Origin: a virus
IMG/VR virus record: IMGVR_UViG_3300021400_000081
Location: 1 to 33,786 of that record
Length of the DNA stretch: 33,786 nt
Reading direction: 5' to 3' (one strand)
Part shown: piece by piece, positions 1-33,786 of the stretch
Layout: every line of letters begins with the position of its first letter
Position numbering within the stretch: the stretch's first letter is position 1
Notes under the pieces: generated by a model
Seen by the model: the letters and a program-made list of their open reading frames with translations, nothing else
What the model was told of the DNA's origin: nothing
Database searches by the model: none
Translations under genes and position numbers: made by a program

Positions 1-107
1 TGACAATTAACGGAACAGGCACTGCAAGTGCATAGAAACTCTATAAGGAGTTAGGGGTTTTACTCCTAATTCCTATTTTTTTACAAGAAAGGAGTTGAGA
101 AAATGAA
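1..107. repeat. Terminal direct repeat copy 1 (circularisation overlap), identical to 33680..33786
   Basis: Bases 1-107 (tgacaattaacgg...gttgagaaaatgaa) recur exactly at the end of the window. The repeat covers the last 35 nt of the major tail gene, the intergenic terminator and the first 5 nt of the tape-measure ORF. Confidence 0.95.
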
Positions 108-1794
108 TCAAGCTAATGGTGGAAATGTAATATTTCACTTTAAAGGTAATACCGATGATATGGAAAAGAAAAGTCATCATTTAGGACAAATCTTTAAAGA
201 CACAGGAGTATTGCTAGGTAAAACAATGATAGCAGGAACTTTAGTAGCAACTGCGGCTATTTCAAAGTTTGTAAAAGATGCTAGTCAGTCTTTCGCCGAA
301 TTTGAACAATTACAGGGTGGACTTGAAGCAATGTTTGATGGAAATGCCGAAGCAATAGAAAGAATTACACAAACTAGTCAAAATGCTTATAAAGACTTAC
401 AAATGAGTCAAAACCAATATTTGCAGTCTTTCGAAAGTTCTTATGCAATTGTTAAAAATGGTTTAAGTGATGAAGCAGATGCTATTGAATATACAAATAA
501 AGTTCTACAATTATCAAGTGATTTATTTAATACTTATGGTGGTAGCACTGAACAATATTCAAATGCAATTAATTGGGCTTTAAAGGGAACTTTCTCATAT
601 TTAGATAACTTAAATCTAGGTATTAAAGGAACTCAAGAAGGTTTTGTTGAAGCTGCTAATGCAAGTGGAGTATTAGGTAGAGAAATTCAAAATGTAAGTG
701 AACTAACAAATGATGAAATAGTAGATGTTATCCAACATTATGCCGAAGAAACAGGTGCTTGGGGAAGGTCTACTGCAGAAGCAAGTAAAACTATAGCAGG
801 ATCACTTAATATGACAAAAGCAAGTTGGAGTGATTTAGTAAATGAATTTGGTAAAGAAAATGGAGATGTAGAAGGTGCTTTTGATAGATTTATGGAATCT
901 GCCGAAGCATTTGGTTCTAATCTAATGCCTTTACTGGAAAGAATACTAAATAATATAGTAAGTCATTTACCTGGAATAGTAGAAAAACTTGCTCAAGCAC
1001 TACCAGGTCTATTACAAACATTAGTACCTACTCTAGTTCAAGCAAGTGTAGATGTATTAAAAGCATTGGTAGAAGCACTACCAGATATATTAAAAGTATT
1101 AGTAGAAATGCTACCAGCAATAATAAGCACTTTAATAAAAGGTCTAGGAGAAATAGTAATTGCTTTAGCTGATGCACTACCAGACTTAATACCAACAATA
1201 GTAGAAGCTATATTAGAATTAATACCTGTACTATTAGAGAACTTACCACTATTCATTGAAGCAGGTATAAAATTATTAATCGGTTTAGGAGTTGGAATTA
1301 TAAAAGCTATTCCAAAACTAATTGCCGAAATTCCAAAGATATGGAGTGCATTAAAAAAAGCATTTGGAGAAATGCCAGGTAAAATGCTATCAATAGGTAG
1401 TGATTTACTTAAAGGTTTATGGAACGGAATTAAAAATGCAAAAGACTGGGTAATAGATAAGATTAAAGGTATAGGAAAATCAGTATTAAATGCAGTTAAG
1501 GGTATTTTTGGAGTACACTCACCTTCTACTGAATTTGCTTTTATCGGTAAGATGAATATGACAGGTTTAAAAGAAGGTATGGAAAATATGCAACCTGAAA
1601 TACAAAAGACAATTGATAGTATGTTTGATTTAAGTCCAACTTTAACAGGTTCAATGGATAATACATTAAGTCCAAACATAATAGTAAATAATGAAATGAA
1701 TTTACATACTGATCCATTAGGACAAACAGTTGGACAAATAAAGACTTTTGCTAATGGTTCTAAAAATGATTATAACTATGGGATGGGAGTGTAA
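103..1794 (+). CDS. Tail tape measure protein
   Basis: 563 aa, directly downstream of the major tail gene once the circle is closed. SD aaaggag lies upstream. It has a tape-measure-like N-terminal region and a long central run of amphipathic LPxL/IxxL repeats. The long antisense ORF 1038..1679 is an artefact of that repeat. Confidence 0.85.
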   Translation: MNQANGGNVIFHFKGNTDDMEKKSHHLGQIFKDTGVLLGKTMIAGTLVATAAISKFVKDASQSFAEFEQLQGGLEAMFDGNAEAIERITQTSQNAYKDLQMSQNQYLQSFESSYAIVKNGLSDEADAIEYTNKVLQLSSDLFNTYGGSTEQYSNAINWALKGTFSYLDNLNLGIKGTQEGFVEAANASGVLGREIQNVSELTNDEIVDVIQHYAEETGAWGRSTAEASKTIAGSLNMTKASWSDLVNEFGKENGDVEGAFDRFMESAEAFGSNLMPLLERILNNIVSHLPGIVEKLAQALPGLLQTLVPTLVQASVDVLKALVEALPDILKVLVEMLPAIISTLIKGLGEIVIALADALPDLIPTIVEAILELIPVLLENLPLFIEAGIKLLIGLGVGIIKAIPKLIAEIPKIWSALKKAFGEMPGKMLSIGSDLLKGLWNGIKNAKDWVIDKIKGIGKSVLNAVKGIFGVHSPSTEFAFIGKMNMTGLKEGMENMQPEIQKTIDSMFDLSPTLTGSMDNTLSPNIIVNNEMNLHTDPLGQTVGQIKTFANGSKNDYNYGMGV

Positions 1795-1796
1795 GT

Positions 1797-3272
1797 ATGA
1801 CAATAACAATAGATGGTATTGAAGTATTATGTGGAGATAACTTTACAATAAGTCAAGAAATGCTTAACACTCCTTCTGTTATTTTAAATAACGTATATCC
1901 AAAGAGTTGGGAAACTGATAAAGACTATACAAGTAGTTTCTATCATCCAGCTGATTATTCACAATGTTTAATAAGAGATGAGAATAATAACTTATTATTT
2001 TGTGGAGTTGTTAAGAATTCTGGAGATATAAGTCTAAACCCTAGACATCCACACTACTCTACTCTACAAATACTAGATTATAAGACATTTTTAAGTGAAG
2101 GAGAATCATTAGACTTTGTTATAGCAAATAAGACTATTTTAGAAGCATTACAGGACATTATTGAAGTAATTAGTCCATATGGTTTCGAACTAGGAAACGT
2201 GTCTATAATTGGAGAAAATGAAGTAATAGGAGCATACTCAACAAAAGATAAAACTGCTTATGATGTATTTAACTACATAGCTGATATAACACAGTCAAGA
2301 TGGACTACAAGAGTTTTAGGGGTTGGTAGAGTTGCAATAGATTTCTATGATCCTTCTTTAATGCCACAGGGAACTCAAATTAATTATAATAATACCTGGT
2401 TTACTAATAACAAAATAATTGATATGAGTTATAACTATGGAACTTGGGACTATAGAAATAAGCAAGTAATGACATCTCAAGAAGTATATGGAAACATAAT
2501 ACAAAACCAAACAATTGCTTATGATGGATATGCTACTCAACTATTAACTGAATATCCAATAGGAACAATAACAAGTATCACAATAGATGGTGTAGAAAAG
2601 AGTTTTGCTACTAATGATGAAAAAGATTTAGGAATATTTGCGGATTTCTACTACACAATAAATAACAATTTCTTTGAAAAGAACACTAATATAGGAAGGG
2701 GAAATGTAATCAATATTTCTTATTACCCTATAGTAGAAGGTAGACAAATAATAAACAATTCAGTTGAAATAAGTAGAGTTGCAACAAGTACAGGAGTAAA
2801 AGGAGTAATAGCAAGATATGAAAATAGAAACGATGCTACTACTTCAAATGAACTACAAAAGATAGGACAAAGTTATATCAAATATAAAGGTGTACCTGAA
2901 ATCAAACTAACAATTAAGAGTGAATCAAATATCTGGAACATAGGACAAAGAGTACAATTTAATGCTCCTATAGATGAATTAGATACTGAATATATGGTAA
3001 AAAGAAAAGACATTAACTATTTAGTAAATGCAGATAAAATCTTTTATACATATGAATTGACATCAAGTTTTAATAGTGAAAGTGCAATAAACTACTTTGA
3101 TAACCAAAGAGCTAAAGCAAATGGAAATATAAAGGAAGGACAAAGTGTTTCAAGAAATGTAGATATAGAAGAAATAGCAAATATAATTTTCTATGATACA
3201 ACTACAACTGAATTAAGCATAACACCAAACAATGAACTACAAAGTAGTCTTGAAACAATATTAGGTGGATAG
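1797..3272 (+). CDS. Tail component in the distal-tail-protein (Dit) position
   Basis: 491 aa, starting 3 nt after the tape-measure stop with SD gggagtg. Called from the conserved siphovirus TMP-Dit-Tal gene order only; no motif recognised. Confidence 0.5.
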   Translation: MTITIDGIEVLCGDNFTISQEMLNTPSVILNNVYPKSWETDKDYTSSFYHPADYSQCLIRDENNNLLFCGVVKNSGDISLNPRHPHYSTLQILDYKTFLSEGESLDFVIANKTILEALQDIIEVISPYGFELGNVSIIGENEVIGAYSTKDKTAYDVFNYIADITQSRWTTRVLGVGRVAIDFYDPSLMPQGTQINYNNTWFTNNKIIDMSYNYGTWDYRNKQVMTSQEVYGNIIQNQTIAYDGYATQLLTEYPIGTITSITIDGVEKSFATNDEKDLGIFADFYYTINNNFFEKNTNIGRGNVINISYYPIVEGRQIINNSVEISRVATSTGVKGVIARYENRNDATTSNELQKIGQSYIKYKGVPEIKLTIKSESNIWNIGQRVQFNAPIDELDTEYMVKRKDINYLVNADKIFYTYELTSSFNSESAINYFDNQRAKANGNIKEGQSVSRNVDIEEIANIIFYDTTTTELSITPNNELQSSLETILGG

Positions 3273-3273
3273 T

Positions 3274-5217
3274 ATGACTCAAGAATTAAAAGAAGATATA
3301 TTAAACTATATAACTAATAACATAACTCCAACTGATAAAGATGATACTCAAATATTAGAGAAAGTAGAACAACGTATAAAGCAACAATATAATGAACTTT
3401 TACCAGAATACTGGCAAGATTTAAGAATAACGGGAATTATAAAATCATCAACAAATGGCAATTATATCTTATATGGTGGTTATATTGTAAAAAATGGGGA
3501 ATATATAGAAAGTGATTCTAGGGGTTTAATTCTAATATTAGATGCTTATTTAAACCCAATTAAATCAATATATAAGTTTTCTTCAGGAACACTATTAAGA
3601 CCTATCCAAAAAATGATACAAGTTGAAGATGGAACATTTGTAGCAGTAGATAGCACAATATTTACACGAAAAGAAGATAGAAGGCAAATACAAACTAATA
3701 CCAAGAGATTTATTATGTTAAATAATATCTCAATAAAAGATACAACAAATGATTATAGAGTAATATTAAGAACATCTTATAATATACCCTACTCTAACTT
3801 TTATTGTATAGATATGTTAAAAAACCCTAATTCTGCTCATTATGTTATGGCAGGAGCTATGTATATACCATATAATTCCAATATTCACTTACATAGTGTA
3901 AGAGTAATAGAATTAAAGGTAAATGTAGGAGAAGCAAATGAGTGGACTGAAAAGACTGCACCTACAAACAGATCGTGGATATATGGTGGTTTTTATGGAG
4001 AATTTGATAACGATGATATTTTAACTTGGAAAGCTATTATGACATATAACGAAAACCACCAAGTAGCATTATATAGCTGGGATGGAACTAATTTAAAAAC
4101 TATATTAAATCATTCAAATACATTAGAACCTTATGTAGACTCTCTATCAATGAATAACCAAGCTCAATTTATAAATAGAGATGAATTATATTTTGTAGTC
4201 AATAATCAAAGATGGGGAAGTTCAACTCAACCACGTTATATAGGTTTATATAAATATGATTATAGAACTGCACAAGTAAAAGAAATTTTTTATAAATACA
4301 TAGGAGATTATGATAATCTTACATCAAGAGAAGGAATATTTATAACAAGTTTAAATGGCAACTTATATATAAATTATAATGATAACTATAACTATACTAA
4401 TAAAACAGCTAATTATAGTTATCAAAGACTTGTAAATGATACTTGGAGTCCAATATTATTATATGAAAATGTTTTATATAGTATGGAACGTGAGTTAAGT
4501 TTTACGGATAATACTTATAACTTAATATCAAATATTGAAATTAATTCAAATCTAAATGCTACTTATTGGAATTTTATAACAACAAAAGAGATTTATAATA
4601 ATACTAACTATAATGGTTTACCATATACCGACTATAATTCAATGATAGCAGATACAGGGTTGCTATATGGAGAAGATGGAATATTATTTGCAAGAGATAT
4701 ATATAATAATACAATGATAGAAGGAACAACCACTTCAACACTACAAGTACCCAACACTTTATTAAATGATGTCGATATAACTCAAAAGAAACTATTAGGA
4801 GAAACAAATACAGTTCTAATAAACGATACCAGAACAATAACAAAGAATATATATGAAACATTATATATAAATTTTATAAGGAGTTTAGCAGTAAAGGATG
4901 AAGATACAAATACTTATTACCCTACTACTGCAACTTATATAAATCAAAATATAAATACAGGTACAAAACAAAATTGTGAAATGTCTTTTGTAGGAAAAGT
5001 ACGAATCAATTATCAAGATAGTACATTAATGCAAACACTAGAGTGGACTTTTAACGTAGATCATTATGAAACAAGTTTTGTAATAGATACTCACGATGAA
5101 ATACCAACATCAATAGACTTTATGAGTAATGATGAAACGACAATATATATAACAAAGAACTTAACTTTACAAAGTAATAAATACTACAAAGTAAATCAAA
5201 AGTTAAGGATAGAATAA
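3274..5217 (+). CDS. Tail-associated/baseplate protein in the Tal position
   Basis: The ORF-track start 3265 is a GTG with no SD. ATG 3274 lies 4 nt after aggtgga. The product is 647 aa and N/Y-rich. Function is positional only. Confidence 0.5.
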   Translation: MTQELKEDILNYITNNITPTDKDDTQILEKVEQRIKQQYNELLPEYWQDLRITGIIKSSTNGNYILYGGYIVKNGEYIESDSRGLILILDAYLNPIKSIYKFSSGTLLRPIQKMIQVEDGTFVAVDSTIFTRKEDRRQIQTNTKRFIMLNNISIKDTTNDYRVILRTSYNIPYSNFYCIDMLKNPNSAHYVMAGAMYIPYNSNIHLHSVRVIELKVNVGEANEWTEKTAPTNRSWIYGGFYGEFDNDDILTWKAIMTYNENHQVALYSWDGTNLKTILNHSNTLEPYVDSLSMNNQAQFINRDELYFVVNNQRWGSSTQPRYIGLYKYDYRTAQVKEIFYKYIGDYDNLTSREGIFITSLNGNLYINYNDNYNYTNKTANYSYQRLVNDTWSPILLYENVLYSMERELSFTDNTYNLISNIEINSNLNATYWNFITTKEIYNNTNYNGLPYTDYNSMIADTGLLYGEDGILFARDIYNNTMIEGTTTSTLQVPNTLLNDVDITQKKLLGETNTVLINDTRTITKNIYETLYINFIRSLAVKDEDTNTYYPTTATYINQNINTGTKQNCEMSFVGKVRINYQDSTLMQTLEWTFNVDHYETSFVIDTHDEIPTSIDFMSNDETTIYITKNLTLQSNKYYKVNQKLRIE

Positions 5218-5230
5218 AGGAGATGATTAT

Positions 5231-5755
5231 ATGGCAATAGCTGAAATATCTTTTAGTGATAAAAGTGATATTAATACAACATCTACACCAGAAGTAAATA
5301 AAATAACTGCTTCAAACTTAAACGAAATCAAATCAGTAGTAAATACTAATGCTAATTTAATGGGAGATTTAGAAACCTTAACAACAAGTGATAAAAGTTC
5401 AGTAGTAAATGCTATCAATAGTAAGATAACATCTTATAACATAGTAGCAGGTACTCCAGTAAAGACAGGTAAACAAATAGAAGGATATGATGAATATGTA
5501 GTAAGAGTAAATCTAGGAAGTTTACCAAACAATGCAAGTAAAGATTATTCTTTAGGTTTTTCAATAAACCAATTAATAAATGTAGAAGGTAGTTCAGTAA
5601 GAGCAAGTGATGGCAATATATTCCCACTACCATTTGTATCTACTGAACCAAGTGCAAATATAACAGTTTTAATGTTTAACACAAGTACATTAAGAATAAC
5701 TACAGGAAGTGATAGAAGCAATTTAACTGGGTACTTGAATATTTACTATATATAG
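5231..5755 (+). CDS. Tail/baseplate structural protein (hypothetical)
   Basis: 174 aa with SD aaaggag, lying inside the tail module. No motif recognised. Confidence 0.4.
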   Translation: MAIAEISFSDKSDINTTSTPEVNKITASNLNEIKSVVNTNANLMGDLETLTTSDKSSVVNAINSKITSYNIVAGTPVKTGKQIEGYDEYVVRVNLGSLPNNASKDYSLGFSINQLINVEGSSVRASDGNIFPLPFVSTEPSANITVLMFNTSTLRITTGSDRSNLTGYLNIYYI

Positions 5756-5770
5756 AAAGGAGTTGATTAG

Positions 5771-6904
5771 ATGAATATTAAAGTAAATTCTCATACATTA
5801 GAGATAGAACAAAACATAGATATAAATGCAGGAGAATATAATATAACAACTTTAAACTTTGAATTCAGTGAAGAATACGAAGGACTAACAAAAATGGCAG
5901 TATTTTCAAATTGTGAAACAATATTAAAGACTGCTATATTAGATAATCAATGTACAATACCATTTGAAGTATTAGAAGAACCTGGACAAGTTCTATTAGG
6001 AGTATATGGTTATGAAGGAGAAGGAGAAGAATTAGAATTAAGATATTCTCCAGAACCACAATACTTTAATGTAAAATATGGTTCTTATCAAAATGGTGGA
6101 GAACCTGAAATACCACCAAAAAGTGAGTGGGAACAATTAGTAGAAGAAATAAATGAAGCAATAACTGAAACAAATAATCTAAATATATCAGCTACAAAAG
6201 AGAATCATACTACTACAATAACTATTACTCATAAAGATGGAACTGAACAAGAAGTAGAAATACTAGATGGAGAAAAAGGAGAAAAAGGAGATAAGGGTGA
6301 TCCAGGAGCAGTACATATGATAGTAGTACAAACCCTACCTACTCACGATATAGATGAAAGTGCTATCTATCTAGTACCATTAGAAAACCCTACTGAAGAA
6401 GGCAACAATTATGCCGAATATGTGTATATCAATAATCAATGGGAACTACTAGGAAAAATAGGAGTACAAGTTGACTTAACTGATTATGTTAAATTTACTG
6501 ATTATGCAAGTGATAGTACAAGTGGAGTAATAAAAGCAGGAAATGGTTTAGGAGTGCTTACTAATAGTGGTTATATCTATGGAAAAGCATACACTTATGC
6601 TCAATATCAAACAATGCCTACAACTAATGTAATATCTAAAGCAACTTTGGATAATGTAATCACTGGTAAAGGTTTAGTAAGTAATACTGACTATGCTACA
6701 AGACAAGTTGGTGGTGTTGTTAAATATGGAAATTACTTAACATTGGATAATGGTACTACTTTTGCAGAAACTTTAACTAATGCACAATATCAAAGTGCAG
6801 GTAATGGTTCATTTATAAGTAAAGGTACTTTGAATAATGTGTTAGATGCACGTATAGGAGATATTAATTCAGTATTAGATGCTATTAATGGAGAAAATAT
6901 ATGA
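5771..6904 (+). CDS. Tail fibre / baseplate-upper-protein-like protein with a collagen-like stretch
   Basis: Has a G-X-Y run GEKGEKGDKGDPG in the middle. The N-terminus resembles BppU-type baseplate proteins. The C-terminal half repeats SK(A/G)TL(D/N)NV and G(V)(I/V)K.GN.L fibre motifs. Confidence 0.65.
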   Translation: MNIKVNSHTLEIEQNIDINAGEYNITTLNFEFSEEYEGLTKMAVFSNCETILKTAILDNQCTIPFEVLEEPGQVLLGVYGYEGEGEELELRYSPEPQYFNVKYGSYQNGGEPEIPPKSEWEQLVEEINEAITETNNLNISATKENHTTTITITHKDGTEQEVEILDGEKGEKGDKGDPGAVHMIVVQTLPTHDIDESAIYLVPLENPTEEGNNYAEYVYINNQWELLGKIGVQVDLTDYVKFTDYASDSTSGVIKAGNGLGVLTNSGYIYGKAYTYAQYQTMPTTNVISKATLDNVITGKGLVSNTDYATRQVGGVVKYGNYLTLDNGTTFAETLTNAQYQSAGNGSFISKGTLNNVLDARIGDINSVLDAINGENI

Positions 6905-7425
6905 TTTGGAAAACATTAAAAGATAACTCTCGTTATTCTGTAAGTGATGCAGGAGTAGTCAAGAGAAATGCTTATAAGAGAGTTGATAAATTAGGAAGAA
7001 CTACTCAAATGAAAGAAATGATATTAAAAAATCAAATAGATAAAGATGGTTATTATAGAGTATCAATAATATATAAAGGTAAGCAAAAATTTATTCCAAT
7101 TCATAGATTAGTAGCAAAAACATTTATTGACAATGAAAATAATCTACCCTGTATAAATCACAAAGATGAAAATAAATTAAATAATTGTGTAGATAATTTA
7201 GAGTGGTGTGATGTTTCATATAATAATAACTATGGTTTAAGACAACAAAGAGTAAGCAAAACACTAGGAAAAAAAGTAATTGGTTCAAAAGGTAATAGAA
7301 CTTTATTGTTTAATTCTGCAAATGAAGCAGAAAGATACTTTACAGGAAAAAAAGGTTCTAATATATCTAAATGTGCTAATGGAAAACTAGAAACTGCTTA
7401 TGGTTATAAATGGGGGTGGGCATAA
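6901..7425 (+). CDS. Free-standing HNH homing endonuclease (NUMOD4 + HNH_3 type)
   Basis: The N-terminus WKTLKDNSRYSVSDAGVVKR is NUMOD4-like. HRLVAKTFIDNENNLPCINHKDENKLNNCVDNLEWC is a classic HNH_3 motif. It overlaps both flanking fibre genes (ATGA at 6901, TAATG at 7425). Confidence 0.8.
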   Translation: MIWKTLKDNSRYSVSDAGVVKRNAYKRVDKLGRTTQMKEMILKNQIDKDGYYRVSIIYKGKQKFIPIHRLVAKTFIDNENNLPCINHKDENKLNNCVDNLEWCDVSYNNNYGLRQQRVSKTLGKKVIGSKGNRTLLFNSANEAERYFTGKKGSNISKCANGKLETAYGYKWGWA

Positions 7426-9686
7426 TGGGAACTACTGCAGAAAAATTAACTTATCTTAATGAAACAAAAACACAATTAAAAGATATGCTTAATTTAGGTG
7501 GTGCAAGTTTAACAACTGAACCATTTAGACAATATGTAGATACATTAAAAAATAGATACCTTTACTTTATGAATAATGGAACACAACAAGTATGGGATAA
7601 TTGGGAAAAAGTATCAGGAGAAGGTACTGAAATAACCCTAAATAATACCGAAGAAGCACCAATGAGTTTAGTATATAAAGGAAATACTTATCAAGATAGT
7701 ACAACAGGGACTAACCTCTTATACTACCCTTATGTTGACACGCCAAATAGTCCAAAAACTGTGGCAGGAGTAACTTGGACTGATAACGGAGATGGAAGTA
7801 TTACTGCAAGAGGAACTGCCACAGGTTATTCGGATTTCGTTTTGACAAATGCTACTAAAAAATTATATGTACAACCGAATACAACATATAGATTAAGTGG
7901 AATACCAAGTAGTGCTTATTTAGTATATGATTGTTATGAATATGACACAAACAATACACAAATTGCTCAACATAATAATATTAGAAGCAGTTCTTTTACA
8001 ACAAACTCAAGTGCTTCGTGGCTACAAATTATTGCAAAGAGAAGCACTAATGCTAGTATAGACGCAACTATATACCCACAATTAGAATTAGGAAGCAGTC
8101 AAACTGAATGGGTAAGACCAACGGAAGGGCAAGGAAGTCCTAGTCCATCATACCCACAACCTATTCACGTAGTAAGTGGAGATAATACTATTAATGTATG
8201 TGGTAAGAATTTATTTAATGATTATTATTCAGGAGCAGAAGCAATATTAAGAGGAGTAACAAAAAAAGCAGGAGATAAATGCGTAATATTAAATGGTACT
8301 TATGACAAACAATACAATTTAGATTTATGGTTGACTAATTCAAACGGAAGTACAAAAGGAAATATGGTACTACTAAAAGCAAATACGCAATATTCAGTAT
8401 CAATAATATTAGAAGGTTCTTACTCTTTCGATTTTACAACTGCGTGGATAAGTTCAAGAACATTAGATAATACATTTTCTTGGAATTACAAAACTTTAGA
8501 GTATTCTAATGGAGTATTTAAAGGAACATTTACAATAGGCAATACAGATATATATGTTGGTGGTATTAGATTTCCTATTTCAACTACTTATAATGCTACT
8601 TTTACAAACACAAAAGTATATATTCAAATAGAGAAAAATAGTGAACCAACAACATATGAACCCTATACAGGAGAAAGTTATCCTATTAGTTTATCTAGTA
8701 ATTTACTATACAATGTATCATTGCCTAAATATCAAGCAGGAGTAATAGCAGATTATATTAATGGTATTTTTAAATTAAGTGGTACTTCAACAAATGCTTC
8801 AAATTTATATATAATTCCATATACATCATCATTAGTACATGTAGAAGCAGGAGAAAGTATTACATTTTATATAGAAAGAGTATCAGGAACATCAGTTGTT
8901 AAATTTATGACATATTTTTATCCAGATGATGGTACTTCACAAGATTATACTTGGGGAGTAACTTTAAATGCTAATACTTCTTCAAATAAGGTAGTTAAAA
9001 CTGCTACAAAATCAGGAACATTGAAAAATGTTCAATTCTTTATAGATAATTCAACTACATACGATAGTGAAGTAAAAATATTAGTAAAAAAAGGAAATAT
9101 AGAAAATCCAACTTGGGCAGAGTATATTACTCCAATAGAACTCTTAAAAATAGGAACATATCAAGATAGAATATTTAAGAATACACCAAATACAACTGAT
9201 TATGATAGTAATTTAGAAGATAATTTATGGTATTTAAAAAAGGAAATAGGTAAGGTTGTATTAGATGGTAGTGAGAGTTGGAGTTATAATTCTGGAAACC
9301 AAGTTTTTTACTTAGCAGATTATGTTAATTATTTGCAAACACAAGCATTTGTTCCATTTTCTAATTACTTTACAGGTAGAAACTCAATAACAGGATATGG
9401 TAGTTTAGTAAATAATCAAGTTTCCTTCCTATTAAGCACTAATAATAGAATTGTATTAAAAAATACAAACATTACGACAACTAGTGATTGGACTACTTGG
9501 TTATCTACTCATAACACAACAGTATATTATGTACTAGCAACACCAACATATACCCTAATAGAAGATAGTACCCTAATAGAAGAACTAGAGAGTATGAAGA
9601 AATCGAAAGAAGGACAAACAAACATTTCACAGGTAAACAACGATATGCCTTTCATATTAGACATTACTGCTTTAAGTAAGGAGTAA
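7425..9686 (+). CDS. Tail fibre / receptor-binding protein
   Basis: The track start 7410 lies inside the endonuclease gene. ATG 7425 overlaps its TAA and follows gggggtggg. The product is 753 aa, the last large gene of the tail module, with a fibre-like N-terminus MGTTAEKLTYLNETKTQLKD. Confidence 0.6.
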   Translation: MGTTAEKLTYLNETKTQLKDMLNLGGASLTTEPFRQYVDTLKNRYLYFMNNGTQQVWDNWEKVSGEGTEITLNNTEEAPMSLVYKGNTYQDSTTGTNLLYYPYVDTPNSPKTVAGVTWTDNGDGSITARGTATGYSDFVLTNATKKLYVQPNTTYRLSGIPSSAYLVYDCYEYDTNNTQIAQHNNIRSSSFTTNSSASWLQIIAKRSTNASIDATIYPQLELGSSQTEWVRPTEGQGSPSPSYPQPIHVVSGDNTINVCGKNLFNDYYSGAEAILRGVTKKAGDKCVILNGTYDKQYNLDLWLTNSNGSTKGNMVLLKANTQYSVSIILEGSYSFDFTTAWISSRTLDNTFSWNYKTLEYSNGVFKGTFTIGNTDIYVGGIRFPISTTYNATFTNTKVYIQIEKNSEPTTYEPYTGESYPISLSSNLLYNVSLPKYQAGVIADYINGIFKLSGTSTNASNLYIIPYTSSLVHVEAGESITFYIERVSGTSVVKFMTYFYPDDGTSQDYTWGVTLNANTSSNKVVKTATKSGTLKNVQFFIDNSTTYDSEVKILVKKGNIENPTWAEYITPIELLKIGTYQDRIFKNTPNTTDYDSNLEDNLWYLKKEIGKVVLDGSESWSYNSGNQVFYLADYVNYLQTQAFVPFSNYFTGRNSITGYGSLVNNQVSFLLSTNNRIVLKNTNITTTSDWTTWLSTHNTTVYYVLATPTYTLIEDSTLIEELESMKKSKEGQTNISQVNNDMPFILDITALSKE

Positions 9687-9688
9687 AA

Positions 9689-10459
9689 ATGAAGGTTATA
9701 AAAAGGGAGTTGGGTAAGGACATTGAAAAACTTACCATTATTCCTATAAGTGATGTTCATATAGGAGATAAACAAGCTAATTTAAAAGCATTTAAAGACA
9801 CCATAGAACGTATTAAAAATGAACCTAATACTTACACTATTCTTAATGGAGATTTATGTAATATAGCACTTAAAAATAGTCGTAGTGATGTATATAGTGA
9901 AGATATGACACCTATGGAACAAGTATTAAAGGTTATAAATTTTCTTGAACCTATAAAAGACAAAATTTTAGTTATGAGTAATGGAAACCACGAAGATAGA
10001 ATAGCAAAAGAAACTAGTATAGATATTCTTTACTTAGTTGCTAAACAATTAAAAATTGAACAAGTCTATTCTCCTTCTTGGTGGTACTTATATTTAAGTT
10101 TTGGAGAATCATCAAAGAAAAGACCTACATTATACACTATTACTGGTTATCACGGTTCTGGTAGTTCTCAAACTACTGGAGCAAAAGCAAATCGTGTCAA
10201 GAAAATGAGTCAAGTAGTTTTAGCAGATGTTTATTTAATGAGCCACGTTCACGAACCTATTAATACTAAAGGAGTTATCTTTGTTCCAGATTATCAACAT
10301 AGATCAATAGTAAGAAAAGAAATGTATTATGCTATTTCAAATGCTTACGTTGAATATGAAGGTAGTTATGCCGAACGTATGGGTTTAACTCCAGGAAACA
10401 CAGGTACAAGTGAAATAGAATTAGATGGACATAAGAAGCTAGTAAAACTAACATTATAG
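9689..10459 (+). CDS. Calcineurin-like metallophosphoesterase
   Basis: All five metallophosphoesterase motifs occur in order: ISDVHIGD, NGDLCN, GNHEDR, GYHGSG, SHVHEP. Confidence 0.8.
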   Translation: MKVIKRELGKDIEKLTIIPISDVHIGDKQANLKAFKDTIERIKNEPNTYTILNGDLCNIALKNSRSDVYSEDMTPMEQVLKVINFLEPIKDKILVMSNGNHEDRIAKETSIDILYLVAKQLKIEQVYSPSWWYLYLSFGESSKKRPTLYTITGYHGSGSSQTTGAKANRVKKMSQVVLADVYLMSHVHEPINTKGVIFVPDYQHRSIVRKEMYYAISNAYVEYEGSYAERMGLTPGNTGTSEIELDGHKKLVKLTL

Positions 10460-10474
10460 AAAGGAAAATAAAAT

Positions 10475-10840
10475 ATGGAAATATGGATAGCATTAATAAG
10501 TGGACTTTGTGTAGCAATTCCAAACATTATAGCAACTATATCAAGTAATAGAAAAAACAACGTAGAAAAAGTCAAAGGAGAAATAAAAGATAGCATAAAG
10601 GACACTGAAAAGAATATTAAAGTTGATATTACAAAAGTAAGAAAGTCTTTAAATGATGAAACATTAAGTCGTTGTAAAGTTGATTTAATAAATGTTATGT
10701 CTAGGGTACAAAATGGGTATAGTCTAACTGAAGAAGAAAGAAGAATACTAATAGAAGAAAAGGAACAATATAATAAACTAGGTGGCAATTCATATGTAGA
10801 TGATATGTTTGATAGATTAAAGAAAGAAGGTAAATTATAA
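10475..10840 (+). CDS. Membrane-anchored coiled-coil protein of the lysis cassette (possibly BhlA/UviB-like holin accessory)
   Basis: One N-terminal TM helix (IWIALISGLCVAIPNIIATI) followed by a charged helical region. It sits immediately upstream of the holin. Confidence 0.45.
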   Translation: MEIWIALISGLCVAIPNIIATISSNRKNNVEKVKGEIKDSIKDTEKNIKVDITKVRKSLNDETLSRCKVDLINVMSRVQNGYSLTEEERRILIEEKEQYNKLGGNSYVDDMFDRLKKEGKL

Positions 10841-11130
10841 TGGATAACTTTTTAACATGGGAAGTTCTATTAACTTTTAGTGGGTTAGTAGGAACAGTAT
10901 ATATGGGTGTTGAGTTTACAAAAGAAATACCACTAATAAAAAAGATACCAACTAAGTATTGGAGTTGGATAATTGCTTTTGCTTTATTAATTGCAACAAA
11001 CGTAGTAATGAAAACCTTTCAATATCAAGACATAATTTTGCATGTGTTCAATGCAATAGCAGTTAGTTTAAGTGCAAACGGACTACATGATTTCAACAAA
11101 ACAAAAAAGATTGATAAGGAAGTAGGATAG
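10840..11130 (+). CDS. Holin
   Basis: 96 aa with three predicted TM segments and a charged C-terminus KTKKIDKEVG. The start overlaps the upstream stop (TAATG), and the gene lies upstream of the endolysin. Confidence 0.7.
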   Translation: MDNFLTWEVLLTFSGLVGTVYMGVEFTKEIPLIKKIPTKYWSWIIAFALLIATNVVMKTFQYQDIILHVFNAIAVSLSANGLHDFNKTKKIDKEVG

Positions 11131-11131
11131 T

Positions 11132-11269
11132 ATGGTAGGCGAAGGAATTAAATTTGAACGCATAAGAAGAATAACAGGTTATTTAGTAGGAACTCTAGAA
11201 AGGTTTAACAATGGTAAAAAAGCAGAAGAAAGAGATAGAGTTAAACATAAATTGGAAGGAGATAAATAA
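11132..11269 (+). CDS. Stand-alone 45-aa NrdD C-terminal-like glycyl-radical peptide (not in the ORF track)
   Basis: My translation is MVGEGIKFERIRRITGYLVGTLERFNNGKKAEERDRVKHKLEGDK. RRITGYL...FNNGKKxE..DRVKH matches the glycyl-radical C-terminus of class III ribonucleotide reductase NrdD as I recall it. An SD ggaagtagga lies upstream. Its stop abuts the endolysin ATG, and the endolysin SD lies inside it. Confidence 0.6.
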   Translation: MVGEGIKFERIRRITGYLVGTLERFNNGKKAEERDRVKHKLEGDK

Positions 11270-12013
11270 ATGACTTATCAAGAATTTAGAGATAAATATA
11301 ATGGACAATGGATAGACTGGGATGGAGCTTATGGTTGTCAATGTTGGGACTTAGCACAAAAGTATTGTACTGAAGCGTTAGGAATACCAAGTTGGGTGTT
11401 AAGTGGATGTGGAGTTGCTAAAAATTTATTGATTCAACCAAAAAGAAATGATCTAGATACATACTTTGATGAAATCTCAATTTATGAAATGATACCTGGA
11501 GATTTATGTATTTGGTGGAACGATAATACTGCTGGTCATATAGCCATTTATGATAGATGGGATGATAAAGGCAATTGCAACTGGTTCTTTAGTCAAAACC
11601 CAGGAGCAAGTAAAGTACAAAGATGTGAAGGCATTGGTACTCTACACGCATTTAGATTAAAGAAAAAAGAAGAACCTACACCAAAACCAGAAATAACTCC
11701 AAACGTAGAGAGAGATGAATATAAAAATCAAATAGAAGTTAAGGTAGAAAAATTAAGAGTAAGAGCAACACCAAGTCTTAATGGAGATATTTTAGGAACT
11801 GCTAAAGAAGGAATATATGATTATTATGAAATAGTAGATGCCGAAGGTTATAATTGGTATCGTATAGCTAATAACCAATGGGTTGCATATAATCAAGAGT
11901 GGTTCGACATTTATCCTGCTAAACCTAAAGAAGAATTCAAACAATTTAAGGTACTAGACAAAAAAGATGGTTATGTTCTAGTAGATTTAGGTAAAGTATG
12001 GGTTGCCGAATAA
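11270..12013 (+). CDS. Endolysin, CHAP domain + SH3b-like cell-wall-binding domain
   Basis: The N-terminal CHAP domain shows GAYGCQCWDL (catalytic Cys) and GHIAIY (His). A KKKEEPTPKPE linker follows. The C-terminal SH3b-like region reads LRVRATPSLNGDILG...GYNWYRI. Confidence 0.85.
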   Translation: MTYQEFRDKYNGQWIDWDGAYGCQCWDLAQKYCTEALGIPSWVLSGCGVAKNLLIQPKRNDLDTYFDEISIYEMIPGDLCIWWNDNTAGHIAIYDRWDDKGNCNWFFSQNPGASKVQRCEGIGTLHAFRLKKKEEPTPKPEITPNVERDEYKNQIEVKVEKLRVRATPSLNGDILGTAKEGIYDYYEIVDAEGYNWYRIANNQWVAYNQEWFDIYPAKPKEEFKQFKVLDKKDGYVLVDLGKVWVAE

Positions 12014-12020
12014 ACTAAAT

Positions 12021-12050
12021 AAAAGGACTATTTAAGTCCTTTTTCTTTTT
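12021..12050 (+). terminator. Intrinsic terminator of the late operon
   Basis: Stem aaaggact (12022-12029) pairs with agtccttt (12035-12042), with loop attta, followed by ttctttttgg. Confidence 0.75.
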
Positions 12051-12104
12051 GGAGTATAATTATACCTTTTTCAAACAAAAGTTCGTTAGAACCCATTTAA
12101 GACA

Positions 12105-12129
12105 CTAAAAAAGACTATATTCTAGTCTT
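12105..12129 (-). terminator. Intrinsic terminator of the leftward early operon
   Basis: Stem aagacta (12111-12117) pairs with tagtctt (12123-12129). On the - strand it is followed by a U run (plus-strand aaaa 12107-12110). It overlaps the stop codon of the last early gene. Confidence 0.5.
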
Positions 12130-12394
12130 TCTTTGTTAAAAACCTTTGAATTTGTCTAGGAGAATAACTCATAAGTCTTGCAACTTCTTCTATTGTTCTC
12201 TCTCTACCAAATTCTTTTATAAACTCACTATCGTGTTTTAATTCCCAGGCTTTTGATTCTGGAGAAGCTATTTTTTTCAAACGATCATTTTCATCTAGTA
12301 TAAAAGTTTGCAAAGCACGTTTCTTTTTCATAAGTAAAGTAAGGTTGTTATTAACTTCTCTTAATTCTTCTTTTGCTTTTTCTAAATCAACCAT
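12122..12394 (-). CDS. Small coiled-coil + C-terminal HTH DNA-binding protein (sigma-70 region-4-like); candidate regulator
   Basis: 90 aa. The C-terminus RTIEEVARLMSYSPRQIQRFL is a typical HTH. It is the last gene of the early operon, with SD aaaggag. Confidence 0.5.
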   Translation of the reverse strand: MVDLEKAKEELREVNNNLTLLMKKKRALQTFILDENDRLKKIASPESKAWELKHDSEFIKEFGRERTIEEVARLMSYSPRQIQRFLTKKD

Positions 12395-12415
12395 ATTCTC
12401 CTTTCTATATTCAAC

Positions 12416-12478
12416 CTACTCATCCCCACCTACTATTAATAAACACCAGATTATGAATATTAATAAAATAATTGCCAT
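12416..12478 (-). CDS. Possible 20-aa hydrophobic peptide
   Basis: My translation is MAIILLIFIIWCLLIVGGDE. The SD is weak or poorly spaced. It fills part of an otherwise empty 210-nt gap in a tightly packed operon. Confidence 0.2.
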   Translation of the reverse strand: MAIILLIFIIWCLLIVGGDE

Positions 12479-12495
12479 AATTCCTATTATAGTTC

Positions 12496-12603
12496 CTATT
12501 TATCATCATCTTCTTTCTTAATAAATTTAACGTAAACATATGCAGTAATAGGACAAGTTATATATCCTAGTACAAATATAATAAATTCCTTTGGTATATA
12601 CAT
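12496..12603 (-). CDS. 35-aa single-TM membrane peptide (not in the ORF track)
   Basis: My translation is MYIPKEFIIFVLGYITCPITAYVYVKFIKKEDDDK. A strong SD aaggag lies 8 nt upstream, embedded in the end of the preceding gene. Confidence 0.5.
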   Translation of the reverse strand: MYIPKEFIIFVLGYITCPITAYVYVKFIKKEDDDK

Positions 12604-12604
12604 A

Positions 12605-12916
12605 TTATTTCTCCTTATTTATATAATCTATTATTTCATTGACTTTACCTACTATATATAATTCATTTTCAGTAAAAGTATGTCTTGGCTCTCCATATAA
12701 TTTTTCTATCTTCTTATCTTCTCCTATTATTTCTACTTCATCACCTAATGCAATATCTAATCTTACATCTTCTCCAAGTCCATAATCTTCTACTCCAAAA
12801 TGTCTTTGGTATTCTCTTTCTTCTTCATTGAATTCATATTCAAGATAGTTAAATTTTATCTTCTTTGGCACTTCTTCTTCATTTGCTATTTTATTTAATA
12901 AATCTATTATTTTCAT
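12605..12916 (-). CDS. Hypothetical small acidic protein
   Basis: 103 aa, very E/D-rich, in the co-directional early operon. No motif recognised. Confidence 0.6.
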   Translation of the reverse strand: MKIIDLLNKIANEEEVPKKIKFNYLEYEFNEEEREYQRHFGVEDYGLGEDVRLDIALGDEVEIIGEDKKIEKLYGEPRHTFTENELYIVGKVNEIIDYINKEK

Positions 12917-12925
12917 ATTACTCTC

Positions 12926-13186
12926 CTAATCAAATATTGTTTTACCTATATATTCAACACTAAACTCATTTGCAAAATACATATCAACAACTGTAATAAC
13001 ATCATCAGTTTCTATCTTGCAGTATTCTTTAAAACTTTTAATGTGTTCTAAATAATTTTTTCTATCTCCTCTAACTCTTACTGACTTTAATTCTCCATCT
13101 TCGTATCTTAAATCAATTACTTTTAAACCATCAAATTTAATATTATAATCTTTGCTATAATCTCTTACCATTGTTATATCTATCAT
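12926..13186 (-). CDS. Hypothetical protein
   Basis: 86 aa. A 4-nt overlap with the upstream gene suggests translational coupling. Confidence 0.6.
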   Translation of the reverse strand: MIDITMVRDYSKDYNIKFDGLKVIDLRYEDGELKSVRVRGDRKNYLEHIKSFKEYCKIETDDVITVVDMYFANEFSVEYIGKTIFD

Positions 13187-13521
13187 TCTTTATTCTCCTT
13201 ATCTAATATTTCTAAAAGTTCTTTTACTTGTTTTGAAGTTAATTTATCTATTCTATAATCACTTCTTGATAAATCTATTCTTCCATCATCTTCAACATAA
13301 GCCATAGTAAATTTAATTGATTTACTCCTTATATAATCTTTTGCTTCTTTTATGATAGAGTGTAGTCTTTCTATTTCTTTATCTTTATCTACTAATTCCA
13401 ATTCTAATTCAAATCTTTCAGTATTTGTTTTGCCTATGTTTTCTTGTATCAATTCTTTATTTTCTACCCATAATTTATTGTAAAATTCTTCTGCTTCTTC
13501 TTTTGTTAGTTCTTTATTCAC
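13183..13521 (-). CDS. Hypothetical coiled-coil protein, KEIERL-motif family member
   Basis: 112 aa. A GTG start overlaps the upstream TGA (GTGA). It contains DKEIERLHSIIKEA. Confidence 0.6.
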   Translation of the reverse strand: MNKELTKEEAEEFYNKLWVENKELIQENIGKTNTERFELELELVDKDKEIERLHSIIKEAKDYIRSKSIKFTMAYVEDDGRIDLSRSDYRIDKLTSKQVKELLEILDKENKE

Positions 13522-13679
13522 TCTTTATCACTTCCTAAAAAGTTCCAATATGGTTTTCCCATTGCTTTATCAATAATTGCAGTTATTTCGTCAAAATGTT
13601 TATTAGACCACATTACCAATAACCATATTGCTAACCTATATCTCATATCTAAATCTTCTATTTTTTCTTTATCACTCAC
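13518..13679 (-). CDS. 53-aa hypothetical protein ending in GSDKE (not in the ORF track)
   Basis: My translation, starting at a GTG read as Met, is MSDKEKIEDLDMRYRLAIWLLVMWSNKHFDEITAIIDKAMGKPYWNFLGSDKE. It uses the same GTGA stop/start coupling at both ends as its neighbours and fills the only gap in the array. Confidence 0.5.
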   Translation of the reverse strand: MSDKEKIEDLDMRYRLAIWLLVMWSNKHFDEITAIIDKAMGKPYWNFLGSDKE

Positions 13680-13912
13680 TCTTTATCACTATCCTTTAAT
13701 TCTTGTAATTTACTTTTTGTTCTATTTATTTGCCCCATAATAACACCTGCCATACTTCCAGGAAAAATATGTTTATCTGCATATTGGTATTCTTCATCTA
13801 ACCATTTTTCTAATTCATTTATGATATTATTTAGTCTTTCTATTTCTTTGTCTTTTTCTTGTAATATTTTTAATGTTTTTCCACTTGTTCTAGTTCCATA
13901 GCAAACATTCAT
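13676..13912 (-). CDS. Hypothetical protein, KEIERLNNIINELEK family
   Basis: 78 aa. Contains DKEIERLNNIINELEK and a C-terminal LKDSDKE. Confidence 0.65.
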   Translation of the reverse strand: MNVCYGTRTSGKTLKILQEKDKEIERLNNIINELEKWLDEEYQYADKHIFPGSMAGVIMGQINRTKSKLQELKDSDKE

Positions 13913-14310
13913 TATTTATCACTATCCTTTAATAATAATTCTAAAGCACCATTTATAATTGCTTTTGTATGATTATCTTTTTCTTGTTTTAGCATTTCTT
14001 CTAACCACCAATTTGCTTTATTTAATTTATCTTCTGTTATTGATAAATCTGCTCCTAATTCTCCATTTTGTTTATCTAATTCATTTATTATATTATTTAG
14101 TCTTTCTATTTCTTGTTCTTTTTCTTTTATTATAGTTTTTAAATTTCTAACATAATAATTTTCATCACTTTTTAATTCATCGTTTAGTCTTTCTATTTCT
14201 TTATCTTTTCTTTGATTTCTTCTTTGTTCGTATTCCACTCTATTTGTTAGTTCTTCTATTTGAACTTGATATGTTTTATCGTTTTCTTTTATATATTCCA
14301 TTGTTAGCAT
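13912..14310 (-). CDS. Hypothetical coiled-coil protein with two KEIERLN motifs
   Basis: 132 aa. Contains DKEIERLNDEL and QEIERLNNIINELDK, with a C-terminal LKDSDK. Confidence 0.65.
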   Translation of the reverse strand: MLTMEYIKENDKTYQVQIEELTNRVEYEQRRNQRKDKEIERLNDELKSDENYYVRNLKTIIKEKEQEIERLNNIINELDKQNGELGADLSITEDKLNKANWWLEEMLKQEKDNHTKAIINGALELLLKDSDK

Positions 14311-14313
14311 TTT

Positions 14314-14556
14314 TTACTCCATTCTTTGCTCTAATACTTCGATATATGAAGAAAGCAAACTTTTTACCATTATTAAAGGTTTGTTTTCAATAAAATCATT
14401 AAGCATATTAGTAAATAAAGGCTTTTCAATATTTTCTTCAAATGTTTTTTGATGATATTCACTTAACGCATTTTTTGCATTGTTATATTCATTTGATTTT
14501 ATTCCAAAGTCTCTTTCTGCTAATACACAATTTCTTATTAATGCTTTTTCTATCAC
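14314..14556 (-). CDS. Hypothetical protein
   Basis: 80 aa. A GTG start overlaps the upstream TGA. Confidence 0.55.
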   Translation of the reverse strand: MIEKALIRNCVLAERDFGIKSNEYNNAKNALSEYHQKTFEENIEKPLFTNMLNDFIENKPLIMVKSLLSSYIEVLEQRME

Positions 14557-14798
14557 TCTTTATCACTTCCTTTTAGTTCTTTAATTTTATCTAAAAACTC
14601 TTCTCTGCATAACCACGCTTCTTCTTTATATTGCCAAGTATCATCTCCTGAATTGTCAACCCACATATTTTCAATTCCTTTTTCCAACTCATTTATGATA
14701 TTATTTAGTCTTTCTATTTCTTTATGTAAGTCTAATATTGTTTGTATTGCTAACTTACTATCTCCTTCTTCATATTCTGCTATGTTTGAATAGATCAC
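14553..14798 (-). CDS. Hypothetical protein, KEIERLNNIINELEK family
   Basis: 81 aa. Contains HKEIERLNNIINELEK and a C-terminal LKGSDKE. The start is a GTG in a GTGA overlap. Confidence 0.65.
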   Translation of the reverse strand: MIYSNIAEYEEGDSKLAIQTILDLHKEIERLNNIINELEKGIENMWVDNSGDDTWQYKEEAWLCREEFLDKIKELKGSDKE

Positions 14799-15025
14799 TT
14801 TTTATCATCTCCATATATTTTTTCATATAAAGCTAAATTAATTATTTTTAGTTCTCTTATTTTTCTATCTTTTATTTTCATATCTTCTTCTAATATTCTT
14901 ATTCTTTTTGCAAATTCTCTTGACTGATAATAATATACTAAATTGTCATCTTCTAGTTTTTTCTTTTCTTTTAGTAAATTACTATACATATCTTTTAAAT
15001 CAGCATAATCTGGAAATCTTTTCAT
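14795..15025 (-). CDS. Hypothetical coiled-coil protein
   Basis: 76 aa with a C-terminal GDDKK variant of the junction cassette. Confidence 0.55.
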   Translation of the reverse strand: MKRFPDYADLKDMYSNLLKEKKKLEDDNLVYYYQSREFAKRIRILEEDMKIKDRKIRELKIINLALYEKIYGDDKK

Positions 15026-15127
15026 ATTTACTCCTTTAAGAATTCTATTTCATATCCTTCTAGTTTCTTTTTGATAGCAATTACCACTATCTTTATTATG
15101 TTCCCCTGATATATTTCTTTCTTATTT

Positions 15128-15580
15128 TCAGTTCTTGCTATTAAAATCATTTATTAATTGTTCTATCTCTATATCTTCTAGTGTAGGTATTCCTAGTTGT
15201 TTAGCTTCTTCTACTATTCCATCTATAAAGATAGACATCTCCTTTGTATTAAATTCACTACTACCCTTAAATAACTTATAGTGTATAAACTCTTTTCCTT
15301 TGACTATTCCTGTACCAAACTTTTCATAGTATTTAAAGTACCCATCTGGACTAATAGAAGAAAGCATACTTACTATTTCACTTTGTCCATAATCTTTTAG
15401 CATTTGTAAATACACTTCTTCTTTAGACTTTCTTACTACATTTCCTATTTCAGTAATTAACTTCCAAGCATAAGCATTAGCATTTAGACTACGTTTTTGT
15501 TTGTACTCTTTTATTTCATATTCTTTGTCTTTATCTAGTTGCCATAAATATTGTGATAATTTTTCAGGAGTTCCTATCAT
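15128..15580 (-). CDS. NinB/Orf-family recombination mediator-like protein
   Basis: KRSLNANAYAWKLITEIGN and GSSEFNTKEMSIFIDGIVEEAKQLGIPT parallel the lambda NinB motifs RSLDQNRKLW and GQSTSRMRVGEFAELLE as I recall them. It lies next to ssb and erf. Confidence 0.55.
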   Translation of the reverse strand: MIGTPEKLSQYLWQLDKDKEYEIKEYKQKRSLNANAYAWKLITEIGNVVRKSKEEVYLQMLKDYGQSEIVSMLSSISPDGYFKYYEKFGTGIVKGKEFIHYKLFKGSSEFNTKEMSIFIDGIVEEAKQLGIPTLEDIEIEQLINDFNSKN

Positions 15581-15772
15581 TTAATCACTTCCAATTTTTA
15601 TTAATACCTTTCTATTTGTATCATCTTTTCCTTTTCTTTTATATGCTGGTGTACTAAAGTATCGTACTGTTCTAGGTGCTACTTTTAATCTTTTTGCTAT
15701 TTCTTCAATAGTACCTAAATCAATAAATTCATCTCCTTTATACAAAGCATATTCTTGTTTCTTTCTTCCCAT
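15581..15772 (-). CDS. Small HTH DNA-binding protein
   Basis: 63 aa. TIEEIAKRLKVAPRTVRYF is an HTH. It could be an excisionase-like or regulatory protein. Confidence 0.5.
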   Translation of the reverse strand: MGRKKQEYALYKGDEFIDLGTIEEIAKRLKVAPRTVRYFSTPAYKRKGKDDTNRKVLIKIGSD

Positions 15773-16185
15773 TAAAAAGGCATTTCTCCTTCTTCATCTA
15801 TTTGTACTTGATGTCCTACTTCAAATTGTTGTCCAAATTCTTCAAATGGGTTCTTTGGTGCTTCAGTTGGTTTCTCTTGGACTTTTTCTACAGGTGATAG
15901 GTATTCTACTTGATTTACTATTACATAGGTTTTATAGTGGGTTTTACCATTAAATTTGTATGATTCAGTTCTTATTTCTCCAGATACTCCTATTAGACTA
16001 CCTTTACCCTGATACTCTACTAGGTTTTGTGCCTGTTTATCCCATACTTGACAAGTAATAAAATCAGCTTCTTTACCACCTACTCTATTTGTTGCTATTG
16101 TAAACTCACAAACTGCTTTTCCTGTCTTTGTATGTCTTAATTCTAGGTCTTTAGTGATTCTTCCAATTAAATTTGCTCGATTCAT
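15772..16185 (-). CDS. ssb: Single-stranded DNA-binding protein
   Basis: Has an OB-fold N-terminus MNRANLIGRITKDLELRHTKTGKAVCEFTIATNR, the motif DFITCQVWDKQAQN, and an acidic C-terminal tip EEGEMPF. Confidence 0.9.
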   Translation of the reverse strand: MNRANLIGRITKDLELRHTKTGKAVCEFTIATNRVGGKEADFITCQVWDKQAQNLVEYQGKGSLIGVSGEIRTESYKFNGKTHYKTYVIVNQVEYLSPVEKVQEKPTEAPKNPFEEFGQQFEVGHQVQIDEEGEMPF

Positions 16186-16469
16186 TAAATCATCTCCAAT
16201 ACTCTTTTTAATTCTTCATTTGCTTTACTAGGGAAGTATGTATTTATACACTCATCATCTTCTGCATAATTTAAAATGCTCATTACATAACTTACATATC
16301 CTATCGGTATATTTGATACCATTAATTTATCTTTTAGATATTCGACTACTACCTTATATGTCCTTAAATTATCTAATCTCTTAATAGTTTCTTCTTGTTC
16401 TTTAATAATAAAATTTTGTTCGTGTACTTTATCTTTTAATTCATCTATAAATGTAGTTGCATCTTTCAT
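16185..16469 (-). CDS. Hypothetical protein
   Basis: 94 aa. The start overlaps the upstream gene. No motif recognised. Confidence 0.55.
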   Translation of the reverse strand: MKDATTFIDELKDKVHEQNFIIKEQEETIKRLDNLRTYKVVVEYLKDKLMVSNIPIGYVSYVMSILNYAEDDECINTYFPSKANEELKRVLEMI

Positions 16470-17155
16470 TTTTGCACCTTCTTTAAATTATTGATACACT
16501 CTACTAGTTGCTTATTAGTTAGTTGGTTTAGTGATTCAACTTTTAATCTTTTTAAAACATCATCGTGATCTATATCTAATTTGTTTTCTAGTTCATTTAT
16601 TTCGTGTAGTAATGCTATTCTTTCATCTTGTTCTTGTTCAGTAGGTAATTTCTTACCTGTTAGTAATTCATAGCATTTCTTATCGTATTCATTTGCTTTA
16701 TTATCGATATACCATTTAACGTACTTTTCATCATCTTGTAAGACATCTAACATTTTCTTATTTGCATATTTACCAAAACTAAATGTCCAATTAACTGCAT
16801 CATCTTGAGTAGCTTCTTTCTTTTGTGTAAATGTTGCTCCATCATCATCTTCAGTTGCTAGTCCTAATGCCATTAATAATGAGTATCTACGACAATAAGT
16901 TAGACTAGAACCATATTCTTGTACTGGGTTTTTAATTCCCTGTAATACTGCTTCTACTATTTGACATCCCCTATGTTTTGTTATCGTACCGTTTCTATCA
17001 ACGTATGTAATAATGTAATCTCTTTGATTAATCTCACTTGTTTCTATTTCTTGCCAGTATCTAATTCCATTTTCTTCACAATATTTATTTATATCTGCTA
17101 ATTCAGTATATTTATATCCATATCCTTCAGTTTTTTTTGCTATAGTGCTTTTCAT
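16466..17155 (-). CDS. erf: Erf-family single-strand annealing recombinase
   Basis: GYGYKYTELADI and GSSLTYCRRYSLLMALGLATEDDDG are typical Erf/SSAP motifs. It is adjacent to ssb. Confidence 0.65.
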   Translation of the reverse strand: MKSTIAKKTEGYGYKYTELADINKYCEENGIRYWQEIETSEINQRDYIITYVDRNGTITKHRGCQIVEAVLQGIKNPVQEYGSSLTYCRRYSLLMALGLATEDDDGATFTQKKEATQDDAVNWTFSFGKYANKKMLDVLQDDEKYVKWYIDNKANEYDKKCYELLTGKKLPTEQEQDERIALLHEINELENKLDIDHDDVLKRLKVESLNQLTNKQLVECINNLKKVQK

Positions 17156-17159
17156 ATTC

Positions 17160-17363
17160 TCACTCTCTTTCTAATCTATAATTTTTATATTTCTTTTTAT
17201 TAGGTAATCGTACCCAAGTATCACTTATCTTGTACCCTTCTTTTCTTAATTCGTATATGTAATGTTGTAAGTCAGTTATGTAGTATTCTTGAAAACATAT
17301 TAAATCGTTTATAAATTCGTATCTTTCTAGGTGTTCCAGAATAATTGCTTTTTGTGTTTTCAT
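17160..17363 (-). CDS. Small winged-helix DNA-binding protein
   Basis: 67 aa. LQHYIYELRKEGYKI resembles the HTH_39-type recognition region. Confidence 0.4.
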   Translation of the reverse strand: MKTQKAIILEHLERYEFINDLICFQEYYITDLQHYIYELRKEGYKISDTWVRLPNKKKYKNYRLERE

Positions 17364-17365
17364 CT

Positions 17366-17593
17366 TTACCCCCTATGCAATGCCTTTCTTAATAATCTAA
17401 AAGCATAATTTGTTTGTTTTGGTTTATTTACCATTAGCTTCTCTTTTTCTTCTAAACACTCTTGATATGTTCCTTTAAATACTTGTCTTGATCCATATCC
17501 TGTTAGTGATTTGCTTTCGTGCCATAAGATATGTGTTTTATTTTCTTCTGGTTCTCTACTTTTTCTTATTACTAACTTATCCATTAATTTCAT
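17366..17593 (-). CDS. Hypothetical protein
   Basis: 75 aa, in the early operon. Confidence 0.5.
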   Translation of the reverse strand: MKLMDKLVIRKSREPEENKTHILWHESKSLTGYGSRQVFKGTYQECLEEKEKLMVNKPKQTNYAFRLLRKALHRG

Positions 17594-17768
17594 AATCTAA
17601 CTCCTTAATTAATTCTTTTATCTTTTCTACTTTTTCTTTATTCTCTAATACTGGATGATTTACTATGCTCTTTATTAGCTTTATACAAGTTGAGTAATAT
17701 TCTTGGTGTTCTAATTCGTAATCTATACTCCAGTCTTTACTAAATTCTTCTCTAATCTTTTCTTCCAT
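17577..17768 (-). CDS. Hypothetical protein
   Basis: 63 aa. Overlaps both neighbours. Confidence 0.5.
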   Translation of the reverse strand: MEEKIREEFSKDWSIDYELEHQEYYSTCIKLIKSIVNHPVLENKEKVEKIKELIKELDYEING

Positions 17769-17973
17769 ATAATTTGACTCCTAATCTATCTTTGAATTCA
17801 TCTCTTTTATTTTTATAAACTGCTCTACCACACCAACTACAATATGCTTTTAAAGTTTTATTTGTAATTACAACTCTATGTCCACATTTACAGGTATATG
17901 TATTTTCTTGGAGTGCATTAAAGTATTTCTTTTCTTTTTTAAATCCAGTTGCTTCTAATATTCTGGTGTCCAT
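17752..17973 (-). CDS. Zinc-ribbon protein
   Basis: CKCGH...CSWCG gives two Cys pairs. Confidence 0.5.
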   Translation of the reverse strand: MDTRILEATGFKKEKKYFNALQENTYTCKCGHRVVITNKTLKAYCSWCGRAVYKNKRDEFKDRLGVKLYGRKD

Positions 17974-18227
17974 AATTCGTTATCTACCTTTGGTTCATAT
18001 TTTTGTAAAAGTCTATCTATAATATCTTGTCTAGTGTTTTCTAAATCTTCTCTTGTAATGTTTTCTCCTTTTTCTTTAGCAACACTTATTAGGTATTGAA
18101 TATCTAAACATTTGCCATAATGCTCATCAAATTCTAATACTTTCATCCATCTACCACACATCCTGCAATAAACTCTATCGTTTTCGTAATCTACTACTTT
18201 AGGTGCTTTCTTTTCTTGCTTATCCAT
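17955..18227 (-). CDS. Zinc-binding protein
   Basis: CRMCGR followed by H..KC. Confidence 0.5.
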   Translation of the reverse strand: MDKQEKKAPKVVDYENDRVYCRMCGRWMKVLEFDEHYGKCLDIQYLISVAKEKGENITREDLENTRQDIIDRLLQKYEPKVDNELWTPEY

Positions 18228-18720
18228 TTAAAAGATTCACTCCTTTATTACCTATTTGTAAGTTAGTAATATGTTTATCTTTTAATGTGTTATATTCAGC
18301 TATAAATTCTTTTTTATTCCACTTTTGCTCATCCTGTGTTGATGTACATATTCTATAGAAACCAATGTACTTAACTATTTGTGCAGTGTAAGGGTTTAAA
18401 CTTTCTAGTGCTTCTTTTTCTCTATATGATCCATATTTTCTAACTGCATTAATAACTTTTAACCACTCATCGTTTGCATCTGGAACATCTATTTGTTTAG
18501 CAAGTTTTTCTTTAATAGTTGCAACACTTGGGAAATATTGACTTGTATATCTAATATCATTAATAACTTTGTTAAATTCTTCTTTTGTAGTGTTCTTAAA
18601 ATCTTGATACCAAATTTCAACCATTGCTTCTAAATCAGTTGCACTGAAATCTTTTAATGCTCCTGGATAAGTCATTTTTAAAAGTGTAATGGTATCAACT
18701 ATATCTTTTTTAGTTATCAT
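18220..18720 (-). CDS. G39P-like replicative helicase loader
   Basis: LLKMTYPGAL...EIWYQDFKN...YFPSVATIKEKL follows the SPP1 G39P pattern (aaYP...W...L...kFPPsiaei). It lies downstream of the replisome organiser. Confidence 0.55.
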   Translation of the reverse strand: MITKKDIVDTITLLKMTYPGALKDFSATDLEAMVEIWYQDFKNTTKEEFNKVINDIRYTSQYFPSVATIKEKLAKQIDVPDANDEWLKVINAVRKYGSYREKEALESLNPYTAQIVKYIGFYRICTSTQDEQKWNKKEFIAEYNTLKDKHITNLQIGNKGVNLLNG

Positions 18721-19420
18721 ATTTATCTCTAACTCCTTTCATAATCTCCATAAAACTTTTTTGTTTACTCTTAATAGGCATATTTAAGTAGTTTTCAAAG
18801 TTAGTAGGTCTAAACAATGTAGAAGGTCTTAAATATGGTGTCATATCCTTTTCTCCAGGTTGATTCCATAAGTAGCTCATCTTCTCAACCACTAACATTA
18901 AATCTTCTTCAGTGTACCCATCTTTTAATCTACCTTTGATAAACTTTAATGTGCTTTCACTTGTAGGAGAATACTTTGTATTGTTTAGTTCATTAAGTTT
19001 GTCTATAACTCTCTTACAAATTTCTTTTTCTTTATATATTTCTTTTATACTTGTATTATTAATATTACTTGTATTATTCTCTTTGTCTTTTTGGCAATAC
19101 CCCCCATTGTCTTTTGGCAATACGTATTGACATTTGTCAGTACCTATAATTCGTATAATTCGTTTTTTTATTTCTTTTCCATTTGTTTCATATTCAACTT
19201 CTATATATTTTTTATTTTTTAATTGTGTTATCCATTTACTTATTGCAGAAGCATCAACTTCATATAATCTAGCAAAATAATTATTGGATGCAGTACATAC
19301 TCCATACTTACTAGATAAAGCTGTTATTTCTCCATACATAAGTTTTGCACTTGCTCTTAGATCGGCATCATATCTAACATTGGCAGGTATTACTGCATAG
19401 TAGTTTGGTTTTTCTTCCAT
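18710..19420 (-). CDS. Replisome organiser / replication initiator (N-terminal HTH + conserved phage C-terminus, DnaD-like)
   Basis: The N-terminus YAVIPANVRYDADLRASAKLMYGEITALS is HTH_36-like. The C-terminus RLKDGYTEEDLMLVVEKMSYLW...YLRPSTLFRPTNFENYLN matches the phage conserved C-terminus motif. Confidence 0.75.
   Translation of the reverse strand: MEEKPNYYAVIPANVRYDADLRASAKLMYGEITALSSKYGVCTASNNYFARLYEVDASAISKWITQLKNKKYIEVEYETNGKEIKKRIIRIIGTDKCQYVLPKDNGGYCQKDKENNTSNINNTSIKEIYKEKEICKRVIDKLNELNNTKYSPTSESTLKFIKGRLKDGYTEEDLMLVVEKMSYLWNQPGEKDMTPYLRPSTLFRPTNFENYLNMPIKSKQKSFMEIMKGVRDKYDN
19047..19123. repeat. Candidate origin of replication: two iterons plus an AT-rich direct repeat inside the organiser gene
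   Basis: gtcttt(t)tggcaatac occurs at 19085-19100 and 19109-19123. tacttgtattatt occurs at 19048-19060 and 19066-19078. The inverted repeat tgaca-tt-tgtca lies at 19128-19139. Confidence 0.45.
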
Positions 19421-19421
19421 C

Positions 19422-19658
19422 TTATAACCACTCTTTAATTAAATGAATTCCAGTTTCAACTAAACCAATAGCAATAAACTCCATAAAGAAACCGAAGTAT
19501 GACATTTGATAAAATAAACCACTGAATAATGGGATAATTGCATAACATATTAAATCGTGTATTAATAAACCTGCTCCTAATAATGTAGATAAAACTACTA
19601 AAACTCTAAACCAGTCTATTTTGTATGTACTTTTCTTTTTCTTTAAATTCTTTTTCAT
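19422..19658 (-). CDS. Small integral membrane protein
   Basis: 78 aa with a basic N-terminus KKNLKKKKS followed by two or three hydrophobic helices. It is the first gene after cro. Confidence 0.6.
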   Translation of the reverse strand: MKKNLKKKKSTYKIDWFRVLVVLSTLLGAGLLIHDLICYAIIPLFSGLFYQMSYFGFFMEFIAIGLVETGIHLIKEWL

Positions 19659-19695
19659 AATTGTTATTCTCCTTTCAATTTGATATAATTAAGTT

Positions 19696-19726
19696 GAGAA
19701 CTTTGATACGGGGTTCTCTTTTTTTG
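19696..19726 (+). terminator. Hairpin + T-run oriented on the + strand, between cro and the next early gene
   Basis: gagaac (19696-19701) pairs with gttctc (19713-19718), followed by tttttttg. On the - strand no U run follows the hairpin. Confidence 0.5.
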
Positions 19727-19754
19727 TTTTAACCATCTAAACTTTCTTTGACAG

Positions 19755-19943
19755 TTATTGCAAAAAAATATCTTCAAACTTACACTCTAGAACTTCAAGT
19801 AATTTTACTATCTCTTGAAAACTAAAATGTGCCGTACCATTTTCTTTGTGATTATAGGTTGCTGGTGCAATTCCTATCATTTTTGCTAGTTGAGTTTGAG
19901 TTAAACCCTTCTCAACTCTTTTTGCTTTTAACTTTAGTAGCAT
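19755..19943 (-). CDS. Cro-like XRE-family HTH regulator
   Basis: Contains GLTQTQLAKMIGIAPATYNHKENG. The track start 19979 lies 4 nt from the predicted -10 box. ATG 19943 follows gaaagga at good spacing, and 19952 is an alternative. Confidence 0.75.
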   Translation of the reverse strand: MLLKLKAKRVEKGLTQTQLAKMIGIAPATYNHKENGTAHFSFQEIVKLLEVLECKFEDIFLQ

Positions 19944-19983
19944 AACTATCATCCTTTCTATCAAAACTTCCTTTGACATCTTA

Positions 19984-20012
19984 AATTTACCACTAATAAA
20001 TTATTGTGTCAA
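19984..20012 (-). promoter_or_regulatory. Leftward early promoter
   Basis: On the - strand, TTGACA (20012-20007), a 17-nt spacer, then TAAATT (19989-19984). Confidence 0.6.
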
Positions 20013-20029
20013 TACTTTTTTTGACATTA

Positions 20030-20059
20030 TTGTAAAAATATTTTATTTTATGCTATAAT
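20030..20059 (+). promoter_or_regulatory. Rightward promoter for repressor and integrase
   Basis: TTGTAA (20030-20035), an 18-nt spacer, then the extended -10 TGcTATAAT (20051-20059). An alternative is TTGACA 20021-20026 plus TATTTT 20044-20049. Confidence 0.6.
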
Positions 20060-20078
20060 GTACACAAGAGGTGTAAAT

Positions 20079-20396
20079 ATGGGTAATTTCCAGAAAGAAT
20101 ATGGAGAAAGTGCTTTAATTGATTCTTATTTAAACCAGGCAATTGCAGAAGTTTTAAAAGAATTAAGAGAAGAAAGAAATTGGTCTTATAGTGAACTTGC
20201 TAATAAAATGAAAAATGTCATTAGTCGACAAACTTTAAATAATTATGAATTAGGAAAAACTAAATTAAGGATGAATATGTTTTGTGAACTTGCTAAAGCA
20301 TATAATTTAGAACCTAAAGATTTATACCAAATGATTAATGTTAGATATATTAGCAAATTATCTCAATATATGGAGCAATTAAAAAAAGACAATTAA
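20079..20396 (+). CDS. CI-like XRE-family repressor without a peptidase domain
   Basis: HTH WSYSELANKMKNVISRQTLNNYELGK. The track start 20058 falls inside the -10 box. ATG 20079 follows aagaggtg. Confidence 0.75.
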   Translation: MGNFQKEYGESALIDSYLNQAIAEVLKELREERNWSYSELANKMKNVISRQTLNNYELGKTKLRMNMFCELAKAYNLEPKDLYQMINVRYISKLSQYMEQLKKDN

Positions 20397-20416
20397 ATTG
20401 AAATGGGGGTTCGATT

Positions 20417-21508
20417 ATGTCAATAAAAAAGAAACAACTAAAATCTGGAATTAAATATTGCTTTACTTTAAGATATACTGATATATTTGGAAATACTAAA
20501 CAATATACATCCAAAGGTTATGATACAAAAAAGGAAGCAACTGAAGAAGAAGCAAAGTTTAGAATTAAAGTAGCTGAAAACAAAGTAAATAGTTCTAATT
20601 TAACTTTTAATCAAATATTTACTGAATATATAGAATATCGTAGTAAAGATATGAAAGTTCAGTCTTTAAATAAGCTAAAGAACTTATATAAGATATTTGA
20701 ACCTATAGGAGATGTTAAGATAAACAATTACAACTTAACTCAACATAAACAATTTTTGTTATACATAGAAAGTAAGAAATATTCAGTAGAATACAATAAC
20801 AAGATCATAGGTTTATTAAAAAGGTTGATTAAATATTCAAGTAAATACTATAATACAAGTGAACATATATTAAACTACATAGAGAACTTTAAAAGAGTAA
20901 ATGAAATGAAAAAGGAAATGGAGTTTTTTACTTATGAAGAATATTTAAAGTTTGAATCAGTTATAGATGAATTAGACTACAAAACATTTTTTCAGGTATT
21001 ATACTATTTAGGGTTAAGACAGGGAGAAGCTACTGCACTAACTTGGAGTGATATAGATTTCAATAAAAAAGAAGTTAGCATTAATAAAACACTAACTACT
21101 AAATTAAAAGGGCAATTATACACTATATCAAGCCCAAAGACTGCTAATTCTAATCGTACCCTACCAATTCCATTAAAATTAATAAATGCCCTTCAGGAGC
21201 TAAATAAAAGGGCAAAAAAGAAAAAGTATTATAACGATAACTGGTTTGTATTTGGAGATGAATTACCTTTTAGAGAAACAACAATACAAATGAGAAAGAA
21301 TAAGTATTGCAAATTATCTGGAGTAAAGCAAATAAGAATACACGACTTTAGACATAGTTGTGCAAGTTTCTTAATTAATAATGGTGCAAGTATAGTATTA
21401 GTAAGTAAATATCTAGGACATAGTAAAATTTCAATTACACTAGATACTTATACACACTTATATAAAAATGAATTATTACAGGTATCTAAAATGATAGATA
21501 CCCTATAA
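20417..21508 (+). CDS. int: Tyrosine integrase
   Basis: The C-terminal catalytic region reads LRQGEATAL...HDFRHSCASFLINNG...LGHSKISITLDTYTHLY (R, HxxR, H, Y). Confidence 0.92.
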   Translation: MSIKKKQLKSGIKYCFTLRYTDIFGNTKQYTSKGYDTKKEATEEEAKFRIKVAENKVNSSNLTFNQIFTEYIEYRSKDMKVQSLNKLKNLYKIFEPIGDVKINNYNLTQHKQFLLYIESKKYSVEYNNKIIGLLKRLIKYSSKYYNTSEHILNYIENFKRVNEMKKEMEFFTYEEYLKFESVIDELDYKTFFQVLYYLGLRQGEATALTWSDIDFNKKEVSINKTLTTKLKGQLYTISSPKTANSNRTLPIPLKLINALQELNKRAKKKKYYNDNWFVFGDELPFRETTIQMRKNKYCKLSGVKQIRIHDFRHSCASFLINNGASIVLVSKYLGHSKISITLDTYTHLYKNELLQVSKMIDTL

Positions 21509-21518
21509 TTTAACCAAA

Positions 21519-21541
21519 ATTGTGGTTTATGATGTGGTCTA
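21519..21541 (+). repeat. Arm-type repeat pair (attgtggttta / gatgtggtcta)
   Basis: The TGTGGTYTA motif occurs twice in tandem. The same pair recurs at 21704..21725. Confidence 0.6.
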
Positions 21542-21555
21542 TCTATATTAAGGAA

Positions 21556-21581
21556 TAAAAAAATCGTTGATTTACAACGAT
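21556..21581 (-). terminator. Hairpin with a U run on the - strand
   Basis: atcgttg (21563-21569) pairs with caacgat (21575-21581). The plus-strand A run 21556-21563 precedes it, which gives a U run after the hairpin on the - strand. Confidence 0.4.
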
Positions 21582-21703
21582 ATAATAACAATATGGTGGA
21601 GCATAGCGGTATGATTTATAAATATCACTATTGATAAAAAACCTATTGAAACCAACATATTATATATATAGATAGATACTCCAAAACCCTAATTTTTAAA
21701 TAA

Positions 21704-21725
21704 ATTGTGGTCTAGATGTGGTCTA
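21704..21725 (+). repeat. Arm-type repeat pair (attgtggtcta / gatgtggtcta)
   Basis: Same orientation and sequence as the 21519..21541 pair. Confidence 0.6.
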
Positions 21726-21738
21726 GAAAGGAGTATAT

Positions 21739-22047
21739 ATGAAAAGAAAGTCAAATAAATTATCTAAATTAGAAAGAAGCAGATTTAGTGTATTTTACGA
21801 ATTAGGAGTATGTATGTATTGTGGCAGTACATATCAACCTACTATACACGAAATCTTTGAAGGTAGGAATAGACAAAACTCTATGAGATATGGTTTTACT
21901 TTACCATTATGTTTAGAGTGTCATAGAAAACTACAAAATAATAAAGAATTCCAGGATCATTGGAAACAAAAAGCACAAAGCTACTTTGAAGAACATATTG
22001 GTACTCACGATGAATTTATGAGAATATTTAGAAGAAACTATAAGTAA
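21739..22047 (+). CDS. Zinc-finger HNH-like nuclease-family protein
   Basis: Contains CMYCGS...HEIFEGRNRQNS...LPLCLECH (CxxC...H...CxxCH). It is the first gene after attP. Confidence 0.45.
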   Translation: MKRKSNKLSKLERSRFSVFYELGVCMYCGSTYQPTIHEIFEGRNRQNSMRYGFTLPLCLECHRKLQNNKEFQDHWKQKAQSYFEEHIGTHDEFMRIFRRNYK

Positions 22048-22125
22048 GATGTCGTAAAAATGTCATACGAACCAGGTTTATAATAAAAGTGTGATGGAAA
22101 AAGTGAAAAAGTCGCAAACCCATAT
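22042..22125 (+). promoter_or_regulatory. Promoter-like cassette copy 1 (direct half-sites + TATAAT)
   Basis: Contains ATGTCGTA 22049-22056, ATGTCATA 22060-22067 and TATAAT 22079-22084. Conserved downstream blocks are 22091-22105 and 22107-22115. A paralogous copy lies at 27467..27579. Confidence 0.5.
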
Positions 22126-22711
22126 ATGTCTTTAAAAGATAAATTATTTAAAAAAGTTTTTAAGCACTCGAATCACACACTGCACTTATCTTTTAAAGGG
22201 ATAGGTGCTTTCATTATTATTCCCCCAGTTGCCTTTGTAGGCAACATAGAGCAGGTATTTTTTTATTTTCAATTTGATATAGGCATAGGACTCCTTTTCT
22301 TCATATAAACCTTGTTTCTTTTTCAATACCTGTTCTATGGTGTCTATAAGACTTTAAAACATTGTACATTAAGTTGTGCTAATCTGCCTATCTTATTCTA
22401 TTGCAGAAGTGATTAGATACCACTTTCTAAGAATGTGTGTGCTATCATTATGGGTAGCATAGAGTAGATATATAAAATAAGTTGTGGTACACGTTGTTTA
22501 TTATTGCAATAATAGACTTTCCACTGCGTCAAGTAGGCTTTTATAAATACTAGTTAAATAAAAGCAAAAAGTAGTTATATCTATTCTATGGTACTTATAA
22601 GAGTACCGATTCTGGTCTAAATTGTTAGTGCAACCTTATCGGTTGCATAGGATAGGTGTTTCTTACAGTTCACTCTCGACGCCTGTCCTATGGTGCTTAT
22701 AAGGAGAAACA
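22085..22711 (+). ncRNA. Large structured non-coding RNA or 5' leader with three paralogous hairpin + long-range-stem units
   Basis: - Unit A: hairpin 22228-22245; stem 22245-22255 with 22329-22339.
- Unit B: hairpin 22440-22459; stem 22458-22469 with 22579-22590.
- Unit C: hairpin 22629-22647; stem 22646-22658 with 22680-22692.
- The units differ by compensatory changes, and all non-Watson-Crick pairs are G:U on the + strand.
- No credible CDS is present. Confidence 0.55.
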
Positions 22712-23104
22712 ATGAAAAGAATTACAAAAGAAATGCTTAAAATTTATAAGCCCTATTCTAATATGGACTGGATGAATTACCGACTAGTAAGAAAAGATAT
22801 GACATTTCACCATTTAACAAAACGTGTAGATGGTGGAAAACAAATAATCACTAATGGTGCTTTATTAATGCCTATAGCTCATCAATACTTACATTTAATA
22901 GAAATAAGAGATATAAGAACATATGAAGCAATTAATCGTATATTTAGGTTAGTAAATGACCAAGAACACGAACCTACTAGGGAACAAAGAGAAATAGTTG
23001 AATATTTATTAAGAGAGTTTGAATCAGTACATAGATGGGATAAGAATAGTAAAGGAGATTTACTTATTCAAAAAAAATATAAAGAAAGAGAGAGAATATT
23101 ATGA
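22712..23104 (+). CDS. HNH endonuclease (packaging-associated type)
   Basis: Contains TFHHLTKRVDGGKQIITNGALLMPIAHQYLH (HH...N...H). SD aaggag lies upstream. Confidence 0.75.
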   Translation: MKRITKEMLKIYKPYSNMDWMNYRLVRKDMTFHHLTKRVDGGKQIITNGALLMPIAHQYLHLIEIRDIRTYEAINRIFRLVNDQEHEPTREQREIVEYLLREFESVHRWDKNSKGDLLIQKKYKERERIL

Positions 23105-23520
23105 AATATGAGTTCATTAAAGTTGATGATGATAATATTACGCTTAAATATAAAGACAAAGAGTTTAATATTAAAAAAGACATAGACTTATTAAAAAAAT
23201 TAGGTTCTATTCAACAAAAAGCAAAAATAAAAATGATGGCAGATTTAAAAAAAGATGGCTTAACTGTTAGTGATTTAGAAGTAGAAAGACACGAAGGCAA
23301 TAAAACTATAATAGATAAGTCTAATCTTACTAATCTGGAAAAAGACTACCTAGATATTGTAGCAAGTGAAATATTAAATGAAATTACATTAAAATATACT
23401 AACAAAGGTTTACTAGAGATATTTAACGACATAGGTTTAAATGATGATGAAAGTGTCAAATTTGCTTATGACTTATTATTTGCATTAAAGGGAGAATTAT
23501 CTCCCAGTGGGAAAAAGTAA
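23101..23520 (+). CDS. Hypothetical protein (tail-assembly-chaperone-like pattern, uncertain)
   Basis: 139 aa. The N-terminus ITLKYKDKEFNIKKDIDLLKKLGSI resembles the common chaperone pattern i.l.Gkey.l.f....l..l. The 3' end carries gggaaaaag and overlaps the next ORF. Confidence 0.5.
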   Translation: MKYEFIKVDDDNITLKYKDKEFNIKKDIDLLKKLGSIQQKAKIKMMADLKKDGLTVSDLEVERHEGNKTIIDKSNLTNLEKDYLDIVASEILNEITLKYTNKGLLEIFNDIGLNDDESVKFAYDLLFALKGELSPSGKK

Positions 23521-23842
23521 AACTTATTTCAGTTTTGCTTATCCTAGTGATCTAGACCAAGCATATGCTTTTTATTGTGCTAGATATGAAAATATAAGTT
23601 TTAAAGAATTTTTAGGTTTAGGAATAACTGACTTTATGAAAAAATTTCAAAGTATTCCAGAAAGCGAACCATTATATAAGATATTAAAGTCTAGAAAGAT
23701 AGATTTAAGAAAAATAAAAGATAAAAATGAAAGAAAGTATTGGAGTGAACTAAAAAGAGCTAATGCTATTCCTAGTGAATATCTATCTACTGAAGAAATA
23801 ATATCTAATTTTACAAATTTAACAAAGGAGAATAAATTATGA
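23507..23842 (+). CDS. Hypothetical protein
   Basis: 111 aa with a GTG start 12 nt after aagggag. It lies in the +1 frame relative to, and overlaps by 14 nt, the preceding ORF. Confidence 0.5.
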   Translation: MGKSKTYFSFAYPSDLDQAYAFYCARYENISFKEFLGLGITDFMKKFQSIPESEPLYKILKSRKIDLRKIKDKNERKYWSELKRANAIPSEYLSTEEIISNFTNLTKENKL

Positions 23843-24252
23843 TAGAAGAAAGAATACAAGAGTTTATGAGCAACGTAGATATAAAGACTGACAAGTTAAG
23901 TGAATATATTAATAAGGATAAAGGGTTAAGATATCCTTTAAATACATCTCAACTATTATGTAGAGTAGACAAACTAGAGTTAGACAAAAAAGAAATAGAA
24001 AGTGCCAAATTTAAAAGACAAATAGAAAGTAAAGACTATACTACAATAGATATAATCAAACACGTTCCTAAATATGAGATAACAAAAATAGAAGCTGATA
24101 AATTTGTTATTACTGATAAAAAGACTAAAGGATCAGTATTATACAATGTATCTAATCAAATAGGAATACATAATACATATGAAAATGTAGAAGAAGCATT
24201 TAAAGTATGTGAAGAAATAAACAACAAGATATTCGAAGTATTAAAAGGATAA
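23839..24252 (+). CDS. Hypothetical protein
   Basis: 137 aa with an ATGA overlap with the upstream gene. Confidence 0.55.
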   Translation: MIEERIQEFMSNVDIKTDKLSEYINKDKGLRYPLNTSQLLCRVDKLELDKKEIESAKFKRQIESKDYTTIDIIKHVPKYEITKIEADKFVITDKKTKGSVLYNVSNQIGIHNTYENVEEAFKVCEEINNKIFEVLKG

Positions 24253-24255
24253 CTT

Positions 24256-25281
24256 ATGTATACTAATATATTCTATATTTCACACTTTAATGTTATAGGT
24301 GGTATAGAAACATACATATATGAACTTGCAAAAAAATACCATAAATACGATATAACAGTTATGTATTCTGCTGGAGATAGTAAACAAATTGCAAGATTAA
24401 GAAAATATGTTAAGGTTATAAAAGTACCTAAAGACATAGTTAAATGTAAAAGATTATTCATAATGTACAAATGTGATTTAGACAAGTTTGAAGCTGATTA
24501 CATTATACAAATAACACACGCAGATTATGAAGCACAAAATTTAAAACCAAATCTAGATCAAAGAATAAATGAACATTATGCAGTAAGCAAGTCAGTAGCA
24601 AAAACTCATACAAAAATATCAGGGTTAGAAACAAAAGTGTGTTATAACCCTATTACAATAGATAAACCTAAAAGAATATTAAAATTAATAAGTGCTACAC
24701 GTTTAACAAAAGAAAAAGGTAAAGACAGGATGATTAAATTAGCAAATATTCTTACTAATGCAAATATACCTTTTATATGGTTAGTATTTACAAATGACTT
24801 AAATGCTATAGACAACCCTAATGTAATTTATATGAAACCTAGATTAAATATAAGAGATTACATAAAGGAAGCAGATTATTTAGTTCAATTAAGTGATACT
24901 GAAGCCTGGTGTTATAGTGTACTAGAAAGTTTATGTTTAGGAACTCCTGTAATAACTACTCCAGTAGAGTGTTTTAAAGAAATGGGAGTAGAAACAGGTA
25001 AAAATGGTTATTATATAGACTTTAACGTAAAAGATGTTCCTATAGATGATATTTACAATAATATACCAAAATTTGAGTTTAAAGCACCTAAAGATATATA
25101 CGATAAGTTATTACTTAAAGAACCATCAAAGTATAACCCAGAAGAAATGGTAAAAGTAAGAGTATTAAAAAGGTATCAAGATTTAGTATTAGGAGAATAT
25201 CTAGAGAAAAATAAAGAATTAGATATGTATATATATAGAGCATATGAATTAGAAGAAAAAAAATTAATAGAAATAATATAA
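24256..25281 (+). CDS. GT-B fold glycosyltransferase (group 1 / GT4-like)
   Basis: The N-terminus ISHFNVIGGIETYIYELAKK is typical of GT4 enzymes. The C-terminal EX7E-type motif reads TEAWCYSVLESLCLGTPVITTP, and RLTKEKGKDRMIKLA is also present. Confidence 0.75.
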   Translation: MYTNIFYISHFNVIGGIETYIYELAKKYHKYDITVMYSAGDSKQIARLRKYVKVIKVPKDIVKCKRLFIMYKCDLDKFEADYIIQITHADYEAQNLKPNLDQRINEHYAVSKSVAKTHTKISGLETKVCYNPITIDKPKRILKLISATRLTKEKGKDRMIKLANILTNANIPFIWLVFTNDLNAIDNPNVIYMKPRLNIRDYIKEADYLVQLSDTEAWCYSVLESLCLGTPVITTPVECFKEMGVETGKNGYYIDFNVKDVPIDDIYNNIPKFEFKAPKDIYDKLLLKEPSKYNPEEMVKVRVLKRYQDLVLGEYLEKNKELDMYIYRAYELEEKKLIEII

Positions 25282-25293
25282 GGTGGTGGTATT

Positions 25294-25692
25294 ATGGCTA
25301 ACATAGATAACCTAGTTCCACTTACCACGGAAAAAGCACGAGAAATAGGTGCTAAAGGTGGAAAACGTTCAGGAGAAGTAAAAAGAGAAAAAAGAACATT
25401 TAAAAAAGCAATTGAGTGGTTAGCCAATAGTGATATTAAATTAAAAGGTGGAAGTGTATACGATACTTTAAAAGGTATGGGGATAGATGTAGATACTTTA
25501 AACCCTACTCAACTTGCTACTATAGGTTTATGGTATGGAGCAGTACAGGGAAATGCTACTAACTACAAAACACTTATGGAAGGCAATAATGAGATAGAAG
25601 AAGAAAATTCAGTCAACCCTACTTTCAAAGTTGAGATTATAGATAACTCTAATCTGGAGAAACAACTATATGAAGCAAATAAACCTAAATAG
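25294..25692 (+). CDS. terS: Terminase small subunit
   Basis: 132 aa, immediately upstream of terL. The N-terminus NLVPLTTEKAREIGAKGGKRSGEVKREKR is typical of Firmicute-phage small terminases. Confidence 0.55.
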   Translation: MANIDNLVPLTTEKAREIGAKGGKRSGEVKREKRTFKKAIEWLANSDIKLKGGSVYDTLKGMGIDVDTLNPTQLATIGLWYGAVQGNATNYKTLMEGNNEIEEENSVNPTFKVEIIDNSNLEKQLYEANKPK

Positions 25693-25963
25693 ATTAATAG
25701 AAGAAAATGGACTAACATTAGAAAGGAGTATACTAGGTATGGAATTTATAAAAAGAAAAGATGGAAACTATATAATCAAAGATAGTGGTTATGTAGTAAG
25801 TGAAAAAGAGAAGCTACAAATGGAAAACAAAGAATTAGTAATCAAAGACATTAGTTCTACTTGTGCTAAAGATATTACTAAAAAAATATCAAAGAATAAA
25901 AAACGTATTAAAGAAATAGAAGAAAATGAGAATATCGAAGAAGCAGAACCAATTAAGGACTGA
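25670..25963 (+). CDS. Hypothetical protein overlapping the terS end and terL start
   Basis: 97 aa, K/E-rich. It overlaps terS by 23 nt and terL by 38 nt. The start is uncertain; ATG 25739 is an alternative. Confidence 0.35.
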   Translation: MKQINLNRLIEENGLTLERSILGMEFIKRKDGNYIIKDSGYVVSEKEKLQMENKELVIKDISSTCAKDITKKISKNKKRIKEIEENENIEEAEPIKD

Positions 25964-27275
25964 TATAATTTCTAAAGATGTTCCTGAAATATATGTATTA
26001 GGTTCTACCCAAAGCGGTAAAACCTTTATTATTGCAGAAGCAATTATAGAATATGCACAAGCATTATACGAATATGAACCTAAAAAGCAGTTCTATGGTG
26101 CTATAGTAGGATGGACTATTGATTCACTTAAAGGAAACATAGTAGAAGTCTTTGAAAGACATTTTAATGAGTTAGGTTGGAAAAACAATGTTCACTATGT
26201 ATTAAAATGGAATAACGATGAAAAAAGTTTAACCTTATATAATATTAAGATATTCTTCTTTGGATTTAACAATGTAAAGAGTTTTAATAAGATATTAGGT
26301 AGACCTTTAATACTAGAGTGGATAGATGAATCGGCAAGAATTTATACCAATAAAGAATTACAGGGAAGTTTTAATGAATTCCCTGGTAGACAAATGTCTT
26401 TTGCAGGGCATCCTTATTTAAAGACTATACACTCCTTTAACGTAGAAGGATCAAGTAGACATCCATACAAAGAAACATACATAGACAATAAACCAAATGC
26501 AAAACACTATACGTTTTTCCCATATGATAACCCAATGCTAGATACTGAAGAAAAAATAAAGCAGGTTGTAGAGATGTTTCCACCTGGTAGTTTAAGACAA
26601 CAAAAAGTATTTAATGAGTGGGTAATAGCAGAAGGTAAAGTATTTAATCAATTAAATGTAATAAAAGAGTGCCCATATATGATAAGAGAAATACATATAG
26701 GTATAGACTATGGTTCAGTAAACCCAACTGTCTTTGTACCAATAGCATTATGTTTAGATAATAGACAATGGAAACTAGTAAGACTAGAGTGCTATTATCA
26801 TAACCCTAAAGATATGGATGATACACCTACTACTGAATACTATTCAAAACAATTAAGGATGTTTATGGTTTATTTAAAAGCACAATACCCTGGAATACCT
26901 ATTAAGACAATAGTAATAGATAGTGAAGCTAGTCATTTTGATAATAGACTAACAGTTGATGGAATACAACACGATATAAGTAAGAAAGGTCCAGGTTCAG
27001 TAAACGAAGGTGTAGAATACTTACAAAGTTTATTCTATAAAGGGTATTTAGAAATATTAGAGAAACCTTCAATAACAAACTTTTACCCAGATGGACATTA
27101 TGAAGAAAGTGGAAAAGATGAAAGTCTAGTAGAGTTTGACTCATATCAATATGATAGGATAAAGAGTGAAACTACAGGAACAAATGTATATAAGAAAGAC
27201 CTAGATCATAGTATTGATGCTACAAGATATGTTCTAGATTTAATGAAAGACATAGGAGTTGCACCAGTGGTATGA
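25926..27275 (+). CDS. terL: Terminase large subunit
   Basis: Has Walker A VLGSTQSGKTF, Walker B-like LILEWIDESA, and the nuclease-domain motif IGIDYGSVNPT. The product is 449 aa. Confidence 0.9.
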   Translation: MRISKKQNQLRTDIISKDVPEIYVLGSTQSGKTFIIAEAIIEYAQALYEYEPKKQFYGAIVGWTIDSLKGNIVEVFERHFNELGWKNNVHYVLKWNNDEKSLTLYNIKIFFFGFNNVKSFNKILGRPLILEWIDESARIYTNKELQGSFNEFPGRQMSFAGHPYLKTIHSFNVEGSSRHPYKETYIDNKPNAKHYTFFPYDNPMLDTEEKIKQVVEMFPPGSLRQQKVFNEWVIAEGKVFNQLNVIKECPYMIREIHIGIDYGSVNPTVFVPIALCLDNRQWKLVRLECYYHNPKDMDDTPTTEYYSKQLRMFMVYLKAQYPGIPIKTIVIDSEASHFDNRLTVDGIQHDISKKGPGSVNEGVEYLQSLFYKGYLEILEKPSITNFYPDGHYEESGKDESLVEFDSYQYDRIKSETTGTNVYKKDLDHSIDATRYVLDLMKDIGVAPVV

Positions 27276-27472
27276 AAGTACGTTGTAAGAAAAGTAAAAG
27301 ATTTTTGGTTGATATTCAGCTTGAAACATATTTAGAGAATTTAAGAAAGATAGGGATAAAACAGGAACTACCTTTAAGAATAACCTTACCCTGTCCACGT
27401 TGTCATAAGATAGAAGTATACGATATATACGAAAATAGATACGAATTTATAGAAAATATCGAAATTAAGTAA
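27272..27472 (+). CDS. Small zinc-ribbon protein (Com-like, first Cys pair degenerate)
   Basis: 66 aa, MKVRCKKSKRFL...LPCPRCHKIEVY. It is inserted between terL and portal. Confidence 0.45.
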   Translation: MKVRCKKSKRFLVDIQLETYLENLRKIGIKQELPLRITLPCPRCHKIEVYDIYENRYEFIENIEIK

Positions 27473-27579
27473 GATGTCGTATTTATGTCATATCTTATGT
27501 AATATAATAATAGTGATAGAAGAAAGTGCAAATATAGGACTGAAAAGTCGCTATCAGGCATATGAACGGAGATGTTTAT
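27467..27579 (+). promoter_or_regulatory. Promoter-like cassette copy 2
   Basis: Contains ATGTCGTA 27474-27481, ATGTCATA 27485-27492 and TATAAT 27503-27508. The conserved blocks are 27513-27528 and 27543-27551. It begins at the same aagTAAg stop context as copy 1. Confidence 0.5.
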
Positions 27580-27828
27580 ATGTCTTTTTTTAATAAAAAA
27601 TGGAAAATGCACTTATATCTAAACGGCATTTATGTAGGAAAAATAAGAATAAGAGAAGATGAAGAACCAAGTAAGAACTGGTATGTAGTACACTTTTGGT
27701 TTAAAAAGCAAATATTTAAGAGTAATCACGTTAAATGTGTTATCCACCCTACTAGATGTCTAGGAACACACGATGCGAAAAAAACTACTCATTGGACATT
27801 TGAGTATGAGAAGGGAGAAGAAGTATGA
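27580..27828 (+). CDS. Hypothetical protein
   Basis: The track start 27562 has no SD. ATG 27580 lies 7 nt after ggaga. The product is 82 aa and its stop overlaps the portal start. Confidence 0.5.
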   Translation: MSFFNKKWKMHLYLNGIYVGKIRIREDEEPSKNWYVVHFWFKKQIFKSNHVKCVIHPTRCLGTHDAKKTTHWTFEYEKGEEV

Positions 27829-29162
27829 AAGGTAAAATAAGAAACACAGGTATCTGGGAAGCACCATTTATACAAGTAAAGGCAAAAATAACAATGCCAG
27901 GTAAAACAAATGGAAAACCAAATATCAAATACAATGAAGAATACGTTGTATCTCCTAGTGCTAAAAAGATAGCAACATACATAAGAAATCAAATCTTTGG
28001 TAGTGAGTTAGTAAGTCAAACTGAAGATATGGATATAAATTGGTTGATGCCTACTTTAAGTGAATCACTAGAAAGAGCAATATACCAAAAAGAAAGTTTT
28101 ATCTATTTGCACAAATATAACGATAAAGTTTATCTAGAGTGTTTAAACCATAATGATATACACGATATAGAGCAAGTATTTGACCAAGTAAAGAAAGCAA
28201 CTATTATTCAAGATTTTGAAACTGAAAAGAATAAATATGAATTACATAGAATAATTACTTTACCTGGAAATAGTACATCAATAATTGAGTTTAAAGCATA
28301 TATCAATGAAGAAGGAAAAATAAGAGAAATACCAATAAATAAGTTTAATGAAATATTTGGTACTGATTATCAAAGAATAGAGAATAAACCATATGAAGTA
28401 TTAATTAATATAGATACTGGTCAAGAATTCTTTAGAGATAGCAAAAAACTATTAAATGAAGAAATGGTATTGTTAAACACTATAGCAGAAGAAATAGAAA
28501 AGACAAAAACAAGAATAGCAACAAGCGAACATTATGCTACAGGAGATATAGCAACAGCTTGGACACCAAAGTCAACAACATATGATCCACACACTATTTC
28601 AGTAGGAACTTTACAAGATTATTTTGTAATGATGCCAGGAGATAGAGATCATCAAGTATTTGAGTTCTTACAGGGAGATGTAAGAATAGATAAATACGAA
28701 GAAACATTTAAGTTCTATGATTATCAAATAATACAAATGGCAGGTTTAAGTCCAGCTACATTTGGATATGAAAAAGATGCTTATATGAATAATGCTAATG
28801 TTGATTTAAGTGCTAATGCAAGTGAAATGACAATAGAAGCAATTAAAAAACAATTAGAACCACAAATAAATAGATTAATAGAGAATATCATTAGATTACA
28901 ACAAAGTGCCGAAATAAAGGTAAATGAGATACCTTTAACAGTTGACTGGGACTATGGAGCAAATGAAAGAATCGATGATATGAAAAAATTAGAAGTTCTA
29001 AAGGATGTACAAAGAACAATGAGTGTACCTTATAGTGTTAGAGCTGATATAGTCTTACCTATTCTTAATAAATTAGTAGATGAACCAATTAAAAGAGAAT
29101 CACTAATAAAAGACTGGCAAGATGAATCAAATAAAATGGATATTACATTTGGAGAATTATGA
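27825..29162 (+). CDS. Portal protein
   Basis: 445 aa in the conserved position upstream of the MuF-like head protein (separated from terL by the 27272..27828 insert). Contains the SPP1 gp6-like segment MAGLSPATFGYEKDAYMNNANVDLSANASE. Confidence 0.75.
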   Translation: MKGKIRNTGIWEAPFIQVKAKITMPGKTNGKPNIKYNEEYVVSPSAKKIATYIRNQIFGSELVSQTEDMDINWLMPTLSESLERAIYQKESFIYLHKYNDKVYLECLNHNDIHDIEQVFDQVKKATIIQDFETEKNKYELHRIITLPGNSTSIIEFKAYINEEGKIREIPINKFNEIFGTDYQRIENKPYEVLINIDTGQEFFRDSKKLLNEEMVLLNTIAEEIEKTKTRIATSEHYATGDIATAWTPKSTTYDPHTISVGTLQDYFVMMPGDRDHQVFEFLQGDVRIDKYEETFKFYDYQIIQMAGLSPATFGYEKDAYMNNANVDLSANASEMTIEAIKKQLEPQINRLIENIIRLQQSAEIKVNEIPLTVDWDYGANERIDDMKKLEVLKDVQRTMSVPYSVRADIVLPILNKLVDEPIKRESLIKDWQDESNKMDITFGEL

Positions 29163-30295
29163 TAGATGAAGAATTAGTCTATAAAGAGTTTGAAAAAGCA
29201 TTAGAAGAAGCAATAAAAGTCTATAAACCAAATAAAAAAATATCCAATAATGCTTTAACAATATTTATAGAAGATAAGGTATGGGAATCAACTCTTAAAT
29301 ATAACAGGATGATAAACATAACTAGAGAAAAGTTTTTTGAAAACCTTTACAATAATACACCTTTAGATGAATACACTGAAGGAATAACTGAACTATGGAA
29401 CATAGACCACTCCTATATGGACAGGTCTATAAAAGAACTAGAAGAAATGGTTATACAAAAAGATTTCTATGAAGCAGAAATGTATGGCAATAAAAAAATA
29501 ACTACTAGATCAATTAAGTTAGAGAATAACTGGCAAGAGTTCGTATTAAAAGAACAAGAAATGTATCAACTAAACCCTGAAAGAGATTTTAGGACATTAG
29601 AACAAAGATATGTGAATAGACATATAAAGTTATATGAGAACATACAAAAGAGATATAAAGATAGTAAAGACTTGGGTAAAGATTTAGCAGATTTTTTAAA
29701 AAGATATGAAAGTATAGATAAAACTATACCCTACTTTAGTCATACTACAGGAGATATTATAAGGTATGTAAATATAGCAACATATGAGAATATGCTATAT
29801 AACGTAAATTTGACTAGGAGTGCTTGGAATAGAGCTATATACGATGCTAAATTACTAGGAAATCATTTATGGTATTTACCATCCCACCCTTTTGCTTGTC
29901 CAGGTTGTATGTTTTTTCAGGGATATGTCTATACTGACCATAACCCTACTACACAAGAAACATATGTATTAAATAGATATGGAAAACCAGGATATCCACA
30001 AAAGCAAGATACTTATGGTTCTAACCCTAACTCAAAAATAGGAGTAGGACATCCAAATTGTAAACACGTTTGGACATCTTATTGGAGTCAAGACCAAATA
30101 CAAGATGAAAAGTATAACTCTAGTGAGTGGGAAGAAAAATACAAGAATAAACAAAAAATACAAAGTCTTGAATTAGAAAAGTCCAGATTATTGACAAATA
30201 GACGTATTTACCAAAATTTAGGACAACAAGACTTGGTAGATAAAACAACAAGTAAGATCAAGAAGATTCGACAAACAATAAAAGATATCGAATAG
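29159..30295 (+). CDS. Minor head protein, SPP1 gp7 / Mu F family
   Basis: Follows the portal gene. Contains HPFACPGCMFFQGYVY and GHPNCKHVW, the HPNC-type motif characteristic of the family. Confidence 0.75.
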   Translation: MIDEELVYKEFEKALEEAIKVYKPNKKISNNALTIFIEDKVWESTLKYNRMINITREKFFENLYNNTPLDEYTEGITELWNIDHSYMDRSIKELEEMVIQKDFYEAEMYGNKKITTRSIKLENNWQEFVLKEQEMYQLNPERDFRTLEQRYVNRHIKLYENIQKRYKDSKDLGKDLADFLKRYESIDKTIPYFSHTTGDIIRYVNIATYENMLYNVNLTRSAWNRAIYDAKLLGNHLWYLPSHPFACPGCMFFQGYVYTDHNPTTQETYVLNRYGKPGYPQKQDTYGSNPNSKIGVGHPNCKHVWTSYWSQDQIQDEKYNSSEWEEKYKNKQKIQSLELEKSRLLTNRRIYQNLGQQDLVDKTTSKIKKIRQTIKDIE

Positions 30296-30381
30296 TAGAC
30301 CTGCCGTATGTCTATAAACTAGACAAAGGTATACCTAATTTTGCACTTTCTCCATAATTCTAGAAAAAGGAGATAAAAAAG

Positions 30382-30909
30382 ATGGATATTAAAAAGTATA
30401 TCAAGAATAAAGATATCGAATTGTCTAACGATGATATAGATATCGACAAACTAGAGAAAGATTTACGAAAAGGGTACGAACTTTCAAGTGAAGTAGATGA
30501 AAAAGTATCTAAAGCAGTATTAGAAGCAAATAATAGTTCTAAAACGACCTATACTGAATTAGAGAATAAGTATAATGAACTTCAAACTAGATATGATGAT
30601 ATTGAGAAACGTAATACTGATATCACTGAAAGAAATAGAACACTAGCATTAGAAAACGTAATGACTAGGGAAGGTTTTAAAGATGAAGATTTCAAAGACA
30701 TAATGGCAATGAGAAATTCAATGTTCAGTGATATTAAGGATGATAAAGAAGCAGTAGCAAAAATCAAAGAGAAGTATAAAAATACATATTTCCCTACTCC
30801 AGTTGAAAAAGTAAAAGATGACTTACCATTAAATAATGGAGTATCTACACCAGTAGAACCAGTAGTAAATAGAAAGACTAGTATTAAAGATTTATTAATT
30901 AAGAAATAA
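30382..30909 (+). CDS. Scaffolding protein
   Basis: 175 aa, highly charged coiled coil, directly upstream of the capsid gene. Confidence 0.6.
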   Translation: MDIKKYIKNKDIELSNDDIDIDKLEKDLRKGYELSSEVDEKVSKAVLEANNSSKTTYTELENKYNELQTRYDDIEKRNTDITERNRTLALENVMTREGFKDEDFKDIMAMRNSMFSDIKDDKEAVAKIKEKYKNTYFPTPVEKVKDDLPLNNGVSTPVEPVVNRKTSIKDLLIKK

Positions 30910-30923
30910 GGAGATGAAAGAAA

Positions 30924-31772
30924 ATGATAGAAGAAATCGGTTTAGATTTACAAGCATTCGTAAAAAGAGTTTACGATGATGTATTATATCAAAGTACATT
31001 TTATAATTTTTTAAACCCTGCTTACATAGGGGCATTAAGACAAACAGGAGCACCAGTTATTGAAGTTGCTAAAACTGAAGTTCTAAGTGTAAATGTAAGA
31101 GAAACAAAAGAAATTCAAACTGCATTAGATCCTGCATTAGTAAATTACGGTCATACAATGGTAGACCTTACTGAATTACCAATGGACTACTCAATTAGAG
31201 TACCAGTAGTAGTATCTGGAAGTGATATTACAAACGCTATTCAAAGTGCAGTAGACCTAGAAGATAGTGCTATAGCACAAGAAATTGATGAATATGGATA
31301 TGGAAAACTAGCAAGTGCTACAGGAGTTGAAGAATCAGCTTGGACACCATCAACTAAAGAAGATTATATTTCTGCTTTAAATGGTTTAAGAGCAAAATTA
31401 TTCAATAAAAAGATTACAGGAGATTATCGTTTAGGTTTAGGAGCTACTGAATATGCTAATCTAGTATCTGCTTTAACTTCAGTATTAAAATTTGAAACAC
31501 TAGCAGGTAGAGATGGTGTTGATATGGGAGAAATTGCAAGAGTATATGGAATTTCAATTTTCGAAATCAACGACAATGTATTAGATGGAACAATTGGATA
31601 TTTCTTTAACCCAATTGCAGTAGTTGGAGATACTTTCTTCAGTGCATTTGTACAAACTGCAACTGATATTCGTTATCCTGGTTATTATTGTATTTCTGGA
31701 AACCAAATGTTTGGTGCAGAAGTAGTTAGACCTGAAGCAATTATACGTTTAGTAGAAGAAGTATCAGCTTAA
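30924..31772 (+). CDS. Major capsid protein
   Basis: 282 aa, follows the scaffold gene, with strong SD aaggaga. The call is positional. Confidence 0.65.
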   Translation: MIEEIGLDLQAFVKRVYDDVLYQSTFYNFLNPAYIGALRQTGAPVIEVAKTEVLSVNVRETKEIQTALDPALVNYGHTMVDLTELPMDYSIRVPVVVSGSDITNAIQSAVDLEDSAIAQEIDEYGYGKLASATGVEESAWTPSTKEDYISALNGLRAKLFNKKITGDYRLGLGATEYANLVSALTSVLKFETLAGRDGVDMGEIARVYGISIFEINDNVLDGTIGYFFNPIAVVGDTFFSAFVQTATDIRYPGYYCISGNQMFGAEVVRPEAIIRLVEEVSA

Positions 31773-31791
31773 TAAGAAAGGGGGTTAAATT

Positions 31792-32157
31792 ATGACCTTC
31801 TTTACAATAAATGAATTTTCAAATAAATATAAGACTTGTCAAACTCCAAGTGAGTGGCAAATAGAACAAGCTTGTGAGATGATTTATTCTCAAGTAGGTT
31901 TACGTTATCGAAACCCTAACTGGCAAGTAGATAACGTACCTACTGCTATTAAAAATGCAAGTATGGAACAATTAAGGTTCATATTAGAATACGATATTCC
32001 ATTAATAGACTATAAAGATAGAGTTAAGGCAGGAGATATGGAATCAACTTTATCAAGTGATTACTCTACTCTAGCTTTAAGAATACTAGGAAATGCAGGT
32101 TATCTTAATCGTGGAGTTCCAATTAACTACAATATGGGTTTAAGGATACCATTTTAG
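31792..32157 (+). CDS. Head-tail connector (gp6/gp15-like position)
   Basis: 121 aa, the first gene after the capsid gene. Confidence 0.5.
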   Translation: MTFFTINEFSNKYKTCQTPSEWQIEQACEMIYSQVGLRYRNPNWQVDNVPTAIKNASMEQLRFILEYDIPLIDYKDRVKAGDMESTLSSDYSTLALRILGNAGYLNRGVPINYNMGLRIPF

Positions 32158-32460
32158 ATGTTCTTAACAAATGCAATGAAAGGTACTTTAAAAAAGTATA
32201 ATCGAAACGGAACGGGAGTTTACGATGATGAATATACAAAAGAAGTACCTATTAAAATATGCCCTTATAATCAAGATGTTCGTGTAGCATTTGGAGTATA
32301 CACTATTCCAGAAGCTGAAGGATATTATATTGTTAAGTCTAATACTGATGTCCAAGAAGGAGATCAAATAACATTTATGAATAAGACTTATACAGTTATA
32401 AAGGTAAAAGATAATTGGATATGGAACAAGATAGAGAATTATACGGTGGCAGTTAGATAA
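32158..32460 (+). CDS. Head closure / head-tail adaptor protein
   Basis: 100 aa, positional call. The start abuts the upstream stop. Confidence 0.45.
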   Translation: MFLTNAMKGTLKKYNRNGTGVYDDEYTKEVPIKICPYNQDVRVAFGVYTIPEAEGYYIVKSNTDVQEGDQITFMNKTYTVIKVKDNWIWNKIENYTVAVR

Positions 32461-32834
32461 TGGATGTAAGTTATGAAATAGACTGGAACAAAAAAACTAA
32501 ACGTGGTTTAGAAGTTCTACCTGATGAAATATTATATTCGATAGCAAAACAAACATTAGATATAAGCTATCCTAGTATTCCAATGAGTAATTTAGTAAAC
32601 CACGCAGGTACATTAAGAAGGGCATCAATGTCAGGTGGAGTAAAAGGTGGAAATGGAGATTACTATATTGGTTCTTACACAAAATATGCTTCAAAAGTAT
32701 GGAGCAGGGATGATGCAACAACCAATTGGACTACTCCAGGAACACACTCACAATGGTATGCAAGAACTTTACAAAAAAAAGGACAAGTTATACTAGACAA
32801 TGCTATTAATCAAACGTGGAAGGAAAATATGTAA
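32460..32834 (+). CDS. Neck / head-tail joining protein
   Basis: 124 aa, positional call. Confidence 0.45.
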   Translation: MDVSYEIDWNKKTKRGLEVLPDEILYSIAKQTLDISYPSIPMSNLVNHAGTLRRASMSGGVKGGNGDYYIGSYTKYASKVWSRDDATTNWTTPGTHSQWYARTLQKKGQVILDNAINQTWKENM

Positions 32835-33229
32835 TGGATATAACTGAAAAGAATTTAGTTTTAATATCTTATATACAAAGTCTATTTAAAGATTATCAAG
32901 TAAAAGCCGAATTCTCTACTAACGATAAAGATAAAAAAGTTATCGTAGTACAAGAGCAGTCTGGAATAAAAGAAGTATTCTATGGAGATATAACTCCACT
33001 ATATAACTATTATCAAATAGGAATATGGGGTTTATCAATAAGAGATAGCAAAAATGTTGCTACAAACATAGGAGAATTAATAGGTAAACATATAACACTT
33101 ACCTATAATAATAAAAAATGGCAGATTATATTTAGTCAATATTCTAACCCACAAGCAATAGAATATATGGATATTCGTAGAGTTGAATATAGTTCAATTT
33201 TACGATGTGTAGTAAATCAAATTGCTTAA
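32834..33229 (+). CDS. Tail completion / tail terminator protein
   Basis: The track start 32816 lies inside the upstream gene. ATG 32834 overlaps its TAA and follows ggaagga. The call is positional. Confidence 0.45.
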   Translation: MDITEKNLVLISYIQSLFKDYQVKAEFSTNDKDKKVIVVQEQSGIKEVFYGDITPLYNYYQIGIWGLSIRDSKNVATNIGELIGKHITLTYNNKKWQIIFSQYSNPQAIEYMDIRRVEYSSILRCVVNQIA

Positions 33230-33243
33230 AGAAAGGAGCTAAA

Positions 33244-33714
33244 ATGAACGAATATTTTGTAAGTAATCGTGATGTCATTAAGAACTTTAGTTTTAATACA
33301 GGAACTTCAAGTACACCAGTATACACAAATATGTGTACTGCTACTGAACTAGCATTAAATACAAGTTTCACTGAACAAACTTTTTCAGTATTTTGTGATG
33401 CTTTACAAAGATCAATTAAAACTGGAGTAGCAATGACTATCGAAGGAACAATAAAAATTGATGTAAACAATGTAGCTATTCAAAAAGTTCTAGGAGATGT
33501 TGGAACACTAATATCAAGTGGAACAATATCACAATTTAATAATCAAATGGTTAAATTTGATTTATTAACAGGAGTTGAAAATAGTACATTAGAATATACA
33601 ACTTACACTTGCAATGTATCTTACCAACTAGAAAGTCTAGGTGGAAGTGCAGAAGATGTAGGAGAATTTGCAATAACTATGACAATTAACGGAACAGGCA
33701 CTGCAAGTGCATAG
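33244..33714 (+). CDS. Major tail protein
   Basis: The track start 33205 has no SD. ATG 33244 follows aaaggag. The product is 156 aa, the last gene before the tape measure, and is followed by a terminator hairpin. Confidence 0.6.
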   Translation: MNEYFVSNRDVIKNFSFNTGTSSTPVYTNMCTATELALNTSFTEQTFSVFCDALQRSIKTGVAMTIEGTIKIDVNNVAIQKVLGDVGTLISSGTISQFNNQMVKFDLLTGVENSTLEYTTYTCNVSYQLESLGGSAEDVGEFAITMTINGTGTASA

Positions 33715-33786
33715 AAACTCTATAAGGAGTTAGGGGTTTTACTCCTAATTCCTATTTTTTTACAAGAAAGGAGTTGAGAAAATGAA
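33680..33786. repeat. Terminal direct repeat copy 2 (circularisation overlap)
   Basis: Exact copy of bases 1..107. Confidence 0.95.
33725..33761 (+). terminator. Intrinsic terminator/attenuator between the major tail and tape-measure genes (also present at 46..82)
   Basis: aggagttagg (33725-33734) pairs with cctaattcct (33744-33753). This gives 10 bp with one G:U, followed by a ttttttt run (33755-33761). Confidence 0.6.

Follow-up and report, generated by a model that had tools for sequence, protein, structure and literature searches.

Which function is carried by the region between positions 22085 and 22711 of the window, that is, of the whole stretch of 33,786 nucleotides of phage DNA analyzed here? 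The window is a complete genome that encodes TerL, a portal protein and an integrase, and this region is indeed its largest gap (counting ORFs of at least 60 aa), as had been noted from the letters alone. That sequence-only reading had also considered the region as non-coding and had proposed that it folds into three paralogous RNA units, which might belong to a large ornate RNA of the ROOL/GOLLD/HEARO kind, to a put-like antitermination RNA or to a cos/pac recognition region.

Three units at the head of the late operon

The ORF found at 22126-22308, which overlaps unit A (described below) at its first hairpin, H1, and at its 5' arm, has no homologue in any of the related loci that were fetched, so that a protein-coding reading of the region was rejected, in agreement with the earlier claim. 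No tRNA gene was detected in the window using the ARAGORN / Rfam RF00005 criterion. When folded as RNA, the + strand of 22085-22711 reached -169.6 kcal/mol (z = -6.6), whereas the - strand reached -132.8 kcal/mol (z = -3.6): the + strand is better by 37 kcal/mol, and the same asymmetry is seen when single units are folded.

The three paralogous units were recovered where they had been first seen, within 22228-22704 on the + strand, with arms that turned out to be longer than first read. Unit A (22228-22350) consists of H1 (22228-22245), a helix P (22245-22258 paired with 22326-22339), an outer extension of this helix (22235-22244 with 22340-22349) and a poor second hairpin, H2; a repeat search gave arms of 25 nt for this unit (22235-22259 and 22325-22349, 84% complementary). 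Folded alone, it reaches -35.4 kcal/mol (z = -5.3), but it is the weakest member of the family, with a covariance-model score of only 6.6 bits. Unit B (22440-22607) displays the complete form, with H1 at 22440-22459, P at 22458-22471 / 22577-22590, H2 at 22590-22607 and an interior of 105 nt; its arms are also 25 nt long (22448-22472 and 22576-22600, 84% complementary), and it folds alone with -45.8 kcal/mol (z = -5.4). The covariance model was unable to bridge long interiors, so that it split unit B into two halves that were matched separately (26.4 and 20.7 bits) and missed unit A. The extra hairpin previously noticed at 22496-22517, in the variable interior of unit B, is real (an inverted repeat on the + strand with 11-nt arms, 91% complementary) and is not kept across the family. 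The 3' arms of the three units form a direct-repeat family of three copies: CTATGGTNCTTATAAG occurs three times in the window with at most two mismatches, always in this region, for 0.14 occurrences expected and with none of 100 shuffles reaching three.

Unit C (22629-22704) has its H1 at 22629-22647, its P at 22646-22659 / 22679-22692 and the 3' strand of its outer extension at 22693-22704, with arms of 26 nt (22634-22659 and 22679-22704, 73% complementary), a fold energy of -31.2 kcal/mol alone (z = -5.1) and a covariance-model score of 34.7 bits (E = 3e-7). It has no H2, and a ribosome-binding site stands there instead: the + strand sequence at 22701-22714 comprises the Shine-Dalgarno (SD) motif AAGGAG at 22701-22706 and the ATG at 22712 of a 130-aa HNH-like gene. 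The earlier claim that the tail of unit C supplies the SD of an HNH gene thus stands for the SD, but the gene itself is only weakly HNH-like, with PF01844 below the Pfam threshold and a best E of 0.0011 among four homologues. In the extended fold of unit C, which is its minimum free energy (MFE) fold, 22699-22704 pairs with CCUUAU of the H1 region. In a locus without the HNH-like gene (L012), a similar unit tail with an SD is found directly before the homologue of the next gene. As to the GTNNCTTATAAG tail, which had been taken for a separate motif, it really forms the 3' strand of the helix that extends the long stem outwards, and it doubles as the 5' half and loop of H2 in unit B and in most relatives.

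The claim that the whole of 22085-22711 is made of such units holds for 22228-22704 only; the first ~140 nt (22085-22227) are distinct from the units and correspond to a leader that contains a terminator-like hairpin. In this leader (22082-22218, + strand), the hairpin is a stem-loop at 22182-22208 followed by a T-rich tail; a terminator scan found 12 pairs there, then TTTCATTATT. Directly upstream, on the same strand, lies a promoter-like cassette (22040-22081) with the layout TAAGTAAG-ATGTC-N6-ATGTC-ATA ... TATAAT (TATAAT at 22076-22081), which begins at the stop codon of a DUF968-like gene and is context rather than a part of the units. A paralogous copy of this cassette (24/27 identical) is found at 27465-27505, and the leader begins with AAAAGTGTGATGGAAAAAGTGAAAA, a sequence also conserved at this second cassette (27502-27531) and in L141. 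The location of the region downstream of such a cassette and at the head of the late operon, as originally described, was corroborated in relatives: an ATGTC-N-ATGTC plus TATAAT/TATACT cassette is found 70-590 nt upstream of units in L088, L089, L118, L129, L207, L025 and L141, and cassettes in unit-bearing loci are on the unit strand in 21 cases and on the opposite strand in 4. The cassette probably acts as a promoter. In L088 and L089, an equivalent hairpin and T-run stand at the same place as the hairpin at 22182-22208. The window has a second cassette and hairpin at 27465-27585 with no unit at all, and the terminator-like hairpins of the late operon include those at 27556-27585 and 33725-33753 (the latter also being 46-74), so that the units lie downstream of the hairpin at 22182-22208 and upstream of those at 27556 and 33725. 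TerL is encoded ~3.2 kb downstream of the units, and an integrase gene of the ordinary phage type, with an arm-binding domain, lies ~0.7 kb upstream. The window assembly closes on itself far from the units (1-107 = 33680-33786).

Two alternative folds in a family of phage units

Arm-profile searches identified 42 distinct units in loci fetched via the neighbouring gene, and a structure-only finder identified 236 units (183 distinct) in 135 loci from uncultured-phage contigs, compared to 3 units on reversed sequences. No Rfam 15 family was matched: the whole window gave no match to Rfam 15 at gathering scores, positions 21900-22900 gave only five chance-level matches to eukaryotic snoRNA, miRNA and histone models with E up to 10, and 17 related loci gave tRNA matches only. 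When 50,697 deposited phage genomes were searched by BLAST with the region, with 25 kb of the genome and with a consensus unit, nothing beyond chance was returned; within this set, no cultured phage carries the element. A 15-mer scan of IMG/VR gave single matches only, several of which were real units according to the later structure search, and a metagenome scan found real units in 15 of 120 matched stretches, with at most three per stretch. The units are independent modules without an Rfam 15 family.

The core of the module is the 14-bp helix P, which closes a freely variable insert: interiors have no common sequence across the family and range from 5 to 364 nt. P itself is found with many unrelated sequences, for example CATATTGAGTAAATAT / ATATTTACTTGATATG. 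Around this core, two folds can be drawn. One is an extended hairpin of ~25 bp made of P, an invariant G.G mismatch and about 10 further pairs, each position of which is paired in 76-100% of the 42 units. The other is a three-way junction in which the strands of the outer helix fold back into the flanking hairpins H1 and H2, whose loops are complementary to each other. Their energies are close, the extended fold being favoured by 3.0 ± 4.0 kcal/mol and being the MFE fold in 83 of 112 units; units without H1 or H2 can still adopt it. The arms are 25-33 nt long, each containing a local palindrome (H1 or H2), and unit ends read TGCnnnn...nnnnGCA and GGTnnnn...nnnnACY, while the stems of H1 and H2 vary from unit to unit and almost no unpaired nucleotide is conserved.

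Covariation was analyzed on an anchor-based, N-padded alignment of units, considering that MAFFT on whole units gave shifting registers for the 5' strand of H1. Among 89 units, 96.9% of the cells were paired in the three-way junction with its loop-loop pairs (at most 48% in slid registers) and 96.7% in the extended hairpin, both values being inflated because the finder used for the large set demanded pairing in P and in the outer helix. Double changes and the set of 42 sequence-found units are the fairer evidence. Double changes amounted to 256 versus 50.5 in shuffled controls for the three-way junction and to 170 versus 24.4 for the extended hairpin, with none of 500 shuffles as high in either case, a significance that is overstated because units share descent. 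With a scoring that is blind to the difference, G:U exceeded A:C by 102 to 4 in H1 and by 141 to 2 in H2; in the sequence-found set, the ratios were 40:2 in P, 20:0 in H1 and 33:0 in H2. G:U is thus preferred over A:C by about 50 to 1 among non-Watson-Crick pairs, which identifies the + strand as the molecule that folds, most simply as RNA, even if a + strand DNA hairpin under selection would be expected to show the same covariation and G:T excess. Compensatory stem changes and strand-specific wobble, initially argued from three units, now rest on ~170 homologous units of other phages. As to the earlier statement that all mismatches found were G:T, in the parsed helices of units A, B and C nearly all are G:T on the + strand, with exceptions in the poor H2 of unit A and in the tail of unit C.

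Several simpler identities of the unit were rejected: an intrinsic terminator (no T-run follows H2), an internal sigma-70 promoter (none fitted by eye or came from a promoter scan) and a self-cleaving ribozyme such as hammerhead or twister (no conserved unpaired core and no Rfam match). A mimic of Cas12a repeats was also set aside, GUAGAU being present but in the wrong order, which we took as a coincidence.

Placement of the units in phage genomes

Phage genomes carry 1-6 copies, in tandem arrays of 1-4; the window has its three copies at one locus. Single units make up 80 of 127 arrays and the other 47 contain two to four units, with a median gap of 17.5 nt between neighbours and only occasionally a gene between them (tRNA, HNH-like or homing-endonuclease). 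Most units are intergenic (161/185) and co-oriented with the upstream gene (162 of ~175 cases). P starts at most 30 nt from the upstream stop codon in 37 of 112 arrays. In most relatives, this stop codon is part of the outer helix, and more than 100 nt usually separate a unit from the next start codon. Units precede TerS-like/TerL, portal, scaffold and major-head genes, and four loci (L003, L118, L129 and L186) have them at two or three separate sites, ahead of TerL, portal and scaffold genes.

A homologue of the HNH-like gene is present in 58 of 135 unit-bearing loci and absent from 77, so that a dependence of the units on this 130-aa gene was rejected. Units are found before or after this gene, directly 3' of it in many relatives, and their copy number and position vary among close relatives: compared to the window, L067 has an extra homing-endonuclease ORF and a different unit B. 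Mosaic junctions are located inside units, and neither the spacers nor the 5' 140 nt are conserved jointly with them. Many contigs end near units, as assemblies commonly break at repeats.

The tRNA genes of unit-bearing loci are all on the unit strand (46/46). A unit is found within 300 nt of 34 of them, 26 of these tRNA genes being downstream of the unit.

Candidate functions of the units

We tentatively propose, with a probability of roughly 0.4, that the three units within 22228-22704 are copies of one modular RNA element, located in the 5' leader of the late operon (packaging and head genes), which would act in cis on mRNA processing and stability via an RNase III-type cut. The units, which we infer to be transcribed, would offer their extended duplex as a substrate to a host RNase III-type enzyme specific for double strands. 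The upstream product of this cut would then refold into H1, a 3'-terminal hairpin that may block 3' exonucleases, and the downstream product would refold into H2, a 5'-terminal hairpin that may block an RNase J-type 5' exonuclease. In this way, the module would divide the long late transcript into pieces that are each stable on their own, and it would shield coding pieces when adjacent phage tRNAs are processed. RNase III substrates need a length of about two helical turns; at T7 and Bacillus phage SP82 sites, the hairpin at the fragment end stabilises the mRNA, and REP hairpins shield upstream mRNA from 3' exonucleases. We count the sense orientation, the intergenic sites, the tRNA link and the duplex of about two turns, which reaches the duplex length of RNase III signals (at least ~20 bp), in favour of a processing role; RNase III is reviewed in PMC3867540. 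Like phage RNase III signals (T7 early/late, SP82), the units are paralogous, intercistronic in long transcripts, in sense orientation and several per genome, and their hairpins span about two turns and have an internal mismatch at a fixed place. Unlike these signals, they have two flanking hairpins with complementary loops that compete with the outer helix, and their apical insert varies from 5 to 364 nt; they also occur in tandem arrays and are closely linked to tRNA genes. They share no sequence similarity with the T7 and SP82 signals, and their own cleavage is only putative. Tandem copies, the invariant G.G and the conserved loop-loop complementarity would not obviously be needed by a plain processing hairpin and count against processing, as does the weakness of unit A of the window.

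Phi29 pRNA is also a phage-encoded three-way junction with two hairpins that have complementary loops (PMC5066667), but the Rfam pRNA model gave no match, the topology is permuted (the hairpins of the units flank a closed helix), and the unit-bearing phages have an ordinary large terminase and carry their units in arrays and beside tRNA genes.

If the RNA reading is true, a widespread structured RNA family from uncultured phages of gut and rumen Firmicutes is missing from Rfam 15, with an unusual design in which two mutually exclusive folds are both under selection, loops are complementary and the apex takes any insert, including whole tRNAs. Testable handles would be gained on the way in which a 20-kb late transcript is cut up and kept stable in these phages, on the way in which phage tRNAs can leave the mRNA that contains them while adjoining messages are spared and on a hot spot of gene gain and loss at this intergenic island, and the element could be used as a compact RNA insulator or end-protector in synthetic operons of Gram-positive hosts.

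Other functions can be weighed against processing. That the units belong to one ornate RNA of ~630 nt of the ROOL/GOLLD type would agree with the z-score of -6.6 for the whole region and with an MFE closing helix at ~22156-22168 / 22693-22705, but this family assignment is refuted, with next to no probability left: no Rfam family appeared at E up to 10, most relatives have single units, the number and spacing of units vary, and spacers and the 5' 140 nt are not co-conserved with them. Just as little can be given to a cos/pac recognition region for terminase and an HNH packaging machinery, which is largely refuted. The HNH-like gene is adjacent, TerL is ~3.2 kb downstream, many contigs end near units, and units directly after the HNH-like gene, as in many relatives, would be at the place of cos in HK97-type phages (PMC3592412); yet several genomes have units at two or three intergenic sites kilobases apart, 77 of the 135 loci have no homologue of the HNH-like gene, contig ends are as expected from assembly breaks at repeats, the window assembly closes elsewhere, and neither compensatory changes nor a G:U excess are expected for a double-stranded protein-binding site. 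An RNA for processive antitermination, comparable to HK022 put, EAR or conAn2, would bind RNA polymerase in cis as the nascent unit and let it pass the terminators of the 23-kb late operon, units deeper in operons renewing the effect. Like these structured cis-acting leader RNAs of long mobile-element operons (PMC9378689, PMC8191782), units stand in a leader right after a promoter-like cassette, terminator-like hairpins follow within the operon (27556-27585 and 33725-33753), other phages have units deeper in operons, and RNA-only antiterminators of varied shape exist in Gram-positive elements (PMC8191782, PMC9378689). This proposal was nevertheless weakened and is now improbable: the promoter-proximal hairpin at 22182-22208, like its L088/L089 equivalents, is upstream of the units and thus out of their reach, no unit accompanies the second cassette and hairpin (27465-27585), conserved unpaired nucleotides that could contact the polymerase are almost absent, and the features most tightly linked to units are tRNA genes and the 3' end of the gene upstream. 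Unlike put, EAR and conAn2, units come in 1 to 4 tandem copies, also deep in operons. A bistable riboregulator, finally, would control translation or coupling of adjacent cistrons through a fold switch set by the terminating upstream ribosome or by a junction-binding protein. Covariation maintains both folds at close energies, the extended fold of unit C pairs 22699-22704, including the first four SD bases, and the upstream stop codon is within the outer helix in most relatives, but contact with a ribosome-binding site is possible for the last unit of an array only, the distance to the next start codon generally exceeds 100 nt, many units stand ahead of tRNA genes instead of ORFs and tandem copies are left unexplained, which makes this switch quite improbable.

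In integron attC sites, one strand folds, structure is kept above sequence, an unpaired position is fixed and the terminal structure varies; within arrays, these sites all point the same way, and they often begin at the stop codon of the preceding gene. These traits are common to the units. The units may be single-stranded-DNA elements, that is, strand-specific folded sites for recombination or transposition (REPIN, IS200/IS605 or attC-like) that delimit or mobilise small cassettes (tRNA genes, the 130-aa HNH-like gene, a homing-endonuclease gene), their RNA fold being incidental. Like REP/BIME elements and REPINs, units are extragenic imperfect palindromes whose inverted pairs, each arm with its own small palindrome, form a long hairpin with compensatory upkeep (PMC3116915). 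Further points for this reading are the attC-like conservation of structure with a variable centre and a fixed mismatch, the variation in copy number and position among close relatives, with the HNH-like gene in only 58 of 135 loci, the differences between L067 and the window in a homing-endonuclease ORF and unit B, the mosaic junctions inside units, the frequent start of P at the upstream stop codon and the integrase gene ~0.7 kb away. We still consider it unlikely, for many observations do not fit: there are no target-site duplications (mean flank repeat of 1.9 nt versus 1.85 in controls) and no clean empty site, the sole search matches being artefacts of neighbouring units; the varying stems of H1 and H2 misfit recognition by one transposase; units are built into expression signals, with stop codons on one side and SD motifs on the other; and the junctions between the window and L067 fall at non-equivalent points of units, which fits homologous recombination between repeats. 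REPINs depend on a RAYT transposase and reach tens to hundreds of copies per bacterial chromosome, whereas units number 1-6 per phage genome and are invariably sense-oriented; contigs carry few copies, the metagenome scan found no multi-copy contig of the REPIN type (15 of 120 stretches real, at most three units each), and no RAYT (HUH Y1) transposase is among the annotated genes flanking units. Compared to attC, units have no GTTRRRY/RYYYAAC core, most neighbours have no gene between them, and the nearby integrase is of the ordinary phage type. If true, the DNA reading would reveal a new phage cassette-exchange system; that folded sites like attC, unrelated to it in sequence, bound mobile cassettes as an integron-like exchange system in the late region of tailed phages appears very improbable. 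In an RNA-level version, helix P would be an excision stem freeing cargo RNAs such as the nested tRNAs of L151 and L185. Interiors resembling tRNAs, for which a Y RNA (YrlA) was rejected since Rfam matched tRNA only, are found in 5 of 168 units, and P encloses an Rfam-scoring tRNA in two of these.

Folding and strand specificity of the units

Inspection of the region at 22085-22711 recovered the three paralogous folded units (A, B and C) exactly where the sequence-only reading had placed them, and a repeat search of the window found their long-range stems as 25-26-nt inverted repeats, one per unit: I1 (22235-22259 with 22325-22349), I2 (22448-22472 with 22576-22600) and I3 (22634-22659 with 22679-22704). 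The same search showed that the 3' arms of the three units form a direct-repeat family, and, when at most 2 mismatches were allowed, the 16-mer CTATGGTNCTTATAAG occurred 3 times in 33.8 kb, always at units, when 0.14 occurrences were expected. Folded as RNA, the + strand of 22085-22711 reached -169.6 kcal/mol (z = -6.6), whereas the - strand reached only -132.8 kcal/mol (z = -3.6). The first 140 nt of the region are a separate element consisting of a leader and a terminator-like hairpin. The ORF at 22126-22308 had no homologue among the fetched loci.

Units were aligned on two anchors, J1 (the C of GCATAG) and J2 (the first G of CTATGG). In the helix P, J1+k pairs with J2-k over 14 positions, with 88-100% pairing per position and many pair types; outward from P, position 1 is always G.G and positions 2-11 are paired at 76-100%, so that the whole unit can form an extended hairpin of about 25 bp. 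The interior enclosed by it measures 5-364 nt (median 55) and has no sequence in common between units. Alternatively, both outer strands refold onto their flanks as the local hairpins H1 (TGCnnnn-loop-nnnnGCA) and H2 (GGTnnnn-loop-nnnnACY), giving a three-way junction in which the loops UUAUA and UAUAA are still complementary; rare loop variants change together (UUACA/UGUAA, UUGCA/UGCAA, UUGU/ACAA, UAGUA/UACUA, UUAGU/ACUAA and CAUA/UAUG). The two folds differ little in energy: with loop-loop pairs not counted, the extended fold is favoured by 3.0 +/- 4.0 kcal/mol, and 83 of 112 units have it as their MFE structure. It is kept both in units that start at a stop codon and lack H1 and in units that end in a ribosome-binding site and lack H2, such as unit C.

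Pairs were counted in 89 units, with the anchor set by us and the larger set gathered by pairing criteria. For the three-way junction with its loop pairs, 96.9% of cells were paired and both-side changes numbered 256, compared with 50.5 after shuffling; for the extended hairpin, the values were 96.7%, 170 and 24.4, with 0/500 shuffles as high in either case, these shuffle-based statistics being subject to the caveat that the units are related by descent. Sliding the register left only 30-51% of cells paired. Fairer evidence comes from the 42 sequence-found units and from the diversity of P sequences. When G:U and A:C were scored alike, G:U outnumbered A:C by 102 to 4 in H1 and by 141 to 2 in H2; in P of the sequence-found set the counts were 40 and 2. 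Strand specificity is clear, and these ratios and the shuffle counts uphold the strand-specific G:U wobble and compensatory change that had been noticed from the window.

Distribution and genomic context of the family

None of the deposited phage genomes resembled the region. Through homologues of the 130-aa protein encoded at 22712-23104, about 45 loci were located in IMG/VR and Firmicutes metagenome-assembled genomes, and arm profiles detected units in most of these, always on the gene's strand, mostly directly 3' of its stop codon and sometimes 5' of the gene, as in the window. A 15-mer taken from the 3' arm had exact matches in more than 119 further viral contigs. A structure finder that relied on nothing but base pairing and two dinucleotide anchors returned 236 units (183 distinct) in 135 loci and 3 from reversed sequences. 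Since the 130-aa gene is found in only 58 of these 135 loci and is absent from close relatives with the same gene order, the units are independent of it; they are an undescribed family. A divergent unit without the GC...GG anchors lies in L088 (about 3355-3490), with an equivalent in L089 (H1 CACTAAC-TTTATA-GTTAGTG; P TACTAATTCATA.../...TATGAGTTAGTA; H2 GTACC-TATAA-GGGTAC), showing that the family is broader than the finder detects.

Units were intergenic in 161 of 185 cases, and the upstream gene was co-oriented in 162 of about 175. They occur singly (80) or in arrays of 2 (37), 3 (9) or 4 (1), the median gap being 17.5 nt; in 37/112 arrays the upstream stop codon is no more than 30 nt from the start of P, the next start codon is mostly more than 100 nt away, and no T-run follows H2. 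Unit-bearing loci contain 46 tRNA genes, every one of them encoded on the same strand as the unit; 34 lie within 300 nt of a unit, mostly 50-140 nt downstream of it, while the window itself has no tRNA gene. They are grouped just 3' of units, for example at L003 8310-8384, L077 1354-1430 and L128 6376-7098 (a run of 11 tRNAs); tRNA-Arg(CCU) is the commonest, and each tRNA has a small conserved hairpin ahead and TATAT at its 5' end. Five of 168 units have a tRNA-like interior; in two of them, from L151 and L185, helix P surrounds a sequence that scores as a tRNA in Rfam and whose acceptor stem extends P. The nested tRNA-like cloverleaf (L151 8938-9028, L185 2417-2507, also in L031, L130 and L205) has a long variable arm, scores 44.5 and 43.4 bits against RF00005, and is not followed by CCA.

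Proposed role and its alternatives

The data show that a + strand single-stranded fold is under selection, with sense orientation, a place in late operons and two alternative conformations, and mRNA is the simplest molecule for it. We put the probability that the units are a structured cis-element acting at the RNA level at about 0.8. More tentatively, they may form a putative processing and stability module, a proposal that we regard as plausible without favouring it outright: an RNase III-type enzyme would cut the extended duplex, the upstream product would refold to H1 at its 3' end and the downstream product to H2 at its 5' end, and both cleavage products would thereby be protected. Such a mechanism would explain why a:b, b:c and c:d pairing are all selected together, why any apical insert is tolerated, why the units sit where genes needed in different amounts meet, and why they lie by tRNA genes, the excision of which exposes mRNA ends. 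The units would be closest in function to the RNase III sites of T7 and SP82 and to REP hairpins, with which they agree in the structural features compared; their build is REPIN-like, and the three-way junction with complementary loops recalls phi29 pRNA. They depart from the other compared systems in copy number, core sequence or model match.

Their logic also recalls attC, but a single-stranded-DNA recombination or mobile element is unlikely, as we found no target-site duplications, no empty sites, no multi-copy contig and no attC core. An antitermination RNA is also unlikely, since the terminator-like hairpin beside the first promoter-like cassette lies 5' of the units and the second such cassette has no unit; a translational switch we likewise hold to be unlikely. 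The idea that one large ornate RNA of the ROOL/GOLLD type spans the region is hardly credible, an Rfam search having returned no family match even at E up to 10. The same small weight goes to the earlier suggestion of a cos/pac site: several genomes have units in more than one place, namely ahead of a TerS-like gene and TerL, ahead of portal, and ahead of scaffold and major head genes, which excludes a unique site.

Genome surroundings and the HNH-like gene

The window ends are identical over 107 nt (1-107 = 33680-33786), so that the window is a complete genome of about 33.68 kb, its assembly closing into a circle (or being terminally redundant), and positions 46-74 repeat the sequence of the terminator-like hairpin at 33725-33753. 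Genes for an HTH regulator, a tyrosine integrase and a 102-aa DUF968/HNH-like protein lie upstream of the gap, and those for the 130-aa protein, small proteins, a glycosyltransferase and the large terminase (25926) downstream. In the 230-nt gap between the integrase and DUF968-like genes, a tandem direct repeat at 21707-21727 (GTGGTCTAGAT GTGGTCTAGA), just 5' of the latter's ribosome-binding site, may be an operator or integrase arm site.

A cassette at 22040-22081 (TAAGTAAG-ATGTC-N6-ATGTC...TATAAT) is followed by the leader and then the terminator-like hairpin at 22182-22208. Cassette and leader start (22040-22110) are repeated at 27465-27535, sharing TAAGTAAGATGTCGTAnnnATGTCATA ... TATAATAA-AGTGAT-GAA-AAAGTG, again with a terminator-like hairpin downstream (27556-27585); both copies begin where a small Cys-rich gene has its stop codon. 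The cassette also precedes units in seven further phages (L088, L089, L118, L129, L207, L025 and L141). We interpret it as a putative late promoter that carries an activator site, and the pair resembles a late promoter deployed twice under the control of an activator or antiterminator. A small unannotated ORF of about 66 aa (27271-27472; ...PCPRCHKIEVYDIYENRYEFIENIEIK) overlaps the TerL end and stops at the second cassette, mirroring the DUF968-like gene before the first.

The gene at 22712, which had been called HNH, encodes a product that is only weakly HNH-like. The gene is variably present in the same gene order, on either side of units, much as an inserted cassette would be; in L012, where it is missing, the next gene is driven by a comparable unit tail and SD. 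L067 (IMGVR_UViG_3300028805_001659), near-identical to the window, carries between units A and C a free-standing homing-endonuclease-like ORF (232-677; MEIWKNIKGYEGLYQISNYGRVKS...) and a different unit B, which is an insertion/replacement polymorphism. In seven contigs (L077, L078, L079, L111, L113, L114 and L115), the HNH-like gene is broken in its ..LLMPVAH.. region by a frameshift that may be programmed, may mark a pseudogene or may be a footprint. Alignment of five of these contigs shows the frameshift to be an insertion of 5 C-rich nucleotides (GCCCT or CCCCT) at two closely spaced positions.
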